In this document: piece by piece, positions 1 to 64,000 of the stretch | Layout of the letters: each line of letters opens with the position of its first letter | How positions within the stretch are numbered: position 1 is the first letter of the stretch | DNA from: Myxococcota bacterium | Lineage (GTDB): Bacteria; Myxococcota_A; UBA9042; PHBI01; JAWLBL01 | NCBI GenBank assembly: GCA_041687695.1 | Contig: JAWLBL010000011.1 | Coordinates: 183,155 to 247,154, forward strand | Direction: 5' to 3' | Length of the DNA: 64,000 bases | The notes under the pieces: generated by a model | Told to the model about the DNA's origin: nothing | What the model saw: the letters and a program-made list of their open reading frames with translations, nothing else | Database searches by the model: none | Program-made: the position numbers and the translations under genes

Positions 1-179
1 ACATCATGGACTGCCCGGTGGGCACCGTGATGAGCCGCCTGTTCCGCGGGCGCAAGAAGCTCCAGGAGGCCCTGTTCGACTACGCGCTCGAGCAGGGTAT
101 CATCTCGCCGCGCGACGCGCGGGACGACGAGGGCGCCATCTCGCTCGAGGCGTACCGCGAACGCAAGAAGACCGCCTGA
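1..179 (+). CDS. ECF RNA polymerase sigma factor, 3' part (SigH/SigR/RpoE-like), truncated by window edge
   Basis: Frame from nt 3 reads IMDCPVGTVMSRLFRGRKKLQEAL...KKTA* (region 4.2 signature). It precedes a ZAS anti-sigma gene. Confidence 0.9.
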   Translation, partial: IMDCPVGTVMSRLFRGRKKLQEALFDYALEQGIISPRDARDDEGAISLEAYRERKKTA

Positions 180-224
180 CGTCCCGTCGCTGCCGGAGTG
201 CAGGTCGTGGACTTGCCTTCGGCC

Positions 225-1079
225 ATGCCAACGACTCCGTTGGCTGGTGGCGAGCGTCAGGCCCAGCCCCCCACCACGCTGACAGCCGGCATGAACTGCG
301 ACGACGTACGGAACGGCATCTACGTTTATCTCGATGGCGAGTTCGCTCCCCCGGAGGAGGTCGCCTTCGAGCGCCACATCGACGCGTGCCCGGGCTGCCG
401 CGCCATGGTGTGCTGCGAGTCCGAGTTCCTGAGCGCGCTGAGGACCAGCATGGACGCCCCCGTGGCGTCCGAGGCGCTGCGGGCCCGGATCTGCGACGCG
501 CTGGCGCACTGCGCGACCACCGCGCGTGAGGACGATCGCGCCCCGCAAGCGCTGGTGGTCGCCGCGGGCGGTGGATGGCGTCGCGCGGTGATGCCCACGG
601 CGGTGGCGGCCAGCCTGACGGCGGCCGTCGTGTGGAGCATGGGCGCCGTCGCGGACGCCGACAAGGCGCCCGAGGTGGTCGACGAGGCCGTGGCCGTGCA
701 CGTCAAGGACCTCCCCATGGAGGTCCGCGGGACCGAGCACCAGATCCGCGAGTTCCTGCAAGAGAACGTGCCCTTCGCGATTCAGCTGCCCTTCCGGGAC
801 GAACCGAACGTGCGCCTGGTGGGCGCGCGGCTCACGCAGCTCAACGGCCGCTCGGCGGTCCTGTTCAACTACGAGTACCACGGCGAGCGCCTGAGCGTGC
901 TGCAGCTCGCGCAGCCCGAAGGCGACGGCGCCTTCGACCGGGCGGGCTTCCAGGTCGAGGACCGCCAGGGCTATCGCGTGGTCACCTATCGCCACCGCGG
1001 CGTGACCAACTCGGTGGTCGGCCACGTCGGCGAGTCCGAGATGCTGCGCCTCGTGCCGGCCGGGTTCTCGCCGCGCTGA
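225..1079 (+). CDS. Zinc-binding (zf-HC2/ZAS) membrane anti-sigma factor
   Basis: N-terminal Cys plus HIDACPGC (HxxxCxxC), one TM segment and a periplasmic domain. Start uncertain (198/225/291). Confidence 0.85.
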   Translation: MPTTPLAGGERQAQPPTTLTAGMNCDDVRNGIYVYLDGEFAPPEEVAFERHIDACPGCRAMVCCESEFLSALRTSMDAPVASEALRARICDALAHCATTAREDDRAPQALVVAAGGGWRRAVMPTAVAASLTAAVVWSMGAVADADKAPEVVDEAVAVHVKDLPMEVRGTEHQIREFLQENVPFAIQLPFRDEPNVRLVGARLTQLNGRSAVLFNYEYHGERLSVLQLAQPEGDGAFDRAGFQVEDRQGYRVVTYRHRGVTNSVVGHVGESEMLRLVPAGFSPR

Positions 1080-1113
1080 AGCTCGGCGGGCACGAAGCCC
1101 CCCGCGAAAGACG

Positions 1114-1150
1114 AAGCCCCGGCCACGCTCCAAGGCGTCGCCGGGGCTTT
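1114..1150. terminator. Probable bidirectional intrinsic terminator
   Basis: AAGCCCCGGC...GCCGGGGCTTT inverted repeat between convergent genes. Confidence 0.7.
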
Positions 1151-1171
1151 CGCGTCGCTACGGGCGGGCGA

Positions 1172-2923
1172 TCAGGGGGCGCAGGTGGCGACGTTGGCCG
1201 CCCCCGCGGCGTCGTCGAGCAGCGCGAGGCCCATCTTCTGGATCCCGGTCTCGGCGTTGCCCTTGTTCAGGAACGTCAGGTAGACGCGGCCGCCCTCGGC
1301 CGGCAGGCAGCCTTCGGTCAGGGTCACGGCGAAGCCCTTGGAAGGCGAGGGTGCCTTGGCGCCTGGCACGATGGCGTCGCTCTTCAGGCCGACCTTGGCG
1401 CCGTAGGTGACCTCGACCGGCTCGCCTCGGCGAAGCGCCAGGTCCATGTTCACTTCGCCGCCGCCGCCGCCGAAGGGGCCCTGCTGGGCCGACGCCTCCC
1501 AGGTGAGCGCGACGCCGGCCGTCCCCGCCGGGACGTCCACGTAGAACTGCACGTAGCCGGGCGCCCACTCGGTCATGCCGGGGACGGGCGCCGCCGTGCG
1601 GGTGGTCACCATGTAGGGCAGCCCGCCGAAGCCGGCCGAGAAGGCCTGCCACGGCTTGGCCCGCTCGCAGCCGATGAGGCCGTACTCCGTCAGGATGGCC
1701 TCGACCTGGGTGGCGGTGTCCTCGCCGATGAGCTCGGCCTCGGCCACGATGAGCTGCGCCGCCCCCTCGAAGCTGGTCTGCAGGGTCATCGCCTGGACGG
1801 CGCGCAGGATGATGCCGTCCGCCGTGTCCGCGCCCAGGGCCGCGCGGATGGCCCACATCGCGCTGCCGACGATCTCGCCGTCGGCGTGGATCTCGGTGGT
1901 CAGATCGTCCGGGCACACGCGCTTTTCGGACAGGTCGCGCACCATGTTCGGGTCGAGCCCGCCGATGCCGAAGGCGCCGACCACCGGGTGGTCCAGCAGC
2001 GACGCGGCGAAGTAGTCGGCCAGGCCCTCGTTGAGGGCGCCCGGCAGGTTGTCCATGCCGAAGGCGTCGGCGAGCGTGCCAAACAGGCGGCCGGTGCCGA
2101 TCATCGCGTGCGTGTACTCGTGCAGGATGACCGAGGCGTCGTAGGCGAAGTCGACCAGGGCGTACTGCCCGAAGACGATGGCGCCGCCCGCGCGCGGGCT
2201 CAGGCCCAGCTGCTGGATGCCTTCCTCGGGCATGAAGGCCGCGTTCGGGAAGGGCTGCCAGCCCTCGGACCCGCCGAAGAAGGGCGCCATGTCGGCGCTG
2301 ACCCAGAACTGCACGTTGACCAGGGCGGACAGCGGGAAGTCCAGGTAGCTCAGCCCGTGCGTGCCCGAGAAGTAGTCGTGAATCGTGTTCACGTAGTGGT
2401 ACATCATCACTTCGGCGAAGGGGTCGCCCGTGTCGCCGAAGTTCGCCGGGGGCTCGACGCTCAGGTAGTGCCCGTCGGGGTCGGGGAACACCGTCTTGGC
2501 CTCGCGGCACAGCCGCGCGAGGCCGCCCATGATGGTCTCGCCGCCGTCCTCGTTGAGGCAGTTGCTCACGTCGACGAACTCGCCCTTCAGGCTGCCGTCG
2601 TCGGAGACGGGCGGGCGCAGCGTGACCTTGGTCAGCTCGCTGCCGTCGATGGACGGGTCGTGGGCGAAGACCCAGGCCTCGGGCGCGTCGAGCTTGGGCG
2701 GGGTGACCGGCACGTCGGGGCCGGCGTCCGGGGGCTCGGTCGCGTCGGGTTCGGTCGCGTCGGGTTCGGTCGCGTCGGCTTCGGCGCCGTCGGGCGACTT
2801 GGCCGTGTCGACGGCGACGTCCTCGGTGGGCGTGCCCTGGTTCGGCGAGTCGGACTCGCAGGCGGGCACGACGAGGACGGCGCCGGCGAGGGCCAGGGCG
2901 GCGAAGGGCTTGCGGTTTCGCAT
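1172..2923 (-). CDS. M4/M36 (thermolysin/fungalysin-like) zinc metallopeptidase lipoprotein
   Basis: Lipobox VVPAC, NAAF, HEYTH, NEGLADYF and EIHADGE motifs. GAGG RBS before ATG 2923. Confidence 0.85.
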   Translation of the reverse strand: MRNRKPFAALALAGAVLVVPACESDSPNQGTPTEDVAVDTAKSPDGAEADATEPDATEPDATEPPDAGPDVPVTPPKLDAPEAWVFAHDPSIDGSELTKVTLRPPVSDDGSLKGEFVDVSNCLNEDGGETIMGGLARLCREAKTVFPDPDGHYLSVEPPANFGDTGDPFAEVMMYHYVNTIHDYFSGTHGLSYLDFPLSALVNVQFWVSADMAPFFGGSEGWQPFPNAAFMPEEGIQQLGLSPRAGGAIVFGQYALVDFAYDASVILHEYTHAMIGTGRLFGTLADAFGMDNLPGALNEGLADYFAASLLDHPVVGAFGIGGLDPNMVRDLSEKRVCPDDLTTEIHADGEIVGSAMWAIRAALGADTADGIILRAVQAMTLQTSFEGAAQLIVAEAELIGEDTATQVEAILTEYGLIGCERAKPWQAFSAGFGGLPYMVTTRTAAPVPGMTEWAPGYVQFYVDVPAGTAGVALTWEASAQQGPFGGGGGEVNMDLALRRGEPVEVTYGAKVGLKSDAIVPGAKAPSPSKGFAVTLTEGCLPAEGGRVYLTFLNKGNAETGIQKMGLALLDDAAGAANVATCAP

Positions 2924-2937
2924 CGGGATCCTCGCGG

Positions 2938-3651
2938 TCAGCGGACGAGCCGGTCGTGGAGCCCGAAGGGGGCGCCGGTGGAGCCGTCGACGAGCACGAC
3001 CCAGTCGGCCAGCGCCGGGGCGCCGGTGACCTGGATCTGGTACGAGACGACGCCGTAGTCGCCGCTGGCGGCGACGATCGTGCGGGTGGTCCCGCAGCCC
3101 AGGGCGTCGGCCGGGGTGGCCAGGCGGGCGCCGACCGCGGCGCGGGCGACGTCGCAGGCCGCCGCGGCGTCGAGGGTCGCGGGGGTGACCTGCGCGAGCG
3201 CCTGGGCGTCGCCTGCCAGGCTCAGCACGGTCCCGGCGGCGTCCACCGTCACGGTCACGCCGCGGCCGTGCACCGGCAGGCCCTGCCAACGCTGCTCGAA
3301 GCGCACGACCCCACGATCGCGGGTCTGGACCGTCTCGGCGTGGGCCAGGTCGGTCGCGGGCAGCTGGACCAGATCGGGCCAGGCGGTCAGGAACGTCTCG
3401 GCGGCCCTGCGGGCGTCGCGGTGGCCGGTCTCGGTGGCCAGGCCGGTCACCAGCGCCGGCGTCGCGCGCCCCTTGCGCCACTGGACCCGCAGCCGGGCGC
3501 GCTGGTCCTTCAGCCGCTGCACGCTGGCTTCGGCGCGAGCGCGGGCAGCCTCCTGCCCCGCGGGGGCGTCCGGCGGGGTCGCCAGCGCGCTGGGCGCTCC
3601 GAACGCCAGCAGGGCGAGCAGGGTCCAGGGTCGCAGTCGTGTCCTCGTCAT
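2938..3651 (-). CDS. Stand-alone FTP/PepSY-like protease propeptide with signal peptide
   Basis: Signal peptide. VVRFEQRWQGLPVHGRGVTV is FTP-like and WVVLVDGSTGA is PepSY-like. No HExxH. Confidence 0.75.
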   Translation of the reverse strand: MTRTRLRPWTLLALLAFGAPSALATPPDAPAGQEAARARAEASVQRLKDQRARLRVQWRKGRATPALVTGLATETGHRDARRAAETFLTAWPDLVQLPATDLAHAETVQTRDRGVVRFEQRWQGLPVHGRGVTVTVDAAGTVLSLAGDAQALAQVTPATLDAAAACDVARAAVGARLATPADALGCGTTRTIVAASGDYGVVSYQIQVTGAPALADWVVLVDGSTGAPFGLHDRLVR

Positions 3652-3794
3652 GGGCGCCTCCTAGGTCGAAGGCGCGCACGATAGCGGATTCGGGCCCCCA
3701 TGGGCCAACGGTTCCTTCCCGCGCGGGCCGCCCTCTCGGCGACGCGGCGGTCCCGGGGTTGGCCCCGCCCGGCCCCCGCCGCTATGGTACGCGC

Positions 3795-6704
3795 GTGCAG
3801 CGCACCCGGCTCGCCCCGCTCCTGGCCCTCCTCCTAGCGCTGGTCTCGTCCGCTGCGCCGCCGCCGGCCCACGCCGGCACGGACCCCGAACGGCAGTGGT
3901 ACACCCTGCTGACCGAGCACTTCGCGGTGCACACCTACGACGGCGGCGAGGCCCTGGCCCGGCGCGCCGCCGGCTGGGCCGAGGCCGCCTGGACCGAGCT
4001 GAACCCCGTCTTCGGCTGGACCCCCGAGGAGCGCATCCACGTCGTGGTGGTCGACGACGGCGACTCCGCCAACGGCTTCGCCAGCGTGATGCCCTACGAC
4101 GCGATCACGCTCTTCGCCCACCCGCCGGAGGCCGACGGCAGCCTGAGCGACTACGACGACTGGCTCAAGCTCCTCGTCTACCACGAGTACGCCCACGTCG
4201 TTCACCTGGACAACGCCGAGGGCCTGCCGCGCGTCCTCAACACCGTCCTCGGCAAGAGCATCAAGCCCAACCAGGCCCTGCCGCGCTGGTTGACCGAGGG
4301 CCTGGCGACCTGGGTCGAGTCGACGTACACGGCCGCCGGCCGCGTCGGCTCGAGCCGCTTCGAGATGATCCTGCGCACCGCCGTCCTCGAGGACCGCCTG
4401 CTCGAGCTGGACGAGCTGACGGGCGAGCCGCTGCGCCACCCGCGCGGCACCAGCTGGTACCTGTACGGCAGCTACCTGGTCGACCACATCGTCCGCGCGA
4501 CCGGCGCGGACGCCATCCGCGCCTTCGTGGACGCCTACGGTCGCCGCGTCATCCCGTTCTCGATGAACATCACCGCGCGGCAGACCACCGGCAAGGACCT
4601 CGCCGCCTGGTACGCCGAGCTGAAGACCGCCCTGGTCGCCCGCGCCCACGCCACGCGCGACGCCCTGCAGGCCGCGGGGCGGCTCGAGGGGGTCCGCCGC
4701 ACACGCGGCGGCGAGGTCAAGCTGTATCCCCGCCTGTCCCCAGACGGCCGCTGGCTGGTCTACGTCCGCGCCGACGGCCACGCCCAGGCCGAGCTGGTCG
4801 CCGCCCCGGTCGCCGACCCGTCCGACGTGCGCCCCATCATCCGCTGCGACGGCGGCTGCGGCCGCTTCGCCTTCACCCGCGACGGCCGCGAGCTCGTCCT
4901 GGCGAGCGGGCGCCCCTACCGGCAGGTCAACTGGTACACCGAGCTGGTCCGTGTCCCCTTCACCCCCCACCAGCCGCGCCGCGCCGGCCGCGTCCTGACC
5001 CGCGGCGCCCGCACCACCGAGCCTTCGGTGGCCCCGGCCGGCGACCTCGTCTGGACGGCCAGCTCGGGCTGGGGTCAGACCTGGCTCGAGGCCCGCGACG
5101 CCACGACCGGCGCGCTGCGCCACCGCTGGGATCCGCCGCCCTGGGCGCGCGTCAACACGCCCGTCGCCTCGCCGGACGGCCGCACCGTCTACGTCTCGAT
5201 GCACCACGCCGGCAACCGCGACCTGTACGCGGTCGACCTCGCCTCGGGACAGGCCTCGCGCCTCACCGAGGGCCGCGCCCTCGAGATAGACCTGTCGCTG
5301 TCCCCCGACGGCCGCTGGCTCCTTTACAGCTCCGACACCACCGGCATCTACGACGTCTACGCCCGCGAGCTGGCGACCGGCCGCACCGTCCGCCTGACCC
5401 GCGTCCTGTCGGGCGCCTTCCAGCCGTCGGTCTCACCCGACGGGCAGATCCTGGTCTACACGGGCTGGACCGCCCAGGGCTGGGAGCTCTACACCCTGCC
5501 GTTCGCCCCCGACGCGGCCCCCCTGGTCGCCGATCCCGACGGCACCGAGCTGCGCCCCTCGGCCGGCGAGCCGCCCGCCATCGCCATCGAGCGCCGGCCC
5601 TACAACCCGCTGCCGACCATGCTCCCGCGCAACTGGATCCCGACCTACTTCGTCGATTCCTTCGGCTTCAGCCGCCTCGGCCTGACCTTCGGCGGCGCCG
5701 ACGCCAGCGGCCGCCTGTCGAGCGCCATCGGCTTCGAGGTCGACCTCGACCGCGACGACTTCTCGGCCTTCGCCTCGGTCGGCGTCGGCCTGTGGTGGCC
5801 GCAGGTGACGCTGACGGCGGGCCGCTACACCTGGGACCGCTTCTCCTTCTTCGACGATCGCTTCGAGGACTACCGCGAGGAGGTCCTCTTCTCGTCGCTC
5901 GACGTCTCGCTGCCCCTGCCCAGCGCCCACATCGGCATGTTCGTCGGCGGCACCTTCACCGCCGACCTGTCCCGCGCCGTGCAGGCGGCCCCGGTCGACC
6001 CCAGCCCCGACCAGTTCACCTCCTTCGTCCCGCGCGAGGGGCTGTCGACCTCGCTGCGGCTGTATTGGCAACTCTCCGACGTCGAGCGCTTCGCCTTCAG
6101 CGTCTCCCCCATGCGCGGCGGCTCGGCCAGCGCGGCCTTCCGCCTGCGCCACCCGGCCATCGGCTCGACCCTGACCAACTACACCCTCAGCTACGGCCTG
6201 ACGCGCTACCTGCCGATGCCCTGGGCCCAGGATCACGTGACCGCGCTGCGCATGCAGGGCGGCTGGAGCGGCGGCGAGTCGCCGGGCACCTTCACCCTGG
6301 GCGGCGTCCCGGACCAGAACATCTTCTCGGATCTGGTCAACCTGACGCAGGCCGGCGCCACCTGGCTGCGCGGCTTCGCGCCCAACGCCTACGTCGGCAC
6401 CGCCTATCACCTGCTCAGCACCGAGTACCGGCTGCCGCTCATGCGCGCGCGCACCGGGCTCGAGACCCTGCCCGTCTTCGTCCGCGACGTCGCGGGGGCC
6501 CTCTTCGTCGACACCGGCCTCGCCTACAGCGACCCCTTCGACCTCGACACCTTCGAGCGGCTCCGCGTCGGCGTGGGCGCCGAGCTGCGCACCGAGCTCG
6601 AGCTCTTCTTCGGGCTGACCACCAGCCTCCGCCTCGGTTACGGCTACGGCCTGGGCCCCGACGGCGGCGGCCAGCTCTACCTGCTGATGGCGCCGCCGCC
6701 ATGA
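3795..6704 (+). CDS. Omp85/BamA-like outer-membrane protein with N-terminal zincin-like domain and TolB/PD40 beta-propeller
   Basis: Signal peptide, HEYAH...WLTEGLA, repeated SPDGR motifs and C-terminal LRGF, EYRLP, FVDTG, GVGAELR. Confidence 0.85.
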   Translation: MQRTRLAPLLALLLALVSSAAPPPAHAGTDPERQWYTLLTEHFAVHTYDGGEALARRAAGWAEAAWTELNPVFGWTPEERIHVVVVDDGDSANGFASVMPYDAITLFAHPPEADGSLSDYDDWLKLLVYHEYAHVVHLDNAEGLPRVLNTVLGKSIKPNQALPRWLTEGLATWVESTYTAAGRVGSSRFEMILRTAVLEDRLLELDELTGEPLRHPRGTSWYLYGSYLVDHIVRATGADAIRAFVDAYGRRVIPFSMNITARQTTGKDLAAWYAELKTALVARAHATRDALQAAGRLEGVRRTRGGEVKLYPRLSPDGRWLVYVRADGHAQAELVAAPVADPSDVRPIIRCDGGCGRFAFTRDGRELVLASGRPYRQVNWYTELVRVPFTPHQPRRAGRVLTRGARTTEPSVAPAGDLVWTASSGWGQTWLEARDATTGALRHRWDPPPWARVNTPVASPDGRTVYVSMHHAGNRDLYAVDLASGQASRLTEGRALEIDLSLSPDGRWLLYSSDTTGIYDVYARELATGRTVRLTRVLSGAFQPSVSPDGQILVYTGWTAQGWELYTLPFAPDAAPLVADPDGTELRPSAGEPPAIAIERRPYNPLPTMLPRNWIPTYFVDSFGFSRLGLTFGGADASGRLSSAIGFEVDLDRDDFSAFASVGVGLWWPQVTLTAGRYTWDRFSFFDDRFEDYREEVLFSSLDVSLPLPSAHIGMFVGGTFTADLSRAVQAAPVDPSPDQFTSFVPREGLSTSLRLYWQLSDVERFAFSVSPMRGGSASAAFRLRHPAIGSTLTNYTLSYGLTRYLPMPWAQDHVTALRMQGGWSGGESPGTFTLGGVPDQNIFSDLVNLTQAGATWLRGFAPNAYVGTAYHLLSTEYRLPLMRARTGLETLPVFVRDVAGALFVDTGLAYSDPFDLDTFERLRVGVGAELRTELELFFGLTTSLRLGYGYGLGPDGGGQLYLLMAPPP

Positions 6705-6811
6705 CGCGCCGCACAGGCCCGTCGGAGCATTACTTTTCGGCAGTTCGACGCATTTGACACCCTGACGGACGCATGGCTAGGCTCCCCGTCGACCCCCGTC
6801 CGGGAGACGCC

Positions 6812-7735
6812 ATGCCTCTGTTCGCCAGGCTCCTTCTCGCGCTCGGCCTCGTCGCGTCGACCGCGACCGCCGCCTCCGCCCAACCCGCCGAGGGGCGCCG
6901 CTACAAGGTGCTCGGCATGCAGGTCGAGGGCGGCGATCTGTCGGCCAAGGACCGCGACGATCTGTTCCGCGTCGTGCAGGCCAAGTTGCGCAGCTACCCC
7001 AACATCGAGCTGCTCAAGCCGCCCGCGGGCGAGCTGACCGACGAGATGATCGATCTCGAGTGCATCGATCTGGACGAGGAGTGCTTCACGCGCCTCGGCA
7101 AGAAGTACGGCGCCGAGCGCGTCTTCTACACCCAGGTCGACAAGGCGGCGCCCTACGCGCTGGTCGTCCGGGTGCTCGAGGTCTCGACCGGCAAGCTCAT
7201 CCGCGACAACAAGGTCCCGGTGCGCTCGCTGCCCGAGCTGACGACGGCGCTCGAGCGCGAGGTCGAGCAGGTCTTCGGGCCGCCGCCGGCGCCCAAGCCC
7301 GAGACCGGGACGGTGGTCATCGAGTCGCCGGGCGCGAAGATCTACATCGGCGCGGACTACGTCGGGACGGGCAAGGTCACGTTGGAGAAGCCACCGGGCC
7401 CCTACACGCTGCGCGTGACGCGCGACGGCTACGAGGAGCAGGTCGGCGCCGTGATGGTCGAGGCGGGCAAGACGACGACCAAGAAGATCGAGCTGAAGCC
7501 CGTGGGCCTCGCCGGCGGGGTGGTCGTGCCGACGGAGCCCCGGCCCGACGAGCCCAAGGCCTTCTACGAGCAGTGGTGGTTCTGGACCGGCGTGGGCGTC
7601 GTGGTGCTGGGCACCACGGTGGCCATCGCCGCGGCCTCGGACGACGCGTCGGACGTGCCGCGCGGGTCGGTGGTGGTCTCGGTCGACCCGCAGAGCGCCT
7701 GGCAGGACGCCGGGGTGAAGGGAGCGGCGCGATGA
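6812..7735 (+). CDS. PEGA domain protein with C-terminal membrane anchor
   Basis: PGAKIYIG...PGPYTLRVTRDGY and FYEQWWFWTGVGVV tail. Confidence 0.8.
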   Translation: MPLFARLLLALGLVASTATAASAQPAEGRRYKVLGMQVEGGDLSAKDRDDLFRVVQAKLRSYPNIELLKPPAGELTDEMIDLECIDLDEECFTRLGKKYGAERVFYTQVDKAAPYALVVRVLEVSTGKLIRDNKVPVRSLPELTTALEREVEQVFGPPPAPKPETGTVVIESPGAKIYIGADYVGTGKVTLEKPPGPYTLRVTRDGYEEQVGAVMVEAGKTTTKKIELKPVGLAGGVVVPTEPRPDEPKAFYEQWWFWTGVGVVVLGTTVAIAAASDDASDVPRGSVVVSVDPQSAWQDAGVKGAAR

Positions 7736-9540
7736 GGATGGGGCCGATGATGCGTCGGGGACGGTTCGCGGGTGTGGCGCTGGGCGTCGTGGCGGGGCTG
7801 GGGCTGGCCGCGGGCGGCTGCGCCGACCAGCTCGAGGACGACACGGGCACCCTCGTGGTCGGCCTGCGAGACGAGACGGGCGGCTGGTTCCGCCTGCGGA
7901 TCTTCTCCAGCCAGCCGAACGCGGCCCTCGAGGGCGACGAGATCTACGGCACGGGCTGCCTCGAGGCGAAGTCGCGCACCTACGAGCTGACGCGCATCCC
8001 CTCGGGCACCGATCGCTGGGTGGTCATCGAGAGCTTCCAGAGCGCGACCTGCGACGCGGCCGTGCGACAGGAGATGGGCTTTCGCGGCGGCGTCGAGATC
8101 CCGCGCGGTGGGACGGCGCCCTACTTCCACGTGCCGCTGTACGACGAGCACGGCCTCACCGCCCTGCCCGAGGACATCAACATCTCGGCCAGCCTGGCCG
8201 AGCCCATCGACACCTGCCTGACCGACGCGCACTGCGAGGCCGAGTTCGGGGCCGGTTACGCCTGCTTCGACGAGCAGAAGCCCAGCTACTGGTGCCTGCC
8301 CTCGTGCGACGCCAACGCCGACTGCGCCGGCTATCACCCCGACGCGACCTGCGACCTGCCGACCGGCTACTGCATCCTGCGCTCGCCCTTCCCGCTGAAC
8401 CTGTCCGAGCCGCGCGCGCTGGGCCACGCCGTCGGCCTGTCGGACGGCAGCGTCGCCTTCCTGGGCGGCTACGGGCTGGTCAGCGCCGGGCGCCTGCAGG
8501 CCGGCCAGCACGCGGTCGAGGTGTTCGACGCGACCCTCGGGCTGTTCACGCGGCCCGAGATCGCCGGGCTGGACGCGCTGCCGGGTCTGTCCGGGCTGGC
8601 GCGCCTGTCGTCGGACCGGGTCGCCCTGGTCGGCGGCGCCGGCAGCCTGACCCTGAACTGGTCGGGCAGCGGCTCGGGGCTGACCCTCGAGGGGGCGGCG
8701 CCCACCGGCGGGACGTGCCCGGGGGCGACGTGCGTGGGCGAGCTGTCCGACGCGCTGGTCGTCGTCGACTTCGCCAGCGGCCAGGCCACGACCCAGACGC
8801 TGCCGACGGCGGTCGCGATGCCGGCCGTGGCGGTGCTGGACGACGGGCGCCTGCTGGTGATGGGCGGCCTGGTCGAGGGCGACGAGGGCGTGCAGCCGAC
8901 GGACGCGACGTGGCTGTGCAGCGTGGGAGGCGACTGCGAGCCGGGTCCGACCCTGTCGACGCCGCGGGCCGGCGCGACCGTCGCCTGCCTGGGCGAGGCC
9001 TGCGCCGAGCGGGTCCTCGTGGGTGGCAACGCGACCGGCAAGCTGGCCGAGGCCATCGAGGTCGACGGCGACGAGGTGGCCTTCGCGACCCTGCTCGAGG
9101 CGGACCTGCCGGCCCGCGTCTTCGGCGCGCAGACCTGCGGGGCGACCCTGGTCGCCGGCGCGGCCACGCCCACGGGCGTCGGCGGCGTGACCCCGGCCCG
9201 GCTCGCCCGCGAGGGCAGCGACCTGAACGGCACGGCGGTGCCCACCGACGCCATCGAGGCCCTGCCGCTGTGGCCGGCCGTGGCGGCGATGCCCGGCGGC
9301 GGCTGCTGGATCTTCGGCGGCCTCGACGGTGACGGCCGCGTCAGCGCGACCACCTTCCGCGCCACGCCGGCCAACCTGCCGGCGACCACCTTCGACATGA
9401 GCCGCGGCCGCTTCGGCGCCATGGCCGCGCCCATCGGGGCGGGGCCGCTGACCGGCAGCGTCGTGGTCGGAGGCGGCCTGCGCCTCATCGACGGCAACGG
9501 CGTCGGGTTCGTCCGCGGCGCCGAGGTCCTGCGGCCATAG
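7732..9540 (+). CDS. Cys-rich Kelch-repeat lipoprotein
   Basis: Lipobox AAGGC. Kelch-like repeats (LSDGSVAFLGG, LDDGRLLVMGG). ATGA overlap with upstream gene. Confidence 0.75.
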   Translation: MRMGPMMRRGRFAGVALGVVAGLGLAAGGCADQLEDDTGTLVVGLRDETGGWFRLRIFSSQPNAALEGDEIYGTGCLEAKSRTYELTRIPSGTDRWVVIESFQSATCDAAVRQEMGFRGGVEIPRGGTAPYFHVPLYDEHGLTALPEDINISASLAEPIDTCLTDAHCEAEFGAGYACFDEQKPSYWCLPSCDANADCAGYHPDATCDLPTGYCILRSPFPLNLSEPRALGHAVGLSDGSVAFLGGYGLVSAGRLQAGQHAVEVFDATLGLFTRPEIAGLDALPGLSGLARLSSDRVALVGGAGSLTLNWSGSGSGLTLEGAAPTGGTCPGATCVGELSDALVVVDFASGQATTQTLPTAVAMPAVAVLDDGRLLVMGGLVEGDEGVQPTDATWLCSVGGDCEPGPTLSTPRAGATVACLGEACAERVLVGGNATGKLAEAIEVDGDEVAFATLLEADLPARVFGAQTCGATLVAGAATPTGVGGVTPARLAREGSDLNGTAVPTDAIEALPLWPAVAAMPGGGCWIFGGLDGDGRVSATTFRATPANLPATTFDMSRGRFGAMAAPIGAGPLTGSVVVGGGLRLIDGNGVGFVRGAEVLRP

Positions 9541-9614
9541 GCTCCTTCGGAAGACCCGGCCTCGGCGCGCTCCGCTCGAGGCCGTCGCTTCCCGGGCTCT
9601 CGGCCGCGCTCGGC

Positions 9615-11435
9615 GTGCTGGTCACGCTCGGGCTCATGCCGTTCGTGCAGGGCGACGTCGGCTGGTACGACTCGGGCGAGCTGACCGCCGCGACCGCCGG
9701 CCTGGGGGTCCCGCACCCGACCGGCTTCCCGCTGCTGGTCGTGCTGGGGCACGCGCTGCAGCTGCTGCCGTTCGGCCCGGTCCCCTTCCGGGTCGCCCTG
9801 CTGAGCGCCGCCTCGGTCGGGCTGGCGACCGGGCTGGTCCACGCGACCGCCGTGCGCTTGGGGGCGCGACCGGGGCTGGCCGCCCTGGGCGCGCTGCTGG
9901 TGCCCGTGCAGCTGGTCGTCTGGACCAACGCCGTGCTGGTCGAGGTCTACGCGCCGACCCTGGCGCTGGGCGCGGGCGTCGCCTTCCTGCTGGGCCGGCC
10001 CGAGCCCGCCTGGCGCCAGGCCGCCGTCCTGACCGGGCTGGGGCTGGGCGCGCACGTCGGCTTCGTGCTGATGGCGGGCGCCCTGTGGCTGGGCGCGCTG
10101 ACCGGGCACCGGGCCTGGCCGAGGCTGCCGAGGCTGCTGCCCTGGGGGCTCGTGGGCGGGCTGGTCATCCTGGCGCTGCCGTTGATGGCCAGCCGCGACC
10201 CCTGGATGAACTGGGGCGACCCGTCGACGCCCGGACGGCTGCTGGACCACCTGACCGCGGCCAGCATCCGCGGGTCGTTCGAGGGCGAGATGGGGCGAGG
10301 CGGGGCGGCCAGCGCGCACCGCCTGGGGCAGTGGGCCGAGGACGTCGGCGGGCCCTTCGCGGCGCTGGCGGTGGTCGTCGTGGCCCTGGCGGCGCCGTTC
10401 GTGCGCCCGCGCTGGTTCGGCCTGGCGCTGCTCGGGGCGCTGGCGCTGGACGCGGCCTTCACGGTCTGGGTCAACCCGATGGGCCAGGCCGAGCTGCAGA
10501 CCGGCACGCCGGGCGTGCTGGCGTTGGCGTCGTTGGCGGCCCTGGCGCTGGGGCAGCTGCCGTTGCGGCCGCTGCTGCGCGGGCTCGGTGGGGCCATCGT
10601 CGCGCTGGTGCTGGCGTTCACGCTGGTCTTCCGCTGGGAGGAGCGGCCCACGGACGAGCACGCGGGCCGCCACGGGCGCCTGGTCCTGTCGGCCTTGCAG
10701 CCCGGCGCGCTGCTGCTGGCGACGTCGGACCACCTGGCCAGCCAGTCGCTGTACCTTCAGGGCGTCGAGGCGATGCGGCCCGACGTCGTCTCGCTGGTCA
10801 TCCAGCATCTGCACGACGGCCCCGCGGTCGCCCGGCGCTACGCCTTCGCGGACCGGGCTGCCCCCGAGGCCTTCCTGGCCCTGCCGCGCGAGCAGGACCG
10901 CGAGCGGGTGGCCGCGCTGCTGCGCGCCGAGGGCCGCCACGGGCCCGTGTACTGGCAGCTGGGCGAGGGGCGCTACGACGGGGCGCTGACGGGCGTGCTC
11001 CGGGACCACGGCCTGGTCGAGCGCCTGGCGCCGCCCTCCGGCGTGGTCGCGGGGCCGCCGCGTACGACCGGCGCCGACGCCCTGTACGACCGGCTCACGG
11101 CCGTCGAGCCGGCGCGCGCGCGCACGCGCTGGGTGTGGAGCGAGGCGGCGCGGCTGCGTGGCCTGGCCCGGCTGCGCGAGGGGGCGCTGGACCCGGCCGC
11201 GCGCCTGCTCGAGGAGGCGATGCGGCTCGACCCCAACAGCGCCCGCGCCAACGCGGCCCTGGGCGCCGTGCGCTGGCGGCAGGGGCAGGCCGACGAGGCG
11301 ATCGACCTGCTCGAGCGCGCCGTGCGGCTGGACCCGACCTACGCGCACGGGTGGCGGACGCTGGCGACCTATCGCGAGGCCGCCGGCGACCCGCGCGGGG
11401 CGCAGCGGGCGCGCGATCGGCTCGAGGCGCTGTGA
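9615..11435 (+). CDS. DUF2723 (TMEM260-like) GT-C membrane protein with C-terminal TPRs
   Basis: WYDSGELTAATAGLGVPHPTGFPL, EVYA and NWGDP motifs, many TM helices, TPR-like tail. Start approximate. Confidence 0.8.
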   Translation: MLVTLGLMPFVQGDVGWYDSGELTAATAGLGVPHPTGFPLLVVLGHALQLLPFGPVPFRVALLSAASVGLATGLVHATAVRLGARPGLAALGALLVPVQLVVWTNAVLVEVYAPTLALGAGVAFLLGRPEPAWRQAAVLTGLGLGAHVGFVLMAGALWLGALTGHRAWPRLPRLLPWGLVGGLVILALPLMASRDPWMNWGDPSTPGRLLDHLTAASIRGSFEGEMGRGGAASAHRLGQWAEDVGGPFAALAVVVVALAAPFVRPRWFGLALLGALALDAAFTVWVNPMGQAELQTGTPGVLALASLAALALGQLPLRPLLRGLGGAIVALVLAFTLVFRWEERPTDEHAGRHGRLVLSALQPGALLLATSDHLASQSLYLQGVEAMRPDVVSLVIQHLHDGPAVARRYAFADRAAPEAFLALPREQDRERVAALLRAEGRHGPVYWQLGEGRYDGALTGVLRDHGLVERLAPPSGVVAGPPRTTGADALYDRLTAVEPARARTRWVWSEAARLRGLARLREGALDPAARLLEEAMRLDPNSARANAALGAVRWRQGQADEAIDLLERAVRLDPTYAHGWRTLATYREAAGDPRGAQRARDRLEAL

Positions 11436-11451
11436 GGGCGGCGGCGCCCGC

Positions 11452-12036
11452 TCAGGGACAGGCGCGCGTGTCGCTCGACAGCTCGATGTCGAGCAGGACG
11501 TCGACCAGCATGTAGTCGGCCGAGAACGACGTCAGCTCGCCGGTGACGCGCACGTCCCAGGCGGGCTTGTCGCTCAGGGCCAGGTCGGCGATGAGGTCGC
11601 GGCCGGCCTGGTGGACGGTGAACTCGGGGTCGGCGAGCGTGTAGAGGTCGCGCTCGGCGACGAGGCCGTCGAAGTCGGCGAGCGGCACGAAGTTGGTCGT
11701 GCCGGCGGGGGCGACCTCGAGGCTGTACAGGAACGGCAGCGGGCTCTGGACGCTGTCGAGAGTGCGGATCTCGATGTACGACAGCGACGGATCGAGGCCG
11801 GCGCAGCGCAGGTGGCGGCGGAGATCGACGTAGCGGCTCTCGGAGCGCAGGTCGTCGAAGGGGATGACCGCCACGTGCGGGTCGTCGACCGGGAACGGGG
11901 TGTTCTCGTCGCCGTACACGATGCTCGTCTGCTGCTCGATCGAGAGATCGACCAGGGTGTGGTGGTCGCTGTCGCAGGCGGACGCGGCGAGGCCGGCCAC
12001 GGCGAGGGGCAGGAGGCGAAACGGATTTGGCGTCAT
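11452..12036 (-). CDS. Hypothetical lipoprotein
   Basis: MTPNPFRLLPLAVAGLAASAC lipobox, typical codon usage. Confidence 0.7.
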   Translation of the reverse strand: MTPNPFRLLPLAVAGLAASACDSDHHTLVDLSIEQQTSIVYGDENTPFPVDDPHVAVIPFDDLRSESRYVDLRRHLRCAGLDPSLSYIEIRTLDSVQSPLPFLYSLEVAPAGTTNFVPLADFDGLVAERDLYTLADPEFTVHQAGRDLIADLALSDKPAWDVRVTGELTSFSADYMLVDVLLDIELSSDTRACP

Positions 12037-12238
12037 GACGAGGCAGCCTATCGGTACGGGGTCCAACGGTCCAGCGGGACCGCGCGCGCGGGGGGCGGCG
12101 GGCCCGGCCGTGCTTGACAGGGCGGGCGAAACAGGGCCAAGGACGCCGGTGCGTGCGTCGTATTCACGCCGCGGGCGCGGACCCGGGATGAGGCGGGGCG
12201 CCCGGCGTGTTGTGAGCCGTCCAACAGTCGGGGGAGTC

Positions 12239-13162
12239 ATGGAGTCGTTCCAGCGCATCGAGCTCGTCACGCCCGACGGCGTCCGGCTCGCCGTCCACGA
12301 CCGGCCGGGGCCGTCGCCCGAGGCGCCGGTGCTGTTCCTGTCCAACGGCCTGGGCGGCAACCTGCCGGCCTGGCGGCACCTGGTGGCCCACTTCGGCGCG
12401 ACGCACCGCATCGTCAGCTGGGACTACCGCGGCCTGTACGGCTCGGCGTTCACGCCCGACCAGCGCACGCGCCACATCCCGCTGGACGTGGCCGCCCACG
12501 CGGGCGACGCCATCGCCGTCCTCGATCGCCTGGGCATCACGCGCGCGGTCTTCATCGGCTGGTCCATGGGCGTGCAGCTGAACTTCGAGCTGGCCCGCCT
12601 CGTGCGCCCGCGCATCGAGGCCATCGTCGCGATGAACGGGACCTACGGGCGGCCGCTGCACACGACCGTCTTCGGGCGCGTCGGCCCGCGCATCATCCCG
12701 CACGGCATGGAGGGCATGCGCCTGGGCCTGGTGGCGCTGCGCTCGCTGGTGCGCCGGGCCGCCGAGTTCCCGGTCGTCCTGGCCACGGCCAAGCGCCTGG
12801 GCGTCGTCGCCGACACGCTGGACGAGGCCGTCTTCCGCGATCTCGTCCGCGAGTACGTCCTGCTCGACTTCACGACCTACAACAAGATCCTCTACGCCCT
12901 GGGCCGCCACGACTGCGAGTCGGTCCTCGCCGGCCTCGACGTCCCGGTCCTGGTCATCGCCGGCGGGCGCGACCCGATGACGCCGCACTGGCTGTCCAAG
13001 CGCATGGTCGAGCTGCTGCCCGACGCCGAGCTGGCCGAGTTCCCCAAGGGCACCCACTATGTGCCGGTCGAGTTCCCGCGCGAGGTCAACGCGCGCCTCG
13101 AGCGCTTCCTCCGGGACAAGGTCGGACACCTCGGCGCCGAGGGGCGCGAGGCCACCGGCTGA
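12239..13162 (+). CDS. Alpha/beta hydrolase
   Basis: NGLGG, DYRGLYGS, GWSMG nucleophile elbow, GGRD and GTH motifs. Confidence 0.9.
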   Translation: MESFQRIELVTPDGVRLAVHDRPGPSPEAPVLFLSNGLGGNLPAWRHLVAHFGATHRIVSWDYRGLYGSAFTPDQRTRHIPLDVAAHAGDAIAVLDRLGITRAVFIGWSMGVQLNFELARLVRPRIEAIVAMNGTYGRPLHTTVFGRVGPRIIPHGMEGMRLGLVALRSLVRRAAEFPVVLATAKRLGVVADTLDEAVFRDLVREYVLLDFTTYNKILYALGRHDCESVLAGLDVPVLVIAGGRDPMTPHWLSKRMVELLPDAELAEFPKGTHYVPVEFPREVNARLERFLRDKVGHLGAEGREATG

Positions 13163-13228
13163 GCCCTTGGTCACGTGCGCGGCGTGCTTAGGGTCGCGCA
13201 CGCCGAACGCTCGGGAGGAGGTGCGTCC

Positions 13229-13924
13229 ATGATCTTCGATCCGCTCTATCTGCTCATCCTCGTGGCCTCGGGGCTGCTGGGCTTTTGGGCCCAGCTCAAG
13301 GTCAAGGGGACCTTCCACAAGTGGAGCCGCGTCACGACCGGCGCCCGCATGACCGGCGCCGAGGTCGCGCGCGAGATCCTGCACGAGTCGGGCATCTTCG
13401 ACGTGAAGATCGAGCGCGTCCACGGGTTCCTGTCGGACCACTACGACCCCGGCAGCAAGACGCTGCGGCTGTCGCCCGACGTCTACGACTCGACGTCCGT
13501 CGCCGCCGCGGGCGTCGCCGCCCACGAGGTCGGCCACGCGATCCAGCACGCGCGCCAGTACTTTCCCCTCCAGGTGCGCTCTTTCCTGGCGCCCGCCGCG
13601 GCCTTTGGCGGCAACATCTCGATCTACGTCATCATCCTGGGCATCATCACCGGCGCCCTCGGGATGGCGAAGATCGGCGTCCTGCTCTTTGGCCTGTCCA
13701 CCCTCTTCGTGCTCGTGACGCTGCCGGTCGAGTTCGACGCGTCGAACCGCGCCAAGCGGCTGCTGCCGGCCCTGGGCCTGGCGCAGGGCGGGCACGAGGT
13801 CTCGGGCGTGCGGTCCGTGCTCAACGCGGCCGCGCTCACCTACGTGGCCGCCGCGGTCAGCTCGGTCGCCATGCTCTTGTACTGGATGCTCCGCGCGGGG
13901 CTCATCGGCGGTCGACAAGAATGA
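13229..13924 (+). CDS. Membrane neutral zinc metallopeptidase (Zn_peptidase_2/YugP-like)
   Basis: LSDHYDP, AAHEVGHAIQH, TLPVEFDAS and AAALTYVA motifs. Confidence 0.92.
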   Translation: MIFDPLYLLILVASGLLGFWAQLKVKGTFHKWSRVTTGARMTGAEVAREILHESGIFDVKIERVHGFLSDHYDPGSKTLRLSPDVYDSTSVAAAGVAAHEVGHAIQHARQYFPLQVRSFLAPAAAFGGNISIYVIILGIITGALGMAKIGVLLFGLSTLFVLVTLPVEFDASNRAKRLLPALGLAQGGHEVSGVRSVLNAAALTYVAAAVSSVAMLLYWMLRAGLIGGRQE

Positions 13925-14691
13925 CGGACACGATTGACGGCGCGACGGACGCGGACGGCGCGGCCTCGGGTCAACCCATCGTCGCCCTGCGCGCGGTCGA
14001 GAAGGACTACGCGCTGGGCAAGACCACGGTCCACGCCCTGCGCGGCGTGGATCTGACCCTGGGACGCGGCGAGTTCGCGGCCATCGCGGGCCCCTCGGGC
14101 AGCGGCAAGACCACGCTGCTCAACCTGGTGGGCTGCGTCGATCAGGCGACCCGCGGGCAGGTCCTGGTCGACGGGCAGGACACGGGCCGCCTGTCCGAGC
14201 GCAAGCTGACCGAGCTGCGGCTCAACAAGATCGGCTTCATCTTCCAGACCTTCAACCTCATCCCGGTGCTCGACGTGTTCGACAACGTCGAGTTCCCGCT
14301 GCTGCTGCAGAAGGGCGTGTCCAAGGCCGAGCGCCGGCGGCGCGTCCTGGACCTGGTCGAGCGCGTGGGCCTGACGGCGCAGCTGAAGCAGCGGCCGGGC
14401 GAGCTGTCGGGCGGGCAGCGCCAGCGCGTCGCCATCGCGCGCGCGCTGGTGACGCGGCCGCGCATCGTGCTGGCCGACGAGCCGACGGCGAACCTGGACA
14501 GCGAGACCGGCCGCCGCATCATCGATCTCATGCGCGAGATCAACGAGGCCGAGCGGACGACCTTCATCTTCTCGACCCACGACCACCAGGTGATGAGCTA
14601 CGCGCGGCGCATGATCCGGCTGGTCGACGGCCGCATCGCCGAGGACGGCGCCCTCGCGACCGGGGCGGCGCCGCGGGCGGCGAACGGCTGA
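13921..14691 (+). CDS. ABC transporter ATP-binding protein (LolD/MacB-like)
   Basis: GPSGSGKTT, LSGGQRQR, LADEPTANLD and STHD motifs. Confidence 0.95.
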   Translation: MTDTIDGATDADGAASGQPIVALRAVEKDYALGKTTVHALRGVDLTLGRGEFAAIAGPSGSGKTTLLNLVGCVDQATRGQVLVDGQDTGRLSERKLTELRLNKIGFIFQTFNLIPVLDVFDNVEFPLLLQKGVSKAERRRRVLDLVERVGLTAQLKQRPGELSGGQRQRVAIARALVTRPRIVLADEPTANLDSETGRRIIDLMREINEAERTTFIFSTHDHQVMSYARRMIRLVDGRIAEDGALATGAAPRAANG

Positions 14692-16763
14692 TGCTGCTCC
14701 GCATCGCCTTCCGCAACCTCTGGCTGCACCGCCTGCGCACCCTCATCGTCGGGGGCATCCTGACGTTCGGCACGGTGCTGGTCATCGTCGGCAACGCGGT
14801 GCTCGACGCCATCGACGCCGGCATGGAGCGCAGCATCGTCCACAGCATCGCCGGGCACCTGCAGGTCTTCTCGGACGACGCCAAGGACGAGCTGCAGATC
14901 TTCGGCGCCATCGGCATGGCCGAGCAGGACATCGGGCGCATCGACGACTACGCCGCCGTCGAAGCGGCCCTGGCCGAGCTCGACAACGTGGCCGCCGTCG
15001 TCCCGATGGGGCAGCACAACTCCATCGTCTTCGGCTCGAACCTGCTCGAGCGCAAGCTGCGCGACCTGAGGCAGGCGGTCGAGGACCGGGACGCCGCGCG
15101 CGTGGCGTCGCTCAAGGCCCACGTTCGCAGCGTCGTGGCCGGCCTCGAGGAGGATCTGTCCAAGGTCGGCGAGCTGGCCGCCGACGACGCCGCCGACCCG
15201 CAGCAGCTCGAGGCGCTCGAGCGCGTGCAGCAGGACGCCTTCTGGCAGGGGTTCGACGAGGACCCGGTCGCCGCGCTCGAGCTTCTGGACACGCGGGTGG
15301 CGCCGCTGGTGATGAACCCGTCGATGTACTTCCTGCGCTACATCGGCACCGACCCCGACCGCTTCGCCGAGACCTTCGAGCTGTTCGAGATCGTCGACGG
15401 GCAGGCCATCCCCGAGGGCGAGCGCGGGCTGCTGCTGAACAAGAGCGTCTACGAGAAGTGGATCAAGGACCGCACGGCGCGGCGCCTGGACGACGTCAAG
15501 GAGGCGCGCGAGACCGAGGGCCGGCGCATCGCCGACGACGAGAGCCTGCAGACGCTGGTGCGCTACAACCGCGAGCAGGTGGCCAGCCTGCTGCGCGAGA
15601 TCGACCCCGACGAGGCGCAGGCCCTGGCCACGGCGCTGCGCGAGGCGCTGGGCGCGAGCGACACCGAGCTGCCCGCGCTGCTGACGAAGCTGCTGGACAC
15701 GACCGACGCCAACTTCGACCGGCATTACGCCATCTTCTACGAGCACGTCGCGCCGCGCATCCCGCTGTACGCCTTCCCGGTCGGCAGCGAGATGACCATC
15801 ACCTCGTTCACCCGCGCCGGGTACGTGCGGTCGGTGAACCTGAAGGTCTGGGGCACCTACCAGTTCCGCAGCCTCGAGAAGTCGGCGCTGGCGGGCGGGC
15901 ACCACCTGATGGATCTGGTCAGCTTCCGCGAGCTGTACGGCTTCGTGACGGCCGAGCAGCAGGCCGAGATCGCGGTCATCAAGGACAAGGCGGGCGCCCA
16001 GGAGGTCGCGCGGGCCGAGGCCGAGGACGTGCTGTTCGGCGAGGACGCGGAGCTGGTCGACGAGACGGAGCGCACCGGCTTCGACGAGTTCCAGGGGGCG
16101 CAGCTGGCCGGCGTGCGGGCCGAGGCCGAGGCGCGGTCGACCCGCTTCACGCGGGCGGATCTGTACGAGGGGCCGGCCCTGAACGTGGCCGTGCTGCTGA
16201 AGGACCCGGCGCGGCTGCCCGAGACGCGCGCCGCCATCGAGCGGATCGCCGACGAGCGCGGGCTGGGGCTGCAGACGCGCACCTGGCACGAGGCGTCGGG
16301 CCTGGTCGGGCAGATGGTGACCTCGGTGCGGCTCGTGCTGTACGTGGCGGTCGCCATCATCTTCATCGTGGCGCTGGTCATCCTGAACAACACGATGGTC
16401 ATGGCGACCATGGAGCGCGTGCGCGAGATCGGCACCATCCGCGCCATCGGCGGCCAGCGCGGCTTCATCCTGCGCCTGTTCCTGCTCGAGACGCTGCTGC
16501 TGGGCCTCGTCTTCGGGGTCGTCGGCGCGCTGGCGGGCGGCGGCCTGGTCACCTGGATGGGCACGGCCGGGCTGCCGGCCAGCCACGACATCCTGTACTT
16601 CCTGTTCGCCGGCCCGGCGCTGTACCCGACCCTGACCGTCGGGCACGTCGTCGGCGCCCTGTCGCTCATCCTGGTGGTCGGCCTGCTCTCGACCTTCTAC
16701 CCGGCGGTCATCGCGACGCGCATCACCCCGATCGAGGCCATGAACGCCAAGGAGGCCGCGTGA
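14691..16763 (+). CDS. FtsX/LolE-like ABC permease with enlarged periplasmic domain
   Basis: IAFRNLW start, ERVREIGTIRAIG and C-terminal YPAVIATRITPIEA. 690 aa. Confidence 0.9.
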   Translation: MLLRIAFRNLWLHRLRTLIVGGILTFGTVLVIVGNAVLDAIDAGMERSIVHSIAGHLQVFSDDAKDELQIFGAIGMAEQDIGRIDDYAAVEAALAELDNVAAVVPMGQHNSIVFGSNLLERKLRDLRQAVEDRDAARVASLKAHVRSVVAGLEEDLSKVGELAADDAADPQQLEALERVQQDAFWQGFDEDPVAALELLDTRVAPLVMNPSMYFLRYIGTDPDRFAETFELFEIVDGQAIPEGERGLLLNKSVYEKWIKDRTARRLDDVKEARETEGRRIADDESLQTLVRYNREQVASLLREIDPDEAQALATALREALGASDTELPALLTKLLDTTDANFDRHYAIFYEHVAPRIPLYAFPVGSEMTITSFTRAGYVRSVNLKVWGTYQFRSLEKSALAGGHHLMDLVSFRELYGFVTAEQQAEIAVIKDKAGAQEVARAEAEDVLFGEDAELVDETERTGFDEFQGAQLAGVRAEAEARSTRFTRADLYEGPALNVAVLLKDPARLPETRAAIERIADERGLGLQTRTWHEASGLVGQMVTSVRLVLYVAVAIIFIVALVILNNTMVMATMERVREIGTIRAIGGQRGFILRLFLLETLLLGLVFGVVGALAGGGLVTWMGTAGLPASHDILYFLFAGPALYPTLTVGHVVGALSLILVVGLLSTFYPAVIATRITPIEAMNAKEAA

Positions 16764-18067
16764 AGCAGCTCTTGCGCATCGGGGTGCGGAACCTGCTGCA
16801 GAACCGGCGGCGCAGCCTGATGCTGGGCGGCGCCATCGCGCTGGTCACGCTGCTGCTGGTCATGCTGCTCGCCATCTCGGGCGGCATGCAGGCGACGATG
16901 CTGCGCTCGGCGACCACGCTGACGACCGGGCACGTCAACGTCGCCGGCTTCTACAAGGTGACCTCGACCGGGTCGGGGCCGCTGGTGTCGGGCTACCCCA
17001 AGCTGCTCGAGCTGGTGCGCGAGACCGTCCCCGAGGCCAAGCTGGTCGTCCCGCGGGCGCGCGGGTGGGGCAAGATCATCAGCGAGACGTCGTCGCTCCA
17101 GGCCGAGGTGGGCGGCGTCGACATCGCCGGCGAGGCGACCTTCCGCGAGGTCGTCCGGGTCGAGGAGGGCTCGCTCGACGGGCTGGCCGAGCCCGGCACG
17201 CTGCTGGTGTTCCGCAAGCAGGCCGAGCGGCTGGGGCTGGCGGTCGGCGACATGGTGACCATCAGCGCGCCGACCTTCCGCGGCGTGAACAACACGGTCG
17301 ACGTGCGCGTCGTGGCCATCGCGGCCGATCTGGGGCTCCTCAGCCAGATGGTCGTGTTCACCCCCGCGCAGACCGTGCGCAAGCTCTACCAGCTCTCGGA
17401 CGAGACCACCGGCGCGCTGATGATCACCTTGCACGACCGGGCCGACGCGCCGGCCGTGCAGGAGCGGCTACGCAAGGTCATCGGTGAGGCCGGCTACACG
17501 CTGATGGACGTGCAGGCCGGGCAGCCCTACTGGATGAAGTTCGACACCGTGAACCGCGAGGACTGGACCGGCCAGAAGATCGACGTCACCCGCTGGGACG
17601 ACGAGGCGTCGTTCCTCAAGCGCATGGTCGACACCTTCGACGTGCTGGCGGCGCTGCTGGTGGGGGTGCTGCTGGTCATCATCGTGGTCGGCATCATGAA
17701 CACCCTGTGGATGACCATCCGCGAGCGGACCAGCGAGATCGGCACCCTGCGGGCCATCGGGATGGCCAGGTCGCGGGTCCTGTCGATGTTCCTCATCGAG
17801 TCGTTCGTGCTCTCGGCCAGCGCCAGCCTCTTCGGCGCCGCGGTGGGCCTGGGCCTGGCGCTCGGCCTCGACGGCTGGGGCATCCCCATCGGCAACGAGT
17901 CGCTTCAGATCTTCCTGATGAGTGACACCCTGCGCCTCGCCATCGACCTGCCGACGCTGGCGCGCGCGCTGGTCACGGTGGTCGCCGTGACGACGCTGGG
18001 CGCGCTGTACCCCTCGTGGCGCGCCGCCCGCATGCGCCCGGTGACCGCCATCCACACGGTCGGCTGA
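16760..18067 (+). CDS. FtsX/LolC-like ABC permease
   Basis: RNLLQNRRRS and ERTSEIGTLRAIG motifs. GTGA overlap. Confidence 0.9.
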   Translation: MKQLLRIGVRNLLQNRRRSLMLGGAIALVTLLLVMLLAISGGMQATMLRSATTLTTGHVNVAGFYKVTSTGSGPLVSGYPKLLELVRETVPEAKLVVPRARGWGKIISETSSLQAEVGGVDIAGEATFREVVRVEEGSLDGLAEPGTLLVFRKQAERLGLAVGDMVTISAPTFRGVNNTVDVRVVAIAADLGLLSQMVVFTPAQTVRKLYQLSDETTGALMITLHDRADAPAVQERLRKVIGEAGYTLMDVQAGQPYWMKFDTVNREDWTGQKIDVTRWDDEASFLKRMVDTFDVLAALLVGVLLVIIVVGIMNTLWMTIRERTSEIGTLRAIGMARSRVLSMFLIESFVLSASASLFGAAVGLGLALGLDGWGIPIGNESLQIFLMSDTLRLAIDLPTLARALVTVVAVTTLGALYPSWRAARMRPVTAIHTVG

Positions 18068-18096
18068 GACCGTCGGACCCCGCCAAGGAGCCCCCG

Positions 18097-18906
18097 ATGT
18101 CCTTCACGCTCGCTTCGCTCCCTCGCGCGCTGGCGCTGGCCCTGACCGCCGCGCTCGGCGCCCTGGCGCTGCTGGCGCCCTCGAAGGCCGCCGCGCTGGA
18201 CGAGCCCGCCATGATCGAGCTGCTGAAGGAGGTCGACGTCCGCCAACGCAACTCGGGCGACTGGAAGGCGCTGGCCTACATGCAGCAGAAGGAGAAGGGC
18301 AAGAGCGACGTCGCCTACGAGATGGTCATCTATCGGCGCGACGCCGACGAGAAGCTGATGTTCCTGTTCATGGCGCCCAAGTCCGAGGCCGGCAAGGGCT
18401 ACCTGCGCATCGACGACAACATCTGGATGTACGACCCGAACGTCGGCAAGTGGGAGCGGCGCACCGAGCGCGAGCGCATCGGCGGCACCGACAGCCGCCG
18501 CGCCGACTTCGACCAGTCGAAGCTGGCCGTCGAGTACACGCCGACCTACCTGGGCGCGGACAAGCTGGGCAAGTTCGACGTCCACAAGCTCAAGCTCGCC
18601 GTCAAGGCGGGCCGCGACGTGGCGTGGCCCATCATCGAGCTGTGGGTGGACCAGGCGACCGGGAACGTGCTCAAGCGGCAGGAGTTCGCGCTCAGCGGCA
18701 AGCTGATGCGCACCGCGCTGTACCCCAAGTGGCACAAGGTCTACAGCGAGTCGAAGCAGGCCGACGTCTGGTACCCCAAGCAGATGTACTTCTACGACGA
18801 GGTCGAAAAGGGCAACCAGACCATCGTCAGCATCAAGGACATCGATCTGCGAGGGCTCGACAAGAACATGTTCACCAAGGCCTGGCTCGAGTCCAAGAGC
18901 CGATGA
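18097..18906 (+). CDS. Outer membrane lipoprotein-sorting protein (LolA-like fold)
   Basis: Signal peptide, FMAPKSEAGKGYLRIDDNIWMYDP, GTDSRRADF and FTKAWLE motifs. Confidence 0.85.
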   Translation: MSFTLASLPRALALALTAALGALALLAPSKAAALDEPAMIELLKEVDVRQRNSGDWKALAYMQQKEKGKSDVAYEMVIYRRDADEKLMFLFMAPKSEAGKGYLRIDDNIWMYDPNVGKWERRTERERIGGTDSRRADFDQSKLAVEYTPTYLGADKLGKFDVHKLKLAVKAGRDVAWPIIELWVDQATGNVLKRQEFALSGKLMRTALYPKWHKVYSESKQADVWYPKQMYFYDEVEKGNQTIVSIKDIDLRGLDKNMFTKAWLESKSR

Positions 18907-20378
18907 GGCGCGGGCTGGCGTGGGCCGCGGCGGTGACGGTCGCGCTCCATGGGGCCCTGTCCGCCGCCCCGGCGTCCGCCCAGCCCGAGGGCGATCGTCC
19001 CGACGAGGACGAGCTGTTCGGCGGGTCGGACGACGACACCGACGACGCGCCGAGCCAGGCGCCCCAGAGGCCGTCGACCGGCGACGCCGAGGCCGACCGC
19101 GAGCGCGACCTCTTCGGCGGCGATGACGACGGGGACGCGCGCCCGGGGACCGGCATCGACGAGTCGCTGCTGGTCGACCCGCTGACCATCGGGGGCCAGG
19201 TCTACCTGCGCTTTGTGACGCAGGTGCAAGACGGGCGCGCGCTGACCGACTCGGTCTTCTCGATGCCCAACCTGCTCGACCTGTACCTCGACGCGCGCCC
19301 CGACCCGCGCGTGCGCGCCTTCGTCAACGGCCGGCTGGTGTTCGACCCGACCGTGGACGAGGGCGACGTCGACCTGGTCGGCCAGCCCATCGCCCAGTCG
19401 CGGGTCCTGCTGGACCAGATGTGGGTCAAGACCGACATCGCGCGGCGCGTGTTCCTGACGGTGGGGCAGGAGCGCATCAAGTGGGGCGCGGCGCGCCTGT
19501 GGAACCCGACCGATTTCCTGAACGCGACCCGCCGCGACCCGCTGACCTTCTTCGACGAGCGCACCGGCGTGCCGATGCTGAAGGTCCACGTGCCGTTCGA
19601 GGAGCTGGGCTGGAACGCCTACGGCTTCGCGCTTTTCGACGGCGCCGACACGCTGGGGCAGGTCGGCGGCGCGGGGCGGCTCGAGATGGTCTTCGGCACC
19701 GCCGAGGTCAGCCTGAGCGCGGTGGCCGGCGACCAGCGGCGCGGGGCCATCGGGGCGGACGTGTCGGCCGGCGTGGGCGAGCTGGACGTCTACGCCGAGG
19801 TGGCGCTGACCCACGAGCGCGGCCGCAAGCGGTGGTCGGGCGACTTCTCCCTGAGCCCGCTGACCCTGCCCGCCGAGCGGACGCTGGACGACTGGTTCGT
19901 GCAGGCGAGCGGCGGTTTCAGCTGGTCGTTCAAGCCCAACGAACAGGACTTCATGGCCCTGGGCGCCGAGTACTTCTTCAACCCGCTCGGCTACGAAGAC
20001 GCCGACCTGTACCCGTGGCTCATCCTCAACGGCGCCTTCGAGCCCTTCTACCTGGGCCGACACTACGCGGCGGTCTTCCTGCTGGTCCCGTCGCCCGGCG
20101 ACTGGAACGACGTCACCTTCACGACCTCGACCCTGGGCAACCTGTCGGACCGCACCTTCGTCACGCGCGTGGACGCGGCCATCCAGGTGCACAACCGCCT
20201 GCGGGTGGAGGCCTACGCCCAGGTGCACTACGGGCGCGCGGGCGGCGAGCTGCGCTTCGAGCTGGAGATCCCCGACCTGGGCCCCCTCCGCGAGCAGCCC
20301 GACGTGACGCTGCCGCCGCCGGGGCGCATCCCGCCGCCGCTGATGAACCTGGGCCTGAACCTGCGCGTCGCCATCTGA
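18903..20378 (+). CDS. Putative outer-membrane beta-barrel protein
   Basis: Signal peptide, acidic N-terminus, GQERIKWG...WNPTDFLN and amphipathic strands. Last gene of the ABC/LolA-like operon. Confidence 0.7.
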   Translation: MRRGLAWAAAVTVALHGALSAAPASAQPEGDRPDEDELFGGSDDDTDDAPSQAPQRPSTGDAEADRERDLFGGDDDGDARPGTGIDESLLVDPLTIGGQVYLRFVTQVQDGRALTDSVFSMPNLLDLYLDARPDPRVRAFVNGRLVFDPTVDEGDVDLVGQPIAQSRVLLDQMWVKTDIARRVFLTVGQERIKWGAARLWNPTDFLNATRRDPLTFFDERTGVPMLKVHVPFEELGWNAYGFALFDGADTLGQVGGAGRLEMVFGTAEVSLSAVAGDQRRGAIGADVSAGVGELDVYAEVALTHERGRKRWSGDFSLSPLTLPAERTLDDWFVQASGGFSWSFKPNEQDFMALGAEYFFNPLGYEDADLYPWLILNGAFEPFYLGRHYAAVFLLVPSPGDWNDVTFTTSTLGNLSDRTFVTRVDAAIQVHNRLRVEAYAQVHYGRAGGELRFELEIPDLGPLREQPDVTLPPPGRIPPPLMNLGLNLRVAI

Positions 20379-20397
20379 CGCCCGGGCCCGGGGACGG

Positions 20398-21636
20398 TCA
20401 GGGCCCGGCGTGATCCCAGCCGGGGTCGTCGCCCGCGAAGGCGTGGATCCAGGCGCGGCCGCTGATGGGCGCGCCCGTGGCGCTGGGCGCGGTGGTCCAG
20501 GCCTTGTCGGTCAGCACGTGATCGAGGCCGTCGGCCAGGAAGAAGCGCTGGTTGCTCGCCGCGGCCAGCTTCTGTTGGTCGAGCGCCTGCTGGACACCGT
20601 CGACCGGCAGGCCGAAGTACCCGGCGATGACCGCGTCCTGCCGGAACGAGACCACGCCGACGCGGCTGGGGGCCGGCAGCGCGTCGGCCAGGAACGGGAG
20701 CACCTGGGACAGGCCGTCCTCGCAGTCGTCGCAGCCCGCGGGCCACTCGGGCGCCCACACCTTCACCGCGCCGGCGAAGCGGTCCCAGGCCATGTCGATG
20801 GGCAGGCCGCCGTCGCTCAGCACGTCCACGCGGACGCCCGGCCCGAAGGCGGCCTGAAAGCGCGTGGCGTTGAACAGGGCGCCATAGCCGCCAGCGCTGA
20901 GGCCGAAGAGCACGACCCGCGTGGCGTCGGGGAAGCTGGTGGCCAGGCGGTCCGCGAAGGCCTGCATGTTCAGCGCGCCGACGTGGTGGAGATCGCGCGT
21001 TTGGCCGAGCGCTTCATAGGTCTGCACGCGCGTGCCGAGGTGCAGGTCGCCCGTGCAGTAGGGCAGGAAGGCCTGGTGGGCGTCGCGCAGCGGGTTGTCG
21101 ACGTCGTCGCGGTCCATCAGGACGCGCTTGGAGTGGGCGGCGGCCTGGGCGACGATCGCGGCCTCGCCCAGGGTGTCCTCGACGTAGGCGGCGGTCTTCA
21201 GGCCGTAGCAGGCGCCGACCTCCCAGCAGGCCCCGCCGCCCTGCACCAGGACCACCAGGGTGCTGGCGTCGGGGCTCGCGCGCAGGGCCAGGCCGGTGTC
21301 CGAGCCGTTGCCGCACCGCGCGCCCTCGACGGGCAGCCAGGTCCAGCTGGCGGAGGGCGTGTCAGCGTCGTCGGTCACGTCATCGGCCGACGCGCCGTCT
21401 TCGGCGACGTCCGCGGCGACGTCCGGCGCTTCGCCGACGTCCATGGTGTCGCCGGCGGCGTCATCGGCCGGGGCGCTGGTGTCGTCCTGGACCTCTACGT
21501 CGGCCTCGTCGAGCGCGGTGTCGACGTCGACGTCGGGCGCGGCGTCGGAGATCACGTCCGCGGGGGCGGCCGGACCGGCGGCGTTGGGGCCGCAGGCGGC
21601 CAGGGCGATGAGGAGGAGGGGCGAGGTGAGGCGCAT
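20398..21636 (-). CDS. Pectin-acetylesterase/Notum-family lipoprotein
   Basis: Lipobox LAAC, CGNGSDTG, QGGGACW, PYCTGDLH and GLSAGG motifs. Confidence 0.85.
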   Translation of the reverse strand: MRLTSPLLLIALAACGPNAAGPAAPADVISDAAPDVDVDTALDEADVEVQDDTSAPADDAAGDTMDVGEAPDVAADVAEDGASADDVTDDADTPSASWTWLPVEGARCGNGSDTGLALRASPDASTLVVLVQGGGACWEVGACYGLKTAAYVEDTLGEAAIVAQAAAHSKRVLMDRDDVDNPLRDAHQAFLPYCTGDLHLGTRVQTYEALGQTRDLHHVGALNMQAFADRLATSFPDATRVVLFGLSAGGYGALFNATRFQAAFGPGVRVDVLSDGGLPIDMAWDRFAGAVKVWAPEWPAGCDDCEDGLSQVLPFLADALPAPSRVGVVSFRQDAVIAGYFGLPVDGVQQALDQQKLAAASNQRFFLADGLDHVLTDKAWTTAPSATGAPISGRAWIHAFAGDDPGWDHAGP

Positions 21637-21690
21637 GGGGGGGCTCGGTCGTCGATCCGTGAAGCGACGCACCATCATCGCTGGCTCCGC

Positions 21691-23658
21691 TCAGTAATAG
21701 AAGAGCGCGAGGAGCTGCGCGTCGGCGGCCTCGCCGCGCAGGCGCGCCTCGAGGCTGAGGCCCAGGTGCTCGGTGACCAGCCAGCGCAGCGTCGCGTCGA
21801 CCGCGACCGGGTCGGGGCCGGCCTGCCAGGGCGACAGCAGCCAATCGGCCGTCACCAGCGCGACGAGCGGGTCGGACAGGCGCACACGCAGGCCGCCCCA
21901 CGGCCCGGCGCTGAGGCGGACCGGGCCGTCCCAGGCGCCCGGGACCGTAGGCCCGCCCAGCACGCGCGTGTCGGCGCCGGCGAAGACCACGACGCGGTCG
22001 TCCAGCCAGCCCAGGGCGGCTCCGGCGGCCATGCGCAGCTGCCCCGCGAGGGCGCCGGGGCGGCCCAGGTCCTCGAGCGTGGTCACGCCGGCGTCCAGGC
22101 GCCAGCTGACCTTGTGCTCGATGCGGCGCAGGGGCGCCAGGGTGGTGACGCGGACCACGCTGGAGGCCAGGGCGAGGTCGTCCCAGGACGGCGCCGGGTC
22201 GTGGGTCAGGCGCAGGCGGGTCGGGAAGAACTCGAGGCTGGCCAGCTCGGGGTAGCCGCGGGGCGCGTCGGCGAGGTCGTGCATCGCCGGGCGCCAGTCC
22301 AGGGTCTGCACGACGCCGCCGGCGCGCGTGAGGCCCATGCCGAAGCCGAAGCGGGCCGAGCCGTGGGCGAGGTGCGGGCCCGACAGCGCGGTGGCCGACA
22401 GATCCAGCGCGGGGCTGGTGACGCCCAGGGCGGCGCGGCGGGCGAGCAGCGCGTGCTTCTTGTCGGCGCCGACGCCCTCGCCGCGCAGCAGCTCGTCGGC
22501 GTGGCGCAGGTCGATGAGGTCGGCGGCGGCGTCCATGGCGGCGACCAGCTCGGCCTGGGGGAGGGCGGGCGAGGCGGCGCGCGGGTCGTCGGCCAGGGCG
22601 TGGGCCGCGTCGAGCTGGGCGTCGGTGAGCTGGGCGACGCGGCGGACCAGCTGCGTGCGCAGCGAGGCGCGGTAGCGGACGGCGCGCACCAGGCCGGGAT
22701 GCTCCATCAGGCGCTTGACCGTGTCGGCCGGGATGACGTGGACGCCGAAGCCGTCGGTCAGCGGCAGGTGGGGCAGGGCGGCCTCGAGGGCGGCGAGGAT
22801 GTGGTACGAGCAGTTCTCGTCCAGGTAGTAGTAGTCGAAGTGGGTCTGGCCCAGCTCCCAGAGGTGGGCGAGCAGCTGGCGGAGCTGGGCCGGGCTCAGG
22901 GCCAGCTCGTAGTCCCACAGGTCGCGCGACTCGTGGTCGTTGTACTCGCGGACCTTGTAGTAGTACGGGACGCGCTTGAAGGTGCCGGGGAACTGGCCGG
23001 TCAGCCCCTTGAAGGCGTAGAGCGCGGCGTTGGTGGTGTCGACGTCGGCCGAGAAGTCGATGCCGAAGTCCAGCAGCTCGCGGCGCTCGCCGGCGAGGCG
23101 GGCGTCGTCGCGGTGCAGGCGCAGGAAGGTGTGGCCGAAGGCCGAGGCGGGCGCGCCCAGGTAGTAGCTGGAGAAGACCAGGCTGACGCCGCGCGGCGAC
23201 AGGTCGGCGGCGAAGCGCTCGAGGCCCGGGCAGCGGACGGCGGGCAGGCGGGCCGGGTCGATGGCCAGCTCGGTGGACAGCCAGGCCAGCCGCGCCGGGA
23301 AGCGGCACAGGGCGTGGGGGCTGGGCGGCGGACGGACCGCGTCGGGGGGAGGGGGCGGGAGCGCGGGCGCCGGGGCGAAGAAGGCGCGCAGCGTGGCGGC
23401 CAGCTCGGCGCCGGGGTCGGTCTTTCCGGTGGGCGCCAGGAAGAAGGCGGCGCCGTCGGCTTCGCTCTCGTAGCCGCCGAAGGTCGTCGGCCGCCAGTGG
23501 CCCAGGGTCAGCCACTGCCGTGAGTGGGCGAGGCCCCGCTGGTGGGCGGCGGCGACGAGCGCCTGGACCTGTGGCGGGTCCGCGGGGAGCGCCACCGGGC
23601 GCGGCGCCGAAGCGCACGCGCCCAGGGTGGCGATCAAGACGACGAGGGCTTGGCGCAA
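21691..23658 (-). CDS. DUF4105 (Lnb-like) domain lipoprotein
   Basis: SAFGHTFLR, ESRDLWDY and YYYLDENCSY motifs, lipobox LGAC, C-terminal beta-strand region. Confidence 0.85.
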   Translation of the reverse strand: MRQALVVLIATLGACASAPRPVALPADPPQVQALVAAAHQRGLAHSRQWLTLGHWRPTTFGGYESEADGAAFFLAPTGKTDPGAELAATLRAFFAPAPALPPPPPDAVRPPPSPHALCRFPARLAWLSTELAIDPARLPAVRCPGLERFAADLSPRGVSLVFSSYYLGAPASAFGHTFLRLHRDDARLAGERRELLDFGIDFSADVDTTNAALYAFKGLTGQFPGTFKRVPYYYKVREYNDHESRDLWDYELALSPAQLRQLLAHLWELGQTHFDYYYLDENCSYHILAALEAALPHLPLTDGFGVHVIPADTVKRLMEHPGLVRAVRYRASLRTQLVRRVAQLTDAQLDAAHALADDPRAASPALPQAELVAAMDAAADLIDLRHADELLRGEGVGADKKHALLARRAALGVTSPALDLSATALSGPHLAHGSARFGFGMGLTRAGGVVQTLDWRPAMHDLADAPRGYPELASLEFFPTRLRLTHDPAPSWDDLALASSVVRVTTLAPLRRIEHKVSWRLDAGVTTLEDLGRPGALAGQLRMAAGAALGWLDDRVVVFAGADTRVLGGPTVPGAWDGPVRLSAGPWGGLRVRLSDPLVALVTADWLLSPWQAGPDPVAVDATLRWLVTEHLGLSLEARLRGEAADAQLLALFYY

Positions 23659-23659
23659 C

Positions 23660-24151
23660 TCAGATGAGGTTGTCGCAGGCGAGGGTCGCGTCCTGGCCGA
23701 GCAGGTCGACGATCCGGTCGCTGACCTCGACGTCGCTGGTCTGCGCGGTCGGGAAGATGGTCGCGTAGTTGGCCTGCAGGCGCTGGCCGACGGCCGCCGG
23801 GTCGCTGCAGCCGGCGAGGCTCGACAGGTTGGCCAGGGTCTCGCCGTCGCCCTTGGCGATGTCCTTGGCCAGCGCCTGGCGGTTGGTCTGGATGAAGTTG
23901 CGGGCGCCGACCTGGCTCACGACGTTGCTGCCGCAGTTCGAGGTCCCGAAGGTGATGCCGAAGGTCTGGCTGAACAGGAAGCCGTTGGTGGTGGCCGCCA
24001 GGACCTGGACGATGCCCGGCGTCGAGCCGAAGATCATGGAGCCCAGGCCGCAGCCGGCGTCGCCGTAGGACCCGCGCTGGGCGGAGGCGGGTGCGGCGGT
24101 GAGGGTGACGAGCGCGAGGGCGAGGGCGGCGGTGGCGGCGATCTTCCGCAT
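23660..24151 (-). CDS. DUF3015 family protein
   Basis: AGCGLGSMIF, ATTNG, FGITFGTSNC and DIAKGDGETL motifs. Confidence 0.9.
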   Translation of the reverse strand: MRKIAATAALALALVTLTAAPASAQRGSYGDAGCGLGSMIFGSTPGIVQVLAATTNGFLFSQTFGITFGTSNCGSNVVSQVGARNFIQTNRQALAKDIAKGDGETLANLSSLAGCSDPAAVGQRLQANYATIFPTAQTSDVEVSDRIVDLLGQDATLACDNLI

Positions 24152-24313
24152 CGGGAGGCTCCTGGGTCTTCGTGGTAGGTGAGGGGGACGTCGCCTTGTT
24201 TACGGGCTTGCTGCGCTGCAAGGCAAGCGGGAGGGCGCGGCAGAGCGTCCGGTTCCAAGCCGCCTTCAGGCGCGGCTTGGTCGCGGGGCGGCCGGCGTGC
24301 TTCAATGCGGCCC

Positions 24314-24889
24314 ATGAAGACCTCTCTGTCTCGCAGGCCCTTCGCGCTCACGATCTCCGGCTGGGTCGGCGCGCTCGCCATCACCGCGGGCTGCGCCACC
24401 GGCGCCCCCACGCCGGCGCGGGCCGCCGAGAGAGCGCCCGTGGCCGCCGCGTCCGTCGCTCCGGCCGTGGTGGTCGCGCCGGCCGAGGAGGCGCCCGCCC
24501 CGCAGGCCTCGGAGCTGATCCTGCCCGCCCGCTGCCGCAAGGCCCCGCGTCCGGTCGAGCGCGCGCCCGAGGGTTTCCCCAGCGAGGTCAAGCTGCCGCC
24601 CAAGGTCCCCGGCGCGTGGCTGACGCGCCGCGAGACGCAGCGGCACGCCGACGGCCGGGTCGAGCCGGTCGCCGCCATCTACGAGCTGCGCGCGCAGCAG
24701 ATCGACACCAAGAAGGTGCGGCGCCACTTCGAGCGCACCCTGCGGCGCTGGACCGGCGGCTTCAGCGACACGGCCGAGGGGCCGGTCGGGCGCTTCCAGC
24801 GCGGCGACGTCTCGGTCGAGGTGCGGCTCGACGGCGCGGGCGGCCTGCGCCTGGTCGTCCGGGCGCTGCCGGTCTGCGCGGCCCGCTGA
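24314..24889 (+). CDS. Hypothetical lipoprotein
   Basis: Lipobox TAGC followed by Ala/Pro linker. Confidence 0.6.
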   Translation: MKTSLSRRPFALTISGWVGALAITAGCATGAPTPARAAERAPVAAASVAPAVVVAPAEEAPAPQASELILPARCRKAPRPVERAPEGFPSEVKLPPKVPGAWLTRRETQRHADGRVEPVAAIYELRAQQIDTKKVRRHFERTLRRWTGGFSDTAEGPVGRFQRGDVSVEVRLDGAGGLRLVVRALPVCAAR

Positions 24890-24931
24890 CCGGCGCCGGC
24901 CGAGGCCGCCGCAGCGGCCCCGACGCGGCGA

Positions 24932-25711
24932 TCAGAAGTTCTCGCTCTTGACCTTGGCGCCGACGTACTCGCGGTACAGGCGCTGGATCCACTTGACCGA
25001 GATCTCCTTGGGGCAGGCGGCCTCGCACTCGAGCGTGTTGGTGCAGGCGCCGAAGCCCTCGAGGTCCATCTGCGCCACCATGCGCGCGGCGCGGCGGCGG
25101 CGCTCGGGCTGGCCCTGGGGCAGCAGCGAGTAGTGGCCCACGCGCGCGCCGACGAACAGCATGGCCGCCGCGTTCTTGCAGGAGGCCACGCAGGCGCCGC
25201 AGCCGATGCAGGCGGCGGCGTCGAAGGCCTCGGCGGCCACGTCGCGCCCGATGGGCATCGCGTTGCCGTCGGGCGCGCTGCCGACGTTGGTCGAGTTGTA
25301 GCCGCCGGCGGCCTGGATGCGGTCGAAGGCGCTGCGGTCGACCACGAGGTCGCGGATGACCGGGAAGGCCTTGGCGCGCCACGGCTCGAGTGTCAGCGCG
25401 TCGCCCGACTTGAAGCGCCGCATGTGCAGCTGGCACACGGTCGTGCCGCGGTCGGGCCCGTGGGCCTGCCCGTCGATCATGAAGCCGCACGAGCCGCAGA
25501 TGCCCTCGCGGCAGTCGTGGTCGAAGGCGATGGGGTCGCGCCCCTCGCGGACGAGGTTCTCGTTCAAGGTGTCGAGCATCTCGAGGAACGAGATGTCGCT
25601 CGGCACCTGGCGGACCTCGTAGGTCTCGAATTGCCCAGGCTGGTTCGGGCCCGGCTGACGCCAGACGCGGAGCGTGAGATCGATGAGGGTCGACGTCTCG
25701 GAGGCTGCCAT
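24932..25711 (-). CDS. sdhB: Succinate dehydrogenase/fumarate reductase iron-sulfur subunit
   Basis: [20 protein letters not shown] and [12 protein letters not shown] motifs. Confidence 0.97.
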
Positions 25712-25721
25712 CCCTAGGTCC

Positions 25722-27635
<1,914 letters not shown>

Positions 27636-27647
27636 CGCCGGTGCTCC

Positions 27648-28307
27648 TCAGGAGGCCATGGATTTGATGAGCGCCCAGATCGGGAAGGACGCGAAGCCCA
27701 ACCCGAGGATGGCGGCCAGGACGAAGCCGCCCTGGCGGATGATCGGCGTGTACTTCTTGTGGGCGACGCCGAACGAGCGGAAGGCGCTGGAGATGCCGTG
27801 GAAGATGTGCCAGCCGATGAGCAGGCTGCCCACGAAGTACAGCGCCGCGTGGAAGGGCTGGGCGAGCAGGGTGCTGGTCTTGTCGGCCAGGTCCCCGCCG
27901 GCCGGCAGGCGCTGGAAGCGGTAGTCGTAGATGTGGACGATGATGAACAGCAGGGCCACGAGGCCGCTCAACATCATCATCTTCGAGGCCGCCGTGCGCC
28001 AACGGTCGTCGCGCTTGCTGCCGCTGACGGCGTAGCGCTGGCCACGGGCCTCGCTGTTGCCCTTGATCAGCCACGACACGAAGATGACGTGGACCAGGAA
28101 CGCCACGAGCAGCAGCACCTCGAGCACGGGCAGCAGCGCCAGCTCGTGCAGCTCCGACGCGTACTGGTTGTACGTGACCGGATCGAAGTAGATGAGCAGG
28201 TTCCCGAGCAGGTGGAGGACCAGGTACAGCACCAGGCCGAGGCCGGTGACCGCGACGACCACCTTCTTGCCAATCGTGGAGGTCAGGACTTCACGCAACC
28301 AGCTCAA
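27648..28307 (-). CDS. sdhC: Succinate dehydrogenase cytochrome b558 subunit (single 5-TM anchor)
   Basis: STIGKKVVVAVTG and HLLGNL, heme His residues, TTG start with AAGGAG RBS. Confidence 0.92.
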   Translation of the reverse strand: MSWLREVLTSTIGKKVVVAVTGLGLVLYLVLHLLGNLLIYFDPVTYNQYASELHELALLPVLEVLLLVAFLVHVIFVSWLIKGNSEARGQRYAVSGSKRDDRWRTAASKMMMLSGLVALLFIIVHIYDYRFQRLPAGGDLADKTSTLLAQPFHAALYFVGSLLIGWHIFHGISSAFRSFGVAHKKYTPIIRQGGFVLAAILGLGFASFPIWALIKSMAS

Positions 28308-28641
28308 CGTCCGTCTCCTTGCCGCCGTCGCGCGACGCCCGGGCCGCGCAGGCGGTCCAGCCACCGACGGGCGCTCACGCCCGCGGAGTCAGCCGGCCGC
28401 TCTGGCCGGCGCGATGCGTCGCCTGCGCCCGCTCAGCTAATGCAGAACGGCGCGGAAAACAAGCCTTTCATCCCCGGAAACACGCGATAACCAACGCGAC
28501 TGCGCGCGCGTCGCCGAGGCCCCTTCGCTGCGCCGCGACACGACCCGGCGCCGCCAGGAACAACCCGGCCGACGCCCAGGTTGTTCACGGTGGCCGCGCC
28601 CTCCGCCCCGCGCGCCCGAGCCGCCTCCCGAGGAGGACCCC

Positions 28642-29286
28642 GTGACCGGCCGCCTCTTCCTCGCCCTGCTGGCCACCCTCATCGCCGCCCTCGCCCTGTC
28701 GGGCGTCTTCGACGACGACCCCGGGCACGTGCGACAGGTGCTCACCCAGGCCGAGCCCACGACCCACCTGCACGTCCGGATGCAGGGCCGCGTCGAGCCC
28801 GACGACCTGCCCGCCTTCGTCGCCGAGCACGGCCTCGAGGACGCCTTCTGCCAGGCCGCGCGCACCGCCGCCACCGCCCCCAGCCCCAACGCCCTGCTGG
28901 TCCAGCTGCAGTATTGGTTCCGCGCCCTCGAGCCCCGCGACGCCGCCGACTGCCTGGGCCGCGCCATCCTCACCTACACCCGCGACACGGGCTTCATCCC
29001 CTCGGGCTACGACGCGCCCCACGCCGTGGCCGTCTGCCGCAACCTGACCGCCTGGAAGGAGCTCGACCGCGCGCTGCCCGCCGACACCCTGGCGAAGCTG
29101 CTCGGCTCCCTGCCCACCTACACCGACTGCGAGGGCCCCCTCGGCGCGCTGCTCGAGGGCTCCCCCCGCGCCCGCCACCTCGCCGCCCGCGCCATCCAGG
29201 CCCACCCCCGCCTCGCCCCCGAGCTGAACGTCCCCCCCGACGCGCTCCTGCCCCCGCCCGGCGACCCCGTCGGCGACGCCCGCTGA
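28642..29286 (+). CDS. Hypothetical exported/membrane-anchored protein
   Basis: AGGAGG RBS, N-terminal hydrophobic segment, four Cys. Confidence 0.65.
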   Translation: MTGRLFLALLATLIAALALSGVFDDDPGHVRQVLTQAEPTTHLHVRMQGRVEPDDLPAFVAEHGLEDAFCQAARTAATAPSPNALLVQLQYWFRALEPRDAADCLGRAILTYTRDTGFIPSGYDAPHAVAVCRNLTAWKELDRALPADTLAKLLGSLPTYTDCEGPLGALLEGSPRARHLAARAIQAHPRLAPELNVPPDALLPPPGDPVGDAR

Positions 29287-29643
29287 TCCCGCTCGCCGCT
29301 CGCGCCGGCGCCGCCCTGGGAAATCGCTGCCTTACGCGCTGACGGCGCCAGACCCGTGACGGCGGTCCCCCGCTCGCCTACGGTGACCCACGGCTCACCA
29401 AAGCACGCGAGCTCGCACGAGCGGTCCCCCTCCGGCCCGTCGCCAACCCCTGGCGTCGCGCCTCCGAGCGGACCCGTCGGCGGATGCGTCATCCGAAGCC
29501 CGGGCGCCTGCTGAAGGCCGCGCCGTTCGCTTCACCCGCGTGACCCCCCGCCGACGGACCCCTCGCGAGCTCCTCGGGTCCCGACCGCCGCACGGCGTCG
29601 GGGCGGCGCACCAGTTCGCCCGGAGCGGGCGGGGGAGGGTTCC

Positions 29644-32600
29644 ATGGTTGGCACCAAGATGCTGGGCCGTCTGGCCCTGGCGAGCGCCGTGGCGTTCGCG
29701 GGTTGCAGCGACACCGCGACCGGCGACGTCCGGGGCGACGAGGTGGACGCGGGCGAGCTCGAGCTGCCGCCCGAGGGCGCGCCGCCGGCGGACGCGGTGG
29801 ACGAGGCCGCGCCGGACGTGGCGGACACCAGCGGCGAGGAGTTCGACGTCGCGGACCCGGCGCCCGGCGAGATCGGCTGGCCTTGCAGCGACAACGGCGA
29901 CTGCTTCTCGGGTTACTGCGTCCCGGCCGCGGTCGGTCAGGTCTGCTCCAAGCAGTGCGTGGACCGCTGCCCCGCCGGGTGGAGCTGCCGCGGCGTCATC
30001 AGCGGCGCGGACATCGCCTTCATCTGCATCCCGGCGAGCGGGCGCCTGTGCGAGCCGTGCACCTCGGACCACCAGTGCAACGGCGGCCTGTGCCTGACCT
30101 TCGCCGACGGGCGGTCCTGCTCGACGCCCTGCGCGGACGGCGAGTGTCCGTCGGGCTACCGGTGCGAGGAGGTCGGCAGCGAAGAGGACGCCGAGGCTCC
30201 GGCCCGGGCGCAGTGCGTCCCCATCTCCGACACCTGCGACTGCCTGCCGGAGCAGGACGGCCAGACGCGCGGGTGCATGGTGGCCAACGCACACGGCGTC
30301 TGCTCGGGCAGCCAGACCTGCCAGCCCTTCGACCAGCCCGGCTGGTCGGCCTGCACGGCGCCCACGCCCTCCGAGGAGGTCTGCGACGGCCTCGACAACG
30401 ACTGCGACGGCCTGGTCGACGTCGGCCTGGCGCCCGAGTTCTGCGACGTGCAGGCGGGCGTCTGCGCCGGGTCCACGCGCCTGTGCGGCGGCGCCGAGGG
30501 CTGGCTCGACTGCACGGCCGCGCAGTTCGGCCCGCACTACGAGGCCGTCGAGACCTCGTGCGACTACCTCGACAACGACTGCAACGGCGTCGTGGACGAC
30601 GGCTTCCGCGTCGACGGCAAGTACGTCGGCCAGCAGCACTGCGGGGCCTGCGGCGTCAGCTGCGACGGCGCGATCCCCAACGCGACCGCCGTCTGCGACG
30701 GGACGCTCGAGCAGCCGACCTGCGTCGTCGGCGCCTGTGACCCCGGCTTCGTCGCCATCGGGCCGCTGCAGTGCGTCCCGGCCACCCTGGGGGCCTGCAC
30801 GCCGTGCCTGGACGACGCGGGCTGCGTGCTGCCGGGCGCCGCCTGCGTGCCGCTGGCCGACGGGTCGTTCTGCGTCAACCCGTGCCAGTCCGACTCCGAG
30901 TGCCAGCCCGGATACGGCTGCCAGGCGGTCGCCGAGGCGGGCGACGCGACCTACTGCGTCCCCGACACGCAGGCCTGCAAGTGCGACGGGACCAACCTCG
31001 CGCTGCAGAAGGCCTGCGAGCTGCCCGACGCGAGCGACGAGTACACCTGCTTCGGCAGCCAGCAGTGCACGCCGACCGGCTGGAGCGCCTGCGAGCTGCC
31101 CGGCGAGACCTGCAACTACGCCGACGACGACTGCGACGGGCTGATCGACGAGGGCTTCGTCGACGCGTTCGGCGCCTACGTCTCGGACCACCACTGCGGG
31201 GCCTGCGGCAAGGACTGCACGCTGCTGACCTTCAGCGGGACCGAGGGGGCCTGCAACGCGAACGTCGACCCGCCGATCTGCAGCGTCAAGTGCACCAGCA
31301 ACTGCTTCGACCTCAACGCCAACCCGAACGACGGCTGCGAGTGCTGCGACCCCGGGCCCATCGACTTCCCGGACCCGCTGGCCGTCGACGCCAACTGCGA
31401 CGGCATCGACGGCGAGAAGGACAACGCGATCTTCGTCTCCAAGGAGGGCGACGACGCCAACCCCGGCACCTGGAAGCAACCCAAGCTCACCATCCAGGCC
31501 GGCATCGACGCGGCGGTGGCCCTGGGCAAGCGCGACGTCCTGGTGGCCAGCGGCGTCTACGGCGAGGCCGTCACCCTGCGCAAGGGCGTCGGCGTCTACG
31601 GCGGCTACTCGAGCAGCTTCGTCGAACGCGACCCCCTGCTGTTCGAGGTGGCCATCATGGCCCCCGCGCCGACCCAGGCGAAGCCGGGCGCCGTCAACGC
31701 CCTCGACATCACCGGCGGCGCCCCCGGCTCGACCATGCTGGACGGCTTCACCGTCTTCGGGTCCAGCGTCTACGCCACCGGCGGGTCGTCCTACGGCGTC
31801 TACCTGCGCGGCTGCGACGCCACCGTCCGCGTCAGCCACAACCGCGTCCACGCCGGCAGCGGCGGCAAGGGCGCCCGCGGCCAGGACGGCCAGGACGGCC
31901 ACGACGGCACCTCGGGCACCCAGGGCTTCGACGCGCTGGACCTGTACTTCGACTATGGGGTCAGCGACCACGGGTGCAAGGCCACCCACCACTCGCCGGC
32001 CGGCGCCGGCGGCCAGAACACCTGCGGCGCGCTGCCGACCCACGGCGGCGGCGGCGGCGACCGCGTCTGCCCCAGCTGGGACGCCGCCAACGACCGGCCC
32101 AAGGCCCCGGTCGCCAGCGAGCACGGCGCGGCCGGCGCCAACGGCGGCGCGGCCGGCGGCCTGCCGGGCGCGGACGTCTTCCACCAGGCCTACCAGTGCC
32201 TGGGCTACGCCACCTACGGCATCTCCGAGGGCACCAACGGCGCGGACGGCCCGAGCGGCGGACACGGCGCCTCGGGGCCCGGCTGCGGCGACGCGGACGG
32301 CGCGGTGGTCGCCGGCCTCTGGGCGCCGGGTCTGGCGGGCGCCGGCACCCCGGGCACCCACGGCGGCGGCGGCGGCGGCGGCGGCTCGGGCGGCGGCGCC
32401 TACGTCCACACCTCGTGCTTCTCGAAGGGCTTCGGCGGCGACAACCTGGGCGGCACCGGCGGCGGCGGCGGCTCGGGCGCCTGCGGCGGTACCGCGGGCA
32501 GCCCCGGGACCGGCGGCGGCGGCGCCTTCGCGGTGTTCGCGACCTGGAGCAGCGCGCCCGCCTCCGTGCCGATCGTGAGCGACAACGCCCTGTACGGCGG

Positions 32601-32964
32601 CCACGGCGGCGACGGCGGCGACGGCGGCAACGGCGGCACCGGCGGCGCGGGCGGCGCGGGCGCGTTCGGCGGCGAGGGGGGCGGCGTCTTCGACCCGGTC
32701 GACCCGACCTACCCGGCCTTCAAGGGCGGCAAGGGCGGCAAGGGCGGCAACGGCGGCCACGCCGGCGGCGGCGGCGGCGGCTGCGGCGGGCCCAGCTTCG
32801 GCATCTACGCCGCGGGCCAGGGCGGCCTGTCGCTGAGCGCCTGGAAGGCCGGCAACAGCTTCGAATCCCTGGGCAAGGGCGGCGATCCGGGCCTGGGAGG
32901 CTTCTCGCTGGGCAACCCGGGCGGCGCTGGCCAGCCGGGGCCCGCGGCCGCCACCAACTTCTGA
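29644..32964 (+). CDS. Large Cys-rich surface lipoprotein with MopE-type repeats and Gly-rich C-terminus
   Basis: Lipobox FAGC. EVCDGLDNDCDG-type repeats (4), GDDANPGTWKQPKLTI (DUF1565-like) and PGRS-like Gly-rich tail. Confidence 0.85.
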   Translation: MVGTKMLGRLALASAVAFAGCSDTATGDVRGDEVDAGELELPPEGAPPADAVDEAAPDVADTSGEEFDVADPAPGEIGWPCSDNGDCFSGYCVPAAVGQVCSKQCVDRCPAGWSCRGVISGADIAFICIPASGRLCEPCTSDHQCNGGLCLTFADGRSCSTPCADGECPSGYRCEEVGSEEDAEAPARAQCVPISDTCDCLPEQDGQTRGCMVANAHGVCSGSQTCQPFDQPGWSACTAPTPSEEVCDGLDNDCDGLVDVGLAPEFCDVQAGVCAGSTRLCGGAEGWLDCTAAQFGPHYEAVETSCDYLDNDCNGVVDDGFRVDGKYVGQQHCGACGVSCDGAIPNATAVCDGTLEQPTCVVGACDPGFVAIGPLQCVPATLGACTPCLDDAGCVLPGAACVPLADGSFCVNPCQSDSECQPGYGCQAVAEAGDATYCVPDTQACKCDGTNLALQKACELPDASDEYTCFGSQQCTPTGWSACELPGETCNYADDDCDGLIDEGFVDAFGAYVSDHHCGACGKDCTLLTFSGTEGACNANVDPPICSVKCTSNCFDLNANPNDGCECCDPGPIDFPDPLAVDANCDGIDGEKDNAIFVSKEGDDANPGTWKQPKLTIQAGIDAAVALGKRDVLVASGVYGEAVTLRKGVGVYGGYSSSFVERDPLLFEVAIMAPAPTQAKPGAVNALDITGGAPGSTMLDGFTVFGSSVYATGGSSYGVYLRGCDATVRVSHNRVHAGSGGKGARGQDGQDGHDGTSGTQGFDALDLYFDYGVSDHGCKATHHSPAGAGGQNTCGALPTHGGGGGDRVCPSWDAANDRPKAPVASEHGAAGANGGAAGGLPGADVFHQAYQCLGYATYGISEGTNGADGPSGGHGASGPGCGDADGAVVAGLWAPGLAGAGTPGTHGGGGGGGGSGGGAYVHTSCFSKGFGGDNLGGTGGGGGSGACGGTAGSPGTGGGGAFAVFATWSSAPASVPIVSDNALYGGHGGDGGDGGNGGTGGAGGAGAFGGEGGGVFDPVDPTYPAFKGGKGGKGGNGGHAGGGGGGCGGPSFGIYAAGQGGLSLSAWKAGNSFESLGKGGDPGLGGFSLGNPGGAGQPGPAAATNF

Positions 32965-32992
32965 CGACGGGCCGTCGACGCGGCCTCCCCGA

Positions 32993-33034
32993 CGAGGCCG
33001 GCCGTGGGCATCCGACGCCCCACGGCCGGCTTCG
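32993..33034 (+). terminator. Long stem-loop downstream of the surface lipoprotein gene
   Basis: CGAGGCCGGCCGTGGG / CCCACGGCCGGCTTCG 16-bp stem (one G-U), weak U tail. Confidence 0.5.
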
Positions 33035-33088
33035 CCGTTATCGGGTCCGCCGAGCGGGCGGAAGGGCGACCGAAGGTAGGCTGGTGAC

Positions 33089-33991
33089 ATGAAGCCTTCG
33101 CAAGCCGAGACGTGGCCCGCGCTGCCCTACGAGGCCTGGGCCGAGACCAAGGCGACGCTGCACCGCTACTGCCAGATCCTGGGCAAGGTGCGGTTGGCGC
33201 TGACCCCGCCGCGCAACCACTGGTGGCACGTCACGCTGCAGGTCGGCGCGCGCGGGCTGACCACCGGGCCGATGCCGTGCGGCGGCGGCCGCTTCGCCGA
33301 GCTGGCGCTGGATCTGATCGACCAGCAGCTCGTCCTGCAGACCAGCGACGGCGGCGACGAGCGCTTCGCGCTGGCCGACGGGCTGAGCTGCGCGGACTTC
33401 TACCAGCGCCTGTTCGCGGCGCTCGACCGGCTGGGCGTCGCCGCGCGGATCTGGACGCGGCCCTTCGACCTGCCGGGCCCGCGGCTCGACCGCGACCGCC
33501 AGCACGACCGCTGGGACGCCCAGGCCGTGGCCCGCTACTTCGAGGTGCTGCGGCGCAGCACCGAGGCGCTGTGGACGCTGGCCGGCGACTTCGTCGGCAA
33601 GCAGAGCCCGGCGCACCTGTTCTGGCACAGCCTCGATCTGGCCATGGCGCGCTTTTCGGGCCGGCGGGCGCCCGAGCGGCACGGCGCCGACCCGGTGACC
33701 CGCGAGGCCTACTCGCACGAGGTCATCGCCTTCGGCTTCTGGCCGGGCGACGCCAAGGTCCCCTTCCCGGCCTACTACGCCTACGCGGCGCCGGCCCGGC
33801 CGGGGCTGACCGAGCGGACGCTGTGGCCCGAGGCGGCCTGGTGGGACCACGACGCGGGGACCGCCTACCTGAAGTACGACGACGTGCGCGCCAGCCGCGA
33901 CCCCCAGGAGACGCTGCTGGCCTTCTGGCGCGGCGCCTACCTGGCCGGGGCGGAAACTTCGGGATGGGATCTGTCCGCGCTCAGGAGATGA
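33089..33991 (+). CDS. DUF5996 family protein
   Basis: WPALPYEAW, QILGKVRLAL, NHWWHVTL, DLAMARFSGR and AYSHEVIAFGFWPG motifs. Confidence 0.88.
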   Translation: MKPSQAETWPALPYEAWAETKATLHRYCQILGKVRLALTPPRNHWWHVTLQVGARGLTTGPMPCGGGRFAELALDLIDQQLVLQTSDGGDERFALADGLSCADFYQRLFAALDRLGVAARIWTRPFDLPGPRLDRDRQHDRWDAQAVARYFEVLRRSTEALWTLAGDFVGKQSPAHLFWHSLDLAMARFSGRRAPERHGADPVTREAYSHEVIAFGFWPGDAKVPFPAYYAYAAPARPGLTERTLWPEAAWWDHDAGTAYLKYDDVRASRDPQETLLAFWRGAYLAGAETSGWDLSALRR

Positions 33992-36641
33992 GCTTCATGC
34001 CGCCGCGGGCGACGCCCAGCTGCTCGTCGCAGTCCAGGGCGGCCAGCAGCGCGGCGGGCGTCGTCTGGCCGGCCAGCAGGCGCTGGTAGGCGTCCAGGAC
34101 GGCCGCGGTCTCGGCGGCGGTCTCGCGCACCAGCTCGACGCGGAAGCGGCGCACGCCGGCGTCCAGCAGGCGGGGCACCAGGCTGGCGGCGGACTGCGGG
34201 CGGGCGTTGAAGACCGTGTTGCGGCAGCCGGCGTCGACGATGACCGGGTGGGTCTGGCCCAGGTGGTCGCGGACCGAGGCCTCGCGGGCTTCGCAGGGGC
34301 GGCCGCAGGTGTGGTAGTCGCGGCCGCGGCTGAGCAGGTGCGCGTACAGGCAGTGCTCGGTGTGGAAGGTCGGGATGCGGTGGTGGACCATGACCGTCAG
34401 GCGGTCGGCGGGCGCGCGCGCGACCAGGGCCATCAGCTGCGCCTCGTCCAGATCGAACGAGGCGGTCAGCGTGTCCAGGCCGTAGGCCAGCAGGTGGTGG
34501 GCGGTCAGCCCGTTGGTGACGTTGAGCGAGAAGTCGCCGTGCAGCTGGGGGCGCGCGTCGGCGGGCAGCGTCGAAAAGCGCGTCAGGGCGCCCCAGTGGC
34601 GGACCAGCACCCCGTCGGGGCGCAGGCGGGCGATGCGCTCGGTGATGGCCTCCTCGCCGGGTTTTTCGATGCGCAGGGTGGCGACGGTGACGCGCAGGCC
34701 GGCCTCGCGGGCGCGGGCCACGGCGCGGCCCAGGCCCACCAGCTCCATCCAGTCCAGCTCGACCTCGGGCAGGCCGGCGGCGATGACCGCCTCGAGCTGG
34801 GCCAGGCTGCGGCACAGCGGGACCAGCTCGGGGGCCGACGCGAGGCGTGGTGCGAGCGCGGCCTGGCGGGCGCGCAGGCGGTCCAGGGCGCCGGGGGCGT
34901 TCAGGGCGCGGACGGGGCCGCGCTCGACGGCGGCGGTCAGGGCCTCGACCAGCGCGCGGCGCAGGCGCTTGAGCTCGGAGACGGGCAGGTGCAGCCCGGC
35001 GGGCAGCGCCGAAAGGTCCAGCGCGCCCAGGCGGAAGGGCGTGCCGCCGAAGGCGCCCAGCTTGGAGGCCAGCAGCTCGGCCGTGAGGCCGGCCCCGCTG
35101 GACGGGGTGAGCGGGCTGTCGCTGGCCGCGCTGGCCTGGGCGCCGCGGGCGGTGGCGGTGACCTGCAGCGGCGCGTCGGGGGCGCCGGAGACGGTCAGGT
35201 CGACGGAGACGCGGCCCTCGGGCGCGCGGGCGGTCAGGCGCTCGACGTCCCTGGCCACGGCGGGGTCGCGGGTGACCCAGACCCGGTCGCCGACGCGGAC
35301 GCGGCCCAGGTCCGGGCCGGGCTGGCCGAAGCCCAGGACCAGCTCGCGGCCGCCCGGCCCGGGGCGGTCGACGCGGAAGATGGGGCCGCCCGGCTCGTGC
35401 TTGTCCTCGGGATCGCCGGCGTCGAAGACCACGCCCATGCCCGGGGCCACGTCCACGGGGGCGATGGCGGCGCCGTCCGCGCTGTCGGTCGGGCCGCCCA
35501 GGGCGGGCAGGGGGGCGCTGACCTGGCCCTCGGGGCCCTGGGCGCGCGCCTCCGGCAGGTCCAGGGCCAGGGCGCCGGTCCAGGGGCGGCGGTCGGGGGC
35601 GACCGTCACCTCGGCGCGGCCGACCGAGGCGACCCGGCCCAGCAGGAGGCCGCGGCTCTTGGGGAAGCGCCCCTCGACCAGGCTCTGGTGGTCCGAGCCG
35701 GCGAGGAAGCCGTCGGCGAAGCCGCGGGTGTAGCTGAGCGCCATCGCGCGCAGATCCTCGGCGAGCTGCCGCTCGGCGGGTTCGCGCTGGGCGCCGGCCG
35801 CCTGCGCGTCGACCCAGCGCCGGTAGCCGCGCACCGAGGTGGCGACGTACATGGGGCCCTTCTGGCGGCCCTCGATCTTCAGGCTGGACACGCCGATGCC
35901 GGCCAGCGCGGGCACGGCGCGCACCCCGGCCATGTCCTTGGGGCTGAGCAGGTAGCGGACGTCGCCCAGGTCCTGCGCCTGGCCGTCGACCACGAAGGTG
36001 TAGGGCATGCGGCACGACTGCGCGCACTGCCCGCGGTTGGCCGAGCGGCCGCCCCAGGCCTCGCTGGTCAGGCACTGCCCGCTCCACGACACGCACAGGG
36101 CGCCGTGGATGAAGACCTCGAGCTCCAGCTCGGTCTCGCCGGCCAGGCGGCGGATCTCGGCGACCGACAGCTCGCGCGGCACGACCACGCGCGTGACGCC
36201 CAGCGCCTTGGCGAAGGCCGCGCCGCCGGCGCTGGAGACGGTCATCTGGGTCGAGGCGTGCACCTCGAGCGCCGGGCACACCTCGCGCGCCAGCAGCGCC
36301 ACGGCCGGGTCCTGCACGATGAGCGCGTCCACGCCCGACGCGGCGACGGCGCGCAGGATCTCTTCCAGCCGCGGCAGCTCGGGCTCGAAGACCAGCGTGT
36401 TGAGGGTCAGGTACGCCCGCGCCCCGGCCCGGTGGATGCGGGCGACGGTGTCGGGGAGGTTGGCCAGCGTGAAGTTGGCCGCCCGGGCGCGCGCGTTGAA
36501 GCCCTCGTCCAGCCCGAAGTACACCGCGTCGGCCCCAGCCGCGAGCGCCGCCTCGAGCGAGGGGAGATCTCCGGCGGGGGCGAGGATCTCGGGGAGGCGG
36601 GGGGCGGGCGAGGGGCTGGCGCTGGGCGGCGGTGCGGACAT
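33981..36641 (-). CDS. U32 family protein with DUF3656 (RlhA-like RNA hydroxylase)
   Basis: PEILAPAG, HASTQM, CX6CX15CX3C Fe-S motif and LKIEGR. Start set at ATG 36641 because the longer ORF runs into repeats. Confidence 0.9.
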   Translation of the reverse strand: MSAPPPSASPSPAPRLPEILAPAGDLPSLEAALAAGADAVYFGLDEGFNARARAANFTLANLPDTVARIHRAGARAYLTLNTLVFEPELPRLEEILRAVAASGVDALIVQDPAVALLAREVCPALEVHASTQMTVSSAGGAAFAKALGVTRVVVPRELSVAEIRRLAGETELELEVFIHGALCVSWSGQCLTSEAWGGRSANRGQCAQSCRMPYTFVVDGQAQDLGDVRYLLSPKDMAGVRAVPALAGIGVSSLKIEGRQKGPMYVATSVRGYRRWVDAQAAGAQREPAERQLAEDLRAMALSYTRGFADGFLAGSDHQSLVEGRFPKSRGLLLGRVASVGRAEVTVAPDRRPWTGALALDLPEARAQGPEGQVSAPLPALGGPTDSADGAAIAPVDVAPGMGVVFDAGDPEDKHEPGGPIFRVDRPGPGGRELVLGFGQPGPDLGRVRVGDRVWVTRDPAVARDVERLTARAPEGRVSVDLTVSGAPDAPLQVTATARGAQASAASDSPLTPSSGAGLTAELLASKLGAFGGTPFRLGALDLSALPAGLHLPVSELKRLRRALVEALTAAVERGPVRALNAPGALDRLRARQAALAPRLASAPELVPLCRSLAQLEAVIAAGLPEVELDWMELVGLGRAVARAREAGLRVTVATLRIEKPGEEAITERIARLRPDGVLVRHWGALTRFSTLPADARPQLHGDFSLNVTNGLTAHHLLAYGLDTLTASFDLDEAQLMALVARAPADRLTVMVHHRIPTFHTEHCLYAHLLSRGRDYHTCGRPCEAREASVRDHLGQTHPVIVDAGCRNTVFNARPQSAASLVPRLLDAGVRRFRVELVRETAAETAAVLDAYQRLLAGQTTPAALLAALDCDEQLGVARGGMKLIS

Positions 36642-36779
36642 CCGCGGCAGTATCGGCACCTGGGCGGTGGGTGGCAATGGTGGGTTGGGGCGTGGCGGCC
36701 ATGGCCATCGTAACGCTTGCCCGAGCAGGGTTCGGTTCGGGACGACGCTCCCCTCCCGGCTGGCGGGGCCAGCCGGGAA

Positions 36780-37195
36780 AGCGCCGGCATGGCCGGCGCG
36801 GTCCATAGCGCCGGCATGGCCGGCGCGGCCCACAGCGCCGGCGTGGCCGGCGCGGTCCATAGCGCCGGCGTGGCCGTTTCGTTCCGCCGCCGCAGGCGGC
36901 TTTGGAGCGCGCAGGCCTTGCCTGCGCTGTGCGATTGTAGCGAAGCCTCTGAACCCGGGGCTCGCGACAGCGCCGGCATGATAGCGCCGGCATGGCCGGC
37001 GCGGTCCATAGCGCCGGCGTGGCCGGCGCGGTCCATAGCGCCGGCATGGCCGGCGCGGTCCATAGCGCCGGCGTGGCCGGCGCGGCCCATAGCGCCGGCG
37101 TGGCCGGCGCGGCCCATAGCGCCGGCGTGGCCGGCGCGGTCCATAGCGCCGGCGTGGCCGGCGCGGTCCACAGCGCCGGCGTGGCCGGCGCGGCC
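36780..37195. repeat. 27-bp palindromic (REP-like) tandem repeat, ~11 copies in two blocks
   Basis: Unit AGCGCCGGCRTGGCCGGCGCGGYCCAY. 3+ copies at 36780-36876 and 8 at 36983-37195, separated by ~92 bp unique DNA. Confidence 0.95.
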
Positions 37196-37215
37196 GCCTG
37201 TGGCCTCGAGCATTT

Positions 37216-37569
37216 GCTGAAGGTCGGGACCTTCCGACGGGTGGTCGCGAGGGCTTGCGGAAGGTCGGGACCTTCCGACGGGTGGCTCAGAGGGCTCGCT
37301 GAAGGTCGGGACCTTCCGACGGATGGCTCAGAGGGCTTGCTGAAGGTCGGGACCTTTCGAACGGGTCGTCACAGGCCCGGGAAGAAGGTCGGAACCTTTC
37401 GAACGGGTCGTCACAGGCCCGGGAGGAGAGGTGGTGACCTTTCGAACGGGTCGTCACAGGCCCGGGAAGAAGGTCGTGACCTATCGAACGGGTCGTCACA
37501 GGCCCGGGAAAGAAGGTGGTGACCTTTCGAACGGGTCGTCACAGGCCCGGGAGGAAAGGTAGGGACCTT
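37216..37569. repeat. 41-43-bp tandem array with palindromic AAGGT-N4-ACCTT core (9 cores)
   Basis: Cores at 37220, 37261, 37302, 37343, 37385, 37428, 37470, 37513 and 37556, with two linker types. Confidence 0.95.
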
Positions 37570-37600
37570 GCCGGCGACGGTCGGGGGCCTGGGGGAAGGG

Positions 37601-38473
37601 TCAGGTGGCCTCGAGGGCGTCGATGCGGGCGAGGTCGGACGGGGTGAGGCGGACGTCGAGGGCCTTGACCGAGTCCTCGATGCTGGAGGCCCTGGAGGCG
37701 CCGGGGATCGGGAGGACGCGGTCGGACTTGGCCATGAGCCAGGCGAGGACGACGCAGTAGACGCTGGTGTCGTGGGCCTGCGCGATGGCGACGAGGTCGG
37801 GGAGCTCGTCGAGGCGCTTGACGCGGCGCGAGCCGCCGAGGGGGCTCCAGGGCAGGAAGGTGAGGCCGAGGCGGTCGCAGTGGGCGAGGACGCCGTCGCG
37901 CTCGGGTTTGCGGACCCAGGGGTTGTGCTGGTTCTGGACGGAGACCACGTCGACCAGCTTTCGGGCGCGGTCGATCTGCTCGGTCGAATAGTTGGAGACG
38001 CCGACGAAGCGGATGAGGCCGTCCTGCACCGCCCGGGCGACCGGCTCGAGGGACTGCTCGATGGTGAAGGAGGGGTCGGGGGCGTGGTGCTGCCACAGGT
38101 CGATGGGGCGGTCGCCGCCCAGGGCCGCGTGGCTCTCGCGGATGGTGCGGGCGACGTGCGCGGGGTCGCCCAGGACCTGCCACTCGCCATGGTGTCGGGT
38201 CAGCCCGCCCTTGGTGGCGACGACGATGGCGTCGCGGTCGCCGTCCCACTCGCGCAGGGCGCGGGCGACCAGGCGCTCGCCGTGGTGCTTGTCGTCCTCG
38301 TCCAGGCAGTAGGAGTCGGCGGTGTCGATGAAGGTCACGCCCAGCGCCAGGGCGCGGTGGATGACCTTTACGGACTCGGCCTCGGGCGGGCGGTCGCGCA
38401 GGGACATGGGCATCTCGCCGAGGCCGATGGCGCTGACGCGCACACCGGTCCGGCCCAGCTCGGTCGTCTGCAT
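37601..38473 (-). CDS. Aldo/keto reductase
   Basis: IGLGEM, FIDTADSY, VATKGG, GVSN, WSPLGG and PIPG motifs. Confidence 0.95.
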   Translation of the reverse strand: MQTTELGRTGVRVSAIGLGEMPMSLRDRPPEAESVKVIHRALALGVTFIDTADSYCLDEDDKHHGERLVARALREWDGDRDAIVVATKGGLTRHHGEWQVLGDPAHVARTIRESHAALGGDRPIDLWQHHAPDPSFTIEQSLEPVARAVQDGLIRFVGVSNYSTEQIDRARKLVDVVSVQNQHNPWVRKPERDGVLAHCDRLGLTFLPWSPLGGSRRVKRLDELPDLVAIAQAHDTSVYCVVLAWLMAKSDRVLPIPGASRASSIEDSVKALDVRLTPSDLARIDALEAT

Positions 38474-38507
38474 GGGCGGCTCCGTCGCGGTGGGGCAGGG
38501 GAGGGCG

Positions 38508-38948
38508 TCAGGCCTTGCGAGCGCGGGCGCGCGTGGGCACGTAGCGGGTGCCGCGCTTTTCGCCCTTGACCGCGAGGCGCTTCTCTTCGACCAGCCACTG
38601 CAGGTAGCGCCGCGCCGTGTTGGCCGGCACGCCGAGCGCGTCGCTCACCTGGCCGGTGGTCAAGGCGCCGTGCTTCTTGGCCGCCGCGACCAGCACGTCG
38701 TCGAGCCCGGGCTCGCGCTCGCCGTCCGCCTCGCCGTCCTTGCGGTCCTCGTCCTCGCCGTCGCCGCGCAGGCGTTTGATCCACTTGCGCAGCGTCCAGA
38801 CGCTGAGGTCCTTCTTGTCGGCGAACTCGCCGTGCGACTGGCCGCTGGCCTCCCACTCGGTGACCAGGCGCTCCCAGTCGGCGGGCTCCAGCTTCTCGGG
38901 CTGCTTGCGGTCCTTGGCCGCCCCTTTCGTCGCGCCCTTCGTCGCCAT
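38508..38948 (-). CDS. Small double-HTH DNA-binding protein (IS66 TnpA-like HTH plus winged HTH)
   Basis: WERLVTEWEASGQSHGEFADKKDLSVWTLRKW, then LTTGQVSDALGVPANTARRYLQWLVEEKRL..GEKRGTRY. Confidence 0.7.
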   Translation of the reverse strand: MATKGATKGAAKDRKQPEKLEPADWERLVTEWEASGQSHGEFADKKDLSVWTLRKWIKRLRGDGEDEDRKDGEADGEREPGLDDVLVAAAKKHGALTTGQVSDALGVPANTARRYLQWLVEEKRLAVKGEKRGTRYVPTRARARKA

Positions 38949-39056
38949 GGGCTTTCCTCGCTGCTCTGTGGCATTGCGTGTGGGTGTGGACCCACTATGC
39001 CACCGCGCGCGCGGCACGTCACGGGGCCGCCGTCGATTGCGTCGCCACGCGCCGCC

Positions 39057-40811
39057 TCAGCCGGGCCGCACCGCCGCCGCGAAGGCCGCCGCCGATCGCG
39101 TGTTGAGCACCTCGGCGGTGCGCACCCCGGCCCGCCGCGCCATGTCGACCGCCCAGTGGAAGGCCGTCAGGCCGGCGGTCGAGTGGGCGTCCGACGACAG
39201 CACCAGCGGGATGTCGCGCGCCCGCGCCTCGCGCACCCAGGGCGGCGCCAGATCGAGGCGGTAGGGGTCGCCGTTGATCTCGATGGCGGCGCGCGACTCG
39301 GCCGCCGCGTCGAGCACCTCGCGCACCCGGCAGGCGATGGGCGGCCGGCGGCCCAGCAGGCGCCCGAGGGCGTGGCCCCAGATCTTGAACAGCGGGTGCC
39401 GCATCGCGCGGACCAGGCGCGCGGTCATCGCGTCCTCGTCCAGCCTGTAGCGCTGGTGGACGCTGGCGATGACGACGTCCAGCCGCTCGAGCACGCGGTC
39501 CGGGTAGTCGAGCGCCCCCTCGCGGGTGATGTCGGCCTCGGTGCCCTTGAGCAGCCCCACCTTCACCCGCGCCTGCACCTCGTCGATGTCGGCCCACTGC
39601 CGCTCGAGCCGCGCCAGATCCAGCCCGCCCGCGTAGTGCGCCGTCGGCGAGTGGTCGGTGATGGTCAGGTACTCCAACCCAAGCGCCTCGGCCGCCCGCG
39701 CCATCGCCTCGACGCCGTCCTTGCCGTCCGACCAGGTCGTGTGACAATGCACCGCGCCGCGCACGTCCTCGCGGGTGACCAGGTCCTGGAAGGAGTCGCC
39801 CGCCAGCGCCGCCTCGACCTCGCCGATGGCCTCGCGCAGCTCGGGCGGGACGAAGGGCAGGCCCAGCCGCGCGTACAGGTCGGGCTCGTCCCGCAGCGCC
39901 AGCGGCCGCCTGGCCCCGCGCTCGAACAGCCCCTCGGCGCTCAGCCGCAGCCCGCGCGCGTCGGCCTGCCGCGCCAGACACTCCAGGTGGCCGGGCGAGC
40001 CGGTGTGGTGGTGCACCGCCGCGACGAACCGCTCGGGCGCGGCGGCGACGACGGTGACCGGGAGGTCGACCGCCCGCCCCTCGTCGAGCCGCACCACGCC
40101 CCGCTCGCCATCGCGCTCGACCACCTGACGCACCTGCGGGAAGGCCTCCAGCCGGTCGAGCACGCGGTGCGGCGCGGGCGCCGAGGCGACCAGCACCAGC
40201 TCCGAGGCCAGCTCGACCCGGCGCCGCACCGACCCGGCGGCCTCGACCCGCGCGTCCGGGACGCCGTCCTCGAGCCACGCGACGAGGCGCTCGGCCAGCC
40301 CCACCGCCTGGTGGAGCAGCAGCTCCGGGGCCCCGGAGGACTCGGGCGCCGCGCGCAGGAACTCGAGCAGCCGCGACTCGAGCTTGGCGGAGAAGCCCGG
40401 CACGGTCCGCACCCGGCCGGCGACACAAGCCGCCTCGAGCGCCTCGCGCGAGGTCACGCCCAGCGCGGCCTCGAGCGCCTCGATGCGCTTGGGCCCCAGC
40501 TCGGGGATGCCCCGCAGCGCCACCCGCCCGGCCGGCACGCGCGCGCGCAGCTCGTCCAGGGTGGTCGAGCGCCCGGTGCGCCACAGCTCGCCCACCACCC
40601 CGGCCAGGCCGTCGCCGATGCCCGGCAGCTCGGTGAGCCGCTCCTCGCGCAGCCGCGCCTCCAACTCGTCGGGGGCCAGCCGCTCCAGCACCCGGGCCCC
40701 GGTCGCGTAGGCCCGCGCGCGGAAGCCGCCTTCGCCGGAGGCCTCGACCAGCTCCGAGATCTGCCGCAGCGCCGCGACGATGGCTGGCTTGTCGACGCCG
40801 GGCGCGCTCAC
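39057..40811 (-). CDS. polX: DNA polymerase X-PHP family protein with non-canonical polymerase active site
   Basis: HhH motifs LPGIG and IPELGPK, AGSVRR, HHTGS and PPELRE. PHP motifs HCHTTWSDG, TDHS and SSDAH. GTG start overlaps upstream stop. Confidence 0.88.
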   Translation of the reverse strand: MSAPGVDKPAIVAALRQISELVEASGEGGFRARAYATGARVLERLAPDELEARLREERLTELPGIGDGLAGVVGELWRTGRSTTLDELRARVPAGRVALRGIPELGPKRIEALEAALGVTSREALEAACVAGRVRTVPGFSAKLESRLLEFLRAAPESSGAPELLLHQAVGLAERLVAWLEDGVPDARVEAAGSVRRRVELASELVLVASAPAPHRVLDRLEAFPQVRQVVERDGERGVVRLDEGRAVDLPVTVVAAAPERFVAAVHHHTGSPGHLECLARQADARGLRLSAEGLFERGARRPLALRDEPDLYARLGLPFVPPELREAIGEVEAALAGDSFQDLVTREDVRGAVHCHTTWSDGKDGVEAMARAAEALGLEYLTITDHSPTAHYAGGLDLARLERQWADIDEVQARVKVGLLKGTEADITREGALDYPDRVLERLDVVIASVHQRYRLDEDAMTARLVRAMRHPLFKIWGHALGRLLGRRPPIACRVREVLDAAAESRAAIEINGDPYRLDLAPPWVREARARDIPLVLSSDAHSTAGLTAFHWAVDMARRAGVRTAEVLNTRSAAAFAAAVRPG

Positions 40812-41155
40812 CGCCGCCGCCCGCTGGGCGCCGGCGGCGGCGCCTCGCAGACCTGCTGCGAGCACACCTCGCCCGGCGCCGCGCAGAGGCCGCAGCTGGC
40901 GTTGCAGCAGCTCAGGCCGGGCGCGCAGATGGAGGGGCCGCAGGCCGTGCCGGGCACGCAGCCGCAGGCGTCCATGCTCCAGGCGTAGCCGGCCACGCAC
41001 AGGCCGCTGATGGCGCAGGCGCCGCGCTCGTCGACCACGCTGGGGGGCGGGGGCTCGGCCGAGCCGCCGGTGAGGCCGGCGCAGCCGGGCGCCAGCGCCA
41101 GCGCCAGCAGCGCGAAAGACAGGATCGGGAGCAGGGAGGCCACCCGGGCGCGCAT
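40808..41155 (-). CDS. Small Cys-rich lipoprotein
   Basis: Lipobox APGC and CGPSICAPGLSCCNASCGLC. Confidence 0.75.
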   Translation of the reverse strand: MRARVASLLPILSFALLALALAPGCAGLTGGSAEPPPPSVVDERGACAISGLCVAGYAWSMDACGCVPGTACGPSICAPGLSCCNASCGLCAAPGEVCSQQVCEAPPPAPSGRRR

Positions 41156-41447
41156 GTCGGACCTCCGGCGCAGCGGGACGGGTCGGGCTCTGTCTGCAGC
41201 AACCCGGCCGCGCGTCGCGGGCTTCCGTCAGGGTCCGACGCGGACGTGCGGGATGGCGAGTACAGGTGCGGCTCGGGGCCGGTGGCGGGCGGCGGCGCGG
41301 GAGCGCGGGCGACGGTGGCGCCACGGCCGGCGAGTCGGCCGACCCGGCGGCGGGAGCCTCGGAGCGGGCGGCCGGCGCGTCGTCGGAGGCGTCCCTGCTC
41401 GTCGCGCGTCGGCGGCGAAGCGGGCAGTGCGTCGGCGTCCGGAAGGG

Positions 41448-43442
41448 TCATGATCGCGGCGAGACCGAATGCGGCGGTTCGTGTGGCGCGTCCGGATCGG
41501 GGGCGATCGGCAGGCTGAAGCTGAACCAGGTCTCCTCGCCGGGTGTGGACTCGACCCAGACGCGGCCGCCGTGGGCCTCGACCAGCGATCGCGTGATGTA
41601 AAGGCCCAGGCCGATGCCCTTGGGAGAGCCGGGGCGCTGGCTGTTGGGCGAGCGGTAGAAGCGCTCGAAGAGCCTGGGGACGACCTCGATCGGGATCCCC
41701 TGGCCGCGGTTGACGACCGAGACGACCAGCTCGTCCCCGCGCCGCCGGGCCTCGACGCGCACCGGGGTCCCCGGCTCGCCGTACTTCATCGCGTTGGTCA
41801 GCAGGTTGGCCAGGACCTGCTCCATCCGATCGGGGTCGACGTCGACCGGCGGCAGGTCCTCGGGCACGCACACGTCGACCCGGCGCCCGGGGACGGGCGC
41901 GCAGCGGCGGGCGAGGGTGTTGCGGACGAGCGCGGCCACGGTCACCCGCTCGGGGTAGATGCTCAGGCGCGCGGCGTCGATGCGCGAAGTGTCGAGGAGG
42001 TCGGCGATCATCCGCTCGAGGGAACGCGCGGAGTCGATGATGGCCTGCAGGGACTCGCGCTCGAATTCGCTCAGGTGGGGGCCGCGCTTGCGCAGGAGGT
42101 ACTCGGACGTGAGGCTGATGGCGCTGACGGGCTGGCGCAGGTCGTGGGCGATGACGCTGGTCCACTCCTCGCGTTGCCGCTCGAGGACCTTCATGGCGGT
42201 GACGTCGTGGAACAGGCCGATGGCGCCGGCGAGGTGCCCCGAGAGGGCGACCGGCGCGGCGCTGGCGAGCAGGGACCGGTGCGTGCCGGCGGCCGTGACC
42301 GCCTCGAGCGCCTCGGGGGCGACGCCGCGGCCGGTCGCGAGGGCGCGCTCGATGGGCCAGTCGTGGAGGGGGAGCCGGGGCCCGCCGGGGCGACGGAGGT
42401 CGAGGTCGGGGTGGGCCTCGGGCGGCGCGGGCTCGGATGGGGCCATGGTCAGGGTGAGGGCGGCGGCGTTGCAGGACCAGTGGCGGCGGCCGTCGCGGCC
42501 GACGCGCACGACGATGATGGGCTCGGGCGTGACCTCGATGACGGTGGAGAGCCAGGCGCTGGCCTCGCGGCGGCGCAGATCCTGGGCGTTGAGGCGGGCG
42601 GCGGCGAGCCAGAGCAGCGCCAGGCCGGCGGCGGTGAAGGCGGCCGAGACGGTGGCGAAGCCGGTCGAGAGGGAGGTCAGGCCGGAGTCGTGGGCCAGCT
42701 GGGCGAGCCAGCCTATGGCGGCGGGGCCGAAGAGGCCGGGCAGCAGGAGCCAGCGGCTGAGGGCGCCGCCGGCCGCCTCGGAGGTGAAGACGCGCGTGAA
42801 CGGGTGGCGGGGGCGCACGGCGAAGCTGCCCAGGGTCAGGAACACGCAGGCGAACGCGGTCGGGATGGACATGCCGGTCGAGAAGATGTGGGGGACGGGG
42901 TAGACGAAGGTGGCGCCGTAGGCGTAGCCGGTCAGGGCGACCAGCCCCACGATGCCCGGGACGGCGAGGCCCACGCCGCCCAGCCGGCGGGTGTGGCGCC
43001 CGCGGCTCTGGGTGCCCAGGTGGCCCAGGCCGAAGGCCAGCAGGGCGAGGACGCTGGCGGGTGAGGCCACGCCCTCCCAGCCCGATTCGTAGGCTGTGGA
43101 CTCCGCGAGGAGGCTGGGGGCGGGGACGTGGAACGCGCCGAGGTATCGGGTGAGCTGCGCGGCGCTGGCGATGGCGACGGTGGCGCCGGCGGCGGTCGAG
43201 AGGAGGCGCCAGGCGCGCCGGGTGGGGAGGGTCGAGAGGACGGCGCTCGCGGCCACGATGAGCAGCAAGGCCGTCGAGAGGACCATGCCGGGGCGGCCGG
43301 GGAACCAGCGGGTCAGGGCGGGGAGCGCCAGGGCGTGGCCGAGCGCGCTCTCGAGGCCGATGAGGGCGGTGGCCGTGGCGAGGGCGACGCCGAGGCGGCG
43401 GCTGGTCGCGTCGAGCCGCGCTTGGGTGGCGTGGTCGGCCAT
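41448..43442 (-). CDS. Membrane sensor histidine kinase with PAS-like domain
   Basis: Multiple TMs, H-box IAHDLRQP, N-box NLLTNAMKY and GIGLGL. Confidence 0.92.
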   Translation of the reverse strand: MADHATQARLDATSRRLGVALATATALIGLESALGHALALPALTRWFPGRPGMVLSTALLLIVAASAVLSTLPTRRAWRLLSTAAGATVAIASAAQLTRYLGAFHVPAPSLLAESTAYESGWEGVASPASVLALLAFGLGHLGTQSRGRHTRRLGGVGLAVPGIVGLVALTGYAYGATFVYPVPHIFSTGMSIPTAFACVFLTLGSFAVRPRHPFTRVFTSEAAGGALSRWLLLPGLFGPAAIGWLAQLAHDSGLTSLSTGFATVSAAFTAAGLALLWLAAARLNAQDLRRREASAWLSTVIEVTPEPIIVVRVGRDGRRHWSCNAAALTLTMAPSEPAPPEAHPDLDLRRPGGPRLPLHDWPIERALATGRGVAPEALEAVTAAGTHRSLLASAAPVALSGHLAGAIGLFHDVTAMKVLERQREEWTSVIAHDLRQPVSAISLTSEYLLRKRGPHLSEFERESLQAIIDSARSLERMIADLLDTSRIDAARLSIYPERVTVAALVRNTLARRCAPVPGRRVDVCVPEDLPPVDVDPDRMEQVLANLLTNAMKYGEPGTPVRVEARRRGDELVVSVVNRGQGIPIEVVPRLFERFYRSPNSQRPGSPKGIGLGLYITRSLVEAHGGRVWVESTPGEETWFSFSLPIAPDPDAPHEPPHSVSPRS

Positions 43443-43796
43443 GCGGCGCTCGGAGGTGGGGCGTTGAGGGGCGCGATGCTCGGCGCGCGCGCGGGGCGCG
43501 GGCGGGCGAGGGGAGCGCAGAGGGGGCAGGGCGCCCGGTCGGCGACGGGGCGTCGGCGCGGGGCGAGCGTGGCACCATCGTGCCTCGGTGCAGGCGCGAG
43601 GTCGAAGCCGCGGCGGGTTTCGGCCGGAGCGTGAAGGCCCGGCGCTTGGGGCGCGGCGAAGGGCCGTGTTATCGATGGGGCAAGCCGAGTCCAGGTCCGC
43701 AACGGCTCGACCGCAGCGCGAGGGCGACAGCCCCGGGCGACGGTGGGTCGCCGCACCGCCGCCGAGGCGTGCGGGCGGCACCTGCTCGGCTCATAG

Positions 43797-44720
43797 TTGC
43801 TGCCCGAGGACGTCTTGCCCCTGGCCCCAAGCACCTGCCGCGCGGCGCGCCTGCTCACCGCCGCGCTGACCCTGACCACGGGGTGCGCGACGAGCCGGAC
43901 GCTGCCGAGCGACCCGCAGCAGCGCACGATCGCCTGGAGCGACGACTGGCGGCGCGTCGGCGCGCTGGAGTACGCGGTCACGCTGGGGTCGGGGACGGTG
44001 GCGGCCTGGGCCGAGCTGGGCGTGGAGCGTCCGGAGATCAGCTGGCGCGGCGGGTGGCTGTTCGACGACTGGATCCAGGACCGCGTGGGGCGTTGGAACC
44101 ACGAGGGCTTCTGGTCCACCGCGAACCGCATCAGCGACATCGGCTTCGTGGGGCTGACCCTGTACCCGCTGGTGGTGGACCCGACCTTCGTGACGCTGCT
44201 GGGGCACGGCGAAAAGGACGTCGCCTGGCAGCAGTGGGTCATCAGCGCGCAGTCCATCGCCCTGTCGGGGCTGGTCGCGACGGCCACGCACGCCTTCATC
44301 GGCCGAGAGCGGCCGTACATGCGCCACTGCGAGGACCCCGAGTGGACCTTCGACCCCGGGTGTGACGACTGGGACGTCGGCGCCAGCTTCATCGCCGGCC
44401 ACACCGCGATGGCCATGGCCGGCGCCGGCCTCATCTGCGCCCACCACGAGCACCTGCCCCTGTACGGCGGCGGCTGGGGCGACGCGCTGGCCTGCGGCAT
44501 CGCCCTGACCTACGCCACGGCCGGCGGCGTGCTGCGCATCATGACCGACAAGCACTACACGTCCGACACGGTCGTCGCGTGGGTGGTGGGGCTCGCGGCC
44601 GGGTACCTGCTGCCGACGCTGGTCTACTACAAGGGCAAGCCGCACGAGCCGCGGCCGTCCCTCGGCGCGTCGGCCGCGGAGACCACGACCACGCTGCCGC
44701 TGGTGTTCGGCGTGTTCTGA
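43797..44720 (+). CDS. PAP2-family membrane phosphatase-like protein
   Basis: GRERP, SFIAGHTA and RIMTDKHYTSD motifs. Confidence 0.85.
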   Translation: MLPEDVLPLAPSTCRAARLLTAALTLTTGCATSRTLPSDPQQRTIAWSDDWRRVGALEYAVTLGSGTVAAWAELGVERPEISWRGGWLFDDWIQDRVGRWNHEGFWSTANRISDIGFVGLTLYPLVVDPTFVTLLGHGEKDVAWQQWVISAQSIALSGLVATATHAFIGRERPYMRHCEDPEWTFDPGCDDWDVGASFIAGHTAMAMAGAGLICAHHEHLPLYGGGWGDALACGIALTYATAGGVLRIMTDKHYTSDTVVAWVVGLAAGYLLPTLVYYKGKPHEPRPSLGASAAETTTTLPLVFGVF

Positions 44721-44730
44721 CGGGGCGGCG

Positions 44731-45093
44731 TCAGCGCGGCGGCGGGATGACCGTGTAGTGGATGGTCATCGCGCGGATGAGGCCGTCGCGGACGAGGTAG
44801 GAGTCGGCGCCGTCCTCGACCCGGGCGCCGTTGTCGGCGACGGCGGTCCACTCGAGGAAGCCGAGCTCGCCGTCGAACATGACGTTGGTGTAGGTCCAGC
44901 GGCCGCCGGGCAGCTGCTCGGCGAGCAGGCGCGCCTTGGCGCGGACGCCGTCGTGGCCGCGGTAGACGCCGTAGGTCGTCAGCAGGACGACGTCGGGGGC
45001 GAAGTTGCGGCCGAGGTCGACCTCGAAGTCCCAGGTCTCGGCCAGCTTCAGGTGATCGTCGAGGACCTCGCGGCCCGGGCGCGCGTTCGGCAT
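44731..45093 (-). CDS. SnoaL-like/NTF2 family protein
   Basis: EVLDDHL, FAPDVVLL, FLEWTA and DGADSYLVRDGLIRAMTIHY motifs. Confidence 0.85.
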   Translation of the reverse strand: MPNARPGREVLDDHLKLAETWDFEVDLGRNFAPDVVLLTTYGVYRGHDGVRAKARLLAEQLPGGRWTYTNVMFDGELGFLEWTAVADNGARVEDGADSYLVRDGLIRAMTIHYTVIPPPR

Positions 45094-45142
45094 GGGTTCG
45101 CCTCCGTCGCCGTGCACTGTACCGGCGAGGCGGCGGCGGGCG

Positions 45143-46213
45143 TCAGGGGGCGGGCGCTTCGGGCGAGTCCTTGCAGCACAGGACGCCGCCCTGGCCGAGG
45201 CCGGTCTTGACGACGTTGAGCGCCTCCTTCTGTCCATCGGAGCCGCAGGACCAGACGTTGTCGAGGTCGGGGTGCTTGCCCAGGTGGTTGCACCAGTCGC
45301 CGCAGTTCTTGTCGTTGCGCAGGCCCTTGCAGAGGTCGTGCGAGGACAGCTGCAGCGGGGCGCACTGGGGGACGCCGCCCATCCAGCAGCCGAGATCGCC
45401 GCAGCCGAACAGATCGTTGGTGCCGCCGCCCGGGGTGCAGGCGAAGGCGCCGGTCGAGGACAGCTGCGTGACGTAGAAGACCGGGGTCGCGGCGCCACCG
45501 TCCATGATGCCCTGGCAGCCCTCGGGGTTGCGCGTCAAGACGTCGTCCTGGCCGTAGCAGACGTGCCAGCCCTCGGCGCAGACGTCGGCGACGTTGCAGC
45601 CCTGGCCGGTCGGGTTGGCGCCGTCGTTGCCGGCCTGGCGGTCACAGGCGGGGAGGTCGTGGTAGACGCCGGGGACGTCCCAGGCGGCCTCGCAGCCGGC
45701 GATGAGGGGGAAGGCGACCAGATCGAGGAAGCCCTCGCGGGTGGCGTCGGAGCAGCCGGCCTGGGTGGCGGTGGGGACGATGGGGCCGGGGTCGGGATCG
45801 GTGGCCGTGTCGGTGGCCGAGGCCGTGTCCGGGTCGGTGGCGGCGTCGGTGGCCGAGGCCGTGTCGGTGGCCGAGGCCGTGTCGGTGGCCGTGGCGGTGT
45901 CGGTGGCCGAGGCCGTGTCCGTGTCTGTGGCCGTGTCCGGGTCGGTGGCGGTGTCGGGGGCCGTGGCCGTGTCCGGGGCCGAGGCCGTGTCGGGGGCCGT
46001 GGTCGTGTCGGTAGCCGAGGCCGTGTCCGGGTCGGTGGCCGTGTCCGGGTCGGTAGCCGTGTCGCTCGCGGAGAGGGCGTCCAGCGCGTCCGTCGCAGCG
46101 AAGCTGACGTCCTTGCTGGCGGCGCCGTCCTCGGCCCCGGCGCCCTCGGTCGCGTCACTGCACCCAACCAACCCAAGCGCCAGCAGCCCGGCCATGAAGC
46201 GATGAGCCCGCAT
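45143..46213 (-). CDS. Cys-rich lipoprotein with Asp/Thr tandem-repeat linker
   Basis: Lipobox LVGC, DTA[T/S] repeats and C-terminal GCSDATREGF...CAEGWHVC...GVLCC. Confidence 0.8.
   Translation of the reverse strand: MRAHRFMAGLLALGLVGCSDATEGAGAEDGAASKDVSFAATDALDALSASDTATDPDTATDPDTASATDTTTAPDTASAPDTATAPDTATDPDTATDTDTASATDTATATDTASATDTASATDAATDPDTASATDTATDPDPGPIVPTATQAGCSDATREGFLDLVAFPLIAGCEAAWDVPGVYHDLPACDRQAGNDGANPTGQGCNVADVCAEGWHVCYGQDDVLTRNPEGCQGIMDGGAATPVFYVTQLSSTGAFACTPGGGTNDLFGCGDLGCWMGGVPQCAPLQLSSHDLCKGLRNDKNCGDWCNHLGKHPDLDNVWSCGSDGQKEALNVVKTGLGQGGVLCCKDSPEAPAP
45795..46065 (-). repeat. In-frame ~18-bp tandem repeat encoding DTA(T/S)xx
   Basis: Recurrent GACACGGCC-based units within the lipoprotein. 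Confidence 0.85.
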
Positions 46214-46404
46214 CCCGTCCCCCTCCGCGAGTGTGGCCCCATTGCATGGGCTGGCCCCCCGCTTGTCAACGCGCCCCGCTCCGATTCGCGTCGGAGCGAC
46301 GCGTCGTGACGGCACGAAGGTGCCGCGACCGCCCCGGCTGCGGTATGAACCCCACCGGGTGGCCGCCGCGCGACCCGCGAACCGTCCTCGAAGGAAGCGC
46401 CGTG

Positions 46405-47331
46405 ATGCCGACGAACGCCCAGCCGCAGGTCACCACCCCCACCGATCGCGAGATCGTCCTCACGCGCGTCTTCGAGGCGCCGCGCGCCCTCGTGTTCGAG
46501 GCCTACACGCGCCCCGAGCTGCTCGCCTACTGGGTCGCCGGCCCGGGCTGGACCCTGGCCGCCTGCGAGGTCGACCTGAAGGTCGGCGGCACCTCGCGCC
46601 TGGTGATGCGCGGGCCGGCCGGCGCCGAGCGCACCGTCCGCGGCCAGCTCCGCGAGGTCGTCCGCCCCGAGCGCCTGGTCACGGCCGAGGTGGTCGACGC
46701 CGCCGACGCCGCCGTCGCCAACGAGCGCGTCGTGACCACGAACTTCGCCGACGCGGGCCCCCACACCCGCGTCCAGACCACGCTGCTCTTCCCCTCCAAG
46801 CAGGCCCGCGACGCCCTGCTCGACTCCGGCGCCCTGGGCGCCCTCAGCGCCAGCCTCGACACGCTCGGCACCCTGCTCGCCGCCGTCGACTCCTTCCCCG
46901 AGGCCGAGCTCGCCCCCGCCCCCGCCGCCCCCGAGGACCCCGCCGAGATCGAGGCCAGCCTCTGCCGCCTCATCGCCGAGCAGCTCGGCGCCCTGTGCGC
47001 CCGCGACCTCGATCGCCTGATGGCCCCCTACGCGCCCGAGGTCGTCGTCTTCACCCACGCGCCCCCCGCCCAGCTCCTCGGCCTCGAGCCCCTCCGCGCC
47101 CACTGGGCCGCCGCCCTCGCCGCCCTCCCCGACGCCCCCAGGCCCGAGGTCCGCGACCTCCGCCTCACCCACTCGGACGACCTCGCCTCCGCCCACTGGC
47201 TCTACCGCGTCGTCGCCCCCACCGCCGCCGACCCCGACCCCGCCTGGACCCGCACCACCGCCACCTTCCGCCGCGTCCTCGGCCGCTGGCGCGTCGTCCA
47301 CGAGCACCGCTCCCCCGCCGCCACCCCGTGA
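46405..47331 (+). CDS. SRPBCC (AHSA1-like) plus SnoaL-like fusion protein
   Basis: DREIVLTRVFEAPRALVFEAYTRPEL at the N-terminus and DLDRLMAPYAPEVV...WRVVHEHRS at the C-terminus. Confidence 0.8.
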   Translation: MPTNAQPQVTTPTDREIVLTRVFEAPRALVFEAYTRPELLAYWVAGPGWTLAACEVDLKVGGTSRLVMRGPAGAERTVRGQLREVVRPERLVTAEVVDAADAAVANERVVTTNFADAGPHTRVQTTLLFPSKQARDALLDSGALGALSASLDTLGTLLAAVDSFPEAELAPAPAAPEDPAEIEASLCRLIAEQLGALCARDLDRLMAPYAPEVVVFTHAPPAQLLGLEPLRAHWAAALAALPDAPRPEVRDLRLTHSDDLASAHWLYRVVAPTAADPDPAWTRTTATFRRVLGRWRVVHEHRSPAATP

Positions 47332-47499
47332 CCGCCGCCGCCCACCGCAGGTCCGCGTCGGCCGCGTCGTCCTCACCCAGTGGCTCGTCGCCCTCGCCTC
47401 GCGGGTGACGGTCCTGCTCTCCGTCGACCCCCGCATCCGCCCCGGCTGACGCAGCGCCCGCACGCCAGCCTGCGCCCACCACCAACGCCCGGCACGGCG

Positions 47500-48630
47500 T
47501 CACGGTCCCGTCGCGCTCGCTGGCCACCTCGGCGCCCTGGGGTGGTCCTCGAGAATCTGCGGCCACCCAGCGCTGAAGCGAAACCCATACCGCAGCACAG
47601 CCTGCTCGAAGGGGGCGAAGCGCAGGTCGACCGTCGCCGCGTCCAGGCAACGCCTCACCGCATCGGTCGCCGCCGGGCCACGAAGCTCGCGGCCCACGAT
47701 CTCGCCGGTGGCGCCGAGGATGGTCACCATCCACTCGGCGTCGAGCCCCTCGAGGCACGGCCGGGTGGCCTCGACCCACGCCATGGTGGGCCTGGGACGC
47801 CGCGGCCCCAGCCCGGCCAGCTCGTCCTTCATCAGAGCGCGCTTCCTCAGGTCGGGCAGCCCATGGCGCCGCAGCAGGCCCGCCCACGGCCGCACGACCC
47901 CGTCGACCCGCACCTGCCCTCGCGCCACCTCGCGCCAGTCCTCGGTCAGCCCTGGCGTCAGCTCGAACGCCACCTCGCGCCCGCGGCCGTCGCAGTGCAG
48001 CACGACCGTGTCACCGCGTCGGGTCCCCGCGTAGCAGAGCGCCTCCGTGCCGCCCACCCGATCGACCACCCGCAGCTCGGTCGGCTGCAGCTTCATTTCG
48101 AAGTCGGGCCCGGTCACGGTCCCGCGCAGCCCCCCGAGGACCTCGGGCATGCGCCTCAGGTCGCCGCGCCGGCTCACCCACAGCCCCGCGCGCCCACCCT
48201 CGACGCCCCGCGCTCTCAGCCTCCGGCGGTCGACGCCAGCCTCCACCAAGGCCCGCACCACCGCTTCGGCCTGTCGCTCGGCCCGATACAGGCTGTCGGC
48301 GTCCGCCCCGAACGCGATCGTGACCTCCGTCACGGCAGGCCGCTGGGTCATCACCTCGGCCGCCCACGCGAACAGCGCCTGCCGCGCCCATCCGGGCAGC
48401 CCCTCCGAGGCCGCGACCAACGCATCCAGCACCCGCCCCTCGTGGTCGGGGCACCCGTCGCCGTCCTCGAAGCCGTTCCGGGTCTCCGCTTCGTCCGGAC
48501 ACAGGTCCCACGGCGCCTCGACCCCGTCGCCGTCCGGGTCGACTGCGGCGCGGCCAGTCGAGGTGGAAGCCGCCGCCAGCACCAACCCGGCCGCGACGGC
48601 CGCGCCCACCTTTCGCCATCGCCGACCCAT
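47500..48630 (-). CDS. Exported protein with TSP3-like repeat, degenerate OmpA-like region and AgmX/PglI-like C-terminus
   Basis: DPDGDGV..DLCPDEAETRNGFEDGDGCPD, AERQAEAVVRALVEAGVDRRRL and VRRCLDAATVDLRF..LRYGFRF. Confidence 0.55.
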   Translation of the reverse strand: MGRRWRKVGAAVAAGLVLAAASTSTGRAAVDPDGDGVEAPWDLCPDEAETRNGFEDGDGCPDHEGRVLDALVAASEGLPGWARQALFAWAAEVMTQRPAVTEVTIAFGADADSLYRAERQAEAVVRALVEAGVDRRRLRARGVEGGRAGLWVSRRGDLRRMPEVLGGLRGTVTGPDFEMKLQPTELRVVDRVGGTEALCYAGTRRGDTVVLHCDGRGREVAFELTPGLTEDWREVARGQVRVDGVVRPWAGLLRRHGLPDLRKRALMKDELAGLGPRRPRPTMAWVEATRPCLEGLDAEWMVTILGATGEIVGRELRGPAATDAVRRCLDAATVDLRFAPFEQAVLRYGFRFSAGWPQILEDHPRAPRWPASATGP

Positions 48631-48802
48631 GCGCCAGCCCCCCTCCTCGTGCCCCGGCCACGGCAGACGCCACGGGCGCGCGCAAGTTCCCTGCGGGCCC
48701 GGTCACGCGATCCCGTCGGGCTCCGCACCAGGCCTAGGGCGCTGGACGCCGCCCGGGGCCTGGCGTAGGGTCGGGCCCGTCTGCCTCGGCCCGGGAGCCT
48801 GC

Positions 48803-49951
48803 ATGCGCGCTTTCATGACCAAGGTCCTGCTGCTCGTGTCGGCCCTGCTCGTCGGCGCCGGCCCCGCGCGCGGCGAGCAGCCCGCCCCGGCGCCGGCCGC
48901 CCCGCCAGAGCCCGACCTCATCGGCCAGGTGGAGCGCTTCCAGAAGCAGCTCTTCGCCAAGGCCGCCCCGGCCGTCGTGTCGATCACCCGCGGCGACGTC
49001 ATCGGCTCGGGCTTCATCGTCAGCGAGTCCGGCCTCATCGTGACCAACCGCCACGTGGTCGGCGACGTCAGCACGGTCCACGTCACGCTCTACGACGGCC
49101 GCAAGCTGGCGGGGCTGGTCATCGAGCGCGCCCAGGGGGACATCGATCTGGCCCTCATCAAGGTCCGCACCAGCGGGCTGCCGGTCCTCCCGCTCGGCGG
49201 CGTCGACGACCTCGCGATCGGCAGCTGGGTGTCGTCCATCGGCCACGGCCTCGGCGGCGTCTGGACCTTCACGACCGGCATGGTCTCGAACATCTACCCG
49301 GACGAGCACGAGCAACCCATCATCCAGACCCAGATCCCCCTCAACCCGGGCAACTCCGGCGGCCCCATCCTCGACCGCCAGGGGCGCGCCGTCGCGATCG
49401 TCACCTCCGGCGTGATGGGCGCCAACTCCATCAACTTCAGCCTCCGCGTCGACCTCGGCTTCAAGTACCTGCGCGGGCTCACCGAGCACTGCGACTGCCT
49501 GGTGGTCTCGGCCCTGCGCGGCTCCGACGTCAGCGTCGACGGGACCGTCGTCGGCCAGGGACCGCGCGTCCTGCTCTCGCCCGCGCCTGGCACCTACAAG
49601 GTCTCGGCGCAGCGCGGACGCATCTTCCAAGAGGTCACCATCACCTACCCCGACACGCGCCACGTAGACCTGCAGGGGCCCCAGGGCAAGGCCAGCCCCA
49701 AGCTCGCCGCCCTCGAGCGGGTGACGGTGAGCCGGCTCGAGCTCGGCCCGGACACCGACCTCATCCACGCGGTCGACGTCGTCACCAGCTGGATCGGCTT
49801 TCGCGTCAAGGCCAAGCCCCGCGAGGGCGCCCCCATCGAGGGCCGCGTCTCGGGCATCCGCGAGTCCGGCGACCTGGTCGTCGCGCTCGACACGGGCGCC
49901 CGGCTGACGACCAACCTGACGCAGCTCGAGACGCTCGAGCTGATGCCCTGA
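48803..49951 (+). CDS. Trypsin-like (S1C) serine protease with PEGA-like domain
   Basis: GSGF, TNRHVV, DLALI and NPGNSGGP motifs, signal peptide. Confidence 0.88.
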   Translation: MRAFMTKVLLLVSALLVGAGPARGEQPAPAPAAPPEPDLIGQVERFQKQLFAKAAPAVVSITRGDVIGSGFIVSESGLIVTNRHVVGDVSTVHVTLYDGRKLAGLVIERAQGDIDLALIKVRTSGLPVLPLGGVDDLAIGSWVSSIGHGLGGVWTFTTGMVSNIYPDEHEQPIIQTQIPLNPGNSGGPILDRQGRAVAIVTSGVMGANSINFSLRVDLGFKYLRGLTEHCDCLVVSALRGSDVSVDGTVVGQGPRVLLSPAPGTYKVSAQRGRIFQEVTITYPDTRHVDLQGPQGKASPKLAALERVTVSRLELGPDTDLIHAVDVVTSWIGFRVKAKPREGAPIEGRVSGIRESGDLVVALDTGARLTTNLTQLETLELMP

Positions 49952-50099
49952 GCGGCCCGGGCGGTCGTCGCAGAGCACGACGCGGCGGTGGGCGTCCGCC
50001 GAGCCGGTCTGGGGCGAGCGGGCCCGGGCTGGACGGCGCCTGGGGGTTCGGTTAGGACGCCACGAGGCGTCGCCGGCGCGGCGCGAGCGGAGGGGCGGC

Positions 50100-52019
50100 A
50101 TGCGCGGACGGTTGGGTGTCCTGGTGGCCCTGGTGACGGTCGGCTGGGGGGGCGGGGCGGAGGCCAAGCCCGCCGGGAAGTGGCCGGACGCGGCGTGTGA
50201 GCGGGGGAGCGCCTTCGCCTGCTTCGAGGCCGCCCGGCGCGAGCTGGACGGCAAGCGCACGGACGAGGGGTTGCGGCTGCTGTGGCGCGCCTGGGAGCTG
50301 GACGAGGGGCGCGGCTTCGCGACCGTTCAGGAGCTGGGCCAGTCGGGCGCCGTCGACGCGGGCGCGTGGGCGAAGGCCTGGACGCCGCACGCCGCGGCCG
50401 CCCAGAAGGGGTGCGAGGCCGGCCAGGCGCGGGCGTGCCTGTCGCTGGGCAAGCTGCAGCTCTTCGGCCTCGGCGTCGCGGGTGGGCCGGAGGGCGCGGC
50501 GGCCAGCTTCGACAAGGCCTGCGGGCTGGACGCCTGGGCCTGCACCGGCCGGGCGGTGCTGCACACCTTCGGCATCGCCGGGCCGACGGACGGGCCGGCC
50601 GCGGTCGCGCTGTACGGCAAGGCCTGCAAGGCGGGCAACGCGGTGCACGGGTGCCGCGCCCTGGCGCAGGCCCTGCGCGCGGGGGTGCTGGTGGCGCGCG
50701 ACGAGGCGGCGGCGCACGAGGCGCAGGAGGCCGGCTGCCGGGGCGGCGACCCGGCCGCGTGCGTCGCGCTAGGCGACCGGCTGGCGGGAGGGCAGGGCGC
50801 TGCCCGCGACGTGGCCAAGGCGGCCGTCCTGTATCGTCAGGCGTGCGACGGCGGGGACCCGCTGGGGTGCGTGCGGCTCGCGCGGCACCACCAGGCGGGG
50901 GCGGGCGTCGCGCAGGACCACGGGCAGGCGGTGCGGCTGCTGGGACCGGCCTGTGAGCTGGGCGACGGCGAGGCCTGCTCGGACCTGGGCCTGCACCACG
51001 ACCTGGGGCTGGGCGTGAAGCAGGACCCGAAGGCGGCGGTCGCGGCCTACGAGCGCGCCTGCGCGGGGCGCTCGGCCACCGGGTGCGCGCGGCTGGGCGC
51101 CGCGAAGGTGAGCGGCACGGCGACGGCGCGGGACGTGCGCAAGGGCGTCGCGCTGCTCGAGGAGAGCTGCAAGGCGCGCGACGTCCTCGGCTGCGCGCTG
51201 CTCGGGCAGGTGCTGCTCGAGGCGCCCGAGGGGGTGACCAAGGACGCCGCGCGCGCCGCGACGCTGCTGAAGCCGGCTTGCGAGGCCGGCGTCACCGACG
51301 CCTGCGGCGTGCACGGGGTGCAGCTCGTCAAGGGCGAGGGGGTCGCGGCGAACGCGGCCGAGGGCGCCAAGCTCATCGGCGCCGCCTGCGCGCAGGGGCG
51401 CGTGGCGAGCTGCTCGGATCTGGCCACGCTGCACGCGCTGGGCAAGGGCGTCGCGCGCGACTACGCCCGCGCCAAGGCCCTGTACGAGCAGGCGTGCAAG
51501 GCGGGCCACCAGCAGGCCTGCGAGTCCGCCGCGCGCGTCGAGGCCACGCAGACGGCCGCTCGCGCCGCGGCCGAGCGCCGCGCCAACACCGAGACGCTGC
51601 GGCTGCCCAGCGGCCGCCTCACGCTGCGGCTGCCCAAAGGCCACGGGTGGTCACTCGCGCATGCAGAGGCCGCCGGCCAGGACCGGCTGCACCACCCGGC
51701 CAGCCAGCTGGTCGTCGTGCTCGAGCACGTCGGCCGCAACAGCGACATGTGCGGCCCCAAGGCCTTCGCGGCCCCGCCCGGCGCCCAGGTGAAGCAACAC
51801 CGGAGGCCCGCCTGGCGGCCTCGCAATTGGGACAGCCTCGTCTTCGAGACCAGGGTGAAGGGCGCGGTCGCCTTCACGCTCTGCCAGGACGACGGCTTCT
51901 GGGACGTGTCCGAGGTGGTCCGCTGGGCGCGCGTCTTCCGGCAGGACGGCCGCGCCCCGACCGCGGCCGATCTCGAGCAGGCGAAGGTCCTCCTCGAGGC
52001 CGTCTATCCCGACCTCTGA
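50100..52019 (+). CDS. Sel1-like (Hcp-type Cys-rich) repeat protein
   Basis: Signal peptide and repeated AC.G...C..LG....G.GV..D motifs. Confidence 0.9.
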   Translation: MRGRLGVLVALVTVGWGGGAEAKPAGKWPDAACERGSAFACFEAARRELDGKRTDEGLRLLWRAWELDEGRGFATVQELGQSGAVDAGAWAKAWTPHAAAAQKGCEAGQARACLSLGKLQLFGLGVAGGPEGAAASFDKACGLDAWACTGRAVLHTFGIAGPTDGPAAVALYGKACKAGNAVHGCRALAQALRAGVLVARDEAAAHEAQEAGCRGGDPAACVALGDRLAGGQGAARDVAKAAVLYRQACDGGDPLGCVRLARHHQAGAGVAQDHGQAVRLLGPACELGDGEACSDLGLHHDLGLGVKQDPKAAVAAYERACAGRSATGCARLGAAKVSGTATARDVRKGVALLEESCKARDVLGCALLGQVLLEAPEGVTKDAARAATLLKPACEAGVTDACGVHGVQLVKGEGVAANAAEGAKLIGAACAQGRVASCSDLATLHALGKGVARDYARAKALYEQACKAGHQQACESAARVEATQTAARAAAERRANTETLRLPSGRLTLRLPKGHGWSLAHAEAAGQDRLHHPASQLVVVLEHVGRNSDMCGPKAFAAPPGAQVKQHRRPAWRPRNWDSLVFETRVKGAVAFTLCQDDGFWDVSEVVRWARVFRQDGRAPTAADLEQAKVLLEAVYPDL

Positions 52020-52374
52020 GCCGGCCCTCTCGGAGGGGAGAAAAAGATCGGAGAGTGCCACCGCCTCAGATCGTCGCTGAGCCTATGAGACCGCCGAAGG
52101 GCGGCCCCGGAGTGCTCCGGCTTGCCGGAGCCCCGATTCGGCGCAGCTTGCTGCGCCGGGACGGCGGCAAATCCCGGCGGCAAGCCGCCGGTGTTGGGGC
52201 GCGAGCAAGCTCGCGCACTCCAGTTGGCCTTGCACGACACCCTCAGTGGACGGACGATCGATTCAGCGGGTGCGGTAGGTCGCAATGGCGGGCGACGGGC
52301 GGCACGCGCCAGTCAGCGCGGGGGCGGCAACCAGCGCTGCCATCGCGATGAATCGGACGGTCGAGGGCGCCGGC

Positions 52375-53979
52375 TCAGGGCGCGCAGGCGGCGCACTCGG
52401 CGGCGCATTCACCGCCGCAGCAGACGCCGTCGGTCCCGTCCGCGCAGAGCGAGCCATCCGGCCGCGTCCGGCCGGGTGCAGCGCACAAGCGGGTCTCGGG
52501 CGAGCAGGCCAGCCCGCAAGCGCCGGGTTCGTCGGCGCCACAATCGCTGGCGGCCAAGCACGGCTTGCGGAGCACCGTCCACGCGGCTGCTTCCGGCCCA
52601 GCGCCGGGCCCGAAGATCGAGCCGGCCGCCGCCGCCACGAGGCGGCTCTCGGGCAACACGTCGAGGCGGCCTCCGACGCTCAGGAGCGCGCCCGCCGGGC
52701 TGCTCGAGGCGCCCAGGGCGGGCACCGGGACCGCGGCCTCCCAGTGACCGCCGAGCGCGTGGCGCAGCGACGTCAGCCGCGTCACGAGCGCGTTCTGGAA
52801 CTCCACGGTGTCGAGCGACAGCGACGGCACGAACTGGTGGTGGCCCCCGCTGTGACACGCGACCTCGATCTGCTGGGCGTCCGGCCCTGGATATCCTACG
52901 GACTCGAACTGCACGAAGTGCACCTGGATGGGGAGCTCGGCGGCGCGTGCCTGGTCCAGTCGCTGCATCACCTCGGGCGTCCCGACGTCGCTGCAGGCGC
53001 CCTCGGCGCACGGCGTCCAGTGCTCGCTGCGCGGGTTGCAGGTGTCCGGCCCGTCCGTCAGCACGATGACGTGCCGCGTGCGGTCGGGGCTGGACACGTC
53101 CTGCAGGAAGGCGGCCCCCGAATCGATGGCCTCCCAGAGATTCGAGCGGAGACCGCTCGGCGACATGCGCAGCGCCTGGAGGCCGCTCATCCGCTCGGCG
53201 CGCGCGCTCTCGGGCAGACAGGCGGCGAGCCGGGTCTCCCAACCCGCCCCGGCCAGATCGGGGCTGTCACATGCGGGCAACAAGCCGGCCTCGCCCAAGC
53301 CTTCCCCGAACCCCATCACCGCGACCCGGTCCTGGGGGTTGAGCTGGTCGACGAAGACCTCGACCGCCGCCATCCGTCGGTTCGTGTAGTCCGACGCCAT
53401 CTGGGTGAAGTCGGGTCCCACCCCTCCGAGCCCGCCCTCGCGTTGGCCGACGGCATCGACCAGCCCCCGGATGGACGCGCTCATGTCGACCAACACCAGG
53501 ACGTCGTGACCGGTCGCGCGGCTGGTTGCCAACCCGGCCCAGGCGACGGATGCGGCCGGCACCAGGTCGGTGGAGCGTGCACAGACCTCGGGGTCCGCCG
53601 GCAGCCCCTCGAGACAATCGACGTGGACCCTCAAGGTGCTCGCGTCCAGGCGCGGGGCCTCGTTTCCGGTGCCGCCCACGGGGCCGCCCTCGAACGCGTC
53701 GCCTGGTCGGACGCCCAGGTCCCGGTCGAGCACCCCTTCGGCGCGGACGCGTCCATTGCTGGTGACGACGCCGACCCCGACGATCACGCCCGTCGTGGCC
53801 TCGGCCCCGCAGGCGCGCCGCCAGGCCCCGCTCTCCTGCACGGCGGGGTAGGCGCTCAACGTCGACAGCGCCTGCAGCCCGAGCTCGCCGGGCGTAGTCA
53901 GGCGCTCGCCCTGGCCATCCCCGCACCCCAGCAGCCCCAGCGCTCCAGCCGCCAACATCGAATGCAAACGCCGCATCAC
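52375..53979 (-). CDS. Cys-rich VWA-domain lipoprotein
   Basis: Lipobox LLGC, MIDAS DMSAS, VIVLTDG and Cys-rich tail. Confidence 0.8.
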   Translation of the reverse strand: MMRRLHSMLAAGALGLLGCGDGQGERLTTPGELGLQALSTLSAYPAVQESGAWRRACGAEATTGVIVGVGVVTSNGRVRAEGVLDRDLGVRPGDAFEGGPVGGTGNEAPRLDASTLRVHVDCLEGLPADPEVCARSTDLVPAASVAWAGLATSRATGHDVLVLVDMSASIRGLVDAVGQREGGLGGVGPDFTQMASDYTNRRMAAVEVFVDQLNPQDRVAVMGFGEGLGEAGLLPACDSPDLAGAGWETRLAACLPESARAERMSGLQALRMSPSGLRSNLWEAIDSGAAFLQDVSSPDRTRHVIVLTDGPDTCNPRSEHWTPCAEGACSDVGTPEVMQRLDQARAAELPIQVHFVQFESVGYPGPDAQQIEVACHSGGHHQFVPSLSLDTVEFQNALVTRLTSLRHALGGHWEAAVPVPALGASSSPAGALLSVGGRLDVLPESRLVAAAAGSIFGPGAGPEAAAWTVLRKPCLAASDCGADEPGACGLACSPETRLCAAPGRTRPDGSLCADGTDGVCCGGECAAECAACAP

Positions 53980-54140
53980 GTCACCCCTTCATCTGCCGAG
54001 CCCAGACCAGCCATTCGACCGCGTCTCACGAGGATGCACCAGCGCCACCGAACATGCCACCCCCGGCTGGGGGCCGCGTCCGATCCCCTCCAGCCCTTCC
54101 CGGATCTGTTCGCAGCCGCGCGGCGTGGTACATGGACGGC

Positions 54141-55457
54141 ATGACGTCTTCGCGACTCGCCCCGACCCTGCTCTCCCTGGCCCTCCTGCTCGCCGGTTGT
54201 GACGCCTCGCTCGTCGATCCCCTGCTCGCGCCGGACACAGCCGAGGACGCTGCGTCGGAGCTCGAGCCCGCGTTCGACATCTCCGTCGCCGCGGACGCCG
54301 ACCCGGCCCTGGACGCCGCCACCGACCCCGACGCCACCCTTGCGCCCGACCCCGGCCCGCCCGACGCCGCCGGGCCCGACGTTGAACCGGACGCCGAGCC
54401 CGAGCCGCCGCCCACCGGCGAGCCCATCGCGACCAGCACCCTCCCCGCGGACCTGACCGACGCGCTGCTCGCCGCCCTCGAGGCCGGCTACGAGGCCAGC
54501 GACGCCCCCGGCGTGGCCCTGGGCGTGGTCCTGCCCGGCCAGGGCGCCTTCCACGCGGCCATCGGCTTCGCCCAGGCCGACCCGCCGGCCCAGGCCCACC
54601 CGCTGCAGCGCTACCGGGTCGGCAGCATCACCAAGACCTTCACCGCCGCCCTGGTGCTCGAGCTGGTCGCCGACGGCACCCTGGCCCTGGACGACACCGC
54701 CGCGTCCTGGCTGCCCGAGCTGGCCCTCGACCTGGACCTCGACCCGACCATCACCGTCCGCCAGCTGCTGACCCACACCAGCGGCCTGTTCAACTTCACC
54801 GACGACCACAGCTTCGTCGGCCTCGCCGCCGAGCCCGCCACCCCCGCCGAGGTCCTCGCCTTCGCCCTGGGCCACGCCGCCGAGTTCGCCCCCGGCCAGG
54901 GCTGGGGCTACTCCAACACCAACTACGTCCTGCTCGGCGCCCTCATCGAGGCCGTCACCGGCCAGCCCTACCACCAGCGCCTCCGCCAGCGCCTGCTCGA
55001 GCCGCTCGCCCTCGCCGACACCTTCCTCGACGACTTCGAGACCCTGCCCGGCGGCACCGTCACCGGCCACCTGCTCGGCGCCGACGCGACCGGCGTCGGC
55101 CACATGTCCTGGGCCTGGGCCGCCGGCGCCGCCGCCTCCAACACGGCCGACCTGTGCGCCTGGCTCGACGCCTACCTCGGCGGCGCCGTCCTGCCGCCCG
55201 CCCTGACCCAGGCCATCCCGGTCCCCGAGGCCCTCCCCGGCGGCGGCCAGGCCAACTACGGCCTCGGCGTCCAGCTCGCCTGGCGCGCCGGCCGCCGCGT
55301 CGTCGGCCACACCGGCTCCACCGTCGGCTTCGTCAGCGAGGTCTTCATCGACCCCGAGTCGGGCGCCTGCGTCACCCTGCTGCTCAACGACTTCTTCGGC
55401 GTGAAGCCGCCCATCGCCCAGCCGGTCTGGCAGGCCGTGCTCGACGCCCTGAAATAG
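54141..55457 (+). CDS. Serine hydrolase, beta-lactamase/DD-peptidase family lipoprotein
   Basis: SITK (SxxK), LLTHTSG, YSN and GHTG motifs, lipobox LAGC. Confidence 0.9.
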   Translation: MTSSRLAPTLLSLALLLAGCDASLVDPLLAPDTAEDAASELEPAFDISVAADADPALDAATDPDATLAPDPGPPDAAGPDVEPDAEPEPPPTGEPIATSTLPADLTDALLAALEAGYEASDAPGVALGVVLPGQGAFHAAIGFAQADPPAQAHPLQRYRVGSITKTFTAALVLELVADGTLALDDTAASWLPELALDLDLDPTITVRQLLTHTSGLFNFTDDHSFVGLAAEPATPAEVLAFALGHAAEFAPGQGWGYSNTNYVLLGALIEAVTGQPYHQRLRQRLLEPLALADTFLDDFETLPGGTVTGHLLGADATGVGHMSWAWAAGAAASNTADLCAWLDAYLGGAVLPPALTQAIPVPEALPGGGQANYGLGVQLAWRAGRRVVGHTGSTVGFVSEVFIDPESGACVTLLLNDFFGVKPPIAQPVWQAVLDALK

Positions 55458-55517
55458 TCGCGCGCGCCGGCCGTCCGAGGCACGCTCCCGCTCCCGCCTC
55501 GAACCCGCAGAGGTCGC

Positions 55518-56435
55518 ATGCCCCCGACGCTCCCCCGCTCCCTCCGCCGCCTCACCGGCGCCCTGGGCGCCTCGCTCCTCGCCGCCTGCTCCGTCTCGAC
55601 CCAGAGCCTCCCGCTCGAAGATCCCGTCGCCATCACCGACGACGCCATCCTCCCGGCCGGCCTCTACTTCCGCCACGGCTACCTGGCCCCCCGCGCCGCC
55701 GGCGCCCCGCCCGCGCGCTTCGCGGTGCTGCACGGCGTCTTCGCCACCCCCGCCGCCGCCGAGCAGGCCGTCGCCGCCATCCCCGGCCTCGCCCCCGGCT
55801 ACCCCATGGTCGTCCACACCGACGAGCTCGGCCTGACGGACCCCTCGGTCCAGGGCGTCGCCGTCGTCGCCGGCCTGTACGCCGACCCCGCCGCCGCCGC
55901 GCAGGCCGCGACCGGGCCCGGCCTGTCCGTCGCCCCGCTGCTGGACGCCGACGCCGCCCACCGCCGCGCCATCGGCCTTGGCGACGCCGCCGACCCGACC
56001 GCCCCCCGCCTGCAGGCCGTCCGCCTGCGCCCCGGCGGCTCGCCCGCCTACGCCCGCGCCGCCATCGAGGCCGCCGAAGAGGCCCACTTCAACTACGCCG
56101 ACGTCCCCGGCCCCGACCCGCTCGCCTCACCGCCCGAGCCCCTGTGCCACCTGGACGGCGGCCGCGTCTTCCTGGCCACCGGCGCCGACCACGCGCTCGA
56201 CCCCTACCGCTGGGCGGCGGTCGACTGCGACGGCCAGCCCGCCTACGTCCCCCGCGAGCGCACGCTGCTGGGCACCCTCTTTCTGCCCCTGGCCACCGGC
56301 GACGCCCGCGTCGTCCAGGTCGCCCGCGTCGAGTGCGACACCGCCTCCTTCCGCCACTGGACCGAGCCCCCCCAAGCCCCCCCGACCCCGCCTCGCCTCG
56401 AGCTCGCCCGCTGCGGCGCCGCCGACGAGCACTGA
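55518..56435 (+). CDS. Hypothetical lipoprotein (SPOR-like segments possible)
   Basis: Lipobox LAAC. FAVLHGVFATPAAAEQA and VAVVAGLYADPAAA segments. Confidence 0.65.
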   Translation: MPPTLPRSLRRLTGALGASLLAACSVSTQSLPLEDPVAITDDAILPAGLYFRHGYLAPRAAGAPPARFAVLHGVFATPAAAEQAVAAIPGLAPGYPMVVHTDELGLTDPSVQGVAVVAGLYADPAAAAQAATGPGLSVAPLLDADAAHRRAIGLGDAADPTAPRLQAVRLRPGGSPAYARAAIEAAEEAHFNYADVPGPDPLASPPEPLCHLDGGRVFLATGADHALDPYRWAAVDCDGQPAYVPRERTLLGTLFLPLATGDARVVQVARVECDTASFRHWTEPPQAPPTPPRLELARCGAADEH

Positions 56436-56503
56436 CGGCAACGCGCCCTCGTCCCGCACCGCCGCAGCGCTGGGGTCAGGCCCTCGCGCTGCGGCGGTAC
56501 CGA

Positions 56504-57205
56504 TCACATGCCCGAGAGCTGGTAGAAGCCGACCGCCATCATCACGACGCCACCGCCGATGCGCGCCGCAGGCATCACCCGCGCCGCGGTGCGTCCCAGC
56601 CGGCCGAGGCCCATGCCGATGCCCACGAGCGCGGCAGCCAGCGGCAAGCTGTACCCGATGGCGAAGGCAGCCAGCATGGCCGCCCCCAGGAGCGTCGTCC
56701 CCTCGAAGACGGCCGCTCCCATGGCCATCGGGAGGAGCGGATTGCACCCGAACGCGCAAGCGGTGGTACCGCCGCCCAGAGCCAGGCCGTAGACGAGCGC
56801 TCCGACCACGCCTCGGCTGTTCGCTCGGCGTTCGAAGGCGAGGCCCGGAACCCGCAGCGACACGAGGCCCACGGCGATCAGCCCGACGACGACCATCATC
56901 AAGCCCGCCGCGACCCGCCAGTAGTTCCCCAGCGACATGCTGACGACCTGGCCCACGAAGCCCGCCACGGCGCCGAGGACGCTGAGGGACAAGATCGTCC
57001 CGAGCGCGAAGAACGCGCCGACGACGAGGAGCTCGCGCCGGGTGCGTCGCTCGCCCAGGCCACCTGCGTAGCCAGCCACGGCGCCCATCACGGGGAGGGT
57101 ACAGCACGAGCTCGCCGACGCGAGGATGCCGAACAAGAACGCCGCGGGCAGTACGGCGAGCCCGAGCTGGTCAACGGTCAGCGTGTTGCGAATCCACTCT
57201 TCCAT
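56504..57205 (-). CDS. CcdA/DsbD-like transmembrane thiol-reductant transporter
   Basis: About 6 TM helices, ASSCCTLP and CAFGCNP motifs, FAIGYSLPL. Confidence 0.8.
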   Translation of the reverse strand: MEEWIRNTLTVDQLGLAVLPAAFLFGILASASSCCTLPVMGAVAGYAGGLGERRTRRELLVVGAFFALGTILSLSVLGAVAGFVGQVVSMSLGNYWRVAAGLMMVVVGLIAVGLVSLRVPGLAFERRANSRGVVGALVYGLALGGGTTACAFGCNPLLPMAMGAAVFEGTTLLGAAMLAAFAIGYSLPLAAALVGIGMGLGRLGRTAARVMPAARIGGGVVMMAVGFYQLSGM

Positions 57206-57217
57206 CTTGCGCGCTCC

Positions 57218-57751
57218 TCAATGACCGCAGCAGCTCGAGCGGGCAGCGCCACAGCTCGGTTCGTCGTCTCGGGTGGGGGCCGGGGGGGGCACGGCGCCTC
57301 CACCACAACAGGTCGGCTGAGGCTGCGCCTCGACCTTTGCCGCACCGCCACAACAGGTCGGCTGAGGCTGCGCCTCGACCGTGGCCGCACCGCCACAACA
57401 GGTCGGCTGAGGCTGCGCCTCGACCGTGGCCGCACCGCCACAGCAGCTCGGGGCATCGGGAGCCGGCGAGTCCGGCGCCGCCGCATTCTCTGCGGACGAC
57501 GGCGTCGAGGCGCGGCCAGCCGCTGCCACCTCATCGCTCGCGCCGTGACTCCTGATGAGCGAACTCGCGCCGACGCCAACCGCAGCCGTCAGGACGATCG
57601 CGGTGATCACCCTTGCGGGCCATGACTTTCGAAGGGGCGGCGAGCAGCAGTCGACGGCCGCGCCCTCTGCTTCGCATCCACACGCCTGTCCCGCTGCGGT
57701 CGGGCCGCAGTCAGCGGGCGGGGCCGCTTCGACGTTCGTCTCTTCCATCAT
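57218..57751 (-). CDS. Single-TM Cys-Cys repeat protein (putative metalloid binder)
   Basis: N-terminal CGC and CC, one TM helix, then CCGG x4 and C-terminal CCGH. Purine-rich RBS before ATG. Confidence 0.7.
   Translation of the reverse strand: MMEETNVEAAPPADCGPTAAGQACGCEAEGAAVDCCSPPLRKSWPARVITAIVLTAAVGVGASSLIRSHGASDEVAAAGRASTPSSAENAAAPDSPAPDAPSCCGGAATVEAQPQPTCCGGAATVEAQPQPTCCGGAAKVEAQPQPTCCGGGAVPPPAPTRDDEPSCGAARSSCCGH
57303..57446 (-). repeat. 45-bp in-frame tandem repeat (CCGGAATVEAQPQPT) x3
   Basis: Units begin at 57303, 57348 and 57393 on the + strand. Confidence 0.9.
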
Positions 57752-57930
57752 CCCTTCCGTCCTCCTCGCTTCATCGGGCTCAGCCCGTGCCGCGCTGCGT
57801 CCCGTGGGGCCACGGGCGTCTACCCGCAGGAGCCTTGCCGCACGGCTCGCGCACCGCGATGCGGACATCGTCTTTCGTCTCTTTGGTTGATCTCCGTGCC
57901 TGCTGCTCATGAAGACGGAGACCCCATGAA

Positions 57931-57956
57931 GACGGAGCCCACGTGAAAAGGACGCA
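57931..57956 (-). promoter_or_regulatory. Candidate ECF promoter TGCGTC-N16-CGTC
   Basis: Minus strand reads TGCGTC cttttcacgtgggctc CGTC and matches the motif upstream of the divergent unit. Confidence 0.6.
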
Positions 57957-58247
57957 AGATGGGTCGCGGTGCACCTCGCAGCGAGCACGGGGAGGGCGAA
58001 CGGCGACCACCGCGCGTGGCCGCGCCCGAGTCGGGGAGCCTGTGGCCAAGGCGCTCGATGTCGTGCGCACGTACGACTCTGGCGAGATCACCGGCGCGCT
58101 GCCCGACCGCACGGGGGGCCAGATCCGCCGGGGCGCGAGCGACGCGGCGACCTACGTCGAACGAATGACCGAACGTGGTCAGGGTGTTCCAAACGGCCCC
58201 TCGCGACATGGCTCACACGTCGCGGCCGGCCGTCAAGGACGATTTGT

Positions 58248-58273
58248 CGCGTCCATTCGGGCGAGACGTCGTC
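58248..58273 (+). promoter_or_regulatory. Candidate ECF promoter CGCGTC-N16-CGTC
   Basis: CGCGTC cattcgggcgagacgt CGTC, 45 bp upstream of ATG 58319. Confidence 0.6.
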
Positions 58274-58318
58274 ATCCTTGGCACAGGGTCCAAGTGGGCC
58301 CCACAGAGGAGAAGTCCC

Positions 58319-58516
58319 ATGTCCACGAGCTCGTCCCCTTCCAACGATTCCCTGGAGCGCGAGGTGCAGAGCCTCGAGCCGGTCGACTCCGAGGCCGCCC
58401 CGGCGTGCTGCGATGCGTCCGAAGAGGCCACCTGCTGCGAGCCTTCGGCCGAGCCGGCCTGCTGCGGCTCGCCCGAGCCCTCTGCGGCGCCCACGTCCCG
58501 CCGCGGCTGCTGCTGA
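58319..58516 (+). CDS. Small acidic CC-rich metallothionein-like peptide (65 aa)
   Basis: GAGGAG RBS and four CC pairs ending in RRGCC*. Confidence 0.7.
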   Translation: MSTSSSPSNDSLEREVQSLEPVDSEAAPACCDASEEATCCEPSAEPACCGSPEPSAAPTSRRGCC

Positions 58517-58526
58517 GGTCATCGTC

Positions 58527-59126
58527 ATGAGCCACGTCGGATCGCGCACGTCGCCCCCGGATGTCACCGGGATCCTGCAGTCCTTCCAGACGCCGCTCCG
58601 GGCCTTCGTGGCGGCGCGCGTGCAGAGCCCGTTCGACGTGGATGACGTCCTCCAGGAGGTCTTCTTGCGGCTCGCGCAGAGCGGCGAGGCGCTGCACGAG
58701 GTCCAGCACCTGGCGGGCTGGCTCCACCGCGTCGCGCGGAACGCGATCGCCGATCACTACCGCGCGCGCGGGCGCCTGCCGCAGCTCGTCGAGGAGATCC
58801 CCGACACGGAGGACGCCCGCGCCGAGGAGCGCGGGAGCTCCGCGGACAACCGCCGCGAGCTCGCCGCGTGCCTCTGCCCCCTCATCGAGCGGCTCCCGGA
58901 GCCGTACCGCGAGGCCATCCGGCTCACCGAGATCGACGGCCTGACCCAGGCCGAGGCGGCCAGGCGCGCGGGCATCTCTCTGTCGGGGATGAAGTCTCGC
59001 GTGCAGCGCGGCCGAGAGCAGCTCCGGGCGATCGTGCTCGCGTGCTGCGAGGTCGACCTCGACGGACGGCGCGGCATCGCCCGGTTCGAGAGCAAGCCCG
59101 GCGGCTGTGACTGCAAGTCGACCTGA
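58527..59126 (+). CDS. sigZ: SigZ/CorE-type ECF sigma factor with Cys motifs
   Basis: DDVLQEVF, WLHRVARNAIADHYR and SGMKSRVQRGR. Linker CLC, C-terminal CC...CDC. Confidence 0.88.
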   Translation: MSHVGSRTSPPDVTGILQSFQTPLRAFVAARVQSPFDVDDVLQEVFLRLAQSGEALHEVQHLAGWLHRVARNAIADHYRARGRLPQLVEEIPDTEDARAEERGSSADNRRELAACLCPLIERLPEPYREAIRLTEIDGLTQAEAARRAGISLSGMKSRVQRGREQLRAIVLACCEVDLDGRRGIARFESKPGGCDCKST

Positions 59127-59206
59127 CCACGCCTGGCCCACGCGCGCTCCCATCGCGCGCCCGATCCCCCCCCCCGAACGTTCCCCCAGAACGAAGGCAC
59201 AGAACC

Positions 59207-60616
59207 ATGCAGATCCAGAGCAACGATCTCCCGGTCGTCGTCATCGGCGCCGGCCCCGTCGGTCTCGCCGCGGCCGCCCACCTCCTCGTGCGCAACCTCC
59301 GCCCCGTGGTGCTCGAAGCCGGAGCGGACATCGCCTCGAGCATCCGCTCGTGGAGCCACGTCCGGCTCTTCTCACCGTGGCGCTACGACGTGGACCGCGC
59401 GGCCGCGAGCCTCCTCGAGCCCCGCGGTTGGGTGGCGCCCGATCCCGAGGCGCTCCCCACCGGCGCCGACCTCCTCGAGCGCTACCTGCGTCCGCTCGCG
59501 CAGGTGCCCGCGATCGCCTCGGCGCTCCGCCTCGACGCGCGGGTGGTCGCCATCAGCCGGCTCGGCACCGACAAGGTGAAGACGGCGGCGCGAGGCGACG
59601 TTCCCTTCGTGGTGCGCACGCGCGGCAGCGATGGGGTCGAACGCGAGCTCCTGGCTCGCGCCGTCCTCGACGCCTCGGGCACCTGGGCCACGCCGAACCC
59701 GCTCGGCGCGTCGGGCCTCCCGGCGCTCGGCGAGGCCTCGCTCGCGGACCGGATCCACTACGGCATCCCCGACGTCCTCGGGCGCGACCGGCAGCGATAC
59801 GCCGGGCGGACGACCCTCGTCGTCGGCGCCGGTCACTCCGCGGCCAACACGATCCTCGCCCTCGTCGAGCTCGCCGAGGACGCGCCCGGCACGCGGGTCA
59901 TCTGGACGACCCGCGGCTCGAACCTCGCCCGGGTGTTCGGCGGCGGCGACGCCGACGGGCTCCCCGAGCGAGGCAAGCTCGGGGCACGGCTGCGCTCGCT
60001 GGTCTCGTCGGGTGACCTGAAGCTCGTCTCGGAGCTGCGGATCACGGAGGTCGCGGAGGATCGCGGGCGGCTCGCGGTGCGCGGGCACGGGCCGGGCGGC
60101 CCCCTCGCGCTGGACGGCATCGACCGCATCGTGGCGGCCACCGGGCAGCGCCCCGCGCTCGACATCGCGCGCGAGCTGCGCGTCGAGGTGGACCCGGCGC
60201 TCGAGTCCGTGCGCGCGCTCGCGCCGCTCATCGATCCGAACGAGCACAGCTGCGGGACGGTGCGCCCCCACGGGGAGGCCGAGCTGCGGCAGCCCGAGCC
60301 CGGCTTCTACGTCGTGGGGGGCAAGAGCTACGGCCGCGCGCCCACCTTCCTCCTCGCCACGGGCTACGAGCAGGTGCGATCGGTGGTCGCCTACCTCGCG
60401 GGAGACCACGCCGCGGCCGAGCGCGTCGAGCTCGATCTGCCCGAGACCGGCGTTTGCTCGACGAGCGCGTCGCCCGGCGCGAGCGGATGCTGCCCGCCCA
60501 CGGAGGCGGCCAAGGCGCCGACGCGGGCCGACGTCGCCGATGACGCGGGCAGCCCGTGCTGCGCGCCGCGCGCGGAGACCCCTCGCAGGGGCGCCGAAAA
60601 GGCCTCGTGCTGCTGA
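59207..60616 (+). CDS. Flavin-dependent oxidoreductase, ArsV/ArsO-like
   Basis: GAGPVG, DASGTW, GAGHSA, HSCGTV, KSYGRAPTFLLATGYEQ, PETGVC and CC-rich tail. Confidence 0.85.
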   Translation: MQIQSNDLPVVVIGAGPVGLAAAAHLLVRNLRPVVLEAGADIASSIRSWSHVRLFSPWRYDVDRAAASLLEPRGWVAPDPEALPTGADLLERYLRPLAQVPAIASALRLDARVVAISRLGTDKVKTAARGDVPFVVRTRGSDGVERELLARAVLDASGTWATPNPLGASGLPALGEASLADRIHYGIPDVLGRDRQRYAGRTTLVVGAGHSAANTILALVELAEDAPGTRVIWTTRGSNLARVFGGGDADGLPERGKLGARLRSLVSSGDLKLVSELRITEVAEDRGRLAVRGHGPGGPLALDGIDRIVAATGQRPALDIARELRVEVDPALESVRALAPLIDPNEHSCGTVRPHGEAELRQPEPGFYVVGGKSYGRAPTFLLATGYEQVRSVVAYLAGDHAAAERVELDLPETGVCSTSASPGASGCCPPTEAAKAPTRADVADDAGSPCCAPRAETPRRGAEKASCC

Positions 60617-61836
60617 CCGCGAGCCCGGGGCGAGGCGCGCGCAAGGCCCTCTCGGTCGGCGCGGCCGTGTGGATCCTCGCGGCCACCGAGACCGTCAGCT
60701 GGGGCCTCCTCTACTACACGTTCAGCGTGCTGCTTCGCCCGATGGCGGAGGCCGTGCGAGCGTCGGAGGTCGCCGTCTCGGGCGCGTTCTCGATCGCGCT
60801 CCTCGCCGCAGGCGCCGCGGCCCCGCTCGTCGGTCGCGCCGTCGATCGTCATGGCCCCGGGGCCGTGATGAGCGTGGGGAGCCTGGTCGGGGCGCTCGGG
60901 TTCCTCGCGCTCCCCGCGGCCACGTCGCTACCGCAGCTCGTGGCCGCGTGGGCGCTCCTCGGCGTCGCCCACGGCTGCACCTCGTACGAGCCCGCCTTCG
61001 CCGCCGTGACCTCCTGGATCGACGATCTGCGCGCGAGGCGACGCGCGCTCCTCGTGATCACGAGCTTCGGCGGGCTCGCGAGCACGCTCTTCGTCCCGCT
61101 GGCGACCGCCGCGATCGCGACGCTCGGCTTCGAACTCACCGCCGTGGCGTTCGCCGTGGTGCTGGCGCTCCTCGTGACGCCGCTCCATCTGGCCCTCACC
61201 ACGGTGCGTGCCCCCGCTCGGGAGGCGCCGAGCCCATCGGTGCAAGCGCCAGCCGCCCGCGCGGGGCTCTCCCTCCTCGCGGCGGTCCTCGCGACCCAAG
61301 CGCTCGCCTCGACGGCGGTGGCGACGTTCCTCTTCCCTACGTTGACCGATCGCGGCATCGCAGCGCCGCAAGCCGCAGCCCTCGTCGGCATCGTCGGCGC
61401 CGCGCAGGTCCCGGCACGCCTCTTCTACGGTGTCCTCTGCGCGCGCGTGCCGTCGAAGGCGCGCCTCGCGCTGCTGCTCGTCGTGCAGGGGCTGGCCGTC
61501 TCCGGGTTCGGAACGCTGAGCGGCGCGCCCCTCGCCGGAGTGCTCGTGCTCTTCGGTGCGGCCAACGGCCTGATGACCCTCGAGCGGGCCACGATCGTCG
61601 CCGAGTGGTTCGGGGTGCGAGGCTACGGCGCGAGGAGCGGCCTCCTCGCCGCGGGCAGCGCCGTCGCCCGCGCCTCGGCGCCCGTCGTGGTCGCCCTGAG
61701 CGCGGAGGTGACGTCGTACGCGCGCGCGTTCCTCCCCCTGGCCGTCGCCCTGGCAGCTGCGGCCGCGCTCCAGGCGGTCCTCGAGCTTTGGCGGGGAGTG
61801 GCCGCTCACGCCCGTCCTCCACGACCTCGGCGGTGA
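60607..61836 (+). CDS. MFS transporter, ArsK-like
   Basis: ETVSWGLLYYTF, YEPAFA, GGLASTLFVPL and QVPARL. Overlaps the oxidoreductase stop. Confidence 0.8.
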   Translation: MLLTASPGRGARKALSVGAAVWILAATETVSWGLLYYTFSVLLRPMAEAVRASEVAVSGAFSIALLAAGAAAPLVGRAVDRHGPGAVMSVGSLVGALGFLALPAATSLPQLVAAWALLGVAHGCTSYEPAFAAVTSWIDDLRARRRALLVITSFGGLASTLFVPLATAAIATLGFELTAVAFAVVLALLVTPLHLALTTVRAPAREAPSPSVQAPAARAGLSLLAAVLATQALASTAVATFLFPTLTDRGIAAPQAAALVGIVGAAQVPARLFYGVLCARVPSKARLALLLVVQGLAVSGFGTLSGAPLAGVLVLFGAANGLMTLERATIVAEWFGVRGYGARSGLLAAGSAVARASAPVVVALSAEVTSYARAFLPLAVALAAAAALQAVLELWRGVAAHARPPRPRR

Positions 61837-61847
61837 CACCGAGGAGG

Positions 61848-61925
61848 CGCCGCCGAGCAGGCCGTCGCCGCCACCCCGGCCTCGCGCCCGCTACTCGCTG
61901 GTCGTCCACACCGACGAGCTCGGCC
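61848..61925 (+). pseudogene. Frameshifted ~80-bp copy of an internal segment (55754-55833) of the upstream lipoprotein gene
   Basis: Near-identical alignment with two 1-bp deletions and a few substitutions. Confidence 0.8.
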
Positions 61926-62031
61926 ATCGCGTGAGATTGCAGGACTTCCGCCGTCTCGTACCGCCGGCCCGGTCGGTTGCACCGCAGCCCGGGCCGCGGC
62001 AGGGTACGGCCTCCCGCGGCCCGGAGCGCCC

Positions 62032-63666
62032 ATGCTCGCCTTCGCCCTCGCCCTCGCCTTGACCCTCGCCGCGCCCGCCCCGGAGGCCATCGGCGAAGGC
62101 CTGACCGCCCGCGAGGTCGCGCCCGGGACGTGGCTGACCACCCACGACCTCGGCTTCCCGTCGCACCAGCTCCTCCTCGCCATGCCCTCTGGCGAGACCC
62201 TGCTCGTGTCGACCCCCATGACGACGGACGCGACGCGCGCCCTGCTCGCCTTCGCCGAGCGCCGGCTCGGCGACCGCCCCCTGGTCGCCATCGTCCCGCA
62301 CTTCCACCTCGACGGCGCCGGCGGCGTCTCCGCCCTCCTCGAGGCCGGCGCCACCGTCCACGGCTCCGACCTCACCGTCCGCCTCCTCGCCGAGCGCGGC
62401 GACCGCCGCCGCGGCCTCACCGCCGCCTTCGTCAAAGACCCCGCCGCCCGCGCCGCCCTCCTCGCCACCCCGCTCACGCCGCCCTCCCACGTCTTCCCGC
62501 TCGCCCAGGGCCTCCGCCTCACCTTCGGCCCCGAGACCGTCGAGGTCATCCACCCCGGCCCGTCTCACGCCCCGGACTTCGTCGCCGTCTGGTTCCCGGC
62601 CCGCAAGATCCTCTTCGGCGGCTGCATGCTCATCGACGGCGAGCGCCCCGGAAACCTCTCCGACGCCGACGTCGTCGGCTGGCGCCGCGCCCTCGATCGC
62701 CTCGCCCCCCTCGCCGCCGACGCCCGCATCGTCGTCAGCGGCCACGGCCACCGCACAGACCCCGGCCTCGTCGACCAGACCCGCCGCGCCCTCGCCACCG
62801 TCGCCCTCGACCGCCGCGTCGCCGTCACCGTCGACGACCTCCCCTGGGTGGGCCCGCGCCCCCCTCCAGGCCGCACCGTCACCTCCGAGGTCGGCCGCCT
62901 CGTCGCCCACCTCACCACCCGCTCGGTCCCGGCCACCGGCTTCGCGGTCGGCCGCAGCGGCCTCACCGAGCCGCTCGCTCTCTGGCGCGACGCCGGCCTC
63001 CCCCTCGCCGACCACACCTTCACCCACCCGGCCTACTCCAAGACCTCCATCCCCGACTTCCTCGCCGACGTGTCGAAGAACCAGGCCTTCCTGAAGGACC
63101 GCCTCGGCGTCGACCTCACGGGCGGCTTCTTCCGCTTCCCCTACCTCGACCACGGCCACGCGGAAGACAAGGTCGCCGCCATCACCGCCTTCCTCGAGGC
63201 CCGCCGGATGCGCGTTGCCCCCGTCTCGCTCGACACCGTCGACTACGCCTTCGCCGCCGCCTACGGAGAGGCCCCCGCCCCCGCCCGCCCCCGCATCGGC
63301 GCCCTGTACATCGATCACGTCGACGAGGCCGCCGAGCACTTCGAGGCGCTCTCCCGCGAGCTCTACGGCCGCGAGATCCCCCTCGTCCTCCTCGTCCACG
63401 CCAACGGCCTCAACGCCGACCACCTCGGCGCCGCCCTCGACCGCCTCGCCCACCGCGGCTACCGCTTCGTCCCCCTCGCCGAGGCCCTCGCCGACCCCGC
63501 CTACACCGAGCACGGCAACCGCCCGCCGCACATCCCGCTCCAGGGCGACCGCAACTTCCTCAACCTCGTCGCCCTCTCCCGCGGCCTCCGCGCCGCCGAC
63601 CCGACCGGCGAAGCCCGCTTCCGCGACCACTGGCGCCCCCTCATCGAGGCCGCGACGCGCCCCTGA
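62032..63666 (+). CDS. Fusion of subclass B1-like metallo-beta-lactamase domain and CE4 polysaccharide deacetylase
   Basis: Signal peptide. HFHLD, GPSHAPD, LFGGC, GNL and SGHG, then TVDDLP, HTFTH, FRFPYL and LLVH. Confidence 0.85.
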   Translation: MLAFALALALTLAAPAPEAIGEGLTAREVAPGTWLTTHDLGFPSHQLLLAMPSGETLLVSTPMTTDATRALLAFAERRLGDRPLVAIVPHFHLDGAGGVSALLEAGATVHGSDLTVRLLAERGDRRRGLTAAFVKDPAARAALLATPLTPPSHVFPLAQGLRLTFGPETVEVIHPGPSHAPDFVAVWFPARKILFGGCMLIDGERPGNLSDADVVGWRRALDRLAPLAADARIVVSGHGHRTDPGLVDQTRRALATVALDRRVAVTVDDLPWVGPRPPPGRTVTSEVGRLVAHLTTRSVPATGFAVGRSGLTEPLALWRDAGLPLADHTFTHPAYSKTSIPDFLADVSKNQAFLKDRLGVDLTGGFFRFPYLDHGHAEDKVAAITAFLEARRMRVAPVSLDTVDYAFAAAYGEAPAPARPRIGALYIDHVDEAAEHFEALSRELYGREIPLVLLVHANGLNADHLGAALDRLAHRGYRFVPLAEALADPAYTEHGNRPPHIPLQGDRNFLNLVALSRGLRAADPTGEARFRDHWRPLIEAATRP

Positions 63667-63736
63667 CGGCCGAAAGGGGTCAGGTCTAATCACTTTTCAC
63701 TTTCCGTCCCAGCGGCCCTGAGGGATACCTCAGTCC

Positions 63737-63910
63737 ATGGCGAGGCGTAAGCGCATCGACTACCCCGGAGCCTGGCACCACGTGATGAATCGTGGCGCAC
63801 GGCAAGCGCCGATCTTTGGAGAGGACGCCGATGGCGCTGCTTTCCTCACGGTGTTGGGAGAGACGGTCGAGCGGTTCGGCCTCGAGGTTCACGCCTACGC
63901 CGTGATCTAG
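63737..63910 (+). pseudogene. Truncated Y1/HUH transposase (RAYT/IS200-like)
   Basis: MARRKRIDYPGAWHHVMNRG...IF...RFGLEVHAYAVI* stops before the NHxH motif. GGGGTCAG motif upstream at 63676. Confidence 0.8.
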
Positions 63911-64000
63911 AGGTCATGATGAGTTATTTCGCCACAGGCCTGAAATCATTGCGTTTCGATGAGTGCACGGAACGAAATGGGGGGCTCACGACGGGTCCTC

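Follow-up and report, generated by a model that had tools for sequence, protein, structure and literature searches.

A predicted arsenic and antimony detoxification island with its own SigZ-type sigma factor in a Myxococcota genome

Introduction

The flavoprotein ArsV uses NADPH to oxidise MAs(III), Rox(III) or Sb(III). MarR(ars), the regulator of arsV, is defined by Cys36, Cys37 and Cys157 (bioRxiv 2021.08.12.456183). No function has been assigned to SigZ of Bacillus subtilis, whose gene is described as standing alone in its transcript and lacking autoregulation (Casas-Pastor supplement; PMC4105308). Its group, originally ECF24 and now ECF238, is defined by sigma2 and sigma4 domains only, a short Cys-rich C-terminal extension and no neighbouring anti-sigma (PMC7826278). 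According to the Casas-Pastor supplement, ECF238 lacks conserved promoters, autoregulation and anti-sigmas, and the ECF reclassification calls the SigZ activation signal a "long-standing enigma". Our literature search found no published link between SigZ and arsenic. In Myxococcus xanthus, two other ECF sigmas are metal-responsive, CorE to Cu and CorE2 to Cd/Zn (PMC4937300; PMC8999054). Here we describe a locus in which a SigZ-type sigma factor lies beside candidate arsenic genes.

Results

The window, meaning the whole 64,000-nt stretch of contig JAWLBL010000011.1 that was analysed, contains six predicted genes at 56504-61836, all of them real open reading frames present over that span. They form two divergent units, in the gene order given by a first-pass annotation of this DNA. 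Leftwards, on the minus strand, lie genes for a 177-residue CC-repeat membrane protein (57218..57751) with a single hydrophobic segment and a tail of Cys-Cys repeats, and for a 233-residue protein resembling CcdA and the DsbD transmembrane domain (56504..57205; Pfam PF02683, E 5.7e-11; SSCC and CAFGC motifs). The rightward unit, on the plus strand, encodes an acidic 65-residue CC peptide with four Cys-Cys pairs (58319..58516; GC3 0.89, GAGGAG before the ATG), a 199-residue SigZ/ECF24-type (ECF238) sigma factor (58527..59126), a 469-residue ArsV-like FAD/NAD(P)-binding flavoprotein with a Cys-rich tail (59207..60616) and an MFS transporter (60556..61836; PF07690). From the sequence, the MFS gene more likely starts at an in-frame GTG, at 60607; for the CC-repeat protein we infer a start at ATG 57751. 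All six frames are open and full length relative to homologues, and GC3 is 0.89-0.95 in five of them. A recount agreed with the annotation that five of the six products carry CC or CxC motifs, the exception being the MFS transporter, which has neither; such motifs occur in 4 of 34 other window ORFs called by a crude ORF caller, which left part of the window's genes uncalled.

Beyond what had been annotated, the locus holds two divergent promoter-like sites, a decayed arsM 5′ end and, at its right edge, a duplication. The last (61848..61925, plus strand) is a degenerate copy of 55754-55833, a segment inside the gene to the left of the island; the match covers 80 nt at 92.5% identity (E 6e-25) and is possibly a scar of island insertion.

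The best-matching families of the sigma factor are both SigZ families. It scores just under their cut-offs, with 162.4 bits against TIGR02959 (cut-off 168.65) and 172.3 bits against NF007215 (cut-off 212), and the next ECF family is far below, at 79 bits. Only Pfam sigma70 r2 and r4 were found, followed by a tail of about 30 residues with C173, C174, C194 and C196, the domain make-up of ECF238. In profile searches, neither the six products nor the flanks matched an anti-sigma family, in keeping with the initial impression that none was obvious. An AlphaFold model (mean pLDDT 87.4) contains sigma2, sigma4 and a C-terminal beta-hairpin at 174-189; a fold search with this model returned generic ECF sigmas at 20-28% identity, with no SigZ structure among the matches. 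The protein has six cysteines, at positions 115, 117, 173, 174, 194 and 196. In an alignment of 83 rows, from which L022, L075 and L077 were left out for length, Cys174 is invariant (83/83) and Cys173 is present in 71 rows; the linker residue Cys115 occurs in only 43, and the five commonest residues at position 117 do not include Cys. The Cys-Cys pair alone is no marker of arsenic sensing, because it is kept in the SigZ proteins of Priestia, Vibrio and Microbulbifer, whose neighbours are aldo/keto reductase or glutathione S-transferase genes and not ars genes.

The first-pass annotation had likened the linker CxC to that of CorE. This did not hold: C117 is not conserved, and the linker C-L-C is shifted by two residues relative to three CorE-like sigmas recognised by their motifs (L144, L152, L154). 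In a quick tree, which does not settle the closest kin of the island sigma, these three form their own clade (SH-aLRT 100) without it, and their loci score below 10 bits for the promoter matrix described below. A CorE-type assignment was therefore rejected on cysteine register, tail and tree, and by its sequence the island protein comes closest to the SigZ/ECF24 type.

A promoter matrix was trained on 18 sites from loci L001-L022, none of them from the island's genome, and it ranks two sites in the island's divergent gap first and second genome-wide. The left site (57931..57955, minus strand; -35 GCGTCC, -10 CGTC) scores 34.8 bits, and its -10 block is duplicated just downstream. The right site (58249..58273, plus strand), 45 nt upstream of the CC peptide start, is weaker at 19.6 bits, departs from the consensus and lies near background, the next best site elsewhere scoring 18.7. 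The strict motif GCGTCCWTT-N12-CGTC occurs twice in the 7.97 Mb genome, both times in this gap. With a threshold of 16 bits, the matrix matched 38 of 58 independent same-phylum SigZ test loci versus 0 of 15 other-ECF loci; the remaining 20 SigZ loci have no site at 16 bits. Genomes related to one another do not count as separate samples here. The next gene is arsM for 25 of 41 sites, 22 of these 25 at 45-84 nt. Within ±1.5 kb the matrix matched 21 of 29 SigZ loci versus 1 of 26 weaker-scoring ECF loci, and the single exception, L143, is itself SigZ-like with arsM. A 17.1-bit site also lies upstream of the aldo/keto reductase gene beside the plasmid-borne sigZ of Priestia. YrpG of B. subtilis is an aldo/keto reductase like the product of that gene. 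A role for yrpG as a SigZ target has been suggested (PMC4105308). No sigma-70 promoters were found in 56000-62300. Taken together, the comparisons between genomes make it very likely that the motif is the SigZ promoter; if so, the sigma would transcribe both divergent units, its own gene included, with peptide-sigZ-flavoprotein-MFS read rightwards and the CC-repeat and ccdA-like genes leftwards. The earlier proposal that the sigma runs the island gains from this a cognate-type promoter in each direction, and likely extends to both units.

The genomic surroundings of SigZ were examined at the same 58 loci. Core ars genes are present at 50 of them and absent from both control sets (0/15 and 0/25); L143, which had been chosen as a control and is kept among the 26 above, was dropped from the 25 because it is SigZ-like. 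By gene-family calls, which were checked on 60 neighbours, ArsM accompanies SigZ at 33 of the 58 loci, ArsC at 15, ArsI/CadI at 11 and Acr3 at 10, and at six loci ars genes, ArsP-type permease and partner thioredoxin are all missing.

The island itself retains what appears to be a trace of arsM. Directly behind the left promoter lie about 20 decayed codons of an arsM 5′ end (57834..57891, minus strand) with no intact start. Under an ungapped matrix of ArsM N-termini the relic scores 16.3 bits, a value reached at 5 of 15,573,176 six-frame positions in the genome, and the DNA of left promoter, leader and relic aligns with promoter, leader and arsM start of eight other genomes. The call rests on position and moderate similarity, since the relic was seen by matrix and DNA alignment and was not among the top 12 genome matches of an HMM built from ArsM N-termini; no significant match came from a blastx search with the intergenic region. 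No intact arsM was found in the genome. The left unit would once have begun with arsM.

The flavoprotein contains FAD and NAD(P)H Rossmann motifs (GAGPVG and GAGHSA) and matches Pfam Pyr_redox_3 and NAD_binding_8. It is 54% identical to the product of a gene between arsR and arsK on a plasmid of Ensifer adhaerens (M8) and 52% identical to that of a gene following marR-arsN on a Pseudomonas nitroreducens plasmid, where the MarR carries Cys36, Cys37 and Cys157. Identity to ArsO-like proteins is 26-29%, and membership in ArsO (NF040505) was rejected at 37.2 bits against a cut-off of 425. No close homologue was found in 40 relatives (best 35-38% identity). We predict an ArsV-like protein, likened through homologues in arsR-X-arsK and marR(ars)-arsN-X operons. 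Its Cys tail is a family trait and is no evidence for this island in particular, because copies run by ArsR or MarR have it as well. The ArsV-like flavoprotein, the relic and the linkage at 50 of 58 SigZ loci support the arsenic context first suspected.

The promoter motif lies just upstream of the flavoprotein gene in four of six other same-phylum copies (18-30 bits), and the three ArsR/MarR-led plasmid copies have no site of at least 10 bits. A tight version of the pattern occurs nine times in five genomes with the flavoprotein, four times before its gene; it was written after those sites had been seen, so only its rarity counts as evidence. In genome G390 the motif precedes the flavoprotein, yet no SigZ was found in this 92% complete genome, and a second site precedes an unrelated gene. 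L176 has a peptide-flavoprotein-MFS unit without a site at 13 bits. The first-pass annotation had pointed to ArsK-type MFS pumps. For the island's MFS transporter the profile does not support ArsK membership: it scores 143.7 bits against ArsK NF033733 (cut-off 400), where 515.3 bits are reached by an annotated ArsK and 160-204 by other MFS proteins linked to the flavoprotein. At 31% identity to an annotated ArsK, it is distantly ArsK-like.

No sequence homologue of the CC peptide was found (only itself among three candidates). CC-rich peptides of 63-79 residues directly precede the flavoprotein at L175, L176 and L179, and such positional peptides accompany it also where no sigZ was detected nearby. 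The tail of the CC-repeat protein corresponds to a 45-nt tandem repeat in three copies at 57293-57451. This protein had no usable Atlas match, and a sub-threshold Galaxin-repeat match was taken as compositional. Similar proteins precede the ccdA homologue at L169, L171, L172 and L173, the L172 copy starting at a comparable MEE, and homologues of the CcdA-like protein at L169-L172 are 62-73% identical to it. Membership of the latter in ArsG (NF040495) was rejected (38.3 bits against a cut-off of 200).

The description of the island as free of ArsR stands for the island, with no ArsR family match in its six products, and fails for the genome, which has nine HTH_5 matches, including an arsR-acr3-arsC operon on contig C5. 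The motif ATCG-N8-CGAT lies upstream of the C5 arsR and of six arsR homologues. Within the window it has no exact match, and the one site with a single mismatch falls in a coding region, in support of the earlier reading of a sigma-run island. The island has neither an arsR nor, at the promoter, an operator of the type searched, the marks of an ArsR-repressed operon.

Discussion

On balance, we think it probable that the island serves As/Sb detoxification and is turned on by the SigZ-type sigma that it encodes, with predicted metalloid activation via the C-terminal cysteines. A trivalent metalloid would bind these cysteines and activate the sigma, which would then read the right promoter, producing more of itself in a positive feedback loop together with the peptide, flavoprotein and MFS transporter, and the left promoter, producing the CC-repeat and CcdA-like proteins. 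By homology with ArsV, the flavoprotein is likely to oxidise trivalent organoarsenicals or Sb(III); export of substrate or product would likely fall to the MFS transporter. As to the binding site, we lean slightly towards As(III), MAs(III) or Sb(III) held by C173/C174 and a third cysteine (C115 or C194/C196), which would lock the sigma in its active form as modelled on the action of Cu or Cd on CorE and CorE2. The CC peptide and CC-repeat protein are putative metalloid buffers or carriers, and the CcdA-like protein a putative keeper of reduced outer-side thiols.

The sigma might run both units but answer to general thiol stress or to another soft metal (Hg, Cd, Cu), in which case ars genes would gather in its regulon simply through As(III) being a common thiol poison among others. 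The responses of CorE and CorE2 to Cu and Cd/Zn (PMC4937300; PMC8999054), the replacement of ars genes by glutathione S-transferase or aldo/keto reductase genes at some SigZ loci, and the hgcA that follows the CC-repeat/ccdA pair at L171 would all fit. We nonetheless consider such a signal unlikely: the SigZ neighbours counted above belong to arsenic-specific families, none of the recurrent neighbour clusters listed is one of merA, copA or czc, and the same flavoprotein stands elsewhere behind ArsR or MarR(ars).

It is still less probable that the sigma is an amplifier and not a sensor, its amount or availability being controlled by an ArsR acting upstream or in trans, by proteolysis, or by the co-transcribed CC peptide as a small, soluble, metalloid-released anti-sigma. 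Positional CC peptides occurring without a detectable sigZ nearby, and the description of ECF238 as lacking anti-sigmas, argue against the last of these, even though the peptide is the first gene of the sigma's unit and a related one is fused to SigZ at L004. An ArsR/SmtB match lies within about 5 kb at 15 of the 58 SigZ loci, arsR-arsD is directly upstream of promoter-arsM-sigZ at L085, and this genome has the C5 ArsR; against ArsR control, 35 of the 50 ars-linked loci have no ArsR match and the ATCG-N8-CGAT search of the window yielded only the mismatched coding site. If the island were a remnant of horizontal transfer, in decay and with its regulation and expression lost, this could account for the arsM stub, the duplicated left -10 block, the off-consensus right promoter, the degenerate edge duplication and the distance of the flavoprotein from its best match in 40 relatives, but we regard it as very improbable with six intact frames, high GC3 in five of them and both promoter motifs kept.

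A sensing sigma, the reading we prefer, leads to a wider proposition on which we are evenly balanced: that SigZ/ECF24 sigmas are one-component As(III)/Sb(III) sensors reading TGCGTCYWTT-N12-CGTCT and interchangeable with repressors, the island being a two-promoter, autoregulated case in which arsM was traded for oxidation/efflux and two undescribed Cys-Cys proteins serve as metalloid carriers. If true, SigZ/ECF24 would join the ArsR and MarR(ars) repressors as a class of arsenic regulator that activates, exchangeable with them before the same oxidase-pump cassette, and many bacteria of soils and sediments would turn on their arsenic defence through sigma activation, not repressor release. Ars regulons, arsM among their genes, could then be predicted from the motif where no arsR is nearby, which bears on soil arsenic methylation. 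For the poorly understood SigZ family, the locus suggests a function, in that the sigma would turn on a predicted arsenic/antimony-oxidising enzyme and a membrane pump that stand behind arsenic repressors in other bacteria. Its 5.3 kb hold a sigma, two candidate promoters, targets with assayable predicted activity and six cysteines to mutate, and a SigZ-type activator could serve as an arsenic biosensor part.

Like ArsG/CcdA-type proteins of ars clusters, the CcdA-like protein belongs to the DsbD-TM fold family, has membrane cysteines and matches the ArsG HMM weakly, and related ccdA genes occur at other SigZ-ars loci (L089, L092, L117); here, though, its partner is a CC-repeat protein outside any known family, and the ArsE and ArsF partners are absent from the island. 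CorE and CorE2 (original ECF44), the models for the proposed activation through direct binding of a metal, are likewise anti-sigma-less ECF sigmas with linker and C-terminal cysteines. Their linker CxC stands in another register, such that island C115 aligns with the second CorE cysteine and C117 is extra, and their Cys-rich domain differs from the CC-hairpin-CxC tail of the island sigma. B. subtilis SigZ (TIGR02959) has in common with it the best-matching family, a C-terminal Cys-Cys and the lack of an anti-sigma, but is described as monocistronic, whereas the island sigZ lies inside a motif-headed unit beside arsenic genes. The arsR-arsV-arsK and marR(ars)-arsV operons, finally, share the flavoprotein family (52-58% identity) with the same Cys-rich tail, followed by an MFS gene; where they have a repressor gene, the island unit has a SigZ-type promoter and the CC peptide gene at its head.

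Gene content and borders of the island

The island (56504-61836) lies in a 7.97 Mb genome (73% GC, 99% complete), in a window that forms the end of contig C11. All six ORFs claimed for the island are present. Five of its six products carry CC or CxC motifs, as the first-pass annotation had stated, versus 4/34 of the other ORFs in the window delimited by a crude ORF caller. Pfam and NCBIfam profile searches identified the leftmost product as DsbD_TM and the flavoprotein as a pyridine-nucleotide type, and returned no match for the CC-repeat membrane protein or the CC peptide. The best NCBIfam family for the sigma factor is SigZ (TIGR02959), at 162.4 bits versus a cut-off of 168.65, with the next family at 79. 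The MFS protein, which had been proposed as an ArsK-type pump, remains sub-threshold for that family (143.7 versus an NCBIfam cut-off of 400) and is 31% identical to an annotated ArsK.

Part of the gene to the left of the island (80 nt, 55754-55833) recurs immediately after the MFS gene, at 61848-61925, with 92.5% identity and indels; this repeat is a possible trace of the island's insertion. Further right, 62032-63666 (+) encodes a fusion of a metallo-beta-lactamase-like domain (131.5 bits with the subclass B1 HMM, versus a cut-off of 200) with a polysaccharide deacetylase domain. At the contig end, a short ORF (63737-63910, +) ends early and has no Pfam match; we take its start to resemble those of REP-associated tyrosine transposases.

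A promoter motif shared by SigZ loci

The gap between the divergent units contains two promoter-like sites reading GCGTCCWTT-N12-CGTC, on the left at 57931-57955 (-) and on the right at 58249-58273 (+), with the -35/-10 layout typical of ECF promoters. Because the motif was derived from the window, a shuffle statistic would be circular, and the motif was therefore tested in other DNA. Genome-wide, its strict form is confined to the two island sites. A scoring matrix was built from 18 sites in L001-L022, loci of SigZ relatives from several phyla, with none taken from the island's own genome. With this matrix, the island sites rank first and second (34.8 and 19.6 bits) among 14 genome matches of at least 16 bits, the third scoring 18.7.

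For an independent set, 401 same-phylum genomes were searched with TIGR02959; 57 matched, and 58 loci outside the island's own genome were fetched. The matrix matched 38/58 of these SigZ loci versus 0/15 loci of other ECFs. With equal 1.5-kb flanks, matches were found in 21/29 SigZ loci versus 1/26 loci of weaker-scoring ECFs, and the lone match falls in L143, which is SigZ-like as well and has arsM as a neighbour. The gene following the site is arsM in 25 of 41 cases, at a distance of 45-84 nt in 22 of those 25. A 17.1-bit site also lies upstream of an aldo/keto reductase gene adjoining a Priestia sigZ, and YrpG is presumably an aldo/keto reductase as well. Of the two genes put forward as targets of B. 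subtilis SigZ in the accessible portion of PMC4105308, one is yrpG. We infer that the island sigma factor reads the motif. Paired back-to-back sites are seen in further SigZ loci (L001:5583-5640 and L110:4838-4922).

Arsenic genes in SigZ neighbourhoods

Clustering of the neighbours of SigZ yielded an ArsM cluster, represented in 42 loci, together with one of Acr3/ArsC/ArsI, represented in 33. Among 60 selected neighbours, ArsM, Acr3, ArsI/CadI, ArsA and ArsD scored above the NCBIfam cut-offs and ArsC-like proteins below; the permease found beside SigZ is Pfam ArsP_1, and its partner is Thioredoxin_3. In a uniform tblastn tally, a core ars gene was present in 50/58 test loci and 14/21 first loci, and in 0/15 and 0/25 control loci, counts that are descriptive because related genomes are not independent. 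No ArsR match was found within the fetched stretch in 35 of the 50 ars-linked SigZ loci, some of these stretches stopping at contig ends. A SigZ subclade comprising L107, L117, L118 and their kin has a TGCATCC variant of the -35 element, with the ArsP_1 permease and Thioredoxin_3 as partners.

A relic of arsM in the left unit

Just behind the left promoter, in the place that arsM occupies in other genomes, stands TKDDVRIAVREPCGK, which closely resembles the N-termini of ArsM proteins, TKDEARAAVREQYGN for example. On an ungapped matrix of 34 ArsM starts this relic scores 16.3 bits; of the genome's 15.57 million six-frame positions, just 5 attain that value. True ArsMs score 32-57 bits on their own matrix. 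An HMM version of the search for ArsM starts did not find the relic. At the DNA level, eight promoter-arsM junctions align across the window's promoter, leader and first 20 codons, where an intact start is absent. The genome yielded no intact arsM in these searches. From the relic and this alignment, the left unit was likely once a promoter-arsM operon.

The pairing of CC-repeat protein and ccdA-like gene recurs in four (L169, L171, L172 and L173) of the six loci returned. In L172 the pair precedes an ArsR/SmtB gene and also a truncated ORF; this ORF has no family match and by eye resembles an ArsM start. Behind the pair in L171 (991-1395) lies hgcA, the gene for the corrinoid protein of mercury methylation, which the contig end truncates.

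The flavoprotein-MFS cassette

The family to which the flavoprotein belongs is very large. A homolog on an Ensifer adhaerens M8 plasmid (54% identity) has arsR on one side and an annotated arsK on the other, plasmid homologs of Shinella (58%) and Bacillus cereus (51%) follow arsR, and one on a Pseudomonas nitroreducens plasmid (52%) follows marR-arsN. All compared plasmid copies share a Cys-rich tail. The P. nitroreducens MarR carries Cys36, Cys37 and Cys157, the residues of MarR(ars). According to the available part of a preprint (bioRxiv 10.1101/2021.08.12.456183), MarR(ars) with these cysteines represses arsV, and ArsV provides resistance against MAs(III) and roxarsone. The plasmid neighbourhoods and the MarR residues thus point indirectly to an ArsV-like flavoprotein.

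Close copies of the flavoprotein were found in six other genomes of the 401 searched. A SigZ-type motif stands just upstream in 4/6 (18.0, 27.4, 28.7 and 30.2 bits); one of the remaining two has no site at 13 bits, and the other is cut at its 5' end. A CC peptide of 63-79 aa lies directly 5' of the flavoprotein in 3/6. Queries with ArsR and SigZ gave no match in the six wider flavoprotein stretches, and SigZ is encoded elsewhere in 4/6 of the genomes, with none detected in G390 and G198. A tight pattern occurs nine times in all across five of the genomes; four occurrences precede the flavoprotein. One site in G390 lies upstream of an unrelated gene. Three repressor-led plasmid copies that were scanned contain no site of 10 bits. 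In other genomes sigZ adjoins the flavoprotein and MFS genes (L004) or lies near both, with ArsR genes present too (L002, L003 and L005). The simplest reading is that one cassette is run by ArsR, MarR(ars) or SigZ in different lineages.

L004 (4514-9200) comprises acr3-arsC-arsA, promoter-arsM-sigZ, and a promoter with a second sigZ fused to a CC peptide, then flavoprotein and MFS genes; it is an intact version of much of the window's island. A single database protein, P0081 (696 aa), joins SigZ and the flavoprotein in one reading frame; this fusion could stem from read-through or from a sequencing artefact.

Cysteines of the sigma factor

C174 never varies across 83 aligned rows; C173 occurs in 71/83 and C115 in 43/83, and C117 is not conserved. 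In an AlphaFold model (pLDDT 87.4, pTM 0.53), the last sigma4 helix ends with C173 and C174, at the point where a two-strand hairpin starts, and C115 lies within a long linker helix. Three CorE-like sigmas were picked by two features that the accessible parts of PMC4937300 and PMC8999054 describe, the CxC and a Cys-rich tail. In these sigmas the second Cys stands 12 residues before a conserved Tyr, at the position of C115; the window's C-L-C is therefore in a different register and is not the CorE CxC. In a quick tree the three CorE-like sigmas form a clade (SH-aLRT 100) that leaves out the window's sigma factor.

Cysteine triads of ArsR and MarR(ars) bind As(III) and likewise Sb(III), as the available part of the same preprint (bioRxiv 10.1101/2021.08.12.456183) describes. 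Since these metalloids use Cys triads, the CC pair of the sigma factor plus one further Cys is, by analogy, a plausible candidate site for As(III)/Sb(III). The SigZ ORFs of L075 and L077 (537 and 544 aa) have a long C-terminal extension or fusion.

A model for control of the island

The most likely reading, which we favour with some reserve, is an As/Sb-activated sigma factor that transcribes its own gene and runs both units. Basal sigma would be activated by trivalent As or Sb and would then transcribe its own gene, the oxidase and the pump, together with the two membrane thiol protein genes. A broader thiol or soft-metal stress as the signal seems unlikely to us. In the tblastn tally, 6/58 test loci lack ars genes, the permease and the partner thioredoxin alike, and plasmid SigZ loci of Priestia, Microbulbifer and Vibrio carry a reductase or GST in place of ars genes; ars-type genes are present in the SigZ loci of Rhodococcus and Hymenobacter.

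Less probable still is a sigma factor that merely amplifies the signal of another sensor. The description of the island as ArsR-free held within its bounds in Pfam/NCBIfam searches; elsewhere in the genome there are nine HTH_5 matches. One of these heads an arsR-acr3-arsC operon on contig C5 (165300-167700; L188), whose arsC ORF has an ArsI/CadI-like second domain. ATCG-N8-CGAT, the operator upstream of the genome's own arsR and of six homologous arsR genes, has 0 matches in the window. That the island is a dead remnant we regard as the most improbable of these explanations.

Comparison with known systems

A search of titles and abstracts, with most subscription journals outside its coverage, found no link between SigZ and arsenic, and nothing relevant on ECF-ars operons, on arsM with a sigma factor, or on ArsR-independent ECF control. 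The accessible part of PMC7826278 already suggests metal sensing for SigZ, and words beginning "arsen" are absent from its main text. Its supplement, as far as available, gives permease and thioredoxin as the conserved context of the group, with nothing else named, and describes ECF238 promoters as not conserved and the group as not autoregulated. Our site counts disagree with this for the SigZ-like part of ECF238. For ECF238s2 in particular, the "permease and thioredoxin" neighbourhood may be that of the subclade of L107, L117, L118 and their kin. Cys-tailed, metal-activated ECFs without an anti-sigma are already known in CorE and CorE2 of Myxococcus xanthus; unlike the island, the loci of the three CorE-like sigmas have promoter scores below 10 bits.
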